Positions 1 to 64,000 are shown, counted from the stretch's first letter. The stretch is 64,000 nucleotides of DNA from Pseudomonadota bacterium (GCA_963204785.1 CAUJHG010000045.1:36185-100184), one strand, 5' to 3'. Notes: generated by a model not told the origin, from the sequence alone. Numbers and translations: made by a program.

Positions 1-1
1 C

Positions 2-559
2 GAGCCGGACGTCGCGCGACTGACGCGGCTGGCCGCAGAGCCCCGGGTGCTCGCGATCGGCGAGACCGGGCTCGACTACTTCCGGCGCACCGGCGACCTG
101 GAGTGGCAGCGCGAGCGCTTCCGCACCCACATCCGCGCCGCGCGCGCCTGCGGCAAGCCGCTGGTGATCCACACCCGCGCCGCCTCGGCCGACACGCTGC
201 GGCTGATGCGCGAGGAGGGCGCCGAGGCGGTCGGCGGGGTGATGCACTGCTTCACCGAGGACTGGGCCACTGCCGAGGCCGCGATCGAGCTCGGCTTCCT
301 GATCTCCTTCTCCGGGATCGTCACCTTCAAGAGCGCGCGCGATCTGCGCGAGGTCGCCGCCAGGGTGCCGGACGATCGGCTGCTGATCGAGACCGACTCG
401 CCCTACCTGGCGCCGGTGCCCTTCCGGGGCAGGACCAACGAGCCCGGCTTCGTGCGCCACGTGGCCGAGTGCCTGGCCGAGGTCCGCGGCACGACGCCGG
501 AGCGCATCGGCGAGCTCACCACAGGGAACTTCCATCGTGCATTCAGGCCGCCGCACTGA
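2..559 (+). CDS. tatD: TatD family deoxyribonuclease (5' partial)
   Basis: Motifs AIGETGLDY, PLVIHTR, GVMHCF, ISFSGIVTF, LLIETDSPYLAP; frame is open back to the window start. Confidence 0.93.
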   Translation, partial: EPDVARLTRLAAEPRVLAIGETGLDYFRRTGDLEWQRERFRTHIRAARACGKPLVIHTRAASADTLRLMREEGAEAVGGVMHCFTEDWATAEAAIELGFLISFSGIVTFKSARDLREVAARVPDDRLLIETDSPYLAPVPFRGRTNEPGFVRHVAECLAEVRGTTPERIGELTTGNFHRAFRPPH

Positions 560-1262
560 TCCCCTGCAGCTCCTGCGCGCGCTCCTGGCCGCGCTGGCGC
601 TGCTCTCGGCGACGCTGGGCGGAGCGCAGGCCCAGGGCGACGCCTATCGGGAGTTCTTCGACGCGATCGGGCGCGACGACGCGGCCCGCGTGGAGACGCT
701 GATCCTGCGCGGGATCAGCACCAACTCCGAGGACCCGAAGCTGGGTCCGGCGATCGTCCACGCCGCGCAGCAGAAGGCGCACGCGGCGATGAAGGCGCTG
801 CTGCTGTCGCCGGCGACGAAGGTCGACGCGCGCAACGCCGCCGGCGAGACCGCGCTGATGTACGCCGCGCTGCAGGGCGAGCTCGAGACCGTGAAGCTGC
901 TGCTCGCGCACGGCGCCGAGGTCAACCAGCAGGGCTGGACCGCGCTGCACTACGCCGCCAGCGGGGGCCAGCTCTCGGTGGTGCAGCTGCTGCTCGAGCA
1001 CCATGCCTACATCGACGCCGCCTCGCCCAACGGCACCACCCCGCTGATGATGGCGGCGCGCCAGCAGCGCCCGACGGTGGCCCGCTACCTGGTGGAGCAG
1101 GGCGCCGATCCGACGCTGGTCAACGAGTCCGGATGGACTGCTGCCGACTATCTCGAGCGCGTCGGCGACGCCGAGCACGCCCGCTGGATGCGCGAGCGCG
1201 CGCAGGAATTCGCGCGTCGCTACGGCAGCAAGGGCGCGCATGCGCCTGCCGGCCAGCGCTGA
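537..1262 (+). CDS. Ankyrin repeat protein with N-terminal signal peptide
   Basis: Repeats GETALMYAA, GWTALHYAA, GTTPLMMAA, GWTAADY; hydrophobic N-terminus ending AQA; start uncertain. Confidence 0.88.
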   Translation: MHSGRRTDPLQLLRALLAALALLSATLGGAQAQGDAYREFFDAIGRDDAARVETLILRGISTNSEDPKLGPAIVHAAQQKAHAAMKALLLSPATKVDARNAAGETALMYAALQGELETVKLLLAHGAEVNQQGWTALHYAASGGQLSVVQLLLEHHAYIDAASPNGTTPLMMAARQQRPTVARYLVEQGADPTLVNESGWTAADYLERVGDAEHARWMRERAQEFARRYGSKGAHAPAGQR

Positions 1263-1332
1263 GCCTGTCGCGGGCGCCGAACCTGTCCCCGACGCCGAAC
1301 CTGTCCCCGGCGCCGCTCCCGTCTCACCTGCC
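1261..1332. repeat. Imperfect 18-bp tandem repeat (3 good copies + 1 degenerate)
   Basis: gagcctgtcgcgggcgcc / gaacctgtccccgacgcc / gaacctgtccccggcgcc / gctcccgtctcacctgcc. Confidence 0.75.
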
Positions 1333-2115
1333 CTTGAACTCCGGCGCCCGGCGCTGCGCCATCGCGGCCACGCCCTCGCGGAAGTCCTCGGTGGCGAACT
1401 GCGCCTGCTGCTCGGCGGCCTCGTGCTCGGTGGCGGCCTGCACCAGGCCCGCCAGCTTGCCGCGCAGGGTCCGGCGCGTGGAGCTCACGGCGATCGGCGC
1501 CGAGCCCGCGATCTCCCGGGCCAGCGCAATCGCCTGATCGCGCACCGCAGCCGCCGGCACCGATTCCTCGGCCAGGCCGATCGCTGCGGCCTCGTCGCCG
1601 TCGATGCGCCGGCCGGTGTAGAACATCAGCGCCGCCTTCTGCGGCCCGACCAGCCGCGGCAGGGTCACGCTCAGGCCGAAGCCCGGATGGAAGCCCAGGC
1701 GGTTGAAGTTCGCGCTGAAGCGCGCCTCGGGACAGGTGATCCGGAAGTCCGCCACCAGCGCGAGCCCGAGCCCGCCGCCCACGGCCGGGCCGTGCACCGC
1801 CGCCACGATCGGCTTGCCGGTGCGGAACATGCGCACCGCGTGCGCATACGCGGGCGCAGGGCTGTTGGCCGCACCCGGGGCGCCGCCGCCGGGACGGGAG
1901 AAATCGGCGCCCGCGCAGAAGGACTTGCCCTGCGCGGCGAGGACGATCGCCCGGCAGCGTCGCTCCGCGTCGAGCCGCTCCAGGGCGTCGACCAGGCCGG
2001 TGATCAGGTCGAAATCCAGGAAGTTGTGCGGCGGGCGCCGCATCTCCAGCAGCGCGACATGCCCGTCGAGCTCGACCTGGACTGCGGGGGGCTGGACGTT
2101 CGGATTCTTCACCAT
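1324..2115 (-). CDS. Enoyl-CoA hydratase/isomerase family protein
   Basis: FCAGADF, PIVAAVHGPAVGGGLGLALVADFR, FHPGFG; ATG at 2115 preceded by AGGAGG. Confidence 0.9.
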   Translation of the reverse strand: MVKNPNVQPPAVQVELDGHVALLEMRRPPHNFLDFDLITGLVDALERLDAERRCRAIVLAAQGKSFCAGADFSRPGGGAPGAANSPAPAYAHAVRMFRTGKPIVAAVHGPAVGGGLGLALVADFRITCPEARFSANFNRLGFHPGFGLSVTLPRLVGPQKAALMFYTGRRIDGDEAAAIGLAEESVPAAAVRDQAIALAREIAGSAPIAVSSTRRTLRGKLAGLVQAATEHEAAEQQAQFATEDFREGVAAMAQRRAPEFKGR

Positions 2116-2268
2116 CTTCCTCCTGTGGATGCCGATCGACGATAGCATCGAATCCGGCCCCACTCGCCTGCGGGCGCCGGGACGGGCTGCCCCCGGCGGC
2201 GAACGCAGGTATAAGAGGGCGTCGCCCGGGCAGGTGCCCGGGACTCCATCCCAGGAATCCGAGCCCGC

Positions 2269-3255
2269 ATGATCCCCCTGTCCGTCCTCGACCTCGTGCC
2301 GGTGCGCCACGGCGACACCCCTGCCGATGCGCTGCGCAACACGCTCGACCTCGCCCGCCATGCGGAAGCTCTCGGCTATCGCCGCTACTGGATGGCCGAG
2401 CATCACAACATGACCGGGATCGCGAGCGCCGCCACCTCGGTGGTGATCGGCCACGTCGCCGGCGGCACCAGCACCATCCGCGTGGGCGCCGGCGGGATCA
2501 TGCTGCCCAACCACTCGCCACTGGTGATCGCGGAGCAGTTCGGGACGCTCGAATCGCTGTACCCGGGGCGCATCGACCTCGGCCTGGGGCGTGCTCCGGG
2601 GACCGACCAGCTGACCCTGCAGGCGCTGCGGCGCGACTGGTCCAGCGCGGAGCGCTTCCCCGACGACGTGATGGAGCTGCAGGCGCTCTTCGGGCAGGTG
2701 CAGCCCGGCCAGCGGATCCGCGCGGTGCCCGGCGCCGGGCTGAAGGTGCCGTTGTGGATCCTCGGCTCGAGCCTGTTCGGCGCGCAGCTCGCCGCCGCCC
2801 TGGGGCTGCCCTATGCCTTCGCCTCGCACTTCGCGCCCGAGGCCCTCGAGCACGCGCTGCAGATCTACCGCAACCGCTTCCGGCCATCGGAGCAGCTCGC
2901 GCGCGCCTACGCGATGGCCGGGATCAACGTCGTCTGCGCCGAGACCGACGCGCAGGCCACGCGCCTGTTCACCACGCTGCAGCAGCAGTTCACCAACATG
3001 GTGCGCAACACCCGCGGCCAGATGCAGCCGCCGATCGACGACATCGAAACCTACTGGACGCCTGCCGAGAAGGAGCAGGCGATGCGGATGCTCGCCTGCT
3101 CCTTCGTCGGCTCCCCCCAGACCGTGCGCGGCGCGCTCGAGGCCTTCGTCGCCCGCACCGGCGTCGACGAGCTGATCGTCAGCGGCCCGATCTTCGACCA
3201 CGACGCCCGCAAGCGCTCCTTCGAGCTGCTCGCGCAGGCGATGGCATCCCACTGA
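2269..3255 (+). CDS. Luciferase-like (LLM class) flavin-dependent oxidoreductase
   Basis: [43 protein letters not shown]. Confidence 0.92.
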
Positions 3256-3274
3256 ACCCGACAGGCGCAAGGCC

Positions 3275-4408
3275 ATGAAGACCTCCCGCATCACCGTCCT
3301 GGGCGCCGGCTTCGCCGGTCTGTCGACCGTGCGCGCCCTGCGCCGCCGTGACCGGCGCTGCGAGATCACCCTGGTGGCGCCGCGTCCGGAGCTGCACTAC
3401 CTGCCGGGAATGATCTGGATCCCCAGCGGCCTGCGCACCCGCGAAGACCTGGTGATTCCCCTGGAGCGCTTCCTGCGCCGTACGCGCGTGCGTTTCCACG
3501 CCGGGGAAGTCACCGGGCTGGAGGAGGGCGGTCGGGTCGTGAAGACCAGCGCGGGCGAAGAGCTCAACGACGCGCTGGTGATCGCCACCGGCGGCAGGTT
3601 CATCCGCAGGCTGCCGGGAATCGAGCACGCGATCACTCCCTGCGAAGGGATCGCCTCCGCCGAACGCATCCGCGACCGGCTGCGCGAGATGCAGGAAGGG
3701 CACATCGCCTTCGGCTTCGCCGGCAATCCGCAGGAGCCCAGCGCGATGCGCGGCGGACCGATGTTCGAGTTCGCGTTCGGGATCGACCAGCAGCTGCGCA
3801 GGGAGGGGCGGCGCGAGCGCTTCCGGCTCACCTTCTTCAGCCCCGCGCCGCGGCCGGGCAACCGGCTCGGACCCAAGGCGGTCGACCACCTGCTCGCCGA
3901 GATGCGCAGGCGCGGCATCGAGACCCACCTCGGCCACAAGCTGAAGCGCTTCGAGGCGGACCGCGTGGTCACCGAAGGCGGCGAGTTCCCGGCCGACCTG
4001 ATCCTCTTCATGCCCGGGATGACCGGCAACGCCTGGTTCGACGCGACCACGCTGCCGCGCTCGCCGGGCGGCCTGATCCAGGCGGACGCGCACTGCCGGG
4101 TGCCGGGCTTCGAGCGGGTCTACGTCTGCGGCGATTCGGGCAGCTTCCCCGGGCCCGACTGGATGCCCAAGCAGGCCCACATGGCCGACCTCCAGGCCGA
4201 GGCGGCAGCGGCCAACCTGATCGCGGACCTGCGCGGGCAGCCCGGCAAGACCGGCTTCAAGGTCGAGCTGATCTGCATCGTCGACTCCAACGACAAGGGA
4301 ACGCTGGTCTATCGCACACCGGAGCGCAACCTGCTGCTGCCCGCCACGGCGGCGATGCACTGGGCCAAGCGCGGCTTCGAGCGGCGCTATCTGCGCAAGT
4401 ATCGCTGA
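3275..4408 (+). CDS. sqrF: Sulfide:quinone oxidoreductase-family flavoprotein, type VI (SqrF)-like
   Basis: GAGFAG FAD motif, ATG, GD and PKQAHMA motifs; 377 aa; Cys123, Cys274 and Cys334 present, and no Cys in AMRGGPMFE. Confidence 0.72.
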   Translation: MKTSRITVLGAGFAGLSTVRALRRRDRRCEITLVAPRPELHYLPGMIWIPSGLRTREDLVIPLERFLRRTRVRFHAGEVTGLEEGGRVVKTSAGEELNDALVIATGGRFIRRLPGIEHAITPCEGIASAERIRDRLREMQEGHIAFGFAGNPQEPSAMRGGPMFEFAFGIDQQLRREGRRERFRLTFFSPAPRPGNRLGPKAVDHLLAEMRRRGIETHLGHKLKRFEADRVVTEGGEFPADLILFMPGMTGNAWFDATTLPRSPGGLIQADAHCRVPGFERVYVCGDSGSFPGPDWMPKQAHMADLQAEAAAANLIADLRGQPGKTGFKVELICIVDSNDKGTLVYRTPERNLLLPATAAMHWAKRGFERRYLRKYR

Positions 4409-4506
4409 GGGCGGCGGGAACCTTCCGAACGGGTGAAGGGCGACGAGGCCGGGGGTGGCGCAGACCCTGGGCCTCGCCGGGGATCGGTGTGCGGTCTGTT
4501 TCGTCA

Positions 4507-4534
4507 ATTGCGCATAATGTATATTATGTAAACT
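4507..4534 (+). other. dif: dif site (XerC/XerD chromosome dimer resolution site)
   Basis: ATTGCGCATAA-TGTATA-TTATGTAAACT; 24/28 identical to E. coli dif GGTGCGCATAATGTATATTATGTTAAAT; intergenic AT-rich island. Confidence 0.93.
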
Positions 4535-4569
4535 CGAAACCAAACAAGGAAAGGCAGCGTCGAAGACAG

Positions 4570-4706
4570 TCCCGCCATAGCAGCCCCGCCATAGTCCGAT
4601 GGACCGAAGCCAGGTTCCAGAACCCATTCCTTCGTTCATCCCTTCGCATCCTCGGTCGATCTTCCGTGATCTTCCACTTTCGGCGCCAAACCGGTTCGCA
4701 TCTTCG
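4570..4706. repeat. Short direct repeats next to dif: CCCGCCATAG x2 and phased ATCYTYC units
   Basis: cccgccatag at 4571 and 4585; ATC-pyrimidine units at 4638, 4648, 4659, 4669, 4700. Confidence 0.55.
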
Positions 4707-4758
4707 CTCATGGCCGGGACAATTCCCGCATCGGGCAACCGCAGACCAAGGAGAAGAG

Positions 4759-6225
4759 ATGCAGATGGACCTCGGCACTTTCTATGGCACGTTGCAGGAG
4801 GCGTTCGGCAGCCACATCCCCCAGGTGCTTGGCGCCTTGCTGATCCTGGCCCTTGGCTGGGTGCTCGCGGTTTTCGTGCGGGCGGGCATCCGTCGCCTGC
4901 TGGGGCTGGCGCGACTGAACGCTCACCTGCGCGGGCTGCTGCGCATGGAAGCGGATGCCGAGACTGCCGTCGCGATCGTCGGGTTCTGGTTCGTCCTTCT
5001 CGCCACCCTGGTGGCGGTGCTCAACGCGCTGAACCTCACCTTGCTGTCGGAACCGTTCGCCACCGTGGTGCGCGACGTGATCAGCTACCTCCCCCAACTG
5101 CTGGCCGGTGCGGCGCTCGGGCTCGGCGCCTGGCTTCTGGCCAGCCTGCTTCGCGCATTGACCACCAGGGCGCTGTCGCTGACGACGGTGGACGAGCGGC
5201 TCTCGGAACACGCCGGGCTGACGCCGATCAGTCGCAGCGCCGGCAACGTGCTGTTCTGGCTGGTGATCCTGTTCTTCCTGCCCGCGGTGCTGGGCGTGCT
5301 GCGCCTGGAGGGGGTCCTCGACCCGATGCGGGATCTGCTCGGAAGCCTGCTGGGCTTCGTCCCCAATGTCCTGGGGGCCGCGATGATCGCCCTCGTGGGT
5401 TACGTGGTGGCGCGCATACTGCGCGCGCTGGTCACCGACCTTCTGGCGGCCGCCGGTGGTGACCGGATCAACGCGGGGATCGGCCTCGATCCATCGATCC
5501 GCCTTCCCCGGCTGGCCGGGACCCTCGTCTTCATCCTGGTCTTCGTCCCCTCCCTGATCGCTGCGCTCGACGCGCTGAAGGTCGAGGCGATCTCGCGACC
5601 GGCGACCAGGGTGCTCGACCAGATCCTGGCCGCGACACCGCACATCATTGCCGCGGCGCTGATCCTGATGCTGACCTGGTATGTCGCGCGCTTCGCTGCC
5701 GGCCTGCTCGCCCGGCTCCTCGAGAGTGCCGGCTTCGACGGGCTGCCGGCGAAGCTCGGTCTGTCGCACGCCTTCGCCGACGGAACCAGGCCGTCACGCC
5801 TCGCGGGCCGACTGCTGATGTTCTTCGCCCTGCTCTTCGCCAGCGTCGAGGCTGCCTCGCAACTCGGCTTCGATCAGGTGAGCGAACTGGTGACGACATT
5901 CATCGGCTTCGGCGGCGATCTCCTGCTCGGTGGAGCGATCCTGGTGATCGGGTTCTGGCTCTCGGGAGTCGCGGCGGCGGTCATCGCCCGCGCCAGTCCC
6001 GAGGGCGGCCGGCTGCCTGCGAACATCGCGCGCTTCGCCATCCTGGGGCTGGTCCTCGCCATGGGACTGCGTGCGATGGGAATCGCCAACGAGATCGTCC
6101 AGATGGCCTTCGGGCTGACGCTGGGGGCGGTGGCGGTGGCCGTGGCGCTCGCGTTCGGGCTCGGGGGACGTGAAGCCGCCGGCAAGCTCCTGGAGCACTG
6201 GATCAGCCGGCTTCGGAAGGACTGA
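4759..6225 (+). CDS. Polytopic membrane protein with conserved TM-helix repeats (CmpX / MscS-associated family)
   Basis: Repeated units such as IPQVLGALLILALGW, LPQLLAGAALGLGAW, VPNVLGAAMIALVGY, TPHIIAAALILMLTW; C-terminal ALAFGLGGRE; RBS AAGGAG before ATG 4759. Confidence 0.8.
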   Translation: MQMDLGTFYGTLQEAFGSHIPQVLGALLILALGWVLAVFVRAGIRRLLGLARLNAHLRGLLRMEADAETAVAIVGFWFVLLATLVAVLNALNLTLLSEPFATVVRDVISYLPQLLAGAALGLGAWLLASLLRALTTRALSLTTVDERLSEHAGLTPISRSAGNVLFWLVILFFLPAVLGVLRLEGVLDPMRDLLGSLLGFVPNVLGAAMIALVGYVVARILRALVTDLLAAAGGDRINAGIGLDPSIRLPRLAGTLVFILVFVPSLIAALDALKVEAISRPATRVLDQILAATPHIIAAALILMLTWYVARFAAGLLARLLESAGFDGLPAKLGLSHAFADGTRPSRLAGRLLMFFALLFASVEAASQLGFDQVSELVTTFIGFGGDLLLGGAILVIGFWLSGVAAAVIARASPEGGRLPANIARFAILGLVLAMGLRAMGIANEIVQMAFGLTLGAVAVAVALAFGLGGREAAGKLLEHWISRLRKD

Positions 6226-6264
6226 CCCGGCACGCGCGGCTGCCGGTCACCGCGTGTCCCTCCT

Positions 6265-9200
6265 TCAGCGACCAGCCAGATCCGCGTCCAGGTTCTGGTA
6301 CACGCGCTCGATCTGCGCTCCGAAGGCGGACGCGGCGCTGCCCGCGGGCGCGTGGGCGCAGATTGCGATGACCAGCTCGAAGCGATGGCGGATCGAGTCG
6401 ATCTCGAAGAGGTTCGGTTCGCAGCCGATCGCCTCGCGGTAGCTCTCCTCGATCTCGCGGGCAAGCGGGGACAGACGGGAGGCCTCGGGCTGGCCGTGCG
6501 CGCTGCGCGTGGCCGGCGGGGGCCTGAACGCCGCCCGTGACAGCCGCAGCTCGGCAAGCGCGCTGCGGTCCCAGAAGTCGTTCAGCACGTAGTCCGGGCG
6601 CTGCAGCTGCTCGATCAGCCGGGCCGCCTCGGCGTCGAGCCAGGCGAGCAGCGCCCCGAGCCCGAGGGGGCCGCCGAGGTCCTGCCCTGCGACCACAGCG
6701 AGCTCGCTGCCGTCGATCGACGGCTCCGCTTCGATGCCCGCTGCACGTGCGGCCCGGTCGACGGCATGGGCGCCCTCGATCGCGTCGGCAGCTCCGTGCG
6801 CCCTGCCCGCCTTCGCCCGAGCGCTGCTGCGCGCGCCTGCGCTCAGCACGCGCAGGAACACGCCGCTGAGCAACCCTGCGGCCAGCGCGTAGGCCTGGTC
6901 GGACTCGAGCCGGCGGTCGGACGCAGGCGGGGTGCTCGCGAGCCCGTCGTGGGCGCGCATTGCGAGCCCGCCGGCCTCCCGCTCCAGCGCGCGCCGCTGC
7001 AGCAGCTGCAGCGCCCTACCGTAGAAGCCCAGCGCCTCGCGCAGCTGCGCCCGCGCCTGCGGGCGGTCGGCGCAGCGCAGGTGGATGCGGGTGGCGCGCA
7101 GCGCGATGCTCCCGCGAAACAGCTCGATCGCCGCGGTGGCGCGATCGGAGCGCGCGCCTGCGTGCGCCCTGCCCGCGCCCGCCGGCGCCACTCCGGCCTC
7201 GGTGCGCAGCGCCACGATGCGGTCGAACACCGTCTTCGCCCGCTGTATCGCAGCCTGGGCCTGCGCAGCGTCGAGCCTGCCCGGCTGCGCCAGCGCACGG
7301 CGTACGATCAGGCTCGCGTAGATCTCGAGCGTCTCGAAGTCGACGAGCTGCGGCGCCTCGGCCAGCACCTGGTCGAGCCTGGCGATCGCCGCCGCGCTCT
7401 CGCCCGAGAGCGCGAGGAAGACGCCGTGCGCGGCCAGGACTTCCGGCGCCGCGTCCCAGCCCATCCGGGCGCCCGCAGCGAGAGCCCGGTCGACCTGCCT
7501 GCGATCCTCCTGGGCGGTGCGCGCGGTGACGTTGGCCGCGCGGTTGCGGATCTCCTGCGCGAGCTCGCGCGCGGACACGTAGGCGCGCGCCGGCTCGCGT
7601 GCGGTGCGCACCTGGAGCCGGAACTCGGGGTCTCCGTAGCACTGGTAGGCGCCCCAGGTGAGGCCCCGCGGGTTGTTCCGGTAGACGGCCGCGCGCGCTG
7701 CGTGCACCGCCCGCGCCAGGCACTCGCCGGCGAGCATCTGCTGGTAGAAGACCCTGGCGAACTGCGCGGCCTCCTGGTCGTTGACGGTCCAGCCGGCGAC
7801 CACCACTGCGCGCGCGCCCAGATCGATGAAGCGGGTGCCGACGCTCGCCGCGAACGTGGCTGCCTTCGGCCCGCCCGCGATCGGCGCCGCGGCTGCGGCC
7901 GGGCCCGGACCGGCGCCGCCGGCGTCGCGCCCGAGGTGGCAGCAGTTGACGAAGACCAGGTCGGGCACGCGGCGGATGCGCCCTACGTCGTCGGCGGTGA
8001 AGCGCGCATCGTCGCTCAGCACGATCCCGGCCCGCACTCCCCTGCCCTCGCCGTCGGCGTCGGCCTCCGCCTCGAGCGTGCCGTGGCCCGCGACGTGCAG
8101 GACGCTGTGGCGCCCGGTGAGGATCGCCGAGAAGACCCGGCTGGCCGTCGGGCGCTCGAGCAGGGTGGCGCCGAAACCCGAGGCCTCGAGGAGCGCGGCC
8201 ACCTCGGTGGCCTCCCTTGCGGCCGCGGGCAGCTGCGCGAAGCCGGCCGTGCCCTGCAGGCTCGGATCGCCGATCACCAGGGCCTGGAATCCGCCGGCGA
8301 GCCGGGCGGCCCCGCCGCCGTCGCTGCGGACCCGGCGGCGGATCAGCGCTGCGCGCACCGACAGCGGCTCGGCCCGGGTGAAACCGTCGGCCGGGCCGAT
8401 GCTGTCGCACAGCACCTCCCAGGGGATCGCCGACATGTCGTCGTCCAGCTCGAGCTCGGTGTCGCGGAAGTCCGCGAAGCGCTCCTTCAGCGACGTGGGC
8501 AGGAGCAGCTCGTAGAGCAGCGCGCCGACGTCCGGGTCGGCCGACGCGGCCGCGCGCTCCACCAGCCCCTGGACCAGCGCCGACGCCACCTCGATCGAGA
8601 ACTGCTCCGAGCGCGCGCGGTCGGACACGTAGCGGACCGTGACTGCGCCGTCCCGGTCGCGCGCGAAGCTCAGCCGCTGGAAGACCGCGCTGTCCGGTTC
8701 CCAGAAGAGCCGGCGCCGCCCTCCGGCGCGCGGCTCGACCTCGAAGCGCTCGCCGGTGGCCGGGCGCAGCCAGCCCTCGAAGGCGGCAGCCTCCAGCAGC
8801 GCGTTCAGCGCGTGCGCCGCCTCGTGTGCGCTGTCCTCGTAGAGCTCGACGAACTCGAGCTGGGCGATGCCCACCCGCTCGTCCAGCCCCTGCTCGACGA
8901 GCTGGTCGGCCGCGTAGCGCACTCCGCGAACGATCGCCGCCACGCTCTCGCGCACCGAGATCGACCTGGTGCCGGTGCCGATCAGCAGCGAGCTCAGCCG
9001 CAGCTGCAGCGGCTGGCCCGGGATGCGCGCGCTGTAGTGGCTGCGATCGACCGCCATCCGCAGCACCGCCCGCTGCACTGCCTTGGTGAGCTTCTCGCTG
9101 GTCAGCTCGCCCCAGCGGCCCAGGCCGAGCGCGACCGCCCCGCCGAAGCGCAGCCCCGCCGGATACTCGGGCCCGGTCCGGGCGCCCTGCTCGGCGCCTG

Positions 9201-12200
9201 CGTCCGGCGTCTGAGCGTCGGCCTGGCCCGGCGCCTCGGGCGGATGCGGGTCGCGCGCCGAGCCGAGGAAGGCCGTCTGCCCGGTCTCGCCGCGAAAGAG
9301 CCGGGTCGAGGCCAGCAGCGCGAGCTGCCCCGAGAGCTTCTCGTCGATGCGCAGGCCGGCGCTCGACAGGTGCTCGTCCAGGTAGTGCCCGAAGAGCACG
9401 GGGAAGCGCGCGTACTCGAGGTTGCCGTGCACCACGCCCACGCTCAGCGGCCGGGCCTCGGGTCTCGGGCGGGTCATCGGCAGGTGTCCGGAGACGATCG
9501 CCGCGCCGATCCGGGCCGGCGCCAGCGCGGCGAGGCGCGCGATCTGCTCGCCTTCCACCGCCTGGCCGGTGCGCCTGCGTTCGCCCGCGCGCGTGCGGCG
9601 ATGCGCCGCCAGCGTCGGGATCCGGCCGGTGGCCCCGGTGCTCAGCAGCTCCGCGTAGGCGTCGAAGACGTGGGGGGCGTCGGCGAGGTCGCCGTGCGCC
9701 ACCGGCGCCACCCAGGTGCGCGTCGCGTCGATCACCCCGGAGTCGTAGCTGACCCGGCCGTCGCCCTCGCTGCTGTACTCGAAGACGATGCGCGCGGTGT
9801 TGGCCGAGCCGAAGGGCCCTTCGCCGGGCCCCGCAGGCGCGTCGTCGAGCTCGAGCAGCCGCACCGGCGTCTCGTCGGCCACCCCGGCGACGTACACGCC
9901 GCGGAGGTCTTCCGACAGCTGCCTGAGCTCCAGCGCGAGCAGCTGCGGATCGGCGACGCGGCGCGCGGCCTCGAGCAGCGCCTGCGACGGGATCGCCACG
10001 CGGTCGTCGGCCTGGCGCACCGCGCGCCAGGTCTGCTCGTCCCACAGCGAGCCGCGGTTGCAGCACTGCTTCGACCAGTCGCCCGCGGGCAGCAGCTCGA
10101 GCAGGCCCTGGAAGCCCGCGGCGATCCCGGCGATCTGCCGGTAGCTGGTGCAGGCGTCGATCAGGGCGATGCCCCCGACGAAGAGGTCGCGCGTGGTGAG
10201 CACCGCGGCCGGCGCGAGCGAACCCCGGTTCGGGACACCCAGCATCAGCAGGCGCCCGCCCGCCGCGGCGAAGCGCTCGCGCAGCGCCTGCCCCTGCGGG
10301 CCGCGCAGCGCCACCCGCAGCGCGATCCCGCCCATCGAGTGGGCCACCAGGTGCACCGGCGTGCGCCAGCGCTCGGCGAGCGCGAGCGCGCGGTCCAGGC
10401 TCGAGCGGATGGCCGGCGCCGCCGCCTCCAGCGAGCCGCGCCAGTCGAAGGGCAGCGCGACCGGGTGGAATCGCTTGCCCTTGTCCAGGTAGGCGAGCAG
10501 CCGCGCGTAGCTGGCCGGCAGCACGCCGGTGGCGACGGCCGGCGCCGCCGCGTCGGCGGCGAGCGCGCGGATCCCGCCCCAGGCCATGCGTCCGAGCTCG
10601 AACCAGGTCGGCCGCTCCTCGCCTTCGATCGACAGTTCGCTGCCCATGATTCCCGGCAGCACGAGGACCAGCGGGCGTGGGTCCTTGCCGGCGACCTCGG
10701 CAAGCCTTGCCGCGGGCGGCTTGCGGCAGATCTCGATGCCCGCCGCGGGGGCGCGCATGCCGTCGGCGTGGACATCGATGCGCTGGAAGCGGGTGTCGTT
10801 GCCGGCCAGCGCGCAGTCCAGCTGCGTCGCCGACTCGGCGTTGCGGAAGTAGCCGAAGTGCGAGACGGTCGCGCCGCGCACCGGGAAGTTCCAGGCCGGG
10901 CCCGATCGGGGCGTGCCGGCGGTCATCGCCGCGGTCTGGACGACGAAGTCGTTCGCCTCCAGGTAGAAGGCATTGCTCAGGATCACCGCGAGCGCGTGCA
11001 GCGGGCGCTGCAGGCTCGCGTCCGCGTTGCCGGAGATCGCGTGGAGATCCGCCCCGGTGCGCGCCGTGGGATCGTTCAGCACCCGCGTGAGCATCGACCC
11101 CGGCATCTGGGCCTCGAGCCCCGGCAGGATGCGCGGGTCTGCGCGCGTGACCGCGACCTGCTTGACGAACTGGTCGATCCCCTCGGCCAGCGGATTGCCG
11201 GCCAGGCCGGTGCCCCAGCGCAGCGCGAGGCTGATCGCGCCCAGGTAGCGATCGAGCCGCTCGCTGGCCAGCAGGGTTCCGCGCGCGGGACAGGCCACGC
11301 GCACGAAGCGGCGCAGCCTGATCGCCTTGCGCGCGAGCAGCGCGTCGAGCTCGCGCAGCGCCTGCGCGTCGGGGTGGCCGGCCTGGTCGAAGGCGTCGAG
11401 CGCGCGCGGCTCGAAGGCGGGCCAGCCTTGTCCGTTCGCGTCCGGCTGCCCGCGCGCGAGCAGCTCGCCCACCAGTCCGCCGCGCGAGTGCGACACCAGG
11501 TCCACGGTCGCACCGTCGGGCAGGCACCTGAGCAGCCCCAGCGCGTTGCGCACGGGGCTGGCCGTGAGCGTGCGGTGCTCCCAGCCGAGGACCTGCCCGT
11601 ACTCCCGCCCCAGCCTGCGCACGATCGCCGGGTGTTCGCGCCACAGCTCCGCGAAGCTGCCGCGGGTGCTCGACGCGGTGCCATGGACGAAGACGAGCAG
11701 CGGGCTCACCGGCTGCGCTGCGGATCCAGCCACCTCGCCCGGAGCCAGGCAGCGCTCGACCTCGAAGGCCGCGCCGTCGGTGCGCAGCACGAGCATGCCT
11801 TCGCGCTCGGCGGGATCCCCATCGAAGCGGAACTCGAGCGTCGCGTGCTCGCGCCAGCGGCAGATCCCCCACGCGGCCAGGCTCGCGCCCAGGCCGATCG
11901 CGAGCCTGCGCGCGTAGTCCTTCCAGGCCATCAGCTCGCCCGGTTCCAGGTGCTCCCAGAGCGCGTCGACCCCTGCGGGAAGCGTCACCCGCTCGACGCC
12001 GAAGAGCGCGAGCACCGACTCCCGGCTCCCACCGCGCGCGCCCTCGGCCTCCAGCGGGATCGCATCGGGGACGACGAAGCTCTCCGGCGCACCGTCCGCG
12101 GCGCGCGTGGCCGTGCGCGCCAATCGCGCGCGGAACACGCCCACGGTCATGAAGGCGGTCGAACCGTCCTCGAGCGTCAGGGTGGCGACGTCGTCGTCCC

Positions 12201-12339
12201 GAACGGCCCCGGGCCCCGTGAGCGAGACCGTCAGCGGCGGCTGCGCGCGAGTGCGCCGCGGCGACTGCGCGGCGAGCACCGGCTCGATGCGGACCGCGGC
12301 CTGCAGGGCCGCGAGATCGGGGGGCTGGGCTGGGTTCAT
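6265..12339 (-). CDS. 2024-aa multidomain protein: 2x alpha/beta-hydrolase (lipase/LCAT-like) + macro-like + CHAT caspase-like protease + TPR-like tail
   Basis: VHGTASS/VSHSRGG/NDFVV/SHFGY; LPGIMGS/AHSMGG/GDGRV/AHGDL; CHAT dyad HVAGHG and FVNCCH, WGAYQCYGDP; ATG 12339 with AGGAG RBS. Confidence 0.85.
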   Translation of the reverse strand: MNPAQPPDLAALQAAVRIEPVLAAQSPRRTRAQPPLTVSLTGPGAVRDDDVATLTLEDGSTAFMTVGVFRARLARTATRAADGAPESFVVPDAIPLEAEGARGGSRESVLALFGVERVTLPAGVDALWEHLEPGELMAWKDYARRLAIGLGASLAAWGICRWREHATLEFRFDGDPAEREGMLVLRTDGAAFEVERCLAPGEVAGSAAQPVSPLLVFVHGTASSTRGSFAELWREHPAIVRRLGREYGQVLGWEHRTLTASPVRNALGLLRCLPDGATVDLVSHSRGGLVGELLARGQPDANGQGWPAFEPRALDAFDQAGHPDAQALRELDALLARKAIRLRRFVRVACPARGTLLASERLDRYLGAISLALRWGTGLAGNPLAEGIDQFVKQVAVTRADPRILPGLEAQMPGSMLTRVLNDPTARTGADLHAISGNADASLQRPLHALAVILSNAFYLEANDFVVQTAAMTAGTPRSGPAWNFPVRGATVSHFGYFRNAESATQLDCALAGNDTRFQRIDVHADGMRAPAAGIEICRKPPAARLAEVAGKDPRPLVLVLPGIMGSELSIEGEERPTWFELGRMAWGGIRALAADAAAPAVATGVLPASYARLLAYLDKGKRFHPVALPFDWRGSLEAAAPAIRSSLDRALALAERWRTPVHLVAHSMGGIALRVALRGPQGQALRERFAAAGGRLLMLGVPNRGSLAPAAVLTTRDLFVGGIALIDACTSYRQIAGIAAGFQGLLELLPAGDWSKQCCNRGSLWDEQTWRAVRQADDRVAIPSQALLEAARRVADPQLLALELRQLSEDLRGVYVAGVADETPVRLLELDDAPAGPGEGPFGSANTARIVFEYSSEGDGRVSYDSGVIDATRTWVAPVAHGDLADAPHVFDAYAELLSTGATGRIPTLAAHRRTRAGERRRTGQAVEGEQIARLAALAPARIGAAIVSGHLPMTRPRPEARPLSVGVVHGNLEYARFPVLFGHYLDEHLSSAGLRIDEKLSGQLALLASTRLFRGETGQTAFLGSARDPHPPEAPGQADAQTPDAGAEQGARTGPEYPAGLRFGGAVALGLGRWGELTSEKLTKAVQRAVLRMAVDRSHYSARIPGQPLQLRLSSLLIGTGTRSISVRESVAAIVRGVRYAADQLVEQGLDERVGIAQLEFVELYEDSAHEAAHALNALLEAAAFEGWLRPATGERFEVEPRAGGRRRLFWEPDSAVFQRLSFARDRDGAVTVRYVSDRARSEQFSIEVASALVQGLVERAAASADPDVGALLYELLLPTSLKERFADFRDTELELDDDMSAIPWEVLCDSIGPADGFTRAEPLSVRAALIRRRVRSDGGGAARLAGGFQALVIGDPSLQGTAGFAQLPAAAREATEVAALLEASGFGATLLERPTASRVFSAILTGRHSVLHVAGHGTLEAEADADGEGRGVRAGIVLSDDARFTADDVGRIRRVPDLVFVNCCHLGRDAGGAGPGPAAAAAPIAGGPKAATFAASVGTRFIDLGARAVVVAGWTVNDQEAAQFARVFYQQMLAGECLARAVHAARAAVYRNNPRGLTWGAYQCYGDPEFRLQVRTAREPARAYVSARELAQEIRNRAANVTARTAQEDRRQVDRALAAGARMGWDAAPEVLAAHGVFLALSGESAAAIARLDQVLAEAPQLVDFETLEIYASLIVRRALAQPGRLDAAQAQAAIQRAKTVFDRIVALRTEAGVAPAGAGRAHAGARSDRATAAIELFRGSIALRATRIHLRCADRPQARAQLREALGFYGRALQLLQRRALEREAGGLAMRAHDGLASTPPASDRRLESDQAYALAAGLLSGVFLRVLSAGARSSARAKAGRAHGAADAIEGAHAVDRAARAAGIEAEPSIDGSELAVVAGQDLGGPLGLGALLAWLDAEAARLIEQLQRPDYVLNDFWDRSALAELRLSRAAFRPPPATRSAHGQPEASRLSPLAREIEESYREAIGCEPNLFEIDSIRHRFELVIAICAHAPAGSAASAFGAQIERVYQNLDADLAGR

Positions 12340-12522
12340 CGTCGACTCCTGGATCGCGGCCTGCGCGTCGCGTCGCTGCTGCCGCCGCAAACCGGAACGC
12401 GCGCACGCGCCTGCCCACGATCTGCAGCCGGATCGGCCTATTCTGCAAGGATGACGCCAGCGAGGCCACCAGGTCGGCGCGTTCCCCCGGCTGGCGTCAT
12501 GTCACGAAAGGAGAGCCCGCCG

Positions 12523-13518
12523 ATGAAGACCCCGCTGTGCACCCTGCTCGGGATCGAGCTGCCGATCATCCAGGCCGCGATGGGCGGCGCGAGCAACCCG
12601 CAACTGGCCGCCGCGGTGAGCAACGCGGGCGGGCTCGGGATGCTGGCGCTGTCCTGGGGCCCTGCCGAAGGCGTGCGCGCGGCGATCCGCGCCACCCGGG
12701 AGCGCACCGACCGGCCCTTCGGCGTGAACCTGATCCTCGACTGGCCCCAGGAGGAGCGCCTCGCGGTGTGCCTCGAGGAGCGCGTGCCGGTCGTGTCCTT
12801 CTTCTGGGGAGACCCGGGAACGATGATCGATCGGGTCCACGAGGCAGGCCTGCTGGCCGCCTGCACCGTGGGCAGCGCTGCGCAGGCGAGGCAGGCGGTC
12901 GCTGCCGGGGCGGACCTGATCGTCGCGCAGGGCTGGGAGGCGGGCGGCCACGTCTACGGCCAGGTCGGCGCCCTGCCGCTGGTGCGCTCGGTGGTGCAGG
13001 CGGTGGCGCCCACGCCGGTGGTGGCCGCCGGCGGGATCGCCGACGGGCGCGGACTGGCCGCGGCGCTGGCGCTGGGTGCGGCGGGCGCCTGGATCGGCAC
13101 CCGCTTCCTGGCCACGCCCGAGGCTACGGTCCACGACGAGTACAAGGAGCGGGTGCTGGCGGCGCGCGAGACCGACACCGTGCACACCGAGCTCTTCGAC
13201 ATCGGCTGGCCCGATGCCCCGCACCGGGTGCTGCGCAACTCCACCTACGACGCCTGGGAGGCCGCGGGACGCCCGCCGCGCGGGCAGCGCCCCGGCGAGG
13301 GGGAAGTGCTGGCGCAGAGCCCGCGGCATCCGATGCCGCGCTACGGCGCATCCACCCCCGGCCCGGGCGCGCAGGGCGACATCGAGGCGCTGTCGCTGTG
13401 GGCGGGCCAGAGCGTCGCCCAGGTCGACCGCATCGTGCCCGCCGCGGAGGTGGTGCGCACGATCGCAGCCGAAGCGCGCGAGGCGATCGAGGTGATCGCC
13501 GCCCTCGCACGCGCCTGA
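12523..13518 (+). CDS. Nitronate monooxygenase (NPD) family protein
   Basis: PIIQAAMGG, AQGWEAGGH, VVAAGGIADGRG, AWIGTRF, WAGQ; RBS AAGGAG. Confidence 0.9.
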   Translation: MKTPLCTLLGIELPIIQAAMGGASNPQLAAAVSNAGGLGMLALSWGPAEGVRAAIRATRERTDRPFGVNLILDWPQEERLAVCLEERVPVVSFFWGDPGTMIDRVHEAGLLAACTVGSAAQARQAVAAGADLIVAQGWEAGGHVYGQVGALPLVRSVVQAVAPTPVVAAGGIADGRGLAAALALGAAGAWIGTRFLATPEATVHDEYKERVLAARETDTVHTELFDIGWPDAPHRVLRNSTYDAWEAAGRPPRGQRPGEGEVLAQSPRHPMPRYGASTPGPGAQGDIEALSLWAGQSVAQVDRIVPAAEVVRTIAAEAREAIEVIAALARA

Positions 13519-13626
13519 GCGAAGCGGCGCGACCGTGCGTGTCCCCTGCCCCGCGATCCGGCCCCGCGCGCGCGCCAGGCCGGGCGTGGCGGCGCGCCGC
13601 AGGCCGCAGCGCTGCGGCGCCGGCCG

Positions 13627-15027
13627 ATGAGCGAGACCGCGGCCACAGCGCCGCCGGCCGCAGCGCCGGTGCGCCGGGTGCTGGTCTTCACGATCGTTGC
13701 CTTCGCGCTGATGATGATGTCGATCGACTCGACCATCGTCGCCACTGCGCTGCCCACGCTGGAACGCGACCTGGACGCCCCGATCAACTGGGCGGGCTGG
13801 ACGATCACCGCGTACTCGTTCGGCTTCGTGACCATGCTGCCGCTCAGCGGCAAGCTGTGCGAGCGTCACGGGCGGCGCAGGGTCTTCCTCGCCTCCGTGG
13901 CCGTCTTCAGCGCCGCCTCGCTGCTGTGCGGCCTTGCCGACGACATCCGGGTGCTGATCGCGCTGCGCGTGCTCCAGGCGGCCGGGGGCGCCGGCTTCAC
14001 GCCGTCGGCCACCGGCATCATCGTCGAGCACTTCGGCGCCGAGCGCGACCGCGCGGTGAGCCTGTTCGGCAGCATCTTCCCGGCGGGCGCGATGATCGGG
14101 CCGATCTTCGGCGGCATGTTCGTCACCTGGTGGAGCTGGCGCGGGATCTTCTGGATCAACGTGCCGATCGGCGCGCTGGTGCTCGCACTGACGCTGCGCT
14201 ACGTCCCGCGCGACCGCCCGGGTCCTGCACAGGCGCGCCGCGGCGCCGACCTCACCGGCATGGCGCTGCTGGGCGCCGGGCTGTTCGCAGCGATGCTCGG
14301 CGCGACGCTGCTGGGGGAGTGGCACCTGTACGCATCGCCGCTGGTGGCCGCGCTGCCGCTGACGGCTGCGCTCGCGGCGCTGTGGGGGTTCTTCCGTCAC
14401 GTGCGCCGGGCGCCGGATCCCTTCATCGCGCCGCAGCTGATCCACGGCCCCGGCTTCGGCACCGTGAACCTGATCAACGGGCTGTTCAGCGGAATTCCGT
14501 TCGGGGTGGTTGCGCTGATGCCGCTGTACGCGGCCAACCGCTACGGCATCGGTGCGCTGCAGGCGGGCACGCTGCTGGTGGCGCAGGGCGCGGCCGCGAT
14601 CGTCTTCTCGGCCGCAGCCGCGCTCGTGCTGCGACGCACCGGCTACCGGGCGCCGCTGTACCTCGGGGTGCTGGTCGCCGCCGCCGGAATCGGGCTGCTC
14701 GCGCTCGGGTCGCCGGACGGGATCGACCCCTGGCGCTGGCTGGCCGGATCGGCCTTCCTCGTGGGGACGGGCAACGGGGTGCTGAACCCTGCCAGCCGCA
14801 ACGCAGGGCTGCAGCTCGCGCCCGAGCACGCGTCGACGCTCGCGGCGCTGCGCTCGATGTGCATGCAGATCGGCTCGATCTTCACGATCTCGGTCGCCAC
14901 CGCGATCCTCGCCGGCGCCGGCGCCCCGGGCACGGCTCAGGCCTGGTTCTACGCGGGCGCGGCGCTGGCGCTGCTGGCCGCGCTGCCGCTGATCGCGCGG
15001 GTGCCGGAGCACCGCGGCGCGTGGTGA
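13627..15027 (+). CDS. MFS transporter, DHA2 (EmrB/QacA-like)
   Basis: IDSTIVATALP, GKLCERHGRRR, RVLQAAGGA, IFWINVPIG; about 14 hydrophobic segments. Confidence 0.88.
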   Translation: MSETAATAPPAAAPVRRVLVFTIVAFALMMMSIDSTIVATALPTLERDLDAPINWAGWTITAYSFGFVTMLPLSGKLCERHGRRRVFLASVAVFSAASLLCGLADDIRVLIALRVLQAAGGAGFTPSATGIIVEHFGAERDRAVSLFGSIFPAGAMIGPIFGGMFVTWWSWRGIFWINVPIGALVLALTLRYVPRDRPGPAQARRGADLTGMALLGAGLFAAMLGATLLGEWHLYASPLVAALPLTAALAALWGFFRHVRRAPDPFIAPQLIHGPGFGTVNLINGLFSGIPFGVVALMPLYAANRYGIGALQAGTLLVAQGAAAIVFSAAAALVLRRTGYRAPLYLGVLVAAAGIGLLALGSPDGIDPWRWLAGSAFLVGTGNGVLNPASRNAGLQLAPEHASTLAALRSMCMQIGSIFTISVATAILAGAGAPGTAQAWFYAGAALALLAALPLIARVPEHRGAW

Positions 15028-15034
15028 GCAGGCT

Positions 15035-15802
15035 TCAGCCCTGCAGCGAGCGCCTGCGCAGCCGCCGCATGCCCCCCAGCCAGCGGTCGATGTCGTCGCC
15101 CTTGCGGCGCACGTATTCCTCGACCTCCGGGTGGGGCAGGACGTGGAAGCGCTCCTCGCGGATCGCTTCCACGACCGTGCGGGCGAGCTGCTCGGGCTCG
15201 ATGATCCCGTCGGTCTGCCCGTCGCCGAGCTGGCGCGGGGCCATCGCGGTGTTCACCCCCTGCGGACAGAGCACCGACACCCTGATTCCGTCGTCGCCGT
15301 GGGTGATCGACAGGAACTCGGCGAGCTTGACCGCAGCCGCCTTGGTCACGGTGTAGGGGCCGGTGCCCAGCGCGGCGAGCAGGCCTGCGGCCGACGCGGT
15401 GTTCAGCAGGTAGCCCGAACCGCGTTCGATCATCGAGGGCAGCACCGCGCGGGCCGCGTACAGGTGGGCCATCACGTGCAGCTCCCACTGCTTCTGCCAG
15501 ACCTCGTTGGCGGCGTCGGTGAGCACCCCCGGTCCGCCGGCGCCGGCGTTCGAGCAGAACAGGTCGATCGGGCCGTATCTCTCCACCGTCGCGCGCACCA
15601 GCGCCTGGATCTGCGCCTCGTCGGTGACGTCGCAGGCCATGCCGTCGCAGCCGATCGCCGCGGCCGCTGCGCGCACCTTCGCCTCGTCCAGGTCGGCGAG
15701 CATCACCGCCTTCGCGCCCTCCGCCAGGAAGGCGCGCGCCATCGCCTGCCCGATCCCGCCGCTGCCCCCGGTGATCACCACCACCTTGTTTCTGAGCTCC
15801 AC
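15035..15802 (-). CDS. Short-chain dehydrogenase/reductase
   Basis: TGGSGGIG, SNAG, YTVTK; GTG start at 15802 with GAGGAG RBS. Confidence 0.9.
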   Translation of the reverse strand: MELRNKVVVITGGSGGIGQAMARAFLAEGAKAVMLADLDEAKVRAAAAAIGCDGMACDVTDEAQIQALVRATVERYGPIDLFCSNAGAGGPGVLTDAANEVWQKQWELHVMAHLYAARAVLPSMIERGSGYLLNTASAAGLLAALGTGPYTVTKAAAVKLAEFLSITHGDDGIRVSVLCPQGVNTAMAPRQLGDGQTDGIIEPEQLARTVVEAIREERFHVLPHPEVEEYVRRKGDDIDRWLGGMRRLRRRSLQG

Positions 15803-16127
15803 CTGCGCACTCCTCGATCGGCTCCTCGCCGCTTGCGTTGGATGGATCGCGCCTCGGCCGCTCGCCGGCCGGGCCGATGCCTGCTGCGTCCCCCGGGTCC
15901 GTCCCGGGGCCTGCGCGCGCCGGCGACTCGGCGCTGGCACACCTGTCGACGATGCCCGAGCCCGACCGATTGCACACGACGCGGATCGAAGAACCGGAAC
16001 GGGCGTGCGCGGGGGGGCCTGGCTGCGCGTGATCCGGCGGGCACGGGTCGATCGACCGCCCCAGGACTCCGTCCCCCGCCGCGACGCCCGACTCCTCGTC
16101 GCAGCGGGTGGGGTGGCACAGGATGTC

Positions 16128-17369
16128 TCAGGCGGCCTGGGGCCGTCCCGCCAGCCGCAGCGCCGCGACGCCGGCGATCGACACCGCACCGATGACCAGG
16201 TAGCCGGGAAGGTAGCTTCCCGAGTGCTGGTGGAGCAGGCCCATGACCCCCGGGCCGATCATCACGCCGGGCACGCCCCATACCCGGGACATTCCGTAGA
16301 GCCGCGCGTAGATCCCGACTCCGTAGGCCTCGGCGAGCACCAGCGACTGCACGGTCACGAAGTTGCCCAGCGTGCTGCCGTAGGCAACGATGCACAGCAG
16401 CAGCCAGGCGGGGTGGTCGACGAAGCCGCAGCCCCACAGCGCCAGTCCCTGCACGATCAGCAGCAGCGCCATGAAGCGCCGGTTGCCGATGCGCGCCATC
16501 AGCCAGACCGCCGGGAAGCGGGCCAGCACGCTGCTGGCGGCCATCGCCGAGATCGCAGCGCTGGCAAAGGCGGTGCTCATCCCGTGGCCCATCATCAGGT
16601 TGAACAGATGGGTCTGGCCGCCGAAGTGGGCGGACATCCCCAGCATGAAGGCGAGGCTCGCGCCACGGAAGAAGCGGGTGCGCACCGCCCGGCGGTAGGC
16701 AGCGTCGGAGCGGTCCTCGGCGCTCGCCGCCGCTGCGCCAGGCCCAGGCACCTTGCCATCGGGCGCGAGCCCGAGTTCGGCAGGCCAGGAGCGCAGCACC
16801 CCCCAGATCAGCGGCAAGGTCACCGCGGCCAGCAGCGCAGCGATCCACGGGCTGGCCCGGTCCAGGCCGATCTCCCCGACCAGCAGCGCCACCGGAGGCA
16901 CCAGCACCACCGCCCCGAACGAGTTCCCGGTCGACGCGATCGACAGCGCCGCCGAGCGCCGCTCGCTGAACCAGCGCGTCACCAGGGTCGTGCACGGGAT
17001 CAGCGCGCCGGTCCCGAAGCCGACTCCGAGGACCGCGTAGAACAGGTACAGCGCCGCGACGCTGCGCACCAGCGGCAGCGACAGGAAGGCGCCGATCATC
17101 AGCACGCACCCTGCGCTCATCACCAGGCGCACGTCGTGGCGATCGAGCAGACGTCCGACCACGAGCCCGACGACTCCGCCCGCAGCCGAGAAGGCCCCCG
17201 ACGCGAAGGACACCTGCCCGAGCGAAAACCTGCCTTCGTCGACGAAGGCGTGCAGGTACACCGACAGCCCGTAGACCGTGAGCCCGGACACCACGGTGAG
17301 CACGACGAACACCGCGGCGACGAGGTACCAGCCGTAGAAGACCCTGCTGCGAGGCTGCCCGCCGCTCAT
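16128..17369 (-). CDS. MFS transporter (OFA/monocarboxylate-like)
   Basis: FYGWYLVAA, GRLLDRHDVR, RWFSERRSAALS; about 12 TM segments; alternative start at 17426. Confidence 0.82.
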   Translation of the reverse strand: MSGGQPRSRVFYGWYLVAAVFVVLTVVSGLTVYGLSVYLHAFVDEGRFSLGQVSFASGAFSAAGGVVGLVVGRLLDRHDVRLVMSAGCVLMIGAFLSLPLVRSVAALYLFYAVLGVGFGTGALIPCTTLVTRWFSERRSAALSIASTGNSFGAVVLVPPVALLVGEIGLDRASPWIAALLAAVTLPLIWGVLRSWPAELGLAPDGKVPGPGAAAASAEDRSDAAYRRAVRTRFFRGASLAFMLGMSAHFGGQTHLFNLMMGHGMSTAFASAAISAMAASSVLARFPAVWLMARIGNRRFMALLLIVQGLALWGCGFVDHPAWLLLCIVAYGSTLGNFVTVQSLVLAEAYGVGIYARLYGMSRVWGVPGVMIGPGVMGLLHQHSGSYLPGYLVIGAVSIAGVAALRLAGRPQAA

Positions 17370-17439
17370 CGGCGCGGCCTCGCCCGGTCGGCCCGCGTCT
17401 GCCCGCACGCGCGCCGCCTGGGCCACCGGCGCATCGCGC

Positions 17440-17913
17440 TCACTGCGGGCCGGCCAGTCCGTAGTACTCGAGCACCGCCCGGTCGCGCAGCGGTCCCGGC
17501 TCGAAGACCTCGAGCAGCACGCCGTCCGGAGCCTCGACCATGAAGTAGCCGGCGCCGTCGTACTCGCGCAGCTCGCTGCGCTCGCACAGCCCCGCCGCCT
17601 TCATCCGCTCGTAGAAGTCGCGCAGCCCGACCACCTGGATGCCGAGGTGGTGGACCGCATTCGGCCCCTGCCCCCGCGGCGGCTTCTCGTACAGGTGCAT
17701 CGCACCGTTGCCGATCTTCATGAAGACGTTGCGCGTGCCCGCGTAGGGGCCGTCGTGCACCACCTCGGCGCCGAACCAGCGCCGGTAGAACCCGATCGTC
17801 GCCTGCAGGTCGGAGCACATCAGGTGCGGGTGGTGCAGGTGCGCGCGCGCCGTGCTGCCGTAGGCGTAGCGCAGCGGCGCTTGCGCTGCGCCGGGGGCGT
17901 CTTGCTTGCTCAT
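17440..17913 (-). CDS. VOC (glyoxalase-like) family protein
   Basis: [32 protein letters not shown]. Confidence 0.82.
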
Positions 17914-18158
17914 CGTGGCTCCTGTCGCGCCTCGGGCGCATGGGCTTGGGTCGGCTGTCGGGTCGGCGCGCAGCAGGGCGAGGGCTGCCTGCAGGTCATC
18001 CGGCGGCCCGGTCGGCGCCCGCCCGGCATCGCCCGCCGACCTCCGGGGACTGGTCCGCCCGGACACGGCATCGTACCCTCGACTTCCGGTCCCGCGATCC
18101 GCCGACCCGGGAGTCCGGACCGGCCCACATCGACCCGCCACCCTCGAAAGGAAGCACC

Positions 18159-19067
18159 ATGCCCGAATTCACCACCGTCAGGATCCACGCGGATCCGCAG
18201 GCGCCCGCGATCGCGCGGCTCGTGCTCAACCGTCCGGAGCGCCTGAACGCGATCAACGGCGCGATGCCGGGCGAGATCCGTGCCGCAGTCGACTGGGCCA
18301 ACGCGCAGGACAGCATCCACGTGATCGTGGTCGAGGGCGCCGGCAAGGGCTTCTGCGGCGGCTACGACCTGAGCGAGACCGCCGAGAAGCATGTCGAGCA
18401 CCCCTGCCAGCAGGAGTCCTACCCCTGGGACCCGATGGTCGACTACGCCTACATGAAGCGCAACACCGAGGACTTCATGAGCCTGTGGCGCAGCCCGAAG
18501 CCGACGATCGCGAAGATCCACGGCGCCGCGGTGGCCGGGGGCAGCGACATCGCGATGTGCTGCGACCAGCTCGTGATGGCCGAGGACGCCCGCATCGGCT
18601 ACATGCCCACGCGGGTCTGGGGCTGCCCGACCACCGCGATGTGGACCTACCGGCTGGGCCCGCTGCGGGCCAAGCAGCTGATGTTCACCGGCGACGTGAT
18701 CAGCGGGAAGACGGCGGCCGAGTGGGGACTGGCGAACTTCGCCGTGCCGCTCGAGGAGCTCGAGGCGCGCACGATGGCCTTCGCGACGCGCATCGCAGCG
18801 GTGCCGCGCGGCCACCTCGCGATGCACAAGCTCGTGGTCAACCAGGTGCTGCTCACCATGGGCCTCGAGCAGACGCAGATGCTGGCCACGGTGTTCGACG
18901 GGATCACCCGGCACAATCCGGAAGGCCTGTGGTTCCGCAGGTTTGCCCAGGAGTCCGGCTTCAAGGCGGCGGTCGAGTGGCGCGACAGCGGCCGACCGAT
19001 CCCCGAGGGCGACGAGGCGCGGGCGCTGATCCGCGAGATCGACGCGCGGCGCGGCTCCGGGTCCTGA
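18159..19067 (+). CDS. Crotonase/enoyl-CoA hydratase family protein
   Basis: [32 protein letters not shown]; RBS AAGGAAG before ATG 18159. Confidence 0.88.
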
Positions 19068-19166
19068 GCGCGATCCGGCGCGGATGTCGGAACGCCGGCG
19101 CCGGCCGGGCGCCGCGCCTGTCATAGACTGGCCCTGACATCCCGACCACTGTGAGGAGCCCGACCG

Positions 19167-19943
19167 ATGACCGCCTTCCCCCTTCCCAACGCCTCCACCG
19201 ACCTCACCGGGCAGGTCGCCCTGGTCACCGGCGCCTCCGCGGGGCTCGGCCTGCGCTTCTCGAAGGTGCTGGCCGCCTGCGGCGCGAAGGTGGCGCTCGC
19301 CGCGCGCCGCGCGGACAAGCTCGAGGCGCTCGCCGCCGAGATCCGTGCTGCCGGCGGCGTGGCCGAGCCCTTCCAGCTCGACGTCACCGACGCCGACCAG
19401 CTGCTCGCAGTGGTCGCCAAGGTCGAGGAGAAGCTCGGCACGCCGACGATCCTCGTGAACAATGCCGGGATCCCGGATGCGCAGCGCGCGCACAAGATGA
19501 GCGTGGAGCTGATCGACCGCGTGCTCGACATCAACGTGCGCGCCCCCTGGATCCTGTCCTGCGAATTCGCGCGCCGGCTGATGGCCGCCGGCAAGCCGGG
19601 GCGCATCGTGAACCTGGCCTCGCGCGCCGCCTTCAGCTACAACGGCAACGGGGCGGCGCTGTACTCGACCACCAAGATGGCCGTGGTGCGGATGACCGAG
19701 GCGCTCGCGGTCGAATGGGCGAGCGCCGGGATCAACGTCAACGCGATCGCCCCCGGGGCCTTCGCCTCGGAGATGATGGACGGGATGCTCGCGCGCGTGG
19801 GCGACATCTCCAAGCACTTCCCGCGCCAGCGCCTGGGCGATCCGGCGCAGCTCGACAGCACCCTGCTCTTCCTGGTCTCGCCCGCCTCCGAGTTCGTCAC
19901 CGGCACCTGCGTGCGGGTCGACGACGCGCAGGGCGGGCGCTGA
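19167..19943 (+). CDS. Short-chain dehydrogenase/reductase
   Basis: TGASAGLG, VNNAG, YSTTK, NAIAPG. Confidence 0.9.
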   Translation: MTAFPLPNASTDLTGQVALVTGASAGLGLRFSKVLAACGAKVALAARRADKLEALAAEIRAAGGVAEPFQLDVTDADQLLAVVAKVEEKLGTPTILVNNAGIPDAQRAHKMSVELIDRVLDINVRAPWILSCEFARRLMAAGKPGRIVNLASRAAFSYNGNGAALYSTTKMAVVRMTEALAVEWASAGINVNAIAPGAFASEMMDGMLARVGDISKHFPRQRLGDPAQLDSTLLFLVSPASEFVTGTCVRVDDAQGGR

Positions 19944-19982
19944 GCGCAGCGCGGCGGCGCAAGCCGGAAGCGGAACGCCTGC

Positions 19983-20016
19983 CGATGCGGCATTGAGCCA
20001 GGTCAATGCCGCATCG
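19983..20016. promoter_or_regulatory. Perfect 14-6-14 inverted repeat upstream of the acyl-CoA dehydrogenase pair (operator or hairpin)
   Basis: CGATGCGGCATTGA-GCCAGG-TCAATGCCGCATCG. Confidence 0.6.
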
Positions 20017-20062
20017 TGACGCTGTGCCTTAGGGTCGATCGATTCCCAGATCGGCGCACGCG

Positions 20063-21235
20063 ATGAACTTCGACTTCTCCGAGGACCTGAACCTGCTGCG
20101 CGAGCAGGCACGTCGCTTCCTGGGCGAGCGCTGCAGTGCGCAGGTGGTACGGACGGTGTTCGAGGGCGACGCGGCCTTCGACGCCGGGCTGTGGGCGCAG
20201 GTCGCCTCGCTCGGCTGGACCGGCTGCGCGATTCCCGAGCAGTGGGGCGGAACCGGGCTCGGCCACGAGGCGCTGTGCGTGCTCGCCGAGGAGATGGGTC
20301 GGGCCAACGCGCCGCTGCCCTTCGGGTCCGCGGTCTACCTGGCTGCCGAGGCGGTGCTGTGCCACGGCAGCCCCGCGCAGCAGGCCCGCTGGCTGCCCGC
20401 GATCGCTTCGGGCGAGGCGATCGGTGCGCTCGCGCTCGCCGAGGGCCCAGGAAACCCGCGCGCCGCGGCAGTGCAGGCGCGGCTCGAGGGCGGCCGGCTG
20501 CATGGCACGAAGTGGCCGGTGCTCGACGGCGCCGCAGCCAGCTTCGCGGTCGTGGTCGCGAAGGATCCTCAGGGCGGCCTGGTCCTGGCGCGCGTCGAGC
20601 TCGACGCACCGGGCGTGCGGCGCACCCCCCTGCAGACCCTGGACCCCGCGCGCCCCCAGGTGCGCATCGACTTCGACTGCGCGCCCGCCGAGCCGCTCGG
20701 CGAGGCCGCGCTGTCCTGGCTGCAACTGGAGCGGCTGCTGGACCGCGCCGCCGTGCTGCTGGCCTTCGAGCAGATCGGCGGGGCCGCTGCCTGCCTGGAC
20801 ATGGCCGGCGCGCACGCGAAGCAGCGCATCGCCTTCGGCCGCCCGATCGGCTCCTTCCAGGCGGTCAAGCACAAGCTCGCCGACGTCTTCGTCGCGATCG
20901 AGCTCGCACGCTCGAACGCCTACTACGGCGCCTGGGCGCTGCAGACCGACGCGCCCGAGCTCACCGCTGCGGCAGCGGCGGCGCGCGTGGCGGCAACGCA
21001 GGCCTTCCACCTCGCGGCCAAGGAGAGCATCCAGGTCCACGGCGGGATGGGCTTCACCTGGGAGATGGACTGCCACCTGTACCTGCGCCGCGCCAGGGTG
21101 CTGTCGGCCGCGCTGGGCGGACCGGCCTGGTGGAAGGAGCGCCTGGTGCGCGAATACGAGACGCGGATGCAGTCGCGACTGGCGCATCGCCAGCCCCTGG
21201 ACAGCGATCGGAAGCCGAGCCATGGACTTCAGTGA
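20063..21235 (+). CDS. Acyl-CoA dehydrogenase family protein (small-subunit / PimD-like)
   Basis: MNFDFSED, GTKWPV, RIAFGRPIGSFQAVKHKLAD, QVHGGMGFTWE. Confidence 0.9.
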   Translation: MNFDFSEDLNLLREQARRFLGERCSAQVVRTVFEGDAAFDAGLWAQVASLGWTGCAIPEQWGGTGLGHEALCVLAEEMGRANAPLPFGSAVYLAAEAVLCHGSPAQQARWLPAIASGEAIGALALAEGPGNPRAAAVQARLEGGRLHGTKWPVLDGAAASFAVVVAKDPQGGLVLARVELDAPGVRRTPLQTLDPARPQVRIDFDCAPAEPLGEAALSWLQLERLLDRAAVLLAFEQIGGAAACLDMAGAHAKQRIAFGRPIGSFQAVKHKLADVFVAIELARSNAYYGAWALQTDAPELTAAAAAARVAATQAFHLAAKESIQVHGGMGFTWEMDCHLYLRRARVLSAALGGPAWWKERLVREYETRMQSRLAHRQPLDSDRKPSHGLQ

Positions 21236-22448
21236 CACCCCCGAGGAAGCCGCCTTTCGCGCCGAGGTGCGCGCCTTCCTCGAAGCCAGCGCGAAGCTGC
21301 GCCCGACCGGCGAATTCTCCCAGCGCCCGCACCAGCTCGACGGCGCCGAGGCCCTCGCCGCGGCAAAGGCCTGGCAGGCGAAGAAGGCCCGCGCCGGCTT
21401 CGTCGGGATCACCTGGGATCCGAAGCACGGCGGACGCGGCGGCAGCCAGATCCAGCAGGTGATCTACCACCAGGAAGAGGCGCAGTTCGACGTCCCGCGC
21501 GGCTTCTGCGAGCGCAGCGTCGACATCTACCTGCCCACGCTGATCGCCTACGCGAGCCAGGCGCAGCTCGACCGCTACCTGGGGCCGGGAATGCGGGGCG
21601 AGGAGATCTGGTGCCAGCTCTTCTCCGAGCCCGCCGCCGGCTCCGACCTTGCCGCGCTGCGCACCCGCGCCGAGCGCGACGGCGACGACTGGGTGATCAA
21701 CGGCCAGAAGGTCTGGACCTCGCGCGCCCACTTCTCCGACTATGGGCTGCTGCTCACCCGCACCGACCCGACCGTCCCGAAGCACGCCGGACTCACCTTC
21801 TTCTTCGTCGACATGCGCGCGCCGGGGATCGAGATGCGCCGGATCCGGCAGATCGCCGGCACCTCGGACTTCAACGAGATCTTCTTCAACGACGTGCGCA
21901 TCCCCGACGCGCAGCGGCTCGGCGAGGTCAACGGCGGCTGGAAGGTCGCGATGACCACGCTGCAGAACGAGCGCCTGGCCACCAGCGAGGTGCTCGGCCC
22001 CGACGCCGAGGACCTGTTCCTGATGGCCTGCCAGCTCGAGGTCGACGGCGAGCCGGCGATCCGCAACGCCGCAGTGCGCGAGCGGCTGGCCGACTGGCTG
22101 GTGCAGACGCAGGGGCTGAAGTACACCCGCTTCCGGACGATGACCGCGCTCTCGCGCGGGCGGGCGCCGGGGCCGGAGGCGACCATCGGCAAGCTGGTGG
22201 GCGCCACCAAGCTGCAGGACATCGCGGCCTTCGGCGCCGACCTGCTCGGCATGAGCGCGGCAGTGACCGACCACGAAATCGCCCCGATGGACGCCTGGTT
22301 CCAGGAGGCGATTCTCTACGCGCCGGGCCGGCGCATCGCGGGCGGCACCGACGAGATCCTGCGCAACATCATCGCCGAACGGGTGCTCGGTCTGCCCGGG
22401 GACGTCCGCGTCGACAAGGACCTGCCCTTCAACCGGGTTGCGGGCTGA
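21222..22448 (+). CDS. Acyl-CoA dehydrogenase family protein (large-subunit / PimC-like)
   Basis: WCQLFSEPAAGSDLA, INGQKVWTS, FNEIFF, IAGGTDEILRNIIAERVLGLP. Confidence 0.9.
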   Translation: MDFSDTPEEAAFRAEVRAFLEASAKLRPTGEFSQRPHQLDGAEALAAAKAWQAKKARAGFVGITWDPKHGGRGGSQIQQVIYHQEEAQFDVPRGFCERSVDIYLPTLIAYASQAQLDRYLGPGMRGEEIWCQLFSEPAAGSDLAALRTRAERDGDDWVINGQKVWTSRAHFSDYGLLLTRTDPTVPKHAGLTFFFVDMRAPGIEMRRIRQIAGTSDFNEIFFNDVRIPDAQRLGEVNGGWKVAMTTLQNERLATSEVLGPDAEDLFLMACQLEVDGEPAIRNAAVRERLADWLVQTQGLKYTRFRTMTALSRGRAPGPEATIGKLVGATKLQDIAAFGADLLGMSAAVTDHEIAPMDAWFQEAILYAPGRRIAGGTDEILRNIIAERVLGLPGDVRVDKDLPFNRVAG

Positions 22449-22615
22449 TCCGGGGTGCGGCTGGCGCGGCTGCGGCCCGCGGCCCAGCCGGGCCGGGCGC
22501 GATGCACCCGCGATGCCCACATTCCGGGTCCCGGCAGCTTGCAATCGGCGGATACGGGCCACAATTGCGGTCTGAAGGGCCTCTGCCCTGCCTTCCCGCA
22601 AGACCGGATCCGCTC

Positions 22616-23359
22616 ATGTCATCGACCCCGACCCGCTCCCTGAACCTGGCTGGCGCCAGCAACTTCCGCGATCTCGGTGGCTACCGCACCGAAGACGGCC
22701 GCAGCCTGCGCTGGCGCCGGCTGTTCCGCTCCGATCATCTCGCCGCCCTCACCCCGCAGGACCAGCGCGCGCTCGAGGCGCTCGGCCTGTCGCGTGCGCT
22801 GGACTTCCGCGGCGTCGAGGAGAGCGATGCCGCCTCCTACGCGCTGCCGGGAGTCGCACGGCATCCGCTGCCGATCGAGCCCACCGTGGTGCAGGGAATC
22901 CAGACGCTGCTGCAGGCCGGACACCAGCTCACCGCGCGCGACGCGGTCGACCTGATGCGGCAGACCTATCGGGCCTTCGTGCTGGACAATGCGCCGCGCT
23001 TCGCCGAACTGTTCCGCCACCTCGTCGAGCACGATGCGCCGCTGGTCTTCCACTGCACCGCGGGCAAGGACCGCACGGGCTTTGCGGCGGCGCTGATCCT
23101 CTCGGCGCTGTCGGTGCCGCGCGACGTGATGATGCACGACTACCTGCTGACCAATCAGCTCTATCGCCGCAGCGCACCTGCGCAGACCGACACTCCCCAG
23201 GAGGTGCTCGACGTGCTGTGGCGGGTGCAGGCGGATTTCCTCGAGGCGGCGCTGCAGGCGGTCGACGAGCGTCACGGCGGAATCGATCGCTACCTGCACG
23301 AGATCGGCGTCGGCGAGCGCGAGCGCGCCAGGTTGGCGGAGCTCTACCTGACCGACTGA
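22616..23359 (+). CDS. Protein-tyrosine phosphatase family protein
   Basis: NFRDLGG, FRSD, P-loop HCTAGKDRTG, DYLLT. Confidence 0.9.
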   Translation: MSSTPTRSLNLAGASNFRDLGGYRTEDGRSLRWRRLFRSDHLAALTPQDQRALEALGLSRALDFRGVEESDAASYALPGVARHPLPIEPTVVQGIQTLLQAGHQLTARDAVDLMRQTYRAFVLDNAPRFAELFRHLVEHDAPLVFHCTAGKDRTGFAAALILSALSVPRDVMMHDYLLTNQLYRRSAPAQTDTPQEVLDVLWRVQADFLEAALQAVDERHGGIDRYLHEIGVGERERARLAELYLTD

Positions 23360-23559
23360 TCGCCGCAGCACCCGATTAATCGTCGTGGCGCCCGACGCAT
23401 CGTCGCGGCGCGCGAGGGGCCCGACGCCAGGCCTTCCCGATGCCGGGCCTTCTCCGGGCGCCGGCACCCTGGCCACCCTGCTCCCGACAGCCGTGCACGA
23501 ATCCTCGCCATCGGCCGGCGAGCCAGCAAGGACGCGGCTTGCGACCATCTGGTCACCTG

Positions 23560-23594
23560 TTTTCCACAGGCTTGCCCACTGCTGCCGTGGATAA
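23560..23594. promoter_or_regulatory. Pair of inverted DnaA-box-like 9-mers
   Basis: TTTTCCACA (23560-23568, matches TTWTNCACA) and CGTGGATAA (23586-23594, reverse TTATCCACG, 8/9). Confidence 0.4.
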
Positions 23595-23642
23595 TCCCAC
23601 CTGACGAGCCCGCAGGGCCGCATCGACCGACCGAGGATCCAC

Positions 23643-24911
23643 TTGCAATTCATCCACGCCGCCGACCTGCACGTCGACAGCCCGCTGCGCGGGCTCGACG
23701 ACTACGAGGGCGCGCCGGTCGCGCGGCTGCGCGGCGCGACCCGGCAGGCGCTGATCGCCCTGGTGGATCTGGCCCTGGAGCGCCGGGTGGACCTGGTGCT
23801 GCTGGCCGGCGACCTGTTCGACGGCGACTGGATCGATTTCCGCACCGGACTCTTCTTCCGCGCCCAGATGCTGCGCCTGTGCCGGGCCGGCATCCGCGTC
23901 TTCGCAGTCCGGGGCAATCACGATGCCGCCAGCCAGATCACCCGGCAGTTGCCCGCGCTCGAAGGCATGCACGAATTCAGTTCCGAGCGCAGCGAGACGG
24001 TCGACCTGCCCGGACTGGGGGTGGCGATCCACGGCCGCAGCTTCCCGCAGCGTGCCGTCACCGAGGATCTGGTGCCGCAGTACCCGCAGCCGCTTGCCGG
24101 GCGCTTCAACATCGGCCTGCTGCACACCAGCCTCACCGGCCGCGAAGGCCACGACAGCTACGCGCCGACGACGGTCGAGACCCTGCTCGCCAAGGGCTAC
24201 GACTACTTCGCGCTGGGCCACGTCCACGCGCGCGAGGTGGTGCGCGAGACGGCGCCGCGGATCGTCTTCCCCGGCAACCTGCAGGGCCGGCACGCGCGCG
24301 AGACGGGCCCCAAGGGCTGCGAGCTGGTTCGCGTCGAGGACGGCGTCCTGGTCTCGGCGGAGTTCGTCGCGCTCGACGTGGTGCGCTGGCACCAGCTGGA
24401 GCTCGACGCAGCCGGGCTCGACGGGGTGGACGCGCTCGCACGGCGCTTCGCCGATGCCGCGCGCGCGCTCGCGGCCGAGGCGCCGGAGCGGCTGCACGCG
24501 CTGCGGGTGCACCTGCGCGGCCAGTCGCCGCTGCACGCGCTCGAGGCGCGCCAGCCCGGCACGCTGGCGGCTGCGATCCAGGCGGCCTGCCAGGAGCTCG
24601 ATGGCCTCGACCTCTGGATCGAGGAGGTGCGGCTGGCCCTGGGTTCGCCGCTGGACCGCGCGACTGCGGCAGTGCGCGCCGATGCGCTGGGCGACGTGGT
24701 GCGGCTGGTCGACGCGATCGCGGCCGACGACGCGACGCTCGCAGCCTGGTTCGGCGAGCGGCTGGCCGAGCTGGGCGTGCTGCCGCAGCCATTGGCCGAC
24801 GCGGACCCGCGAAAGCTCGAGCCTGCGCTGATGCGGGCGCTGCTGGCCGACGCCGAGGCCACGGTGCTGGCGCGCCTTGCGCAGCTCGCTGCGAGCGGAG
24901 GTGAGGCTTGA
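23643..24911 (+). CDS. SbcD/Mre11-like metallophosphoesterase (YhaO family DNA exonuclease)
   Basis: HAADLHVD, AGDLFD, RGNHD, GLLHT, ALGHVH, PGNLQGR; TTG start. Confidence 0.9.
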   Translation: MQFIHAADLHVDSPLRGLDDYEGAPVARLRGATRQALIALVDLALERRVDLVLLAGDLFDGDWIDFRTGLFFRAQMLRLCRAGIRVFAVRGNHDAASQITRQLPALEGMHEFSSERSETVDLPGLGVAIHGRSFPQRAVTEDLVPQYPQPLAGRFNIGLLHTSLTGREGHDSYAPTTVETLLAKGYDYFALGHVHAREVVRETAPRIVFPGNLQGRHARETGPKGCELVRVEDGVLVSAEFVALDVVRWHQLELDAAGLDGVDALARRFADAARALAAEAPERLHALRVHLRGQSPLHALEARQPGTLAAAIQAACQELDGLDLWIEEVRLALGSPLDRATAAVRADALGDVVRLVDAIAADDATLAAWFGERLAELGVLPQPLADADPRKLEPALMRALLADAEATVLARLAQLAASGGEA

Positions 24912-24954
24912 AGCCGCCGCAGCCCGCGCTGCGCCAGGCGGCCGGGGGCCGCGC

Positions 24955-27900
24955 ATGAGACTCGCACGCCTCGACCTGCTCGCCTACGGGCCTTTCACCA
25001 ACCGGGTGCTGGACCTCGGCCCGGCGGGCCGGCTGGTGCTGCTGTACGGGCCGAACGAGGCCGGCAAGTCCTCGGCGCTGCGCGCGCTCTCGGACCTGCG
25101 CTTCGGGATTCCGCAGCAGAGCCGGGACAACTTCGTGCATCCGCATCCGCAGATGCGGGTCGGCGGCGCCTTCGTCGACGCTGAGGGACGCGTGCACGAG
25201 GTGGTGCGCCGCAAGGGGCGCGGCGCGACCCTTCTGGCGACGGACACCGGCGAACCGGTCTCCCCGGAGCTGGAGGCCCGGATCACCTGCGGCCTGAGCC
25301 GCGAGGAGCACGACACCGCGTTCGGAATCGACCACGCCCGCCTGCGCCAGGGGGGCGAGGCGCTGCTCGACGGCCATGGCGAGCTCGGCGCGGCACTGTT
25401 CGAGGCCAGCGCCGGCGTGCGCGGAATCGACGGCGTGCTCAGGCAGCTCGACGCCGATGCGCGCCAGCGCTTCATTCCGGGCGTGCGCGCACGCAATGCG
25501 CAGATCAACGAAGGGCTGCGCGCGTACAGGGAGCACCAGGAGGCGCTGCGCGAATTGCGCGTGCGCCCGGGCGACTGGGGCAGGCTGGCCCGGCAGCACC
25601 ACGACGCAGCAGCGACGCTCGAGGCGCTCGAACTGCAGCGCGCCAGGCTGCACGCGCGCCTGCTGCTGATCGGCGAACTGCGTGCGGTCGCCCCCCTGCT
25701 GGCGACGCTGCGGCACGCCGGCGCGGTGCTGCACTCGCTGGGCGAGGCTGCGCTGCTGCCCGAGTCCGCCGAGCGCGAGCGCAGCCAGGCCCAGGCGGCA
25801 CTGGGCGCCGCGCGCCAGGAGCTGGAATTCGCCGAGGCGGAGGCCGACGGACACCAACGCCGCCTGGAAGCGATCGAGGTCGACGAGGCCTTGCTCGAGG
25901 CAGCGCCGCTGCTGCGCCGGCTCGCCGCCGCGGTGCAGGCGGCCGAGCACTCGAGCACCGAGCTCGCCGACGCGCAGGCGCTGGCCGATGCCCGGGGCGC
26001 GGCCCTTGCCGCGCTGGCAGCGCGGATCGACGCCGATGCGCCCGGCGCCGCCGTGCTCGCGCGGGTCCCTGCACCGAGCGCGCGCGCGGACATCGACCTG
26101 CGCCTGCGGCGCTTCGAGCAGGCCTGCCGGGCCCTCGCCGAGCACCGGGAGTCTGCCCGCCAGGAACTCGGACAGTCCCCGCAGGAGCCCTGCGACGAGT
26201 TGCCCCCGCCGCAGGCCCGCAGCGCGCTGCAACTGGCGCTCGCGCAACTGGTCCGCGACGAGGCCACGCTGGCGCGACTGGCGGCGCTGCCGCAGGAACT
26301 GGACGAGGCGCGACGCAGCTTCGCCGATGCCCTGGCCGCGCTGGGATCGGTCGACGCGGCAAGCCTGCCGGCGCTGCGCCCGCTGCCCGATGCGGACATC
26401 GATGAGGCGGCCGCGCAGGATCGGCGTGACATCGAGCGGATCGAGGAGCGCGAGGCGGCCGACGAGCGCCTGGCTGCGGCGATCGCGGTCGCGCAGCAGC
26501 AGCGGCTCGACCTGCTTGCCCAGGGAACGGTTCCGACCCAGGACGAGGTGCACGCGGCGCGCCAGCGCCGCGACGCAGGCTGGCGACGCCTGCGCGCCGC
26601 GGGAATCGACTCCCCGCCCGCCGACACCGCGGCTGCGGCTGCGCTCGCGCCGCTGGCCGATGCCTTCGAGCTCGAACTCCTCGCGGCCGACCGTCTCGCC
26701 GATGCGCTCGCGCTGGACAGCACGCGCGCCGCGCAGCTGCAGGCATGCGCGCGCCGGCTCGCCGAACTGGATCGCGAACGCGAGGCGCTGCGCGCCGAGC
26801 GCGAGGAGCTGTCGGCTGCGCAGGCGCGCCGGCGCGCCGCCTGGGCGCAGTCGCTGCGGGCCGCAAGGCTGCCGGAGATGACGCCGGCGGCGCTGCGCGA
26901 ATGGCAGGCGATGCTTGCGCACGCGCGCGCCGCACGCGAGACCCTGTGCGCGCTGCAGGACGAACTGCAACGCACCGATGCCCGCGCCCGGGAGCTGGCA
27001 GCGGCGCTGCGCTCGGCCCTGTGCGCGGCCGGTGCGCCTGCGCCGGCGCCGGACGCGCCGCTCGGCCTGCTCGTCGAGCTCGCACGGCAGATGGAGGCCG
27101 ATCTCGGCGGGCGCGAGACCGCGTACATCGCCGCGCAGGCACGGCGCAAGGAAGCCGAGCGCCGCCGGGCGCAGCTGCAGTCTCGCGAGGCGCATCTCGA
27201 CGCGGAACGTCAGGCTGCGCGCGAGGCGCTGGCGCCGGTGCTGGCAGCGCTCGCACTGGGCCCGCAGGCCGGAGTCGAGGTGATCCGCGCGCGGCTCGAC
27301 GAACTCGATGAACTCGCCCGGCTCGAAGTCCAGCGCGACGACGCGCAGCAGCGTGCGATGCGTTCCCGGGCCGTGCTCGATGCGCTCGAAGCGGACGCGC
27401 GCGCGATCGCCGGGCGGCTCGGGCGGGACTGGGACGGCGACGCCCGGCTGTTCGTCGACCAGGGCATCGCGCGGCTCGAACAGGCCGAGCGCGCACGCAG
27501 CGAGCGCGCCCTGGCGCTGCAGGCGCACGCGCGCGCGCTGGAGGCGCAGCGCAAGCACGCCCAGGCCGTCTCGCTGCAGGAGCAGCGCCTCGCGCAGCTC
27601 TGTGCTGCCGCGGGAGTGGCCACCGCGGATGCCCTGCCCGAAGCCGAGGAACGGTCCCGACGCAGGCGCGAGGCGCAGACGACGATCGACCGGGTCGGCG
27701 CGCAGCTCGCGCAGGCCTCGCGTCGCAGCGCCGACGAGCTGCGCGAACTGCTCGCCGATCGCGACGCGGCCTCACTGGACGCCGAAGAGGCAGCGCTGGC
27801 CCACGAACAGACGCAGCTCGACGCCGCGCTGCGCGATGCCCGCGCGCAGGAGGAAGGCGCACGGCACGCACTGCAGGCGATCGACGGCGCCGACGCCGCC

Positions 27901-28443
27901 GCTGCCGCTGCCGAGGCCAGCGAGCGCGCGCTCGCTGCCGTGCGCGCCGCGATCGCGCCGTGGGCGCGCGCGCGCCTGGCGCACGCCCTGCTCAGCGAGG
28001 CGCTCGCGCGCTTTCGCGAGCGCGCCGAGGCGCCGATGCTGCGCGCGGCCTCGGCGCACTTCGCGCGCATCACCGGCGGAGCCTTCGTGCGACTGGCCAG
28101 CGACGATTCCGGCGAGCTTCCGGTGCTGGTGGCCGAGCGCGCCGGCGGCGCGCTGCTGCGGATCGAGGCGATGAGCGAGGGCACGCTGGATCAGCTCTAC
28201 CTCGCCTTGCGCCTGGCCGCGCTCGGTCTGCGTCGCAGTGCCGGCGTCGACCTGCCGCTGGTCCTGGACGACGTCCTGATGACCTCGGACGATCGGCGGG
28301 CAGGGCTGGCACTGGCTGCGCTCGCCGAGGTCGCGCGCGACGGGCAGGTGCTCGTCTTCACCCACCATCGCCACCTGGTGGAGATCGCGCAGGCAAGCGT
28401 CGCCGCGCAAGCGCTGAGCATCGTCGAACTGGAGCCCGAATGA
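24955..28443 (+). CDS. YhaN-family SMC/Rad50-like ATPase with long coiled coil
   Basis: Walker A GPNEAGKS, signature MSEGTLDQLYLALRLA, Walker B/D-loop LVLDDVLMTSD, H-loop FTHH. Confidence 0.9.
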   Translation: MRLARLDLLAYGPFTNRVLDLGPAGRLVLLYGPNEAGKSSALRALSDLRFGIPQQSRDNFVHPHPQMRVGGAFVDAEGRVHEVVRRKGRGATLLATDTGEPVSPELEARITCGLSREEHDTAFGIDHARLRQGGEALLDGHGELGAALFEASAGVRGIDGVLRQLDADARQRFIPGVRARNAQINEGLRAYREHQEALRELRVRPGDWGRLARQHHDAAATLEALELQRARLHARLLLIGELRAVAPLLATLRHAGAVLHSLGEAALLPESAERERSQAQAALGAARQELEFAEAEADGHQRRLEAIEVDEALLEAAPLLRRLAAAVQAAEHSSTELADAQALADARGAALAALAARIDADAPGAAVLARVPAPSARADIDLRLRRFEQACRALAEHRESARQELGQSPQEPCDELPPPQARSALQLALAQLVRDEATLARLAALPQELDEARRSFADALAALGSVDAASLPALRPLPDADIDEAAAQDRRDIERIEEREAADERLAAAIAVAQQQRLDLLAQGTVPTQDEVHAARQRRDAGWRRLRAAGIDSPPADTAAAAALAPLADAFELELLAADRLADALALDSTRAAQLQACARRLAELDREREALRAEREELSAAQARRRAAWAQSLRAARLPEMTPAALREWQAMLAHARAARETLCALQDELQRTDARARELAAALRSALCAAGAPAPAPDAPLGLLVELARQMEADLGGRETAYIAAQARRKEAERRRAQLQSREAHLDAERQAAREALAPVLAALALGPQAGVEVIRARLDELDELARLEVQRDDAQQRAMRSRAVLDALEADARAIAGRLGRDWDGDARLFVDQGIARLEQAERARSERALALQAHARALEAQRKHAQAVSLQEQRLAQLCAAAGVATADALPEAEERSRRRREAQTTIDRVGAQLAQASRRSADELRELLADRDAASLDAEEAALAHEQTQLDAALRDARAQEEGARHALQAIDGADAAAAAAEASERALAAVRAAIAPWARARLAHALLSEALARFRERAEAPMLRAASAHFARITGGAFVRLASDDSGELPVLVAERAGGALLRIEAMSEGTLDQLYLALRLAALGLRRSAGVDLPLVLDDVLMTSDDRRAGLALAALAEVARDGQVLVFTHHRHLVEIAQASVAAQALSIVELEPE

Positions 28444-31265
28444 ACCTGGAGCAGGACCCTTCCCTGCTCGGAGTCGACGTGCTCGCGCAGCGACTCGACT
28501 GCGACCCCGCCCGTGGCCTGAGCGCAGCGGAGGCGGCCCGCCGCCTGGCGCGCGACGGCCCCAATGCGCTGCGCGCGAAGCCGCCGCGACCCGCGTGGCG
28601 CCGTCTGCTCGCGCAGTTCGCCGATCCGCTGGTCGGCCTGCTGCTGGCCGCGGTTGCGGTGTCGCTGGGCGCTTGGGCCTTCGAGGGCGGCGACGGGCTC
28701 CCGGTGGACGCGATCGTGATCACCGCGATCCTCGCGCTCAACGCGCTGCTGGGCTATGCGCAGGAGGCGCGCGCCGAGAGCGCGGTGGCTGCGCTGGCGC
28801 GGATGACCGAGGCGGTCTCGACGGTGCTGCGCGACGGCCAGGTCCAGCAGGTTCCGAGCGCGACGCTGGTCGTCGGCGACGTACTGCTGCTTGCCGAGGG
28901 CGATGCGGTGGGCGCGGACGCGCGGCTCTTCCAGGCCGCTGCGTTGCGGGTACAGGAGGCCTCGCTGACCGGCGAGAGCGAGGCGGTGCTGAAGGATCCT
29001 GCCACCCTGCCTGCCGCGGCGCCCCTGGGCGACCGGCTCGACATGGTCTTCAAGGGCACTGCGGTCGTGCAGGGAAGCGGCCGGGCGCTGGTCACCGCGA
29101 CCGCGATGCGCACCGAGATGGGCGCCATCGCAGGGATGCTCGACACCGCGCACGAGCAGCCCACCCCGCTGCAGATCGAGGTGCGCCGGATCGGCCGGGT
29201 GCTCGCGGTGGCGGTGACGCTGGTCGCGCTCGTCGTGATGGCCAGCGTGGTCCTGTTGCAGGGCGTGCGCACCCCCGCGGACCTGCTCCCGGTGCTGCTG
29301 CTGGGCGTGTCGCTCGCGGTTGCTGCGGTGCCCGAGGGCCTGCCGGCGATCCTCTCGGTGGTGCTCGCGCTGGGCGTGCAGCGGATGGCGAGGTCCAATG
29401 CGATCGTCAAGGACCTCTCCTCCGTCGAGACCCTGGGTTGCGCATCGGTGATCGCATCGGACAAGACCGGCACCCTGACCCGCTCCGAGATGACGATCCG
29501 GCGCGTGGTCAGCGCCTCGGGCAGCGCCGAGGTCACCGGGGTCGGCTACGCGCCGGTCGGGCGCGTCGAGCACGACGGCGTCGCCCTGCCTTCGGGAGCC
29601 CTGCGCGCCGAGCAGACGGTGGTCCTCAGCGGCGGCAGTCTCGCGGGCAATGCCGGACTGCGCCGCAACGAGCTGGGCGACTGGGAGATCCAGGGGGATC
29701 CGACCGAGGCCGCCTTCCTCGTCGCGGAGCGCAAGCTCGGGACCGAGCAGCGGCGGCAGCGACGCTTCGAGCGCGTCGCCGAACTGCCCTTCAGCTCCGA
29801 CCGGAAGATGATGTCGACCATCGAGCGCGACCACGAGCACGACGACACGCTGGTGCTGGTGAGCAAGGGCGCGCCGGACGTGTTGCTGTCGCGCTGCACG
29901 CGGATGCGGGTCGGCAGCGAGGCGCTGCCGCTGGACGGGAGCGGACGCGCGCGCATCCTCGCCACGGTCGACGAACTCACCGACGCGGCGCTGCGCACGC
30001 TCTCGGTCGCTTATCGGCCGCTGGAGCTGCACGAGCGCGTCGAGGACGGCGAGGCGCTCGAGCGCGACCTGATCTTCGCGGGCACCGTCGGCATCATCGA
30101 CCCGCCGCGCGAGGAAGCCGCGGTGGCGGTCGCCGATGCCCGGCGCGCCGGGATCCGCGTGATCATGATCACCGGCGACCACCCCCGCACCGCAGCGCGC
30201 ATCGCGGCAGACCTCGGAATCGCTGCGCCCGCCGACCCGGTGCTCACCGGCGCCGAGCTCGACCGGCTCGACGATGCGGCCTTCCAGGCCGCGGTGCGCC
30301 GCACCAGCGTGTACGCGCGGGTCGCCCCGGCGCACAAGCTGCGCATCGTGCAGACCCTGAAGGCGCAGGGCAACGTGGTCGCGATGACCGGCGACGGAGT
30401 CAACGACGCCCCTGCGCTGAAGGCCGCCGACATCGGCGTCGCGATGGGGGTCTCGGGAACCGAGGTCGCCAAGGAGGCCGCCCGCATGGTGCTGGCCGAC
30501 GACGACTTCGCGACCATCGTCGAGGCGGTGCGCGAAGGCCGGCGGATCTTCGACAACATCGCCAAGTTCCTGCGCTACCTGCTCTCGTCGAACATGGGCG
30601 AGGTGCTCACGGTCTTCCTGGGCGTGGTCTTTGCCGGCGCGCTGGGACTGGCCGGCGCCGACGGCACGGCCGCGCTCCCGCTGCTGGCCACCCAGATCCT
30701 GTGGGTGAACCTGGTCACCGACGCGGGGCCGGCACTGGCGATCGGGATCGAACCGCAAGCCGGGGACGTGATGGACCGCCCGCCGCGGCGCGTCACCCAG
30801 CGGGTGATCGATGCGCGCATGTGGATCGGCGTCGTCGAAGCCGGGCTGGTGATGGCCGCGGCCGCGCTGCTGGCGATCGACCTGCATCTGCCCGGCGGGC
30901 TGATCGAAGGCGACGGCGACCTGCAGACCGCGCGCACCGTGGGCTTCACGGTCCTGGTGCTCGCGCAGCTCTTCAACTGCCTGAACGCGCGCTCGGAGTC
31001 CGTGAGCGCCTTCGCGCCAGGGCTGTTCGCCAACCGCTGGCTGTGGGGAGCGATCGGCGTGTCGGCGCTGCTGCAGGTCGCGGTCGTGCACTTCGGGCCC
31101 CTGCAGACGGCCTTCGGCACCGCCCCGCTGGACCTCGGGCAGTGGCTGGGCTGCATCGCGATCGCCAGCGCCGTGCTCTGGGTGATCGAGCTGCGCAAGC
31201 TGCTGCGCCGCGTGCTGCGCCGAGGCCCTGGCGCGGGGACCGGCGGCCGCGCCAGCCCTGCCTGA
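28440..31265 (+). CDS. Cation-translocating P-type ATPase (type IIA, Ca2+-like)
   Basis: TGES, PEGLP, DKTGTLT, MITGD, TGDGVNDAPAL, NMGE, WVNLVTD; ATGA overlap with the upstream gene. Confidence 0.93.
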   Translation: MNLEQDPSLLGVDVLAQRLDCDPARGLSAAEAARRLARDGPNALRAKPPRPAWRRLLAQFADPLVGLLLAAVAVSLGAWAFEGGDGLPVDAIVITAILALNALLGYAQEARAESAVAALARMTEAVSTVLRDGQVQQVPSATLVVGDVLLLAEGDAVGADARLFQAAALRVQEASLTGESEAVLKDPATLPAAAPLGDRLDMVFKGTAVVQGSGRALVTATAMRTEMGAIAGMLDTAHEQPTPLQIEVRRIGRVLAVAVTLVALVVMASVVLLQGVRTPADLLPVLLLGVSLAVAAVPEGLPAILSVVLALGVQRMARSNAIVKDLSSVETLGCASVIASDKTGTLTRSEMTIRRVVSASGSAEVTGVGYAPVGRVEHDGVALPSGALRAEQTVVLSGGSLAGNAGLRRNELGDWEIQGDPTEAAFLVAERKLGTEQRRQRRFERVAELPFSSDRKMMSTIERDHEHDDTLVLVSKGAPDVLLSRCTRMRVGSEALPLDGSGRARILATVDELTDAALRTLSVAYRPLELHERVEDGEALERDLIFAGTVGIIDPPREEAAVAVADARRAGIRVIMITGDHPRTAARIAADLGIAAPADPVLTGAELDRLDDAAFQAAVRRTSVYARVAPAHKLRIVQTLKAQGNVVAMTGDGVNDAPALKAADIGVAMGVSGTEVAKEAARMVLADDDFATIVEAVREGRRIFDNIAKFLRYLLSSNMGEVLTVFLGVVFAGALGLAGADGTAALPLLATQILWVNLVTDAGPALAIGIEPQAGDVMDRPPRRVTQRVIDARMWIGVVEAGLVMAAAALLAIDLHLPGGLIEGDGDLQTARTVGFTVLVLAQLFNCLNARSESVSAFAPGLFANRWLWGAIGVSALLQVAVVHFGPLQTAFGTAPLDLGQWLGCIAIASAVLWVIELRKLLRRVLRRGPGAGTGGRASPA

Positions 31266-31288
31266 AGGCGCCCGATGCGCGTGCGCGG

Positions 31289-32623
31289 ATGAACGCGGTC
31301 TTCCTGGCGATCGTCCTCGTCGCCTTCGGCACCGCCGCCTGGCGTCAGCTCGGTCATCTGCCGCAGGCGGGCGTGCCGGCGCCGATGGAGGCGCTGTCGG
31401 CCGGGATGATCGCATCGGCCGCCAGCGCGGTGCAGCTCGCGATCGGCCTGGTCGGCGTGATGACGCTCTTCCTCGGGCTGATGAAGGTCGCCGAGGCCGG
31501 CGGAATGCTCACCCTCATCGCCCGCCTGATCCGGCCGCTGATGGTGCGCCTGTTCCCGGAGGTGCCGCCGGACCACCCGGCGATGGGCGCGATGATCCTG
31601 AACCTGTCGGCCAACGCCCTCGGGCTGGGCAACGCGGCCACCCCCTTCGGCATCCGCGCGATGCAGGAGCTCGAGCGGCTGAACCCCCGCCCCGGCACCG
31701 CAACCGACTCGATGGCGCTCTTCCTGGCGATCAACACCTCGGGAATCACCCTGCTGCCCACCGGGGTGATCGCGGTGCGCGCCGCCGTCGGCTCGGCCGA
31801 CCCCGCCGCCATCCTGCCCACCACGCTGTTCGCGACCGCCTGCGGCACGGTCGCGGCGATCGTCGCTGCCTTCGCGCTGCGCAGGTTCTTTCCCGCGGGT
31901 CCGGCGACCGCTGTCGGGTCGGCGCCCACCAGAGACGCAGCCGACGCCAGCGCCATCCCTGGGCCGCCCTCGGACGACTCCTCGATCCCGCTGCCCGCCG
32001 CCGGCGACGACGGCCATCCGCTGTGGGTCTCGCTGCTGGCGCTTGCCGCGCTCGCCGCAGCGATCCCGGTCACGATCCTCTGGGGACGCGCGCTCTCGCC
32101 GTGGATCGTCCCCGGGTTGATGGTCGGCTTCCTGCTGTTCGGCGCGCTGCGCGGCGTGCGGGTCTACGAGGCCTTCGTCGAGGGCGCGAAGGACGGCTTC
32201 GAGGTGGCGCTGCGCATCATCCCCTACCTGGTCGCGATCCTGGTGGCCGTGGGCATGCTGCGCGCCAGCGGCGCGCTCGACGCCATCACCGGCGCCATCG
32301 GCGGGCTCACCGGACGCTTCGGCCTGCCCGCCGAGGCGCTGCCGATGGCGCTGCTGCGCCCGCTCTCGGGCTCCGGCGCCTACGCGGTCATGGTCTCGAT
32401 CATCGAGAACCCCGCCACCGGCCCGGACACCTACGTCGGCGTCCTGGTCAGCACGCTGCAGGGCTCGTCGGAGACCACTTTCTACGTGCTCGCGGTCTAC
32501 TTCGGCGCGGTGCAGGTGCGGCGGGTGCGGCACACGGTCGCGGCGGCGCTGATCGCCGACGCGGTCGCGGTCGTGGCCTCGGTCGGGGTCTGCAGTGCGC
32601 TCTTCACCGGGGGCCAGGGGTGA
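31289..32623 (+). CDS. Fused SpmA-SpmB (spore maturation / nucleoside-recognition Gate domain) membrane protein
   Basis: [21 protein letters not shown] (SpmA-like), then [31 protein letters not shown] (SpmB-like). Confidence 0.87.
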
Positions 32624-33660
32624 GCCGCGCCGCACGCCCGGACTCCGGGCCGCAGGTCCCGCCCTCCGAGCGCGTGCAGGTCCTGCCGCCCCCGGCAGCG
32701 CTCGCCGACGAGGTCGTCTGCTGCATCCTCCGGGAGATCGATCCCGATGGCTTCGAGGAGGTCGATCCTGCAGCGCCGGCCAGCGCTGCGGCCGGGGCCG
32801 CCGTGCCCCCGGATGCCAGTCCCGTGGCCGGTGTCGTGCCCGCGAACGTCTACGCCTGCCTGAACCTCGTGCTCTCAGGGTGGGTCCGGGTCGAGGCTAC
32901 GCACGGATTCCAGCTGCCGACGGCCTTCGTCACGGGTCCGTTCCGCGCACCGCTGCGGACCGCGGCGAGCATTCGGCTGCGCTCCGTGAGCCTGGTCCTC
33001 CAGCCCTGGCTTCTCGCCGACTGGTTCGGCCTCGTGCCGGCCCGCATGGTCGACGTGGTGCGCGCACTGCAGCGCCCGTCGGGCGTCGCCGACGCGACGC
33101 GACCCGCAGGATCCGGGCAAGGCCCTTGCGCCGATTGCGGGCCATGCGACAGGATGCGCACCGCGTGGGCGATGGAGCTCTGCGACCGGCTCGCCACGGG
33201 CGCCTCGAGCGCAGTGGCCCTCTCCGCCGCGCTCGGCGAGATCGCCGCGGCAGGCACCAGGCCCACGCGCCGCACGCGCCCGCGACTCGACCGACTGCTT
33301 CGCGAACACGGCAGCGTCCGGCATGCCGCCCGCGTCGCCGACCTCAGCGAGCGCCAGTTCGAGCGCAGGTTCGCGCTCGATCACGGTCTCGCGCCGAAGC
33401 GCTGGCTGCGGATCACGCGCTTCGAGCAAGGCCTCGTGCGGATGGCCGCCGGGCCACGGGCGCAAGCCGCCTCCCTCGCTGCGCTGGCAGCGGAGACCGG
33501 TTACGCGGACCAGGGACACATGACGAGGGAGTTCCGCGAGTTCGCCGACCACACCCCGGGCAGGCTGCGCGCCGCGCTCGCCAGCGAGGCACCGGGCTAC
33601 TGGGCATTTGGCCCCGTGCGTGTCGGATTCGTTCAAGACCGCGGGCGTGGCGATGGCTAG
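32620..33660 (+). CDS. AraC family transcriptional regulator
   Basis: C-terminal double HTH: [10 protein letters not shown]...[33 protein letters not shown]; GTGA overlap. Confidence 0.82.
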
Positions 33661-33671
33661 AGTGGCTCCCC

Positions 33672-34262
33672 ATGAAGGCACTCCACGACGACCTCGGCGC
33701 CGCCGCCACAGCCCTGGGCCAGCACGGCCACCTGCTCACCACCGTCGATGAACTCGTCGACGCGGCCCGCAGCGGGAGCCTCTGGTACCTCACCTTCGGC
33801 CTTGCCTGCTGCGCGGTCGAGATGATGCACGCCGCAGCCTCGCGCTACGACTTCGACCGGTTCGGGATGATGCCGAGGCCGAGTCCGCGACAGGCCGACC
33901 TGATGATCGTCGCTGGCACGGTCACGAACAAGATGGCGCCAGCGCTGCGCAGAATCTACGACCAGATGGCGGAACCGCGCTACGTGATCTCGATGGGATC
34001 CTGCGCCAACGGCGGCGGCTACTACCATTATGCGTACTCGGTGCTGCGCGGGGTCGACCGCATCGTGCCGGTGGACGTTTACGTCCCCGGATGCCCGCCG
34101 ACTGCGGAGGCGCTGCTGTACGGCGCGATGCAGCTGCAGCGCAAGATCCGCGAAAGGAGAACGCCCTATCGCGCGAGCGACGACCTGCTTGCCCGCGGTC
34201 CCCGCGCCGCGGGGGGCTGGCTTCGCCGACTGCTGGCCGGCGGACGAGGCCGGGGCGACTGA
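33672..34262 (+). CDS. nuoB: Stand-alone NADH-quinone oxidoreductase subunit B paralog (Fe-S N2 subunit)
   Basis: [48 protein letters not shown]. Confidence 0.9.
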
Positions 34263-34296
34263 AGCGCCGCCCGGCACATCCGCGCCGTCCACGCGC

Positions 34297-35280
34297 TCAC
34301 TGCGTCTTCAGGTTCAGCCTGGAGATCAGCTCGCCCCAGCTGCGGCTCTGCTGCCGGGCCAGCTCGAGCAGTTCCGCCGGCGTGCTCGCGCGCGCCTCGT
34401 TGCCGTGCTTGCGCATGAACTCGACGAAGCCCTGGGAGCCGACGATCTTGCGCAGCGAGCCATTAAGCCGCTCGATCACCGGCCGCGGCGTTCCCGCCGG
34501 GGCGAACACCGCGTACCAGGTCTCGCCGACGATCGACGGGTAGCCGAGCTCGCGGAAGGTCGGGACCTCCGGAAGCAGCGGCAGGCGCTCGGCGCTCAGG
34601 ACCGCCAGCGCGCGATAGCGGCCGGCGCTCAGGTTGGGCACCGCGCTGGTCAGCGCCTCGACGTTGGAATCGACGAAGCCGCCGATCATGTCCGCGGTGG
34701 CCGGCGCCGCGCCCTTGTAGTGCACCTGGTTCAGCTGGACGCCCAGCCCCTGCCCGATCAGCTCGCCCAGCAGGTGGACCATGCTGCCCTGCCCGTTGGT
34801 CGCGTTGTTCACCTTGCCCGGGTTGGCCTTCGCGTAGGCGACGAACTCGCGCAGATCCCTCGCCGGGAGGTCCTTCTTCACCACGAAGGCGAAGGGCACG
34901 GTGCCCACCAGCGACACGGCATCGAAGTCCTCGAGCCTGTAGCCGGGCTTGTCGCTCATGTGCGGGTTGGTCGTGAAGGTGGTGCCCGCCGACAGGAGCA
35001 GCGTGTAGCCGTCCTTCGCGGCGCGGGCGACGTGCGCTGCGCCGATCGCGGTCGCAGCCCCGGCCTTGTTCTCCACCACCACGGTCGCTCCAAGGTCCTC
35101 GCGCATGCGCTCCGCCAGGTAGCGGCCGATCACGTCGCTCGTCCCTCCCGGGGGATAGGGCACCACCAGCGAGATGGGACGCGTCGGCCACGGTTCGGCG
35201 GTCTGGGCGGACGCTGGCTGTGGCGCAAGCCAGCTCGCTGCGAGCGCGAGGCCCAGCGCGAGGATTCCTCTGCGGTTCAT
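34297..35280 (-). CDS. Bug/TctC family periplasmic substrate-binding protein
   Basis: WPTRPISLVVPYPPGG, VENKAGA, HYKGAAPA; signal peptide. Confidence 0.92.
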   Translation of the reverse strand: MNRRGILALGLALAASWLAPQPASAQTAEPWPTRPISLVVPYPPGGTSDVIGRYLAERMREDLGATVVVENKAGAATAIGAAHVARAAKDGYTLLLSAGTTFTTNPHMSDKPGYRLEDFDAVSLVGTVPFAFVVKKDLPARDLREFVAYAKANPGKVNNATNGQGSMVHLLGELIGQGLGVQLNQVHYKGAAPATADMIGGFVDSNVEALTSAVPNLSAGRYRALAVLSAERLPLLPEVPTFRELGYPSIVGETWYAVFAPAGTPRPVIERLNGSLRKIVGSQGFVEFMRKHGNEARASTPAELLELARQQSRSWGELISRLNLKTQ

Positions 35281-35312
35281 TCGTTTCTCTCTTTCGTTGC
35301 GGCTTCGATGCG

Positions 35313-35349
35313 AAAAACAAGGGCCGCCGAGCCTGTGGCCGGCGGCCCT
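35313..35349 (-). terminator. Intrinsic terminator-like hairpin
   Basis: 10-bp arms AGGGCCGCCG/CGGCGGCCCT followed on the minus strand by TGTTTTT. Confidence 0.6.
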
Positions 35350-35427
35350 GCACAGGGGCCGGGATCCGCGCGATTCGCGCGCCGTCCAGGCCCTCGGCAC
35401 CCCCCCCCGCAGCCGGGGCGATGCGCG

Positions 35428-36210
35428 TCAGCGCGGCGCCATGCGGATCGCGCCGTCCAGGCGCACGCTCTCGCCGTTGAAGTAGCCGGTGGTGATCATC
35501 AGCTCGGCCAGCGCGGCGAACTCGTCCGGATCGCCCAGGCGCTTGGGGAACGGCACCGACGCGGCAAGCGCGGCCTTGACGTTCTCCGGCGCGCGCGCCA
35601 GCAGCGGCGTGTCGAAGATGCCTGGCAGGATCGTGTTGCAGCGGATGCCGTCGCCCATCAGGTCGCGCGCGATCGGCAGGGACATGCCGACGACGCCGGC
35701 CTACGACGCCGAGTAGGCGGCCTGGCCGATCTGGCCGTCCTGGGCCGCGACCGACGCGGTGTTGACGATCGCGCCACGCTCACCGTCCTCGAGCTTGTCG
35801 AGCGAGAGCATGCCGGCGGCGGACTTCGCGATGCAGCGGAAAGTGCCCACCAGGTTGATCTGGATGATCCGGTCGAAGGCGTCGGTCGGGAAGGCCTTGA
35901 TCTCGCCGCTCTGCTTGTCGCGGCTCGCGGTCTTGACGGCCAGGCCCGTGCCTGCGCAGTTCACCAGGATGCGCTCCTGGCCGATCGCGGCGCGGGCCTT
36001 GGCGAAAGCCGCGTCGACCTGGGCCTCGTTGGTGACGTCGACCTTGCAGAAGACGCCGCCGAGCTCCTTGGCCACCGCCTCGCCGGCCTGCTCGTTGAAG
36101 TCGAAGATCGCGACCTTCACCCCCTTGGCCGCCAGGCGGCGCGCGGTGGCCAGGCCCAGCCCGGAGGCGCCGCCGGTGATGACGGCGGAAACGCTGGAAT
36201 TCAGTTTCAT
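35428..36210 (-). pseudogene. 3-hydroxyacyl-CoA dehydrogenase (HSD17B10-like SDR) interrupted by an in-frame TAG
   Basis: TGGASGLG...[28 protein letters not shown]...[11 protein letters not shown]; both halves in one frame, stop at 35701-35703. Confidence 0.85.
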
Positions 36211-36339
36211 GGGAACACTCCTCTAGAAAAACGGTACCGGCGTGCCGAAGCCTCCGGTCGGGGGGCCGAGGCAGGACGCCGAAGGATAATGCGGTGGATG
36301 CCGGGTGCTGCCGCGATCGTGGGCAGCGCCGGTCCGGAA

Positions 36340-37113
36340 TCAGCGATCGGCGCCAGTGCCCTGCTCCTCCACCTTGCGGCTGGCCAGCTTGCGCAGCACC
36401 CGCTCGAAGACCTCGGCCGGCTGCCCGCCCGGGATCAGCCCCTGCCGGTCGATGATGAACGCAGGCACCGAGTGGATGTCCTGGGCGCGGTGGAAGGCCT
36501 CGCGCTCGCGCACCTCGTCGGCGAAGACGTCGCTGGCCAGGATCTCGCGCGCGCGGGCCTCGTCCAGGCCGGCCTCGGCGACCGCGCGCAGCAGCACTTC
36601 GTGCGACTCGGGGCTCTCGTCGCGGGTGAAGTAGGCGCGAAAGAGCGCCTTCTTCAGCAGCCGCTGCTGGCCCGGCGAGCCGTCGGCGCCCTCGGGGCGG
36701 CCCTCCTCGGCGGCCCAGTGCAGCAGGCGGTGCGCGTCGAAGGTGTTCCAGATTCGGCTGCGCCCGTGCTGGCCGAACTCGAAGCCGACCTCCAGCCCGC
36801 GCTGCCGGATCTGCTCCCGCAAGCCAGCCTGCGCCTGGGGGCTCGAGCCGTACTTCTGCGTGAGGTGCTCGGTGATGTCCTGGCCTCCGGGATCCATCCC
36901 CGGATTCAGCTCGAAGGGCTCGAAGTGGACTGACGCAGTGATCTCGCCCTTCAGCCTGTCCAGCGCGCGTTCGAGCGACGCCAGTCCGATCGCGCACCAT
37001 GGACAGGAAATGTCCGAGACCATGTCGATGCGGAAGTGGACCGTCGACCTCGCGTCCGCGATCTTCGTTCCATGGCTGCCGGTGCCCAACGCGCCGTCTC
37101 CGTGCAGGTTCAC
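36340..37113 (-). CDS. DsbA/FrnE family oxidoreductase
   Basis: SDISCPWC, PFELNP, NTFDAHRLL, SVPAFII; putative GTG start overlapping the upstream stop. Confidence 0.85.
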   Translation of the reverse strand: MNLHGDGALGTGSHGTKIADARSTVHFRIDMVSDISCPWCAIGLASLERALDRLKGEITASVHFEPFELNPGMDPGGQDITEHLTQKYGSSPQAQAGLREQIRQRGLEVGFEFGQHGRSRIWNTFDAHRLLHWAAEEGRPEGADGSPGQQRLLKKALFRAYFTRDESPESHEVLLRAVAEAGLDEARAREILASDVFADEVREREAFHRAQDIHSVPAFIIDRQGLIPGGQPAEVFERVLRKLASRKVEEQGTGADR

Positions 37114-38318
37114 AGGATGCCCTTGGCGCGCAGTTCCGCCAGGCGTTGCTGCGGCAGGCCGAGCACCTCCTGCAGCACCGATTCGGTGTCCTGGCCGAGT
37201 TGCGGCGGCGGACGGCGGATCGGGGCGCGCTCGCCGTCGAAGCGATACGGAGGCGCGAGCACATGGGTGCTGCCGGCCAGTGGATGCGGCTGCTCGGTGA
37301 CCAGCCCGCCCTCGATCGCCCGGGTGGACTTCAGCGCCTCGAGCAGCCCGAACACCTCGCCGCAGGGAATGCCGGCGGCCGACAGGCGCCCGAGCAGGTC
37401 CTTGCGCTTGCGGCGTCCGATCTCGGCCTCGATCTGGGGCACCAGCGCGTCGCGGTTCTTGCCGCGGCCCAGGTTGGTCTGGAAGCGCTCGTCGTCGGCG
37501 ATGTCCGGGCGATCGATCACGTTGCGGCAGAAGCGGTCGAACTGCGCGTTGTTGCCCACCGCCACCACCAGTGGGCCGTCGGCGGCGTCGAACACGCCGT
37601 AGGGGATGATCGACGGGTGCGCGTTGCCGTACTTCGGCGGATCGGAGTTGATCAGCAGCGCCTCGAGCCCGTAGTAGGCGGTGATCATCAGCCCGCAGTC
37701 GAACAGCGCCATCTCGATGTGACGCCCGGGGCCGCCGCGCTGGCGATCGTAGAGCGCTGCGAGGATCGCCTGCGCCGAGTACATGCCGGTGAACATGTCG
37801 ACCGCGGCCACGCCGAACTTCAGCGGCGGCTGCCCGGGTTCGCCGTTCATCGCCATCAGCCCCGCCTCGCCCTGCACCACCAGGTCGTAGCCGGGCCGGG
37901 CCGCCTCGGGGCCGGTGCGGTCGTAGCCTGAGATCGAGCAGTAGATGAGGTTCGGGTTGATCTCGCGAAGCTGTTCGTAGCCCACGTTGAACTTCTCGGC
38001 GCCGCCGAACTTGAAGTTCTGGATGACCACGTCGCTCTTGGCCGCCAGATCTCGGGCGATCTGCTGGCCTTCCGGGGTGCCGAGATCCAGGCAGATCGAG
38101 CGCTTGTTGCGGTTGGCGCTGTTGAAGTAGGCGGTTTCGGTCTTGCCCACCCGGATGCCCCAGTCGCGCGTGTCGTCGCCACGGCCGGGATGCTCTACCT
38201 TGATCACCTCGGCGCCGAGATCGCCGAGCACCATCGCGCACATCGGCCCCGCGAGCACGCGGGAGAGGTCGAGCACGCGCACGCCGGAGATCGGCAGACC
38301 GGATTTCTCGTTGGACAT
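37110..38318 (-). CDS. CaiB/BaiF family III CoA transferase
   Basis: RVLDLSRVLAGP, GAEVIKVE, NRNKRS, PGYDLVVQ, PQLGQDT. Confidence 0.93.
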   Translation of the reverse strand: MSNEKSGLPISGVRVLDLSRVLAGPMCAMVLGDLGAEVIKVEHPGRGDDTRDWGIRVGKTETAYFNSANRNKRSICLDLGTPEGQQIARDLAAKSDVVIQNFKFGGAEKFNVGYEQLREINPNLIYCSISGYDRTGPEAARPGYDLVVQGEAGLMAMNGEPGQPPLKFGVAAVDMFTGMYSAQAILAALYDRQRGGPGRHIEMALFDCGLMITAYYGLEALLINSDPPKYGNAHPSIIPYGVFDAADGPLVVAVGNNAQFDRFCRNVIDRPDIADDERFQTNLGRGKNRDALVPQIEAEIGRRKRKDLLGRLSAAGIPCGEVFGLLEALKSTRAIEGGLVTEQPHPLAGSTHVLAPPYRFDGERAPIRRPPPQLGQDTESVLQEVLGLPQQRLAELRAKGIL

Positions 38319-38439
38319 CTTCACTCCATGAGGGCGGGGAATCGGCATCGAGGCGGGAACATCGCCGTGGGGGTGGTCCGGTCGGCCAGGCTGTGCAGTC
38401 TGTCCGACCGGGTGCCGGGGAACGGGAATTATAGGAGCA

Positions 38440-38469
38440 GCCGGGGCGTCTCGGTGAGACGGCCCCGGC
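38440..38469. terminator. GC-rich hairpin downstream of the SBP gene
   Basis: GCCGGGGCGTCTC-GGT-GAGACGGCCCCGGC (one bulge); no clear U tract. Confidence 0.35.
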
Positions 38470-38512
38470 AGGCGCCACGAACTGCTGCGGCGCCTGGCCG
38501 CACCTGGCCGGC

Positions 38513-39721
38513 TCAGCGCCCGACGGCGATCGGGTCGCCGAAGAGCGTCCAGCGCGTGCCGTCGAAGCGCATCGTGCGGAAGGTGTGGAAGGGGTTGAGA
38601 TCCTCGGGCGTGACGGTGAGCGTCACGCCGGGAAGCAGCAGCGGCAACGAGAGATCGTGGATGTTCGTGGCCTGCTTCATCAGGTTGGCGCGGGTGAGCT
38701 CGTCGCCGGCGCCCTTCAGGATGTGCTCGACCAGCTGCCCGATCACGAAGCCCAGCGCGATCCCGGTGTTGTTCGGGTCGCCATCGGGGAACCACTCCTT
38801 CATGAACTTGCGGTATTCGATCATCCCGGGATCCTTGTCCCAGGTGGGGTCGCTGGGCTCCTTCAGCGTGGATGCGGTGATCAGCCCCACGGCGTTCTGC
38901 AGTCCGGCCGGCTCGAGCGCCTGCGACCGTGCGGCGGACACCGACACGATGTAGTGCGCCGGCTTCCAGCCCAGTTCGGCCACCCTGCGGATCACCTGCG
39001 CCCCGAACTTGGGCGTGGTGATCGTGAACAGCACGTTGGCTCCCGAGCTCTTGAGGTCGATCACCTGCGAGTCGACCGTCGGATCCGAGATCTCGTAGCT
39101 CACCTCCTTGACGATCCTGTTCACCGATGCGCCCAGGCCGTCCTTGAAGCCCTTCAGGTAGTCCTTGCCGAAGTCGTCGTTCTGGTAGATCAGGGCGATC
39201 TTCGCGTCCGGGTGGTTCGCGAGGATGTGCTTCGCGTAGACCCGCGCCTCCTGCTCGTAGGGCGGGTAGCCCGGCGTGGTCCAGGGGAAGTTCTTCGGGT
39301 CGTTCCACTTGGCCGCGCCGGTGGACACCAGCAGCTGCGGCACCTTCTTCTGGTTCAGGTACTTGTGGACCGCGGAGTTGGTCGGCGTGCCGATCGAGTT
39401 GACCAGCGCGAGCACCTGGTCCTCCTCGACCAGCTTGCGCGTCTGCTCCACGGTCTTGGGCGGGCTGTAGCCGTCGTCCAGCGAGATGAAGTTGATCTTG
39501 CGCCCGTTGATCCCGCCGCGGGCGTTGACCATCCTGAAATAGGCGATCTCCGACTTGCCCTGCGCGCCGTAGGCCGATGCCGGGCCGCTGTAGGGCATCG
39601 TCTGCCCGATCCTGATTTCGGTGTCGCTCGCGCCCGGGTCGTACTTCTTCTGCGCGTAGGCGAGGCTTGCGGCCGAAAGGCCGACGGCGGCGATCACCGC
39701 CAGGCTGCGGATTCCGATCAT
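38513..39721 (-). CDS. ABC transporter substrate-binding protein, Leu/Ile/Val-binding family (paralog 1)
   Basis: IRIGQTMPYSGPASAY, GGINGRKI, DDGYSPPKT, IYQNDDFG. Confidence 0.9.
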   Translation of the reverse strand: MIGIRSLAVIAAVGLSAASLAYAQKKYDPGASDTEIRIGQTMPYSGPASAYGAQGKSEIAYFRMVNARGGINGRKINFISLDDGYSPPKTVEQTRKLVEEDQVLALVNSIGTPTNSAVHKYLNQKKVPQLLVSTGAAKWNDPKNFPWTTPGYPPYEQEARVYAKHILANHPDAKIALIYQNDDFGKDYLKGFKDGLGASVNRIVKEVSYEISDPTVDSQVIDLKSSGANVLFTITTPKFGAQVIRRVAELGWKPAHYIVSVSAARSQALEPAGLQNAVGLITASTLKEPSDPTWDKDPGMIEYRKFMKEWFPDGDPNNTGIALGFVIGQLVEHILKGAGDELTRANLMKQATNIHDLSLPLLLPGVTLTVTPEDLNPFHTFRTMRFDGTRWTLFGDPIAVGR

Positions 39722-39823
39722 CCTGTGTCTCCAGTTCCTTTGGAAGGGCGACCCCGCGGCTCTCTGCGGAGCCGTCCCGTGCGGGATCGTCGGTCGATTG
39801 TTCTCCCATGTGCCCGCCAACGC

Positions 39824-39859
39824 AACAAGGGCCGCAGGCTCTCCCGAACCTGCGGCCCT
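39824..39859 (-). terminator. Terminator-like hairpin sharing sequence with the 35316-35349 hairpin
   Basis: 11-bp arms AGGGCCGCAGG/CCTGCGGCCCT, preceded by AACA as at 35316. Confidence 0.5.
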
Positions 39860-39943
39860 CGATGGCCGTGGCTGTGCGCCGGCTGCGCTGCCGGCGAACG
39901 GGCGCGGGGCCGGCGCGCGCGTGCGCAGCCCGCGCCGGCGACG

Positions 39944-41155
39944 TCACTTCACGTCGGCGACGATCGGGTCACCGAAGATCACCCAGCGCTTGCCGTCGAA
40001 GCGGGCGGTGCGGAAGGTGTTGAAGGTGGAATAGTCGTCCGGGGTCACGTTGACCGTCACTCCCGGCAGCAGCATGGGGAAGGTGAGGTTGTGGATGTTG
40101 GTCGCCGACTTCAGCACGTTCTCGCGCGTGAGGTTGTCACCCGAGGTCTTCAGGATGTGCTCGATCATCTGCCCGGTCGTGTAGCCCAGCACGATCCCCG
40201 AGTCCAGCGGGTTGCCTTCGGGGAACCACTCCTTCATGAACTTCAGGTAATCCTTCACCCCGGCGTCATTGGCCCAGCTCGGGTCATCAGGCAGCTTGAG
40301 CGCCATCGCGGTGATCAGCCCCACGGCGTTCTGCACACCGGCCGGCTCGAGCACCTGCGCCTGCGACGCGGACACCGACACGATGTAGTGGTTCGGCTTC
40401 CAGCCGAGCTCGGCGACCTTGCGCACCACCTGCGCGCCGAACTTCGGCGTGGCCATCGTGAACAAGGTGTCGGCACCGGTGCCCTTGAGGTCGATGACCT
40501 GTGAGTCGACGGTTGCGTCCGTGACCTCGTAGGTGACCTCCTTGACCACCTGGCTCACCTTGGCGCCCAGGCCCGTCTTGAAGCCCTTGACGTAGTCGCG
40601 GCCCGCGTCGTCGTTCTGCGAGATGATCGCGATCTTCGCGTTGGGGAGGTTCTGCGCGATGTGCTTGCCGTAGATGATCCCTTCCTGGATGTAGGGCGGG
40701 TAGAAGGGCGTGGTCCAGGGGAAGTTCTTCGGGTCGTTCCACTTGGAGGCGCCGGTGGACACCAGCAGGTGCGGCACCTTCTTCTGGTTCAGGTACTTGT
40801 GGATCGCGCTGTTGGTGGGCGTGCCCAGCGAGTTCATCAGCGCCAGCACTTCCTCCTGCTCGACCAGCTTGCGCGTCTGCTCGATGGTCTTGGGCGGGCT
40901 GTAGCCGTCGTCCAGCGAGAGCAGGGTCACCTTGCGCCCGTTGATCCCGCCGCGGGCGTTGACCATCTTGAAGTAGGCCAGCGCGGCCTTGCCCTGCGAC
41001 CCGTAGGCCGAGGCCGGGCCGCTGTAGGGCATGGTCTGCCCGATCCTGATCTCGGTGTCGGAGGCGCCCGGGCCGTACTTCTTCTGCGCGTGCGCGCCGC
41101 CCAGGCTCGCGGCGACGATCATCGCGCCGGCAGCCAGCTTCCACAACTGCTTCAT
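39944..41155 (-). CDS. ABC transporter substrate-binding protein, Leu/Ile/Val-binding family (paralog 2)
   Basis: Same motifs as 38513-39721 (IRIGQTMPYSGPASAY, DDGYSPPKT, WNDPKNFPWTT). Confidence 0.9.
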   Translation of the reverse strand: MKQLWKLAAGAMIVAASLGGAHAQKKYGPGASDTEIRIGQTMPYSGPASAYGSQGKAALAYFKMVNARGGINGRKVTLLSLDDGYSPPKTIEQTRKLVEQEEVLALMNSLGTPTNSAIHKYLNQKKVPHLLVSTGASKWNDPKNFPWTTPFYPPYIQEGIIYGKHIAQNLPNAKIAIISQNDDAGRDYVKGFKTGLGAKVSQVVKEVTYEVTDATVDSQVIDLKGTGADTLFTMATPKFGAQVVRKVAELGWKPNHYIVSVSASQAQVLEPAGVQNAVGLITAMALKLPDDPSWANDAGVKDYLKFMKEWFPEGNPLDSGIVLGYTTGQMIEHILKTSGDNLTRENVLKSATNIHNLTFPMLLPGVTVNVTPDDYSTFNTFRTARFDGKRWVIFGDPIVADVK

Positions 41156-41208
41156 CGGAACTGCTCCTTTCGTGGGGGTGTCTCGTAGGTTGGAAGTCAG
41201 GGTGTCGT

Positions 41209-42030
41209 TCAGGCGCCGGTGAACACCGGCGTGCGCTTTTCCAGGAAGCTGGCGACGCCCTCGCGGTGGTCGTCGGTGCGGGCGAGGCGGTAGATCGTGT
41301 CCATCGCCCAGGCGCCGATCTCGCGCGGGTCGCCGAAGGCGGAGCGCTTCAGCCCAGCTTTCAGCGCCTTCACCGCGAGCGGCGGGTTCGCTGCGATCCG
41401 CGCCGCCAGCGCGCGCGCCTCGTCCATCAGCGAGTCGTGCGCTGCCACGCGGCCCACCATGCCGATGCGCTGCGCTTCGGCCGCGTCGATCAGGTCGCCG
41501 GTGAACAGGAGTTCCGCGGCCTTCTCCGGACCGACCAGCGCCGGTAGTCGGTAGAAGCCCCCGACGTCGCAGCTCAGGCCGCGCCTGACGAACATCTCGG
41601 AGAACTTCGCCCGGTCGGAGGCGATGCGGAAGTCCGCGAACAGCGCCAGCTCGACGCCCCAGCCGATCGCCGCGCCATTGACGGCCGCGATCACCGGTTT
41701 GGAGCAGTCCAGCGCGGCCATCGCGGTCGGGTTGGCCGGGCGGTGGATCAGCGAGTCCTTGCGGCTGGCGATCCCGCCGTCGGGGCCTGCCATGATCTCG
41801 GCGACGTCGTCGCCCGAGCAGAAGGCGGGGTCGGCGCCGGTCACGATCACGCAGCGGACCTGATCGTCGGCGTCGGCGCTGCGGAAGGCCCACTCGAGTT
41901 CGTCGTAAGCGCGCCAGTTCAGCGCGTTGCGCCGCTGCGGCCGGTCCAGGGTCACCGTCAGCACATGCCCGTCGAGTGCGTAGCCCGTGTGGATGAACGC
42001 ATCGGGTGCGATCGGGTCCCGGCTTCTCAT
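41209..42030 (-). CDS. Enoyl-CoA hydratase/isomerase family protein
   Basis: LDRPQRRNAL, FCSGDDV, KPVIAAVNGAAIGWG; GGAGG RBS. Confidence 0.9.
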   Translation of the reverse strand: MRSRDPIAPDAFIHTGYALDGHVLTVTLDRPQRRNALNWRAYDELEWAFRSADADDQVRCVIVTGADPAFCSGDDVAEIMAGPDGGIASRKDSLIHRPANPTAMAALDCSKPVIAAVNGAAIGWGVELALFADFRIASDRAKFSEMFVRRGLSCDVGGFYRLPALVGPEKAAELLFTGDLIDAAEAQRIGMVGRVAAHDSLMDEARALAARIAANPPLAVKALKAGLKRSAFGDPREIGAWAMDTIYRLARTDDHREGVASFLEKRTPVFTGA

Positions 42031-42297
42031 GATCTCGCTCCTCCGATACGGACATCGCCGCTGCAGTCCGTTTCTGGCCGGCAAGACTATTCCATCGCCC
42101 AGCGGCCCCGCGTCGGGGGCGTTTCGCTTTGGGCGATTCGGCAGTTGCCGCGAGCGGCGCAAGGCATTGCGCTACGCGCGGCTGCGCCCGCCGACGGGCG
42201 CGGAGGCTGTGCTAACTTCCACGCCAACCATCGATCGCCGTGGACCTCGGTCGGGTCCGCCGCACCCCGGCCGCCCGCCCTACCCTGCCAGCCCATC

Positions 42298-43329
42298 ATG
42301 TCCGACATCCTCGAATTTCTCCGCACCACCTTCGTGCAGCGCACGCCGCACATGCAGGCCACCGGGATGCGCGTCACCGGTGTGACGCCGAGCCGCGGCT
42401 CGATGGCGCTGCCCGCGAGCCCGCACTGGATGGGCGATCCTGCCCGCGGCCTGATGCATCCGGGCGCGATCACCGCGCTCGCGGACTCCTGCTGCGGGCT
42501 CGCGGTGGGCGCCGCGCTCGAGCGCGACATCACCTACGCGACCCTCGACCTGCGCATGGACTACCTGCGCCCGGCCAGCCCGCTGCAGGAGGTGCGATGC
42601 GACGCGCACTGCTACCGGCTCACCGGCAGCATCGCCTTCGTGCGCGCCGAGGCCCGCCAGGGCGACGCCGACGAGCCGGTCGCCACCGCGCAGGCAGCCT
42701 TCATGCTGTCGACCCCGTCGGGCGGGCGCCCGAAGCTGGCCGCAGGGACCAGCGCCTCGCAGGCGAGCGAGACCTTCACTGCGGCGGCCAGCGCGGCAGT
42801 CGCGGCGCTCGCGCCTGGCCAGGCGGCAGGCGCTGGCGGCGCCGGTGCCGAGCGTGCTGCCGGCTGGAGTGCGCCGCAGGCGAGCGAGGCGGCAATGCCC
42901 GCGGGTGCGATCCCCTACCTGGACTACCTGGGCATCCGGGTTGCGCCGGACCCGCAGCGCCCGCTGTTTCGCATGCCCTTCGATCCGAAGATGATCGGCA
43001 ACCCCTTCCTGCCGGCGCTGCACGGCGGCGTGGTCGCCGGCTTTGCCGAGACCGCGGCGATCCTGCACCTGAACCAGACGCTCGCCGGGGCCAAGCTGCC
43101 CAAGGGGATCGACTTCTCGCTGGACTACCTGCGCGCCGGCCGGCCCGAGGAGACCTTCGCAAGCTGCGAGGTGGTGCGCGTGGGCGCGCGCGTCGCGCTG
43201 GTACACGTGCGCCTGTGGCAGCGCAATCCCGCGCAGCCGATCGCGGTGGCGCGGGCCCAGTTCCTGCTCGCGCCCGAACCTGCCGCAGTCCTGGCCAGCG
43301 CCCCGGCCGTGACGGGCGGGCAGCACTGA
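42298..43329 (+). CDS. Double PaaI/hotdog-fold thioesterase fusion
   Basis: MHPGAITALADSCCG...TLDLRMDYLRP; Ala-rich linker; LHGGVVAGFAE...FSLDYLRAG. Confidence 0.85.
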   Translation: MSDILEFLRTTFVQRTPHMQATGMRVTGVTPSRGSMALPASPHWMGDPARGLMHPGAITALADSCCGLAVGAALERDITYATLDLRMDYLRPASPLQEVRCDAHCYRLTGSIAFVRAEARQGDADEPVATAQAAFMLSTPSGGRPKLAAGTSASQASETFTAAASAAVAALAPGQAAGAGGAGAERAAGWSAPQASEAAMPAGAIPYLDYLGIRVAPDPQRPLFRMPFDPKMIGNPFLPALHGGVVAGFAETAAILHLNQTLAGAKLPKGIDFSLDYLRAGRPEETFASCEVVRVGARVALVHVRLWQRNPAQPIAVARAQFLLAPEPAAVLASAPAVTGGQH

Positions 43330-43348
43330 GCCCCAGGGAGGCGCAGCG

Positions 43349-44386
43349 ATGAAACGACGCGTCCTTCCCGGAACCGGACTCGCCGTCTCCGAAGTCTGCC
43401 TGGGCACCATGACCTGGGGCGAGCAGAACAGCCCCGAGCAGGCCTTCGAGCAGCTGGACTACGCGCTGGCCCAGGGCGTGAACTTCATCGACACCGCAGA
43501 GATGTACCCGGTGCCGCCGAACGCGCGCACCCAGGGCCGCACCGAGACGATCCTCGGCGAATGGCTGTCACGCCGCGGGCGCGGCGACCTGGTGATCGCC
43601 ACCAAGGTGGCCGGCCCTGGGCGGCGTGACTGGATCCGCAACGGGCGCACCGATCTGTGCCGCGAGGTGATCATCGAAGCGGCGCACACCAGCCTCGAAC
43701 GCCTGAAGGTCGACTGGATCGACCTCTATCAGATCCACTGGCCGCAGCGCAACGTGCCGATGTTCGGTGCAGTGGAGTTCGACCCCTCCAGGGAGCGTGA
43801 GGGTCCGGCGATCGCCGAACAGGTCGAGGCGATGGCGCAGCTGATCCGCGCCGGCAAGATCCGCCACTACGGACTGTCCAACGAAACCAGCTGGGGTGTC
43901 TGCGAATTCCACCGCGCCGCCAGGACACTGGGCGTGCCGGGGCCGGTCACGCTGCAGAACAGCTACAGCCTGGTGTCGCGAAGCGCCGATGGCGACCTGG
44001 CCGAGGCGCTGTTCCGGGAGCAGATGTCGCTGCTGGCCTACAGCCCGCTGGCCGGCGGAATGCTCTCGGGAAAATACCTGGACGGTGCGCTGCCGCCGGC
44101 CAGCCGCTTCGCGCTCTTCGACACCCTGGGCCAGCGCTTCCGCAAGCCGATGGTCGCCGAGGCGATCTCCGCCTACGCCGCGCTGGCGCGCGAGCGCGGA
44201 ATCAGCCTGGTGCAGCTGGCGCTCGGGTATGTGCGCAGTCGCTGGCACCTGGGCGCCTCGATCATCGGTGCGACCACGATGGCGCAGTTGCGCGAGAACA
44301 TCGACGCCGCCCGCTTCGAGCTCGACGCGCCGACGCTGGCCGCGATCGCCGAGATCCAGCAGCGCTTCCCGAACCCGGCCGGCTGA
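43349..44386 (+). CDS. Aldo/keto reductase (Tas-like)
   Basis: LGTMTWGEQN, FIDTAEMY, IATK, IDLYQIHWP, LSNET, YSPLAGG. Confidence 0.92.
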   Translation: MKRRVLPGTGLAVSEVCLGTMTWGEQNSPEQAFEQLDYALAQGVNFIDTAEMYPVPPNARTQGRTETILGEWLSRRGRGDLVIATKVAGPGRRDWIRNGRTDLCREVIIEAAHTSLERLKVDWIDLYQIHWPQRNVPMFGAVEFDPSREREGPAIAEQVEAMAQLIRAGKIRHYGLSNETSWGVCEFHRAARTLGVPGPVTLQNSYSLVSRSADGDLAEALFREQMSLLAYSPLAGGMLSGKYLDGALPPASRFALFDTLGQRFRKPMVAEAISAYAALARERGISLVQLALGYVRSRWHLGASIIGATTMAQLRENIDAARFELDAPTLAAIAEIQQRFPNPAG

Positions 44387-44426
44387 GCGGGCCGGGGCTG
44401 CGGCAAGGCCGGCGCCTGCGGGCGGC

Positions 44427-46001
44427 TCAGCTTCCGGGCGCCAGCTCGCCTGCGATGTAGCGTCGCCGGTATTCCTCGAAGGGCAGCGTGTCGGCAGCCT
44501 CGATGCGGCGCTGCTCCTCGAGCGATTCCTTTGCGATCCGGGCGTAGCGTTCCAGGAGCTGCGCGCTGGCGGGCATCGCCAGCAGTTCCCGCCGGTGCGC
44601 GAGGGAACGCGCCAGTCCGAAGCGCGGGAACGAGTCTGCGTAGTGCTGCGTCATTTCCCGCAGCACCCTGGCCGAGGGCGTGCGCGAGGGATCGTCGAGC
44701 CGTGCCTGGGCCTCGGCCAGCGCACCGCGGTGCAGGCCTGCGCCGCCGGTGGCTGCATCCAGCGCCTCGGCAATCGGTGCGCACTCGCGCAGTATCGCCC
44801 TGCCCCAGTCCTGCAGCGGCAGCTCCTGCTGTCCGCGGCGAAGCACGAGGCCAGGTTCGCGGCCGCGCTGCGCGACGAGGTGCTGGTTGCGCGACATCGC
44901 CGCGATCTCCTCGGGCGTGTCCGGCGGGCTGTCGGCGAGCAGGCAGTGCAGCAGGAAGACGTCCAGGAAGTGCGGCATCCGCTCGTCGACCCCGATCGCG
45001 TGGAAGGGGTCCAGATCCAGGCAGCGGACCTCGACGTACTCGACGCCACGGGCGGCCAGCGCGCGCAGCGGCCGCTCGCCGCTGCGGATCGTGCGCTTCG
45101 GACGGATGGTTCCGTAGAACTCGTTCTCGATCTGCAGCAGCGAAGTGGCGAGCTGGCGGTAGCCGTTTCCGTCGCGCAGGCCGATCGCCTCGTAGGCCGG
45201 GTAGGACTGCGTCAGCGCGCGCGACAGCGAGGCGGAGTAGCTGTCCAGGCAGTTGAAGCTCACTGCGAGCGCCGCCTGCGCATCGCTCTGGTAGCCGAGC
45301 GGTCCCATGCGCAGCGAGGTCGCGTGCGGCAGGTACAGGCTGCCGTTGCCGAGCGGCTGCAGCGTGTGCGGCTGGCCTGCGAGGAAGGAACTGCAGACCG
45401 CCGGCGAGGCGCCGAACAGGTAGAGCAGCAGCCAGGACTGGCGGCGGAAGTTGCGGATCAGCGCGAAGTAGGTCTCGTTGCGCAGCGCGTGCTCGGCGCC
45501 GTCGCGGCCCGCCTCGCGCCCCAGCGCATCCCAGGCGCTCTCGGGCAGCGAGAAGTTGTAGTGGATTCCGGAGATCGTCTGCATCCGGCGTCCGTAGCGC
45601 CAGGACAGCCCGTTGCGGTACACGGTCTTGGCCTGGCCGACGTTCGAGCTGCCGTAGCGGCCGATCGGGATCAGCTCGTCGGCGGGCAGCCCGCAGGGCA
45701 TGCTCGAGGCCCACAGCACCTCGTCGCCGATGTTGCGCAGCACGAACTGGTGGATCTCGGTGAGTTCGGCCAGGCATGCTGCGGCGGAGGCGTGCACGCC
45801 GGTGATCAGTTCGAGCTGCGATTCGCTGAAATCGGTCGTGATGCTCGGGTGCGTGAGCGCCGAGCCCAGGGCCGGCGGATGCGGGGTGTCGGCGAGCGCA
45901 CCATCCGGGCGCGAGCGCAGGCTCTCCTTTTCGATGCCACGCATCAGCTGCCCGAGGCTGTCGGGCGGCAGCAGGCGCAGGCGTTCGTTCAGGCGGTTCA
46001 A
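44427..46001 (-). CDS. gshA: Glutamate--cysteine ligase
   Basis: RGIEKESLR, ITTDFSESQLELIT, QTISGIHYNFS, ATSLRMG, LLQIENEFY, YVEVRCLD; TTG start with GGGAG RBS. Confidence 0.94.
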   Translation of the reverse strand: MNRLNERLRLLPPDSLGQLMRGIEKESLRSRPDGALADTPHPPALGSALTHPSITTDFSESQLELITGVHASAAACLAELTEIHQFVLRNIGDEVLWASSMPCGLPADELIPIGRYGSSNVGQAKTVYRNGLSWRYGRRMQTISGIHYNFSLPESAWDALGREAGRDGAEHALRNETYFALIRNFRRQSWLLLYLFGASPAVCSSFLAGQPHTLQPLGNGSLYLPHATSLRMGPLGYQSDAQAALAVSFNCLDSYSASLSRALTQSYPAYEAIGLRDGNGYRQLATSLLQIENEFYGTIRPKRTIRSGERPLRALAARGVEYVEVRCLDLDPFHAIGVDERMPHFLDVFLLHCLLADSPPDTPEEIAAMSRNQHLVAQRGREPGLVLRRGQQELPLQDWGRAILRECAPIAEALDAATGGAGLHRGALAEAQARLDDPSRTPSARVLREMTQHYADSFPRFGLARSLAHRRELLAMPASAQLLERYARIAKESLEEQRRIEAADTLPFEEYRRRYIAGELAPGS

Positions 46002-46252
46002 GCGGGCAGCTCCCCAGGTTCGGTCGGTGGGATCGGGCCGGGTTCGAGCGTCAGCGAACCGGCCATTCCCCGGCGTGCGGCAGCCCTGTCGGTCGCCGGG
46101 GCGGGCGCACAGGATAACGGGTAACGCCGGCGTCTGCCCCGGAACGGGTCTCCATCGCGGTCGCGCCCGCAGCGATAGCGGAACATCCGGGCAGCCCGCT
46201 TGTGTAGGATCCCACCGTCCCGATCCCCCCATCAAACTCGAGAGGTTCGTCC

Positions 46253-47032
46253 ATGGATTTCAAGGGCAAGGTCTGCATCGTCACGGGTTCGTCGGCAGGC
46301 GTCGGCGCTGCCACTGCGCTGTCGCTGGCCCGCATGGGCGCCTCGGTGGTGATCAACTACAGCCGCAGCTCCGCTCCTGCCGAGGCGGTGGCGTCGCAGT
46401 GCCGCGAGGCCGGTGCAGACGTTCTCGTCGTGCGCGCCGACGTCGCGCGCGACGAGGATTGCCGCGCGCTGGCCGCCGCGGCGATGGAGCGCTGGGGTCG
46501 GATCGACCTGCTGGTCAACAACGCCGGCACCACGAAGTTCATCGCCCTGCAGAACCTCGCAGGGGTGTCCGTCGACGACTTCCACTCGATCTACTCGGTC
46601 AACACGATCGGCGTGTTCCAGATGGTGCGCGCCTGCGAGGCAGCGCTGCGCGCCTCGCGCGGCGCGGTGGTCAACGTCTCCTCGATCGCCGGGCAGGACG
46701 GGGTCGGCTCGTCGATCCCCTACATGGCATCCAAGGGCGCGCTCAACGCGATGACCATCGCGCTGGCCCGCGCGCTCGGTCCGGAGGTCCGCGTCAACGC
46801 AGTGCTCCCGGGCTTCATCGAGACCGAATGGCTGCGCAACGGGCTCGGCGACTCCTACCAGAAGGCCTACGATGCCTATCGGGCGCAGAGCGCGCTCGAA
46901 GCGGTGATGAGCCCCGAGGACGTCGCCGAGGCGATCATCGCCCTGGCCGGCGCGGGCAAGGTCACGGGCCAGCTCCTGCGCGTGGATGCCGGCAAGGGCG
47001 TCGGTCGCGCTGCGCCAGGACGGCCGGTCTGA
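46253..47032 (+). CDS. Short-chain dehydrogenase/reductase
   Basis: TGSSAGVG, VNNAG, YMASK, NAVLPG. Confidence 0.9.
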   Translation: MDFKGKVCIVTGSSAGVGAATALSLARMGASVVINYSRSSAPAEAVASQCREAGADVLVVRADVARDEDCRALAAAAMERWGRIDLLVNNAGTTKFIALQNLAGVSVDDFHSIYSVNTIGVFQMVRACEAALRASRGAVVNVSSIAGQDGVGSSIPYMASKGALNAMTIALARALGPEVRVNAVLPGFIETEWLRNGLGDSYQKAYDAYRAQSALEAVMSPEDVAEAIIALAGAGKVTGQLLRVDAGKGVGRAAPGRPV

Positions 47033-47077
47033 ACCCGCAGTCGGTCTGAATCCGCGAAATCGGGCCTCCAGCGGCCC

Positions 47078-47103
47078 GCTGAGCGCCCCGCGGGGCGCTC
47101 AGC
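47078..47103. terminator. 26-bp perfect palindrome between convergent genes (possible bidirectional hairpin)
   Basis: GCTGAGCGCCCCGCGGGGCGCTCAGC overlaps the nsrR stop. Confidence 0.4.
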
Positions 47104-47587
47104 CGGCCCTGGGTCGGGAAAGCGGCCTCGGCGCTGCGCGGCGGGTCGGTGCCGGAACGGGAACCAGGCGAAGCGTGCCGATGGTGGCCGGATTGTCGAG
47201 CAGGTCCTCGAGCGTGTAGCTGTCGAGCACCCGCAGGAAGGCGTCCAGCGCCTTGCCCAGGGCCTCCTTGAGCTTGCACGCGGGGTTGAGCAGACAGCGC
47301 CCTTCGGTGCCGAAGCACTCGACCAGCACCATCCCGGGCTCCATCCTGCGCACGACGTCGCCCACCACGATCGAGGCCGCAGGCCTGACGAGGCTGAGCC
47401 CGCCCCCCTTGCCGCGCTGCCCCTCCAGAATGCCTTCGCGCACGAGCTGGTTGACCACCTTCATCAGGTGACTGCGCGAGATGTCGAAGCGTTCGGCGAT
47501 CTCGGCGATCGTCACGCGCCTGCCGGGGTTGCTTCCCACGTGCAGGAGCACGCGCAGGGCGAAGTCGGTGTGCTGGGTGATGTGCAT
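47099..47587 (-). CDS. nsrR: Rrf2 family NO-sensing repressor NsrR
   Basis: TQHTDFALRVL, SHLMKVV, RGKGGGL, three Cys in ECFGTEGRCLLNPACKL. Confidence 0.88.
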   Translation of the reverse strand: MHITQHTDFALRVLLHVGSNPGRRVTIAEIAERFDISRSHLMKVVNQLVREGILEGQRGKGGGLSLVRPAASIVVGDVVRRMEPGMVLVECFGTEGRCLLNPACKLKEALGKALDAFLRVLDSYTLEDLLDNPATIGTLRLVPVPAPTRRAAPRPLSRPRAG

Positions 47588-47701
47588 GTCCTGATGGCGT
47601 CGGGCAGGTGGCGGGCTCGCTCGGCGGGATCCGTGGGCATCTGGCGCACCCCTTTCGGCTCGAGCGTCCAGTATGGCCCAGTCGGGACCTTGCATCCACG
47701 A

Positions 47702-47750
47702 AAGATGCATTTCCGTTGCATCTTCCAAAGATGCATTTTATATTCAACTT
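47702..47750. promoter_or_regulatory. Two tandem 23-bp NsrR boxes
   Basis: AAGATGCATTT-C-CGTTGCATCTT (47702-47724) and AAGATGCATTT-T-ATATTCAACTT (47728-47750), matching the 11-1-11 NsrR consensus. Confidence 0.8.
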
Positions 47751-47794
47751 CAACGGTCGATCCCGGCCGCCTGCACCCCACAGAGGAGCACAAC

Positions 47795-48052
47795 GTGCAC
47801 GATTGCAGCCTCCCTATCCTCGGCCAGGGCACCTACGGTTTCGACGCCCGAGGCGTCGCCAAGCGCTTCCGCCACGCGGCGATCTTCGGGGCGCTCGGCT
47901 CGCTGACCAGCGGCGAGACGATGCGCTTCGTCAACGACCACGACCCGATCCCGCTGCTGAACCAGATCGCGCAGCACTTCGGCGACTCGGTCTCGGTGAA
48001 TTACGTCGCACGGGCGCCCGGCGAGATCGTCATCGATTTCACCGTGCGCTGA
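47795..48052 (+). CDS. DUF2249-family small protein (85 aa)
   Basis: FDARG...RHAAIFGALGSL..GETMRFVNDHDPIPLL; GTG start with GAGGAG RBS. Confidence 0.8.
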   Translation: MHDCSLPILGQGTYGFDARGVAKRFRHAAIFGALGSLTSGETMRFVNDHDPIPLLNQIAQHFGDSVSVNYVARAPGEIVIDFTVR

Positions 48053-48068
48053 GCGTCGCCCGGCGCTC

Positions 48069-48983
48069 TCAGGCTGCGCGGTAGACCCCGCCTTTCTCGC
48101 GGACCGCGCCGCCTGCCAGCAGCTCCTCGAGGTGCTGGGAGATCGAGCGCCGTTCGCAGTCGTCGACCCACAGTTCCTGGTAATCGGGCGGGTACACCAT
48201 CCGCGCCCTGACCAGCTGCTCGAGCGTCTTCGGGGACTCGTCGAGCAGCTCGAGCAGCCGCTGGCTGCGCTGATCGATCTTCGCGGCGAAGGCGGCGAGG
48301 TCGCGCAGGAAGCGGTCCCGGTCGGTGTAGACGCCACGGTGATGCGAGGTCACCCAGACCCGGGCGGGAATCTCCGGCAGCCGGGCCAGCGTGCGCCGGA
48401 AGTCCGCCAGGTTCGACGATGCGTCACCGTAATAGGGCCCGAAGCTGCTGAGGTCGATGTCGCCGATGAAGGCCACGCCCTCGGGCTCGACCACCAGCAC
48501 CGTGTGCCCGGCAGTGTGCCCGGGCATGTGCCAGGCCCGCACCCGCGAGCGTCCGAGCTCCCACACTGCCCCGTCGACATAGCCGGTCGCATCCGGACGG
48601 GGGGCGTAGAAGAACTGCTGCTGGAACTTTGCGAGCATCTCCGCGCGCCGCTCGGCGGGGGTGCCGTAGGCATCGGCCAGCCCCTCCCAGCTGCGGGCCG
48701 CGGCAAGGTCGAGTTCATGGACGTGGACCTCGGCCCGCGGCAGGCGATGCAGCCCGGCCATGTGGTCCTCGTGGACGTGGCCCATGACCACCAGTTCGGT
48801 GGCGTCGAACTCCGCACCGATGTGGTTGGAGACGATCGGCGTGTCGAAGGCGACGAGGGTGTCCGAGCCGCGCACCATCACCTGGTTGCCGTCGGGATAC
48901 TTGCCGTTCTTGTCGCCGAAGTGGACCGAGACGCGACCGAAGTCGGCGCGCTGGATCTGATGGGTCTGCAGGATTGCGTTCAT
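48069..48983 (-). CDS. MBL-fold metallo-hydrolase
   Basis: HVHEDH, PGHTAGH, IGD, SHH. Confidence 0.88.
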   Translation of the reverse strand: MNAILQTHQIQRADFGRVSVHFGDKNGKYPDGNQVMVRGSDTLVAFDTPIVSNHIGAEFDATELVVMGHVHEDHMAGLHRLPRAEVHVHELDLAAARSWEGLADAYGTPAERRAEMLAKFQQQFFYAPRPDATGYVDGAVWELGRSRVRAWHMPGHTAGHTVLVVEPEGVAFIGDIDLSSFGPYYGDASSNLADFRRTLARLPEIPARVWVTSHHRGVYTDRDRFLRDLAAFAAKIDQRSQRLLELLDESPKTLEQLVRARMVYPPDYQELWVDDCERRSISQHLEELLAGGAVREKGGVYRAA

Positions 48984-49018
48984 CCGGCAATGCTACCGTG
49001 TCGGGCCCGAGCCTGCGC

Positions 49019-50659
49019 TCAGCCGCGTTCCGACTCCAGTCGCCGACGGATGTCTTCGCGCAGCAGGTCCTTGCGGATCTTGCCCGAGGCGGTGCGCGGC
49101 AACTGCTCGACCAGCACCAGTCGCTCCGGGTGCTTCTGGCGGGCGACCCCGGCGGATTCGGCCAGCTGGAGCAGATCCTCGAGGGCCAGGCTCGCGCCCG
49201 GACGGGGAATCGCGTAGGCGCAGACGGTCTCGCCGAGCCGCGGATGGGGCATCGACACCACGGCAGCCTCCTGCACTGCCGGGTGCGTGTGGATCAGGTC
49301 CTCGACTTCCTTGGCGCTGATCTTCTCGCCGCCCCGGTTGACGAGATCCTTCTTGCGCCCGGTGATCACCACCGTGCCCTGTGCGCTCACATGGCCGAGA
49401 TCTCCGGTGTGGAAGAACCCGTCGGGGTCGAAGCTCTCGGCGGTCTGCTCGGGATCGGCGTAGCCGAGGAAGAGCGCGGGCCCGCGGGCGCAGATCTCGC
49501 CTTCGGCGCCGGCCGCAAGCCTGCGCCCCGCGTCGTCGGTGACGATCACCTCGTAGTCGACGATCTGCCCGTCGGTGTCGGCGGCGAGATCGCGCTCGTC
49601 GTCGCCGAGGAAGCCCAGGGTGATGAAGGGCGCCTCGCTCGAGCCGTAGACGCGGAAGGCGCGGCAGTTCTCGAGCACCTCGTGCGCGCGCCGGATCAGC
49701 TCCGGCGGGACCGATGCGCCCCCGCAGGCGAAGACATGCAGCGAGGGCAGCCGCCGGCCCTGCGCCTGCGCCTGCGCAACCAGTTCCTGCAGGAAGGGCG
49801 TTGCGCTGACGGTGGCCCTGATGGCGTGACGCTCGATGATCCCGACCGCCTCGGCCGCATCCCATCGTTCCATCAGCACCGTGCGGGTGCCGCACTGGAA
49901 GGGAAGCTCGATGCCGCAGCCGTAGCCTGTTACGTGGGTCACCGGCGAGGCCATCAGGAAGGTCTCGCCCTCGCGGATTCCCCAGTGGCCGACTGCCGCC
50001 ACCAGCGCGCGCGCAAGCGTGTTGTGCGAATGCAGCACGCCCTTGGGCCGGCCGGTGGTTCCCGAGGTGTACATCAGGATCTTGACCGCATCGGGATCCA
50101 CGCGCGACAGCGCAGGTGCCGGCGCATCGGCGCCCAGCAGCGCCTCGTAGCTGTCGGTGTCGGGACGGGCGGCACGCACGCCCGCCACCAGCCGCAGCTC
50201 GGGCAGATGCGCAGCAAGCCGCCGGACCATCGCCATGTGATCGAAGCCCCTGAAGCTCTCCGGAACGAAGATCGCCTTCGCGCGGCAATCGGCCAGCGCC
50301 TGGCCGACTTCGGCGTCGCGGTAGATCGGCACGATCGGGTTGACCACGATCCCCAGCATCGCGCAGGCGAGGTCGATGACGATCGCCTCGTGCCAGTTCG
50401 GCAGCTGGAAGCTGACCACGTCGCCGGCACGAAGCCCGCGCGCAGCGAGCCCGGCGGCCAGTGCCCGTGCCTGTGCGAGCAGCGCGTCCACCCGGTGCTG
50501 CGCATCGCCCGTGACGTGGGTGATCCGGTCCGGTTCGCGCTCGGCGATCGCGAGGGCTGCCTGGAAGACGGTGCGATCCGGCCAGACGCCCTGCTCGACC
50601 CAGCGGCGTCGTGCCTGTTCGTCCAGGCGAACCTGCCAGCCGCCGATGTCGGCCTTCAT
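49019..50659 (-). CDS. AMP-binding acyl-CoA synthetase (cyclohexanecarboxylate/aryl-CoA ligase-like)
   Basis: YTSGTTGRPKG, YGSSE, FHTGDLG, GRKKDLVNRGGEKI, RTASGKI. Confidence 0.9.
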   Translation of the reverse strand: MKADIGGWQVRLDEQARRRWVEQGVWPDRTVFQAALAIAEREPDRITHVTGDAQHRVDALLAQARALAAGLAARGLRAGDVVSFQLPNWHEAIVIDLACAMLGIVVNPIVPIYRDAEVGQALADCRAKAIFVPESFRGFDHMAMVRRLAAHLPELRLVAGVRAARPDTDSYEALLGADAPAPALSRVDPDAVKILMYTSGTTGRPKGVLHSHNTLARALVAAVGHWGIREGETFLMASPVTHVTGYGCGIELPFQCGTRTVLMERWDAAEAVGIIERHAIRATVSATPFLQELVAQAQAQGRRLPSLHVFACGGASVPPELIRRAHEVLENCRAFRVYGSSEAPFITLGFLGDDERDLAADTDGQIVDYEVIVTDDAGRRLAAGAEGEICARGPALFLGYADPEQTAESFDPDGFFHTGDLGHVSAQGTVVITGRKKDLVNRGGEKISAKEVEDLIHTHPAVQEAAVVSMPHPRLGETVCAYAIPRPGASLALEDLLQLAESAGVARQKHPERLVLVEQLPRTASGKIRKDLLREDIRRRLESERG

Positions 50660-50666
50660 TGCGCGC

Positions 50667-51383
50667 CTACACTGCGAGGTAGCGGGTCTTGAGCTCGGGC
50701 CTGGCGTCGAACTCCGGCCAGCTCCCCGAGAAGACCACGCGCCCGCTGTCCAGCAGATAGACGTAGTCGGTGCAATGCCGCGCGAAGGACACGTTCTGTT
50801 CGGCCAGCAGGAGCGCCGCACCCTCGCGTTCGCGGATGCGCCGGACTTCCTCGGCGAGTTCCTGGACGATCAGCGGCGCCAGGCCTTCGGCAGGCTCGTC
50901 CAGCAGCATCAGCCGCGGGCGTGCGACGACGCCACGCGCCACTGCGACCAGTTGCTGCTGGCCGCCCGAGAGCTGGTAGCCCTGGCGCTCGATCAGCGGG
51001 GCGATCATCGGGAAGCGCTTGCAGATCTCGGCGACGCTCAGCGCCGTCACGCCACGCGGCGCGGCGTGCGCTGCGAGCTCGAGGTTCTGCGCGACCGTCA
51101 GGTGCGGGAAGATGCGCCGGTCCTCGGGCACGAGCATCAGGCCGAGCCGCGCGCGCTTCTCGGTGGGCAGCCCGGCCAGCGGCCGGCCAGCCAGTTCGAT
51201 GCGCCCCACCGCGCGCGGACCGGCGTCCATCACGCTCTTGAGCAGGGTCGACTTGCCTGCGCCATTGCGCCCGAGCAGCGCAACGCCCTGCCCTTGCCTG
51301 ACTTCGAGCCCCACCCCGAACAGCACGTGACTGTCGGCGTACCAGGCGTCCAGCCCTTCGATCTCCAGCAGCGCCTCACTCAT
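50667..51383 (-). CDS. ABC transporter ATP-binding protein (LivF-like)
   Basis: GRNGAGKS, LSGGQQQ, LLDEPAEGLAP. Confidence 0.92.
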   Translation of the reverse strand: MSEALLEIEGLDAWYADSHVLFGVGLEVRQGQGVALLGRNGAGKSTLLKSVMDAGPRAVGRIELAGRPLAGLPTEKRARLGLMLVPEDRRIFPHLTVAQNLELAAHAAPRGVTALSVAEICKRFPMIAPLIERQGYQLSGGQQQLVAVARGVVARPRLMLLDEPAEGLAPLIVQELAEEVRRIREREGAALLLAEQNVSFARHCTDYVYLLDSGRVVFSGSWPEFDARPELKTRYLAV

Positions 51384-52128
51384 GGCCGAGGTAGACCTCC
51401 CGGACCTTCGGATCGGCCCGCACCGCCTGGGGATCGCCGCTGGCGATCACGCGCCCGTAGTGGAGCACCGTGAGCTGCGTCGCCAGGCCGAACACGACGT
51501 CCATGTCGTGTTCGGTAAGCAGCAGCGCGATCCCGCGCTCGCGGGTCACCCGCGCCACGAGTTCGACCGACGCATGCCGGTCCGACTGGGACATCCCTGC
51601 GGTGGGTTCATCCAGCAGCAGCAGCTTCGGGCGCAGTGCCAGGGTCATTCCCAGTTCCAGGCGCTTGCGGTCGCCGTAGGCGAGCGCGCCCGCCTGTGCG
51701 CTGCGCTGGGCCGCCAGGCCGACGTCGGCCAGCAGCGCTTCCAGTTCGTCCTCGAGCGCACGCGGCGTGGCCAGCGACCAGCGCCCGCCACCGCCGCCGG
51801 CCGATTCGACTGCCACCAGCATGTTCTCCCGCACCGTCATCTGGGGAAAGACCCGTGCGACCTGGAAGGTGCGCCCGAAGCCCAGCCGGGTGCGCTTCCA
51901 GGCGGGCACGCGGGTGACGTCGACCCCGTCGAAGCGCACCGTTCCTGCAGCGGGAAAGATCTCTCCGCTGAGACTCTTGAACAGCGTGCTCTTGCCCGCG
52001 CCGTTGGGCCCGATCACCACGTGCGCCTGCCGCTCGCCGATCGTGATGTCGACGTCCTGCAGCACCGGGATGCGCCCGTAGCCGCGGGTGATGCCGCGCG
52101 CCTCCAGCAGCGGCCTGGCCTCAGCCAT
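51376..52128 (-). CDS. ABC transporter ATP-binding protein (LivG-like)
   Basis: GPNGAGKS, LAYGDRKRLE, LLDEPTAG, EHDM, VREVYLG. Confidence 0.92.
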   Translation of the reverse strand: MAEARPLLEARGITRGYGRIPVLQDVDITIGERQAHVVIGPNGAGKSTLFKSLSGEIFPAAGTVRFDGVDVTRVPAWKRTRLGFGRTFQVARVFPQMTVRENMLVAVESAGGGGGRWSLATPRALEDELEALLADVGLAAQRSAQAGALAYGDRKRLELGMTLALRPKLLLLDEPTAGMSQSDRHASVELVARVTRERGIALLLTEHDMDVVFGLATQLTVLHYGRVIASGDPQAVRADPKVREVYLGHE

Positions 52129-53125
52129 GTCCGGCTCCCCTGCTCGTGCCCGAGGCGGCCTCGCGCTCGCGCCGGCTCATGATCAGCCCCATCACCCCGC
52201 CCGGCAGCGCCAGCACGACGGCGAGCAGCATCGCTCCGGTGACGATGTCGGCCACGCCCACCATCGTGCGGGTCACGTAGAAGACCGCAGCGAGGATCGC
52301 CGCCCCGAGCCCGGCGCCCCAGAACGAGCCGCTGCCGCCCAGCAGCGTGTAGAGGATCGGGTTGGTGGAGTTGGTCCAGTGCGCCAGCTCCGGCGTCACG
52401 ATCTGCGACCACGGCCCGATCAGCGCTCCCGCCCAGGCGGTCATCGCGCCGGACACCACGAAGGCGAGCAGGCGGTGGCGCTGCACCGGGATCCCCAGGA
52501 AGGCGGCGCGCTGCGGGTCCTGCTTGATCGCGCGCAGCGTGCGACCGAAGCGGCCGTAGCTCAGGAACCAGAGCACCGCGACCATCGCGATGCACGCGAT
52601 CATCACGAAGTAGTAGTAGCTGTCGCCGCTGGCGAGGTCGAGCCGGATCGGGCCCAGTTCGATCAGCGGTCGGCGCACGCCGGCCAGGCCGTCGTTGCGG
52701 CCCAGCACGGTGCTCTTGGTGATCACGATGTTCAGCAGCGCCGCGAACGCGAGCGTGAGCACCGCGAAGTACACCCCTTCGGCCCGACGCAGGGCGACCA
52801 CTCCGACCAGCAGGGCGAGCAGGCCCCCGGCCAGGCCGGCCACCAGCCAGACCAGCAGGAAGGGCAGTTCGGGCAGGTGCACCGTCGCCGCGCCCAGCAG
52901 GTACGCGCCGGTGGCGTAGAACATCGCCTGCCCGAAACTGAGGATGCCGCTGGTGCCGAACAGCAGGTTGAAGGACATGCCGAAGACGACGTTGATCCAG
53001 AACACGCCGGCGATGAAGACCAGCCCTCGGTGCGCGACCTGGGGGAACAGCGCGCCGGCGACCAGCGCGGCGCAGAGCACTGCGATCATGCGCAGCAGTT
53101 CGGCGCGTGCCTGTTCGGGGGTCAT
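52121..53125 (-). CDS. Branched-chain amino acid-type ABC permease (LivM-like)
   Basis: SFNLLFG..GILSFGQA, GVYFAVLTLAF, LLGGSGSFWG. Confidence 0.9.
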   Translation of the reverse strand: MTPEQARAELLRMIAVLCAALVAGALFPQVAHRGLVFIAGVFWINVVFGMSFNLLFGTSGILSFGQAMFYATGAYLLGAATVHLPELPFLLVWLVAGLAGGLLALLVGVVALRRAEGVYFAVLTLAFAALLNIVITKSTVLGRNDGLAGVRRPLIELGPIRLDLASGDSYYYFVMIACIAMVAVLWFLSYGRFGRTLRAIKQDPQRAAFLGIPVQRHRLLAFVVSGAMTAWAGALIGPWSQIVTPELAHWTNSTNPILYTLLGGSGSFWGAGLGAAILAAVFYVTRTMVGVADIVTGAMLLAVVLALPGGVMGLIMSRREREAASGTSRGAGHG

Positions 53126-54012
53126 GCGAGCTGCTCCTTGCCGAACAGCCCCTGCGGCCGCACCAGGATGATCGCCACCATCGCCGCGAAGAACAGCAGC
53201 CCGGGAAGCTCGGGCAGCAGGTAGGAGCCGATCGACTCGAACAGGCCCAGCAGCAGCGCGGCCAGGAAGGCGCCGCGCACGCTTCCCATGCCGCCGACGA
53301 TGATCACGCCGAAGGCCTGGATGATGAAGACGCCGGCCAGTTCCGGCGAGAGGCTCTGGTTGGCCAGCAGCAGGCCGCCCGCGAGGCCGGCGAGCGCGAA
53401 GCCGATCAGCACCGTGAGCGCGAACACGAGCGTCACGTTCACTCCCAGCAGGCGCGCCGTCCAGGCGTCCATCGCGACCGCCTTGATCAGCCGGCCGACC
53501 CCAGTGCCGTTGAGCATCCACTCGATCAGCGCGTAGACCGCGACGCCTGCGGCGATCACGAACAGCGAGAACTGCGGGACGACGAAGTCACCGACCACCA
53601 GCGCACCGTCGAAACCCGTGGGCGGCGAGGCGCTGTGGTAGCCCAGGCCCCAGACCAGCTTGGTGCCGCCCTCGCAGACGAGCAGCAGCGCGTAGGTGGC
53701 GATCAGCACATAGGCGTCCTCGACCTGCCGAAGCCGCTTCAGGATGAACTGGTCGACCAGCACGCCGAGAGCGGCGACCAGCACCGCGCCCGCGGCCGCC
53801 GCGCCGAGGTAGGCCCACAGCGGGACTTCCCCGCCGAGCAGGCGCAGCGCCGAGAACGCCACGTAGGCACCGATCATGAAGAAGCCGCCGTGCGAGAAGT
53901 TCAGGATGTGGAGGATCCCGAAGATCAGCGTGAGTCCGGCGGCCACCAGGAAGGTGGACATCGCCCAGGTCAGACTGTTGACCAGGGCGGTGGCGAGCTC
54001 GGCGAGCGGCAT
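53122..54012 (-). CDS. Branched-chain amino acid-type ABC permease (LivH-like)
   Basis: AAGLTLIFG..NFSHG, IIVGGMGS. Confidence 0.9.
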   Translation of the reverse strand: MPLAELATALVNSLTWAMSTFLVAAGLTLIFGILHILNFSHGGFFMIGAYVAFSALRLLGGEVPLWAYLGAAAAGAVLVAALGVLVDQFILKRLRQVEDAYVLIATYALLLVCEGGTKLVWGLGYHSASPPTGFDGALVVGDFVVPQFSLFVIAAGVAVYALIEWMLNGTGVGRLIKAVAMDAWTARLLGVNVTLVFALTVLIGFALAGLAGGLLLANQSLSPELAGVFIIQAFGVIIVGGMGSVRGAFLAALLLGLFESIGSYLLPELPGLLFFAAMVAIILVRPQGLFGKEQLA

Positions 54013-54030
54013 CGTGGCTGCGGCTCGGGC

Positions 54031-55296
54031 TCAGGGCTTGCGCAGCTCGAGCTTCTGTCCCGGGCGCGGCGGGAAGATCACGCTCTTGCCGTCGACCTTC
54101 ACGTACTCCTTGACCGCATAGCCCTTCGCGTTGTCCGCGGGCTCGATGAAGACCAGCTCGGTGTCCTTGAGCGCCTGGTTGTCCTCGGGACGGATCGTGC
54201 GCTTGCCGGTGACCGTGTCCCAGGTCAGGCCCTTGAGGTTCGCGATGATCGATTTCGTCTCGAAGCTCTTGCCGTTCTCGATCGCGTGCTTGAGCGCATA
54301 GACGCCGGCGTGCGCCTCGGCCGCCCAGCCCAGGGGCTCGCTGTCTCCGGTCTTGGCGGTGTAGTCGGCGATGAACTGGTCGCTGATCGGGTTGCCCTTG
54401 TTGGCCGCCGGGTAGTAGTGCATTCCGGTCCACATCGGCGGCACCTGCTGCTTCATGCCACGCGCGATCAGGAACTCGTTGGCGGCATCGACGATCACCT
54501 TGTAGCGCTTGGTCAGCCCGAAGCCGCGCGCCTGCTGGAACATCGTGATCGCATCGCCACCGTAGGTGGAGTTGAACACCCCGTCGGCGGTCTGGCGCAG
54601 CGCCTGGGTGATCGAGTTGCGGTAGTCCGACACTCCGTAGGGCGTGATGATCGGGTCGAGGATCTCGGGCTTCTTGCCGGCGATCGCCGGGTAGTACTCG
54701 AGCAGCCCGTCGACGAAGATGCCCCACATCGTGCGGCCGTATTCGTGATCGGGGATCAGCCCGGTCCAGCGGGTGACGTTCGGGTAGCGCTGCGCCATCA
54801 GGCGGGCCTCGCCGCGCCCGCGCGTGTCGGGCGAGTCGCCAACGCGGAACACGTTCGGCGAATACGCCTCGTGGTTCATCTTCTCGGTGCCCGCGCCGGA
54901 GCTGACGAGCACCGCGTTCTCCTGCTGCATCACGGGAGCCAGCGCCAGCACCGTCGGGCTGGCGATGCTGCCCATGAACAGGTTCACGCCCGAGGCCAGC
55001 AGTTCGCGGGCCCCTGCCACTGCCGCGGCCGCATTGGCCTTGTCGTCGCGCATCTCCAGCACCACCTGGCGCCCGAGGATTCCGCCGTTCTTGTTGATCT
55101 GTTCGACGGCCACGATCGCGCCGTTCTTGGCGAAGCTGCCGAGGAATTCCTGGGGTCCGGACAGCGGCGTGATCAGGCCGATGCGGATCGGCCCGCTGCC
55201 CTGCGCCCACGCAGCGCCGGAGAGCCCGGTGAAGCTCGCTCCGGCCGCCGCCGCGGCTGCGCCCTTGATCAGATCGCGTCTCGTGTTGCGGGTCAT
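54031..55296 (-). CDS. Tat-exported ABC substrate-binding protein (Liv family)
   Basis: Twin-arginine signal TRRDLIK; IRIGLITPLSG, GGILGRQV. Confidence 0.88.
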   Translation of the reverse strand: MTRNTRRDLIKGAAAAAAGASFTGLSGAAWAQGSGPIRIGLITPLSGPQEFLGSFAKNGAIVAVEQINKNGGILGRQVVLEMRDDKANAAAAVAGARELLASGVNLFMGSIASPTVLALAPVMQQENAVLVSSGAGTEKMNHEAYSPNVFRVGDSPDTRGRGEARLMAQRYPNVTRWTGLIPDHEYGRTMWGIFVDGLLEYYPAIAGKKPEILDPIITPYGVSDYRNSITQALRQTADGVFNSTYGGDAITMFQQARGFGLTKRYKVIVDAANEFLIARGMKQQVPPMWTGMHYYPAANKGNPISDQFIADYTAKTGDSEPLGWAAEAHAGVYALKHAIENGKSFETKSIIANLKGLTWDTVTGKRTIRPEDNQALKDTELVFIEPADNAKGYAVKEYVKVDGKSVIFPPRPGQKLELRKP

Positions 55297-55416
55297 GTGA
55301 TTCTCCGTCTGCGTCGGTCGTCGGTGTCGGGTTCGCCCCGCGAAACTGCTGCGCTTCGCTTGCCCAGGCGAGCGGGTTGATCGGCGCACGTTAACCGTGC
55401 AAGGATTCGGGTGTCA

Positions 55417-55434
55417 ATCGAATGTCGATTCGAT
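55417..55434. promoter_or_regulatory. Inverted repeat, candidate TetR operator
   Basis: ATCGAAT-GTCG-ATTCGAT in the divergent promoter region between the SBP and TetR genes. Confidence 0.5.
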
Positions 55435-55490
55435 ATTCGGGTCGGGGACGATGCCTGTCCGGATCGCCCCCAGCTGCCGGAATGGAGAGG

Positions 55491-56816
55491 ATGCGCCCTT
55501 CCCCGATCCGCCGGATCGACCGGAACCGCCAGACACGTGCAGCCTTGCTGCGGGCGGCGCTGCGCGTGGTCCTGCGCCATGGCATCGCCGGCGCTTCGGT
55601 GCAGCGCATCACCGGGGCCTGCGGCATCGGGCAGGGCTCGCTCTACACCCATTTCGCCTCGCATCGGGAGCTGCTCGAGGAACTGCTGCCGCACGAGGGG
55701 ATCCTGCTGCTGCGCGCGCTCGGGCACAGCGTCGACCGCACGGCGGGGTTCTTCGGAAACGAGCGGCGCACCTTCGAGGCGCTGTTCGAGTACCTGCGCC
55801 GCAAGCCCTACTTCCTGCGCCTGCTCACCGAGGCGGAGATCGCAACCCCTCAGGGCTATCTGCAGCATGCGCGCAACATCGAGGACCGCTACCTGCGCGC
55901 CCTGCAGCGTGCGCGCGCCGCGGGCGAGGTGCGCGCGCTGCCCGACGAGGCCTACCGGATGATCGCGGGAGTGCTGTCCTCGTCGCGCGGCTACATCGGG
56001 ATCGGGCTGTGTGCGCACGATGCCCGCCGGCTCTTCCATCCGCCCCCGGTCGAAGCCTGGGTGTCGGCCGCCTACGTCCGCTTCGTGCGCTACGGGCTCG
56101 ACTGCGCGGATCGGCCGCGGGCGCCGCAGCCCTCGCCTGCCGCGCTCCAGATCGCCCGCGGGCCGGCTTCCGGGGAAGTCCGCATCGACACCCGCACCAG
56201 GATCCTCGAGGCGGCGGCCCGCCGGATGCACCGCGACGGCTATTCCGGCACCACCGTCTCGGGCATCTGCGCCGAGGCCGGGATCGCGGTCGGCACCTTC
56301 TACGGGCACTTCCAGTCCCGCGCGAAGATGTTCGACGCACTGATCGATCACGTGCGCAGGCGGATGCAGGCCGAGGTCCATGCGGCCACTGCCGGCAGCC
56401 GCGACGTCCTCGAACTGGAGCACCGCAGCTTCGACGCCTTCTTCGCGCACCTGCGGGCAAATCCCTGGTTCACGCGCATCGAGACCGCAGCGGCGGTGTG
56501 GGCGCCGCAGAGCTACATCCGGCACTTTCGCGAGATCGCCGCCGACTGGGTCGCGGCATTGCGCAGCTTCCGCGGGCGCGGCGAGCTCCGGATCTACGAG
56601 GACCGCGAACTCGAGGTGCTCGCGTGGATCCTGATGGCGGCCCGACACCATCTGGCCACCCGCTTCCTCCTCGATGGCGAGGAGATCCGCGAGCTGCCGG
56701 CCGACGTTCGCGCCGCCTGGTTCGACTTCGTCGGCAGCGGCCTCGCGCCCGAGGGCCCCGCGCGCCTCAGCCGCGCCTGCCGAGCAGCAGATCGGACGCT
56801 TTCTCCGCAATCATGA
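55491..56816 (+). CDS. Tandem double TetR/AcrR family regulator
   Basis: Two HTH modules: RAALLRAA...GIGQGSLYTHF and RILEAAA...GIAVGTFYGHF. Confidence 0.85.
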   Translation: MRPSPIRRIDRNRQTRAALLRAALRVVLRHGIAGASVQRITGACGIGQGSLYTHFASHRELLEELLPHEGILLLRALGHSVDRTAGFFGNERRTFEALFEYLRRKPYFLRLLTEAEIATPQGYLQHARNIEDRYLRALQRARAAGEVRALPDEAYRMIAGVLSSSRGYIGIGLCAHDARRLFHPPPVEAWVSAAYVRFVRYGLDCADRPRAPQPSPAALQIARGPASGEVRIDTRTRILEAAARRMHRDGYSGTTVSGICAEAGIAVGTFYGHFQSRAKMFDALIDHVRRRMQAEVHAATAGSRDVLELEHRSFDAFFAHLRANPWFTRIETAAAVWAPQSYIRHFREIAADWVAALRSFRGRGELRIYEDRELEVLAWILMAARHHLATRFLLDGEEIRELPADVRAAWFDFVGSGLAPEGPARLSRACRAADRTLSPQS

Positions 56817-58365
56817 TCGTCGGCGCATTGGTGTTGCCGCCGATCAGGTCCGGCATCACCGAGGCGTCGATCACCCGCAGCGATTCCAGCCCGTGCACCC
56901 TGAGCTCGGCATCCACCACTGCCGCCTCGTCGGCGCCCATCCGGCAACTGCCCACCGGGTGGTAGACGGTGTCGACACGGTTGCGCAGCAGTGTGCGCAC
57001 CTCGTCGTCGCTGGTGACTCCGGCGGTCCAGAGCTCCTGCTTGCGGTAGGGAGCGAGCGCCGGCGCCTCGAGGATCGAGCGCGTGATGTGGTAGCCGCGC
57101 ACCAGCCGCTCGACATCCTCCGGTTCGGCGAGGAAGGCCGGATCGATCAGCGGGTCGTCCAGCGGGTCGCGGCTGGCCAGGCGCAGGCTGCCGCGGCTGC
57201 GCGGGCGCAGCACGCAGACATGACAGGAGAAGCCCAGCGAGAAGTTCAGCTTGCGTGCGTGATCGACGACGATCGCGACCACGAAGTGCAACTGGATGTC
57301 CGGAACCGGCTCCTGCGCTGAGGTCTTCAGGAAGGCGCCGGCCTCGGCGAAGTTGCTGGTGAACATTCCCGCGCGCTGGCGCCTGAAGCGGCCGATCTCC
57401 TTGACCAGCCGCAGCACGCCGCGGAACTCGAAGCCGATCAGCTCGGTCGAGTCGGAGGTCCACCCGAAGACGAAGTCGGGATGGTCCTGGAGGTTCGCCC
57501 CGACGCCCGGCAGCGCGTGGACCACCGCGATCCCATGGCGAGCGAGTTCATCGGCCGGCCCCACGCCGGAGAGCAGCAGCAACTGCGGCGATCCGAAGGC
57601 GCCGCCGCACAGGAGCACCTCCCGGCGGGCGCGCACCACCTCGCGCCGCCCGGCCTGCAGGTATTCGACACCGACTGCGCGCCGGCCCTCGAACAGCACG
57701 CGCGTGGCATGTGCGCCCGTGCACACCTGCAGGTTCGCGCGTCCGCGCACCGGGTCGAGGTAGGCCTTGGCTGCGCTGCAGCGCAGTCCGTCGCGCTGGG
57801 TGACCTGGTAGTGGCCGACGCCTTCCTGCTGCGCACCGTTGAAGTCCGGGTTGCGCGCGTGCCCGCACTGCTCGCCCGCCTGCACGAAGGCTTCGGCGAC
57901 CGGGTTGCCGGTGCGCAGCGGTGACACGGTCAGCGGGCCGCCACGACCGTGGTAGGGGGCGCCGAAAACCTGGTTGTCCTCGGCGCGCAGGAAGTAGGGC
58001 AGCACTTCGTCCCAGCTCCAGCCGGGGTTGCCGGCCGAGGCCCAGCGGTCGTAGTCTTCCGGGACGCCACGGGCGTAGACCATCGCGTTGATCGAGCTCG
58101 ACCCGCCGAGCACCTTGCCCCGCGGCTGGTAGCCGCGCCGCCCGTTCAGCCCGGGCTGCGGCACCGTCTGGTAGGCCCAGTTGTGGAACTTGCGCGGCAG
58201 CGTCGCCACCGCGCCTGCGGGCAGTTGCACGAAGGGCGTGCGGTCGGAACCGCCCGCCTCGAGCAGCCGCACCGTGGAGTTGCCGTCGGCGGTGAGCCTG
58301 TTGGCGAGCACGCAGCCCGCCGAACCGGCCCCGACGACGATGTAGTCGACCTCAGCATCAGCCAT
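56767..58365 (-). CDS. GMC family oxidoreductase (choline/alcohol dehydrogenase-like)
   Basis: DYIVVGAGSAG, RGKVLGGSSSINAMVY, NLQDH, VYHPVGSC, GNTNAP. Confidence 0.93.
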   Translation of the reverse strand: MADAEVDYIVVGAGSAGCVLANRLTADGNSTVRLLEAGGSDRTPFVQLPAGAVATLPRKFHNWAYQTVPQPGLNGRRGYQPRGKVLGGSSSINAMVYARGVPEDYDRWASAGNPGWSWDEVLPYFLRAEDNQVFGAPYHGRGGPLTVSPLRTGNPVAEAFVQAGEQCGHARNPDFNGAQQEGVGHYQVTQRDGLRCSAAKAYLDPVRGRANLQVCTGAHATRVLFEGRRAVGVEYLQAGRREVVRARREVLLCGGAFGSPQLLLLSGVGPADELARHGIAVVHALPGVGANLQDHPDFVFGWTSDSTELIGFEFRGVLRLVKEIGRFRRQRAGMFTSNFAEAGAFLKTSAQEPVPDIQLHFVVAIVVDHARKLNFSLGFSCHVCVLRPRSRGSLRLASRDPLDDPLIDPAFLAEPEDVERLVRGYHITRSILEAPALAPYRKQELWTAGVTSDDEVRTLLRNRVDTVYHPVGSCRMGADEAAVVDAELRVHGLESLRVIDASVMPDLIGGNTNAPTIMIAEKASDLLLGRRG

Positions 58366-58563
58366 GACGCCCCCATGCGCGTGCCTGGAAACCCAGTATA
58401 GGGGGGCGCCGCGCTTGAATCGAGCCTCGCGCGGATGCTACTGTGCCGGCCCTGCCACGCGCTGCGGCCCCTGTCCCGGCGCCCTGCGCCCGGGCGGAGG
58501 GTGCAGGCAGCAGGCACGGGCGCCCTGCCCGGCCTCCCACCCCAGGAGCATCTCGCCGTTTCC

Positions 58564-60600
58564 ATGTCAGCTGCCGCTTCCGGTCCGCCCGCGCCCGGGA
58601 ACCTCGCCTTCGACGAGGCCGGACGACCCTGGAGCCCGCGTTACCGCGACGTCTATCGCAGCCGGGCTGGCGCCTTCGAGGAGGCCCGCACGGTCTTCGT
58701 GGACGGCTGCCGGCTCGTGCAGGGCTGGCGCTCGCGCCAGCGCTTCACAGTGGTCGAACTGGGCTTCGGCCTCGGGGTGAACTTCCTGGCCACCCTCGCG
58801 GCCTGGCGGGCCGACCCGCAGCGTTCGCAGCGGCTGGACTTCGTGTCGATCGAGGCGCATCCGCTTTCCCGCAGCGAGCTGGCCCGCGCCCACGAGGCGA
58901 TCGGCGCGACGGGGGCGGATGCCGAGGCGCTGCGCGCGCACTGGCCGCTGGCCCTGCCTGGCCTGCATCGGCTGCGCCTTGCCGATGGGTGCGTCACCCT
59001 GACCCTTGCGATCGGCGACGCCGCGTCGCTGGCAGCACGGCTGCCGGTGGCCGCGGACGCCTTCTTCCTGGATGGCTTCTCGCCGGCGCGCAATCCTGCG
59101 ATGTGGAGTCCGGGGCTGATGAAATCGCTTGCCCGGCTCGCGCGCCCGCAGGCCACGCTGTCGACCTACACGGCAGCCGGCGCGGTGCGCGATGCGCTCG
59201 CGCTGGCCGGCTTCCAGCTCGCGCTCGTGCCCGGCTTCGGCGGCAAGCGCGAGCGCATCGAGGCGATCTACGCGCCGCGTTGGCGCACCCATCCGGCGCC
59301 GCCTGCCCCGCCTGCCTGGCCGTGGCGCGAGGCGATCGTGATCGGGGCGGGGCTGGCCGGAACCGCAACCGCATCGGCGCTCGCGCGCCGCGGCTGGCGG
59401 GTCGCGCTGCTCGAGCGGCGCTCCGCGGTCTGCGCCGAGGGCTCGGCGCAGCCGCTGGTCGCCGACCACCTGCACCTCGCGCCGGACGACAACCCGCTCG
59501 CCCGGCTCTCGCGCGCGGCGCTCCTCCTGCAGACGGCCCGCTACCCCGGGCAGGCACCGATCGGCAAGCTGCAGGTGGCCGACACCGACGCCGAGTTCCA
59601 GCGGCAGCGCGCCAGCCTCGCTTCGCTCGCCTTCCCCGCGGAGTTCGCCAGCGTCCTCGAGGCCGACGCCGCCTCCGATCTGGCGGGAGTCCGCGTGCGG
59701 CGCGGTGGGCTGTGGCTGCCGCTGTGCGGCGCGGTCGACCCGCTCGAGCGCTGCCGGGGCCTGCTGGATTTGCCGCCCCCCGCGCCCGCCAACCCGGGGC
59801 CACGCGAGGCCGGGGCCTGCGCAGGCGACGCCCGCCTGCCCTCCCCGGCGCCTGCGCCCGATGCCGGCGGCGGCGATGGCTCGATCGCATGGCGGCCGCG
59901 CAGCGAGGTCCTGCGACTCGAGCGCTGCGGCGAACTCTGGCAGGCGCTGGGCGCCGACGGCCGCGTGCTCGCAGCCGCGCCGGTGGTGGTGCTCGCCAAC
60001 GCGGGCGAGGCGATGCGCCTGGCCGCACAGAGCGCGCACGCGCTGCGCCGCGTGCGAGGGCAGACCACGCTGCTGCCCGCGCAGATGCTTGGCGGGCTGC
60101 GCACCGTGCTCGGCGGCGACGCCTACGCCTGTCCGATGCCTGACGGCGGCGTGCTGGTCGGATCGACCTTCGACGACGGCGATTCGCTCGTCCCGGATCC
60201 CGAGGCCGATCGCAGCAACCTGCGGCGACTCGCGCGCATGCTCGCCCCTGCCGTCGTCGATCCCGAAACGGCGCTGCTGCAGGCCCGGGCGGGCGTCTGC
60301 GGCTTCCGCTTCACTGCGCGCGACCGCCTGCCGCTGATCGGCCCGCTTCCCGACGAGGCGGCGACCCGTGCGTGCGCCGCCGAACTCGGGCGCAACGACC
60401 GGCTGCCGCTGCCGCTGATGCCCGGCGTCTACGGCGCCTTCGCGTTCGGGGCGCGCGGGCTGCTCTGGAGCACGCTCGCCGCGGAGATCCTCGCTGCGAC
60501 GATCGACGGCGACGCGCCGCCGGTCGAGACCGATCTGCTGGCCGCGCTCGCGCCCGCGCGTTTCCTGAAGCAGCAATTGCGACGCCGGCAGCTGCGCTGA
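58564..60600 (+). CDS. mnmC: Bifunctional tRNA mnm5s2U34 biosynthesis protein
   Basis: ELGFGLGVNF, FLDGFSPARNPAMW, GFGGKRE; FAD domain GAGLAG, RGQTT, DRLPLIG, GARGL. Confidence 0.9.
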   Translation: MSAAASGPPAPGNLAFDEAGRPWSPRYRDVYRSRAGAFEEARTVFVDGCRLVQGWRSRQRFTVVELGFGLGVNFLATLAAWRADPQRSQRLDFVSIEAHPLSRSELARAHEAIGATGADAEALRAHWPLALPGLHRLRLADGCVTLTLAIGDAASLAARLPVAADAFFLDGFSPARNPAMWSPGLMKSLARLARPQATLSTYTAAGAVRDALALAGFQLALVPGFGGKRERIEAIYAPRWRTHPAPPAPPAWPWREAIVIGAGLAGTATASALARRGWRVALLERRSAVCAEGSAQPLVADHLHLAPDDNPLARLSRAALLLQTARYPGQAPIGKLQVADTDAEFQRQRASLASLAFPAEFASVLEADAASDLAGVRVRRGGLWLPLCGAVDPLERCRGLLDLPPPAPANPGPREAGACAGDARLPSPAPAPDAGGGDGSIAWRPRSEVLRLERCGELWQALGADGRVLAAAPVVVLANAGEAMRLAAQSAHALRRVRGQTTLLPAQMLGGLRTVLGGDAYACPMPDGGVLVGSTFDDGDSLVPDPEADRSNLRRLARMLAPAVVDPETALLQARAGVCGFRFTARDRLPLIGPLPDEAATRACAAELGRNDRLPLPLMPGVYGAFAFGARGLLWSTLAAEILAATIDGDAPPVETDLLAALAPARFLKQQLRRRQLR

Positions 60601-60712
60601 ATGCCGCTCGCCCATGGCGAACCGCTAGACTCGCACATCGGCTGCGGCCGCGCACTTTCCCGCCCGATCACCGCCGGCCCGCCCGCCCCCAACCTGGAAG
60701 CTGGACAGCACC

Positions 60713-61096
60713 ATGCCCGAGAAACCCGCCCGGATCCGCTACGACTGCTCGAAGTGCCCCGGCTACTGCTGCAGCTATCCGCGCATCGAGGTCAAGGAGG
60801 CCGACCTGCGCCGCCTCGCCCGCCACTTCTCGCTCACTCCCGAGGAGGCGGGGCGCAGGTTCACCCGCTGGTACGAGTCCGACGAGGGCCGCGAACGCAT
60901 CCTGCGCCACAACAAGGACGAGATCTACGGCAGCATCTGCCGCTTCTTCGACCGCAAGGCGCGCCGCTGCACCGTCTACGCTGCGCGCCCGGACGTGTGT
61001 CGCGACTACCCGAACGGCACGCGATGCGGGTACTACGACTTCGTCAGCTTCGAGCGCAAGCACCAGGATGATCCGGAGTTCATTCCCTTGAGCTGA
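60713..61096 (+). CDS. YkgJ / CxxCxxCC cysteine-cluster protein
   Basis: CSKCPGYCC, CRFFD, CTVYAARPDVCRDYP. Confidence 0.85.
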   Translation: MPEKPARIRYDCSKCPGYCCSYPRIEVKEADLRRLARHFSLTPEEAGRRFTRWYESDEGRERILRHNKDEIYGSICRFFDRKARRCTVYAARPDVCRDYPNGTRCGYYDFVSFERKHQDDPEFIPLS

Positions 61097-61207
61097 TCCG
61101 GGGCGCGGGCTGCACTGCGAGCAGGGGCGCGTACCCAGGGACGATGGCGCGCGAGCGCACTTCCACCATGTCGTCGCCGGGCGTCCGCGCCAGCGTGACC
61201 CTGATCT

Positions 61208-62689
61208 TCAACCGCGCCCGACGCGCTTCGGCCAGAGGCCGGCGATCAGGATCAGCACCGATGCCACCGCGAAGCCGGTGGAGATTCCGCTGCGCAGGAA
61301 GATGCTGGGATCGCCGTCGGAGATCGCCAGCGCCTGGCGCACCGAACGCTCGAAGATCGGCCCGAGCACGAAGGCGAGGATGACGATCCCAAGATCGAAG
61401 CCGGTGCGCCGCAGCCACCAGCCGACGAAGCCGAAGATCACCGCGACCAGCACGTCGGCGGGGTTGCCGCTGGACGAGTAGACCCCGATCAGGCAGATCA
61501 CCAGGATCAGCGGCGCCAGGTAGGCCCTCGGGATCAGCAGGATCTTCACGAACAGCCCGATCAGCGGCAGGTTCAGCACCAGCAGCATGAGGTTGCCGAC
61601 GTACATGCTGGCCACCACGCCCCAGAACACCTCCGGCTGTTGCTCCAGGATCATCGGCCCGGGCGTCACTCCGTGGATCATGAACGCGCCCAGCAGCAGC
61701 GCGGTGACCGCGTTGGCCGGGATGCCCATGGTGAGCAGCGGAACGAAGGCGCCCGAGGTCCCCGAGTTGTTCGCCGATTCCGGGCCGGCGAGCCCCTCGA
61801 CCGCCCCCTTGCCGAACTCCTCGGGGTTCCTGGACAGCTTCCGCTCGACCGCATACGACAGGAAGGACGCGATCACCGCGCCACCCCCAGGCAGCAGGCC
61901 GATCAGGAAACCGAGCACCGTGCCGCGTGCCACGGGCGCCACCGAGCGACGTGCTTCCTCACGGTTCGGCATGAAGCCGAGCCAGCCCTTTGGCGGCGCC
62001 ACCATGTCCACCTTGTCGGGATCGCGCGAAGCGAGGAACAGCACCTCGGACAGCCCGAAGAGGCCGATCGCCAGCGGCACCAGGTTGAATCCGTCGCCCA
62101 GCGTGAGCAGCCCGAAGGTCATCCGCATGGTCATGTTCATCGGGTCGCTGCCCACGCTGCCCAGCAGCAGGCCGAAACCCGCCATCAGCAGCGCACGCCA
62201 CAGGGAGCCTCCGGACATGTAGGTGACCATCGACAGGCCTGCGAGCATCAGCATCGCGTACTCGGCCGGCCCGAAGGCGAAGACCAGCTTCGCGAGCGGG
62301 GGCGACAGGAAGGTCAGCGCCACCACGCCCGCCGTGCCCGCCACGAAGGAGCCGATCGCGGCGATCGCCAGCGCCGCTCCTGCCCTGCCCTTGCGCGCCA
62401 TCTCGTAGCCGTCGAGGCAGGTGACCACCGACGACGCCTCGCCGGGGATGCGCATCAGCACCGAGGTCACGGTGCCGCCATAGGCGACTCCGTAGTAGAT
62501 GCCGGAGAGCATGATGATTGCCGAGGTCACGCCCATCTTGAACGTGATCGGCAGGAGGATCGCGATCGTCGTCAGCGGCCCGAGCCCGGGGAGGATTCCC
62601 ACCACCGTACCGAGCAGTGCGCCGATGAAGCAGTACAGCAGATTGGCGGGGGTCAGCACGACCGCAAAGCCGCCGAGCAGTGCTTCCAT
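61208..62689 (-). CDS. tctA: Tripartite tricarboxylate transporter large permease
   Basis: GILPGLG, YGGTVTSVL..IPG, GPESANN, LTMGIP. Confidence 0.92.
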   Translation of the reverse strand: MEALLGGFAVVLTPANLLYCFIGALLGTVVGILPGLGPLTTIAILLPITFKMGVTSAIIMLSGIYYGVAYGGTVTSVLMRIPGEASSVVTCLDGYEMARKGRAGAALAIAAIGSFVAGTAGVVALTFLSPPLAKLVFAFGPAEYAMLMLAGLSMVTYMSGGSLWRALLMAGFGLLLGSVGSDPMNMTMRMTFGLLTLGDGFNLVPLAIGLFGLSEVLFLASRDPDKVDMVAPPKGWLGFMPNREEARRSVAPVARGTVLGFLIGLLPGGGAVIASFLSYAVERKLSRNPEEFGKGAVEGLAGPESANNSGTSGAFVPLLTMGIPANAVTALLLGAFMIHGVTPGPMILEQQPEVFWGVVASMYVGNLMLLVLNLPLIGLFVKILLIPRAYLAPLILVICLIGVYSSSGNPADVLVAVIFGFVGWWLRRTGFDLGIVILAFVLGPIFERSVRQALAISDGDPSIFLRSGISTGFAVASVLILIAGLWPKRVGRG

Positions 62690-62736
62690 GGGGGATCAGG
62701 GCCTCTGCAGGGGTCCGGCGCGCGGGCGGCTCCGGC

Positions 62737-63231
62737 TCAGCGCACCAGCGAGTGGAAAAAGCGCTCGACCGGCCCTTCGGGGAGATCCACCCGGAGCAGC
62801 CAGCCGAACAGCACCAGGCAGACCAGGACCACGACCAGGCCGAAGCCGATCGACGCGAACCAGGATCGGCGTTCGGCCACGCGCATCACGAGCACCGTGG
62901 TCAGCAGCGCGGTGGGGGCGAACCCGGCGCTCATCGCGCCGCCCGCCATCACCAGCAGGGCCAGCGAGTAGACCGCGAAGCTGCGCACCGTGACGACCGC
63001 CCCTTCGTCGCCGGCATCGCCCTCCCCGTCCTCGCCCTCGTTCGGCTGGCCGGGCCAGATCGCGACTACGAGCGCGAGCACGATGCAGACCACCGCCATC
63101 ATCTGCGGGAAGAAGCCCGCGTCCGGCCCGTCGAAACCCCAGCGATCGAGCGCAAGCGCCTGCCACAGCGCGATCGCTGCGACCGCGGCGAGGCCGAGCG
63201 CAGTTGCCCGGCTTGCGCTGCGCGGGGTCAT
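62737..63231 (-). CDS. tctB: Tripartite tricarboxylate transporter small permease
   Basis: GPDAGFFP, 4 TM segments, LFGWLLRVDLPEG; located between tctC and tctA. Confidence 0.85.
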   Translation of the reverse strand: MTPRSASRATALGLAAVAAIALWQALALDRWGFDGPDAGFFPQMMAVVCIVLALVVAIWPGQPNEGEDGEGDAGDEGAVVTVRSFAVYSLALLVMAGGAMSAGFAPTALLTTVLVMRVAERRSWFASIGFGLVVVLVCLVLFGWLLRVDLPEGPVERFFHSLVR

Positions 63232-63998
63232 GCCGTCTTCTTCAGCATCCCGGTTTCGCGCAGGATCGGCAGCAACTGGGCTTCCAGGTCCTTCAGGAAG
63301 GCCCTGTAGGCGGCGCCGTCGCGATAGGTGGCCATGATGCCGAGCTTCTCGATGCCGTCGAGGATCGTCCGGTCCTTCATGCAATCGGCCAGCGCGGCTT
63401 CCATCGTCTTCAGGGTGCCCTTGTCGACTCCCGCGGGAAAGGCATAGCCGAACGGTCCGTGGGTGACCGCCTCGTAGCCTTCCTCGCGCAGGGTCTTGAC
63501 CTCCGGGTAGTACGGCCAGCGCTCGACCGCCGCTGCCGCCAGGAAGCGCAGCTTGCCGGCGTCGATCTGCGGCCGCATCTCTGCGGCCGACTGGATCACC
63601 GCGTCCACGTGGTCGCCGACCGCCGCGGTGACCGCCTCCACCCCGCCGCTGAAGCGCACCCAGCGGAAGCTTCCGCCGGTGACCTTCGCGAGCTGGTACA
63701 TCCCGACCACGTTGGTGACGTTGTTCGACGAATAGGTGACCGTCCGCTTGCGGCTCTCCGCGACCAGGTCCTGGATCGTCCTGATCGGTGAGTCCACCCC
63801 GACGCCGATCCCGTAGCGCAGCATCGCGACCTGGCCGATGAAGTCGAAGGCCTCCCAGGGCTTGTACTTCACGTCCATCATGCTCGGGACGGTGATCTGG
63901 CTGGAGATCGCCACCAGACCCATCGTGTAGCCGTCGGGCGCCGCTGCGGCGAGCGTCGATGGGCCGAGGGCACCGGCCCCGCCGACCACGTTCTTGAC
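63228..63998 (-). CDS. tctC: Tripartite tricarboxylate transporter binding protein (5' partial)
   Basis: VKNVVGGAG, PDGYT, FSGGVEAVTAAVGDHVD; runs off the window end. Confidence 0.85.
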   Translation of the reverse strand, partial: VKNVVGGAGALGPSTLAAAAPDGYTMGLVAISSQITVPSMMDVKYKPWEAFDFIGQVAMLRYGIGVGVDSPIRTIQDLVAESRKRTVTYSSNNVTNVVGMYQLAKVTGGSFRWVRFSGGVEAVTAAVGDHVDAVIQSAAEMRPQIDAGKLRFLAAAAVERWPYYPEVKTLREEGYEAVTHGPFGYAFPAGVDKGTLKTMEAALADCMKDRTILDGIEKLGIMATYRDGAAYRAFLKDLEAQLLPILRETGMLKKTA

Positions 63999-64000
63999 GA

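Follow-up and report, generated by a model that had tools for sequence, protein, structure and literature searches.

A 2024-residue bacterial protein joining two lipase-type hydrolases to a CHAT caspase-like protease: a candidate self-contained conflict effector

We propose that a single gene on the minus strand of the window (the whole 64,000-nucleotide stretch of Pseudomonadota bacterium DNA analysed here) encodes a self-contained, protease-gated and membrane-attacking effector of the conflict type, that is, of abortive infection or programmed cell death, a reading to which we give a probability of roughly 45%. The protein belongs to a large bacterial family whose members are predicted, as the most likely account of them, to be protease-gated, membrane-attacking cell-suicide or anti-phage devices. 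The evidence comes from the parts of the protein, from the residues that its relatives hold invariant and from the company that those relatives keep. The features to which we refer are as follows.

6265..12339, minus strand: whole coding sequence, 2024 aa plus stop, comprising N-domain, hydrolase 1, hydrolase 2, macro-like domain, CHAT and helical tail
12346..12350, minus strand: Shine-Dalgarno AGGAG with a 6-nt spacer to the ATG at 12339, read directly from the sequence
11740..12339, minus strand: N-terminal beta-rich domain and long helix (residues 1-200), without a Pfam match
10780..11739, minus strand: hydrolase 1 (residues 201-520), DUF7379-type alpha/beta hydrolase (Pfam E 1e-31; lipase-type folds)
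9625..10674, minus strand: hydrolase 2 (residues 556-905), LCAT/LPLA2-type phospholipase-like alpha/beta hydrolase, by profile and Foldseek
9460..9624, minus strand: disordered Arg-rich linker (residues 906-960) with the family-invariant Arg, here a cluster R914-R917
8590..9459, minus strand: macro-fold or leucyl-aminopeptidase (LAP)-N-like domain (residues 961-1250), by Foldseek and profile
7624..8529, minus strand: CHAT caspase-like protease (residues 1271-1572), dyad H1419/C1467
6268..7623, minus strand: all-helical TPR-like tail (residues 1573-2024), an all-alpha repeat at high pLDDT in the AF2 model
4507..4534, plus strand: dif-like XerCD site, 24/28 identical to E. coli dif (context only, outside the system)

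The minus-strand reading frame is open throughout 6265..12390, the 2024-residue reading begins at the ATG at 12339, and an identical protein (P0003) is present in the database. Neither a transmembrane segment nor a signal peptide was found in the 2024-aa protein, a cytoplasmic, soluble product of about 215 kDa. Every motif quoted in the original prediction, those of both hydrolases as well as HVAGHG and FVNCCH, is present in the translation, and its domain map agrees with the AF2 models (pLDDT 83-84, pTM 0.71-0.82), in which the N-terminal and C-terminal halves were modelled separately so that intramolecular autoinhibition lies outside their view. The catalytic residues are invariant across 31-76 homologs at ~30% identity, which places these motifs far beyond chance.

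Hydrolase 1 matches DUF7379 (PF24096) with 110.8 bits against a curated cut-off of 33, the match falling in two stretches with a lid insertion between them. Its triad, described as apparently complete at the outset, consists of S285 (SHSRGG), D464 (NDFVV) and H494 (SHFGY), all invariant among homologs, and its oxyanion motif is HGT at 219-221. The triad of hydrolase 2 is equally complete and invariant, with S668 (AHSMGG), D860 (GDGRV) and H882 (AHGDL), and a PGxMGS motif occupies residues 562-567. Since its single sequence scores only 18.3 bits (E 1.5e-3) against LCAT PF02450, under the cut-off of 21, we call this domain LCAT-like and place it outside Pfam membership. The family profile, run against the PDB, matches LCAT/LPLA2 structures at E 2.6e-8; Foldseek pairs the domain with LPLA2 (4x92, E 8e-9, TM 0.55-0.59 to the target) and with Tle4 (4r1d, E 5e-8), and the N-half model as a whole matches LPLA2, LCAT, the T6SS phospholipase Tle4 and true lipases. 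The lipase pair is flanked by two segments of pLDDT <50, each of which carries an invariant Arg: R102 (codon 12034-12036), followed by an invariant Gly in a low-confidence loop of the N-terminal domain, and the Arg column of the linker.

The middle domain, uncharacterised in the original prediction, has a macro/LAP-N-type fold. Its Foldseek matches are LAP N-domains (E 6.5e-4), macroH2A1.1 (TM 0.67-0.70) and the second macro domain of PARP9 (TM 0.59), and by profile it matches 3jru at E 3e-4. No other domain is as well conserved among the close relatives. It carries a lineage-specific disordered insert at about residues 1031-1062. The loops GHY...SAE and GLGxVGxLT (GLGxxGxLT) are conserved in places equivalent to macro ligand loops, and they stand nearer to the "GLGK" type of LAP N-domains than to the canonical NAAN/GGG motifs; the likeness to the LAP N-domain, which binds no ligand, is at least as great as that to the ADP-ribose-binding macro domains.

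For the protease, CHAT PF12770 is matched at E 6.8e-28, with a score of 98 bits where the cut-off is 24 and over profile positions 3-289 of 289, and the intact His-Cys dyad that had been claimed is made up of H1419 (HVAGHG, codon 8083-8085) and C1467 (FVNCCH, where C1466 and C1467 are encoded at about 7939-7944), with H1419-G1420 and C1467 invariant in alignments of 31 and 75 sequences. Foldseek returns the caspase/hemoglobinase fold, with matches at probability 1.00 to Csx29, separase, SAVED-CHAT and caspase-9 and a further match to DdvA. The helical tail was also correctly anticipated, although it has no match to Pfam TPR-S (PF20308) even at E<=1 whereas most homologs do. A profile made from the tails of 69 homologs, none of them from the clade of the window copy, matches it at E 5e-10 and 3e-9, and we take it as a diverged form of the tail that bears TPR-S elsewhere in the family. 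It is the fastest-evolving part of the protein, identity to relatives being lowest here and strain SNPs most closely packed; the N-domain, too, is among the fastest-evolving parts, and all 12 of the nonsynonymous strain SNPs listed lie outside residues 215-1470.

How widespread is this arrangement, and what lies beside it? At least 586 loci occur in species-representative genomes of many phyla and, at a threshold of E<=1e-30, the family comprises 2447 clusters at 50% identity, nearly all of 1750-1920 aa and constant in architecture. The architecture is not unique, as thousands of relatives have the same one. Among 84 loci surveyed there was no conserved housekeeping synteny, so the constant housekeeping setting without defence association that would have spoken against a conflict role was not found. 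Instead, 29 loci have a small Peptidase_C14 gene, apparently active to judge from its conserved Cys motif, immediately upstream and in the same orientation, TIR-domain genes lie within 10 kb in ~24 (two of them fusions, and all ten neighbours checked with Pfam confirmed as TIR), and other neighbours include TPR-S, M15-like, patatin, C11 and nSTAND genes. One plasmid copy resides in a restriction-modification island with type I R-M, Fic and IS elements adjoining. At many of the loci, on the other hand, no neighbour can be recognised as a defence gene, and PADLOC-DB v2 has no model for the 2024-aa protein, which matched none of its families at E<=1. Taken at the family level, the context supports a conflict-type rather than a housekeeping role.

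The window copy itself is differently placed. It has no operon partner, as had been observed, being convergent with an MS-channel gene of four MS_channel_1st_1 repeats that ends at 6225 and divergent from an NMO-type gene that starts at 12524. A 2250-aa plus-strand ORF was rejected as a gene, being a high-GC shadow except at its 3' end, where it coincides with the NMO gene. The claimed proximity to dif is real, the site at 4507..4534 being the only dif-like one within the window. Peptidase_C14 (PF00656) has no match in the genome of this copy and TIR_2 has none anywhere in that genome, which is 93% complete, and the copy belongs to a clade with neither partner. The description "stand-alone" fits only this copy and the small clade around it and fails for about half of the 84 relatives, which have a caspase-like or TIR partner. 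As for genomic context, the proposal of a conflict system is supported by the family (patchy distribution, C14 and TIR neighbours, plasmid copies), while this gene's own neighbours are metabolic or transport genes (NMO, MFS, SDR and luciferase-like monooxygenase).

These surroundings raise the question of whether the protein could serve non-immune physiology. As a regulated complex of lipase/acyltransferase type, it might remodel membrane lipids, turn over storage lipids or bring about autolysis, linked to stress or development, in communities that form biofilm or floc; CHAT would then be a protease for maturation or turnover, and the tail would provide a scaffold. Besides the metabolic neighbours and the many family loci with no evident defence gene, such a role would suit the closest relative (78% identity), which keeps the same NMO/MS-channel synteny, so that no mobility is apparent at this locus; it would also suit an intact gene stably kept on contigs of four independent metagenome studies and, across at least eight studies, in metagenomes from wastewater, biofilm and sludge. 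In GC content, too, the gene is unremarkable. Against this, the gene is absent from 21 same-genus genomes, the family is patchy across phyla with unconserved synteny, TIR and caspase neighbours are in strong excess among the 84 loci, one copy lies in the plasmid-borne R-M island, and the tail shows the rapid evolution that is typical of sensor domains. We therefore regard a non-immune role as decidedly unlikely.

Alternatively, is the protein a toxin meant for competitors, exported or injected as T6SS or contractile-injection-system cargo, whose cysteine protease would release the phospholipases in the target cell by MARTX-like autoprocessing? The fold likeness to Tle4 would be in keeping with this, and one relative adjoins a contractile injection system operon while another has an Hcp gene 3 kb away. 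These are, however, only two of the 84 loci, among which no small immunity gene recurs beside the family member; the protein lacks a signal peptide, a transmembrane segment and any PAAR/VgrG/Rhs/MIX-type delivery domain; and the partners TIR, C14 and TPR-S are modules of an immune type that work inside the cell. Delivery into other cells thus strikes us as highly improbable.

For the conflict effector that we favour, we infer that the tail senses a trigger, that the protein cleaves itself at the Arg linkers, that its substrates are lipids and that cell death or defence results. The fast-evolving helical tail, as a diverged relative of the TPR-S "sensor", would perceive the trigger, perhaps assisted by the highly conserved macro-fold domain, and would switch on the CHAT protease, probably via oligomerisation as in SAVED-CHAT. 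CHAT would then cut its own chain at the invariant Arg positions, R102 and the R914-917 linker, in the disordered segments flanking the lipase pair, and the cuts would free or unlock two catalytically competent lipase/phospholipase domains, which would degrade membrane phospholipids so that the cell is killed or arrested. In many relatives the same core appears to be wired to partner genes, among them the small Peptidase_C14, a likely CHAT-to-caspase cascade, and TIR-domain signal generators, whereas in the window copy sensor, protease and effector would all reside in one chain.

Is the chain really cut? By analogy, invariant Arg in disordered linkers fit the logic of a caspase-activated alpha/beta-hydrolase zymogen: a caspase-like protease cuts such a zymogen after two Arg, yielding an active enzyme and cell death (bioRxiv 10.1101/2025.11.14.688446), bacterial caspase-like proteases are Arg-specific (10.1101/2024.10.24.620036), and the pairing of alpha/beta-hydrolase and caspase in conflict systems had been noted by Kaur et al. 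2020 (PMC7159879). The invariant Arg could nonetheless be structural or regulatory rather than scissile because Csx29 does not cut after Arg. One can picture a device of the same conflict type in which allostery or oligomerisation turns on the lipases of an uncut chain, as a multi-effector warhead and not a self-processing zymogen. SAVED-CHAT forms filaments and acts on a separate substrate, PCaspase, which it cleaves and activates (10.1101/2023.06.23.546230), and the adjacent C14 genes of relatives could be substrates of that kind. Such a cascade is inapplicable to the window copy, however, whose genome lacks a C14 gene, and both the placement of the invariant Arg precisely in the disordered flanks and the published zymogen favour cleavage of the hydrolase module. 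We consider the uncut version unlikely.

A broader version of the self-cleaving scheme, which we think rather unlikely as a whole, would make the family an unrecognised, widespread, NTPase-independent class of innate-immune effectors related to Thoeris. A NAD-derived messenger from TIR or, in partner-less clades such as that of the window copy, a phage or stress cue that is bound directly would act through the TPR-S-type tail and macro-fold on CHAT. CHAT would both set off a caspase cascade via the adjacent C14 and cut itself at the invariant Arg, and these self-cuts would liberate two membrane-dissolving phospholipases. If this were true, the family would offer a bacterial analogue of an apoptosome plus executioner within one polypeptide.

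Several known systems resemble the 2024-aa protein in part. The LcCaspase/LcHydrolase pair of Lysobacter capsici (Evans et al. 2025, bioRxiv 10.1101/2025.11.14.688446), a type of module predicted earlier as a pairing by Kaur et al. 2020 (PMC7159879), likewise combines a clan-CD cysteine protease, an alpha/beta-hydrolase death effector and variable sensor domains, and its activation by cuts after two Arg has a possible counterpart in the invariant Arg flanking our hydrolases. The present protein, in contrast, combines all parts in a single chain, has CHAT in place of C14 as its protease, carries an inserted macro-fold domain and has two hydrolases of 300-350 aa each, DUF7379 and LCAT/LPLA2-like, which by description are set apart from LcHydrolase. 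SAVED-CHAT/PCaspase of the Haliangium ochraceum type III-B CRISPR-CBASS hybrid (Steens et al., 10.1101/2023.06.23.546230; PDB 8tl0) shares a CHAT fused to a sensor and a structural match in CHAT, and its CHAT-to-PCaspase pair is mirrored by the upstream stand-alone C14 genes of relatives. Our protein differs from it in having a TPR-type tail and macro-like domain in place of SAVED, lipase effectors in cis, no CRISPR/CD-NTase context and no C14 gene in the genome.

Thoeris systems, built on TIR signal generators, include a caspase-like effector in type IV, a Macro-domain sensor in type II and a TPR-containing ThsI in type VIII (10.1101/2024.10.24.620036; 10.64898/2025.12.03.692087), and the family unites a caspase-type protease, a macro-fold and a TPR-S-type repeat with, in some loci, TIR neighbours or fusions. 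Unlike Thoeris, the genome of the window copy has no TIR gene, the typical two-gene operon is not conserved, and the macro-like domain stands nearer to LAP N-domains. Csx29 (the TPR-CHAT protein of the type III-E CRISPR Craspase) and separase (7zoq, 8eey, 5fby) give the best structural matches to the CHAT region together with the helical repeat; both are, as the 2024-aa protein would be, repeat-regulated clan-CD proteases with a His-Cys dyad; Csx29 differs in its N-terminal TPR, its activation by the RNA-guided Cas7-11 complex, its lack of lipase domains and its substrate Csx30, a separate protein that is not cut after Arg. Finally, hydrolase 2 shares with LCAT, LPLA2 and Tle4 the fold, the AHSMGG elbow, the PGxMGS oxyanion motif and the Ser-Asp-His triad, although at an identity of only ~15-17%, and it differs from them in being intracellular and embedded in a multidomain protein.

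Long spurious open reading frames are common in the window because its G+C content is about 74%. The ORF at 6265..12390 on the minus strand has a translation of ordinary composition, and within it an ATG at 12339, with an AGGAG upstream at a spacer of 6 nt, gives a 2024-aa product to which a protein-collection record (P0003, 2024 aa) is identical. A 2250-aa ORF on the plus strand was rejected as a gene since it is an Arg/Ala/Gly-rich shadow of the high G+C content, only the 3′ end of which is real and belongs to an NMO-type gene. With this ORF, its start site and every quoted motif recovered from the translation at its predicted position, the original prediction of an intact gene for a 2024-aa dual-lipase/CHAT protein was confirmed. 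The motifs are as follows.

Hydrolase 1: SHSRGG (S285), NDFVV (D464), SHFGY (H494)
Hydrolase 2: AHSMGG (S668), GDGRV (D860), AHGDL (H882)
CHAT: HVAGHG (H1419, codon 8083-8085), FVNCCH (C1466/C1467)

In Pfam searches the giant protein passed the membership tests for DUF7379 (E 1e-31) and CHAT (E 7e-28); it is LCAT-like in fold and motifs, yet its LCAT match fell below the Pfam threshold, and the N-terminal 214 residues had no Pfam match. Across 31, 75 and 76 aligned homologs, which share about 30% identity, both Ser-Asp-His triads, the oxyanion motifs HGT 219-221 and PGxMGS 562-567, and the CHAT dyad H1419/C1467 are invariant. The two halves of the protein were folded separately with AlphaFold2 using these homolog alignments, which yielded confident models for residues 1-935 (pLDDT 83.0, pTM 0.71) and 905-2024 (pLDDT 83.6, pTM 0.82). 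Foldseek comparisons of the N-half with the PDB retrieved lysosomal phospholipase A2, LCAT, the T6SS phospholipase Tle4, and family I.5 and staphylococcal lipases, while those of the C-half retrieved Csx29/TPR-CHAT, separase, the SAVED-CHAT filament, the CHAT anti-sigma factor DdvA and caspase-9. In the models the middle domain, originally considered uncharacterised, proved to be macro/LAP-N-like, its matches being leucyl-aminopeptidase N-domains, macroH2A1.1 (TM 0.67-0.70) and PARP9 macro 2. Profile-versus-PDB sequence searches concur (LCAT/LPLA2, E 2.6e-8; LAP N-domain, E 3e-4). Between them, Pfam, AlphaFold2, Foldseek and profile searches bear out the proposed architecture of two hydrolases, CHAT and a helical tail.

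The macro-like domain (window 8590-9459) has the macro fold, and the conserved loops at the ligand-motif positions (GHY...SAE and GLGxVGxLT) look more like the "GLGK" type of LAP N-domains than like the canonical NAAN/GGG motifs. It carries a disordered insert of about 30 residues (residues ~1031-1062) that is rich in Pro, Ala, Gly, Glu and Gln and is lineage-specific, more distant relatives being without it. Its macro motif GHYLDEHLSSAG deviates from the family consensus GHYxGDxIxSAE and is the same in the 78% relative. The last 450 residues of the protein are all-helical. The Pfam TPR-S model gave no score on this tail, but the tail does match a profile built from the tails of 69 TPR-S-bearing relatives, with its own clade excluded (E 5e-10 and 3e-9), and it is homologous to the TPR-S-bearing tails despite failing the Pfam model.

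A transmembrane or secreted location was considered and rejected, as the maximum 19-residue hydropathy was 1.68 and neither a signal peptide nor a transmembrane segment was found in the protein. That the protein is an exported toxin is highly improbable, even with the T6SS phospholipase Tle4 among the structural matches of its N-half. What the analysis does show is three active sites, intact and strongly conserved, within a single cytoplasmic chain.

How might these sites work together? Two further conserved features are relevant to this question. An invariant R102-G lies in an AlphaFold-disordered segment between the N-terminal beta-domain and hydrolase 1, and the invariant Arg of a "PPxxR(G/A)" linker (here the R914-R917 cluster) lies in another such segment between hydrolase 2 and the macro-like domain, so that together they bracket the lipase pair. 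Caspase-like proteases of bacterial immunity cleave after Arg (10.1101/2024.10.24.620036), and one alpha/beta-hydrolase associated with a caspase is a zymogen, turning lethal on being cut at two Arg residues (10.1101/2025.11.14.688446). The mechanism we propose, to which we give a probability of roughly 45%, is that the tail, perhaps together with the macro-like domain, would sense a cue and activate CHAT, that active CHAT would cut at R102 and R914-917, and that the freed or unlocked lipases would hydrolyse membrane lipids, leading to cell death or a growth stop. The leading alternative, conceivable if unlikely, is likewise a conflict role, but one in which CHAT would act on other proteins and the lipases would be activated uncut; SAVED-CHAT, in which a ligand-driven filament leads to activation and PCaspase is then cleaved and activated (10.1101/2023.06.23.546230), offers a model for a CHAT protease with a separate substrate.

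The following features of the window surround the giant gene.

4489-6225, plus strand: MS-channel-like gene with four MS_channel_1st_1 (CmpX-like) repeats, convergent with the giant gene
4507-4534: dif-like XerCD site ATTGCGCATAATGTATATTATGTAAACT, 24/28 identical to E. coli dif, the sole one in the window
537-1262, plus strand: 241-aa protein made up nearly entirely of ankyrin repeats (Ank_2, E 6e-57)

Annotation of both neighbours upheld the predicted gene orientation, with the CmpX-like gene convergent and the NMO-type gene, whose syntenic homolog carries PF03060, divergent. The predicted proximity to dif was likewise borne out by the dif-like site, which lies in an AT-richer gap upstream of the MS-channel-like gene; because the listed ORF start at 4489 overlaps the site, the true start of that gene must be further downstream. 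A second dif-like site is absent from the window, and the idea that the giant gene is a dif-integrated (IMEX) element was rejected. Proteins that are nearly all ankyrin repeats, such as that at 537-1262, are uncommon among free-living bacteria. The MS-channel-like gene, like the giant gene, is absent from the same-genus genomes, and in the closest relative (the metagenome-contig locus L097; 78% identity) it is also beside the giant gene, at 7659-9125; the two genes may travel together. A partial paralog of it is found on another contig (C51) of the same genome. Beyond the MS-channel-like gene, L097 has a Gp49 (HigB-like)/HTH_37 toxin-antitoxin pair (9760-10282), the position of which is taken in the window by the dif site and an FAD oxidoreductase.

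A search with the DUF7379 family model found no ~2000-aa frame containing this domain in any of 21 same-genus genomes, which indicates that the giant gene is accessory. The NMO-giant-MS-channel order is kept in the closest relative (78% identity, metagenome contig) and not in the next (53% identity). In this 53% relative (L098) the opposite strand carries, some 500 bp upstream, a 108-aa ubiquitin-family (PF00240) gene (1925-2251); ubiquitin-like genes are unusual in bacteria and frequently immune-linked. Near-verbatim copies of the giant gene occur in 20 or more metagenomes of wastewater, bioreactors, biofilm and activated sludge from at least eight studies, in four of which the main contigs span the gene and both neighbours with zero indels. 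The 27 listed strain differences in the gene comprise 15 synonymous and 12 nonsynonymous changes, and none of these 12 nonsynonymous changes falls within residues 215-1470, most being in the tail and N-domain. Identities to the two closest relatives, domain by domain, agree with this pattern in that the tail and N-domain are the most variable, and they show a conserved macro-fold domain joined to a fast-evolving repeat tail.

Identity of each domain of the giant protein to its two closest relatives (P0004 / P0005)
Macro-like domain: 87% / 66%
CHAT: 85% / 62%
Hydrolase 1: 81% / 59%
Hydrolase 2: 79% / 55%
N-domain: 71% / 47%
Tail: 62-76% / 38-41%

The same constant architecture recurs widely among bacteria. 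When one representative genome per species was scanned with a degenerate pattern, at least 586 family loci came up, in Nitrospirota, Acidobacteriota, Desulfobacterota, Beta-, Gamma- and Alphaproteobacteria, Bacteroidota, Verrucomicrobiota, Methylomirabilota and Actinomycetota. With an N-half profile, exhaustive HMMER searching returned 2447 cluster representatives (50% identity) at E<=1e-30, and almost all of the best 150 of these are 1750-1920 aa long. Relatives are carried on nine plasmids, among them a 76-kb mobilizable Azotobacter plasmid where the family gene adjoins type I R-M, Fic proteins, a PD-(D/E)XK nuclease, a recombinase and IS elements, and by none of 50,697 phage records.

Every flanking ORF at 84 family loci was clustered and then annotated, with these recurrent neighbours.

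Peptidase_C14 gene, ~263 aa, directly upstream on the same strand, Cys motif conserved: 29/84 loci
TIR-domain genes within 10 kb (10/10 checked confirmed by Pfam): ~24/84 loci
TPR-S protein, ~650 aa: 12/84 loci
Peptidase_M15_3-like gene, directly downstream: 11/84 loci
525-aa protein: 6/84 loci
Patatin: 5/84 loci
Clostripain-type C11: 3/84 loci
nSTAND1: 3/84 loci

C14 or TIR genes are present at 44 of the 84 loci, a figure that short contigs, of which there are many, can only have lowered, and since TIR genes are rare in bacterial genomes their enrichment near the family can be argued. Two of the TIR neighbours are fused to the giant protein and some have SIR2 or FGE-sulfatase domains; R-M, CRISPR, DRT, Gabija-like and MADS-like genes are scattered near the surveyed loci. 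The survey shows that the family is linked to caspase-like and TIR genes at the family level and, with no housekeeping synteny among the 84 loci, the predicted conflict-type context holds. A non-immune role in lipid remodelling or autolysis is quite improbable. The description of the gene as stand-alone stood in part. In a conserved-core tree the window protein groups, in a clade of long branches, with the copies of Chitiniphilus, Methylibium, Rubrivivax and Rhodoferax, which all lack C14, TIR and M15 neighbours, and Peptidase_C14 and TIR_2 genes are absent from the window's genome (93% complete), but across the family the description fails.

Several arrangements in relatives deserve mention. 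In Rhodocyclales and Burkholderiales (L005 15451-17700; also L027, L039 and L055) the Peptidase_M15_3-like gene (~220 aa) comes after the giant gene, its start often overlapping the giant gene's stop, and downstream of it lie the 525-aa protein, which had no Pfam match, and sometimes a patatin phospholipase; these downstream genes may be further envelope-directed effectors or regulators. In L005, from an Azonexus MAG, a contractile-injection-system operon (1-6699; Pvc16_N, sheath, two gp19-like tube genes, DUF5908, CIS_tube and baseplate V/gpD) is divergent from a TPR-S-C14-giant-M15-like-525-aa string, a single occurrence. At L095 (3875-7737; genome G030, same order) a 444-aa stand-alone DUF7379 hydrolase has upstream of it, with stop and start overlapping, a gene for an 843-aa protein whose only likeness is a weak CHAT-like match (hhalign 67%, E 5e-5) lacking the catalytic Cys. 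This pair may be a split, degenerate hydrolase-CHAT pairing, a weak match that we left uncounted as evidence.

Bacterial immunity is increasingly seen to use protease-gated death effectors as a dominant logic, with parallels to eukaryotic caspase pathways, and this family, with at least 2,400 clusters at 50% identity in many phyla, ranks with the largest and most constant of the candidate protease-gated architectures. One chain joins a predicted sensor, a caspase-like protease and two predicted membrane-directed enzymes, making it a single-gene system for asking how a CHAT protease is switched on, whether the lipase pair acts as a zymogen, and whether macro-fold and TPR-S domains read NAD-derived signals. 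Macro domains of type II Thoeris read His-ADPR and the TPR domain of type VIII Thoeris is a suspected cADPR reader (10.64898/2025.12.03.692087); the TPR sensor was defined by Burroughs and Aravind (2020, J Bacteriol), as that preprint cites it. The family is large, architecturally striking and tractable, and through it the caspase-zymogen logic known from bacterial immunity would reach further; its partner-less clade, represented here in an abundant wastewater bacterium, is a minimal form and a convenient test case. The caspase-zymogen idea itself is already anticipated by published work, including a 2020 computational prediction of alpha/beta-hydrolase-caspase pairing (PMC7159879), and the window copy mainly adds the minimal partner-less form.

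Database labels for the family are limited to "CHAT domain-containing protein" and, in one record, "lysophospholipase", and we found no paper on the family or mentioning DUF7379. The PADLOC search suggested with the original prediction did not place the giant protein in a known defense system, no PADLOC or NCBIfam model matching it. Nor can it be filed under Thoeris, SAVED-CHAT/PCaspase or Craspase, or any PADLOC system, because their defining partners are absent here. In function it would most resemble the protease-activated alpha/beta-hydrolase module, in which a C14 protease is paired with a hydrolase, relative to which the giant protein is fused and enlarged, has CHAT in place of C14, and adds a macro-fold domain and two different lipase-type hydrolases.
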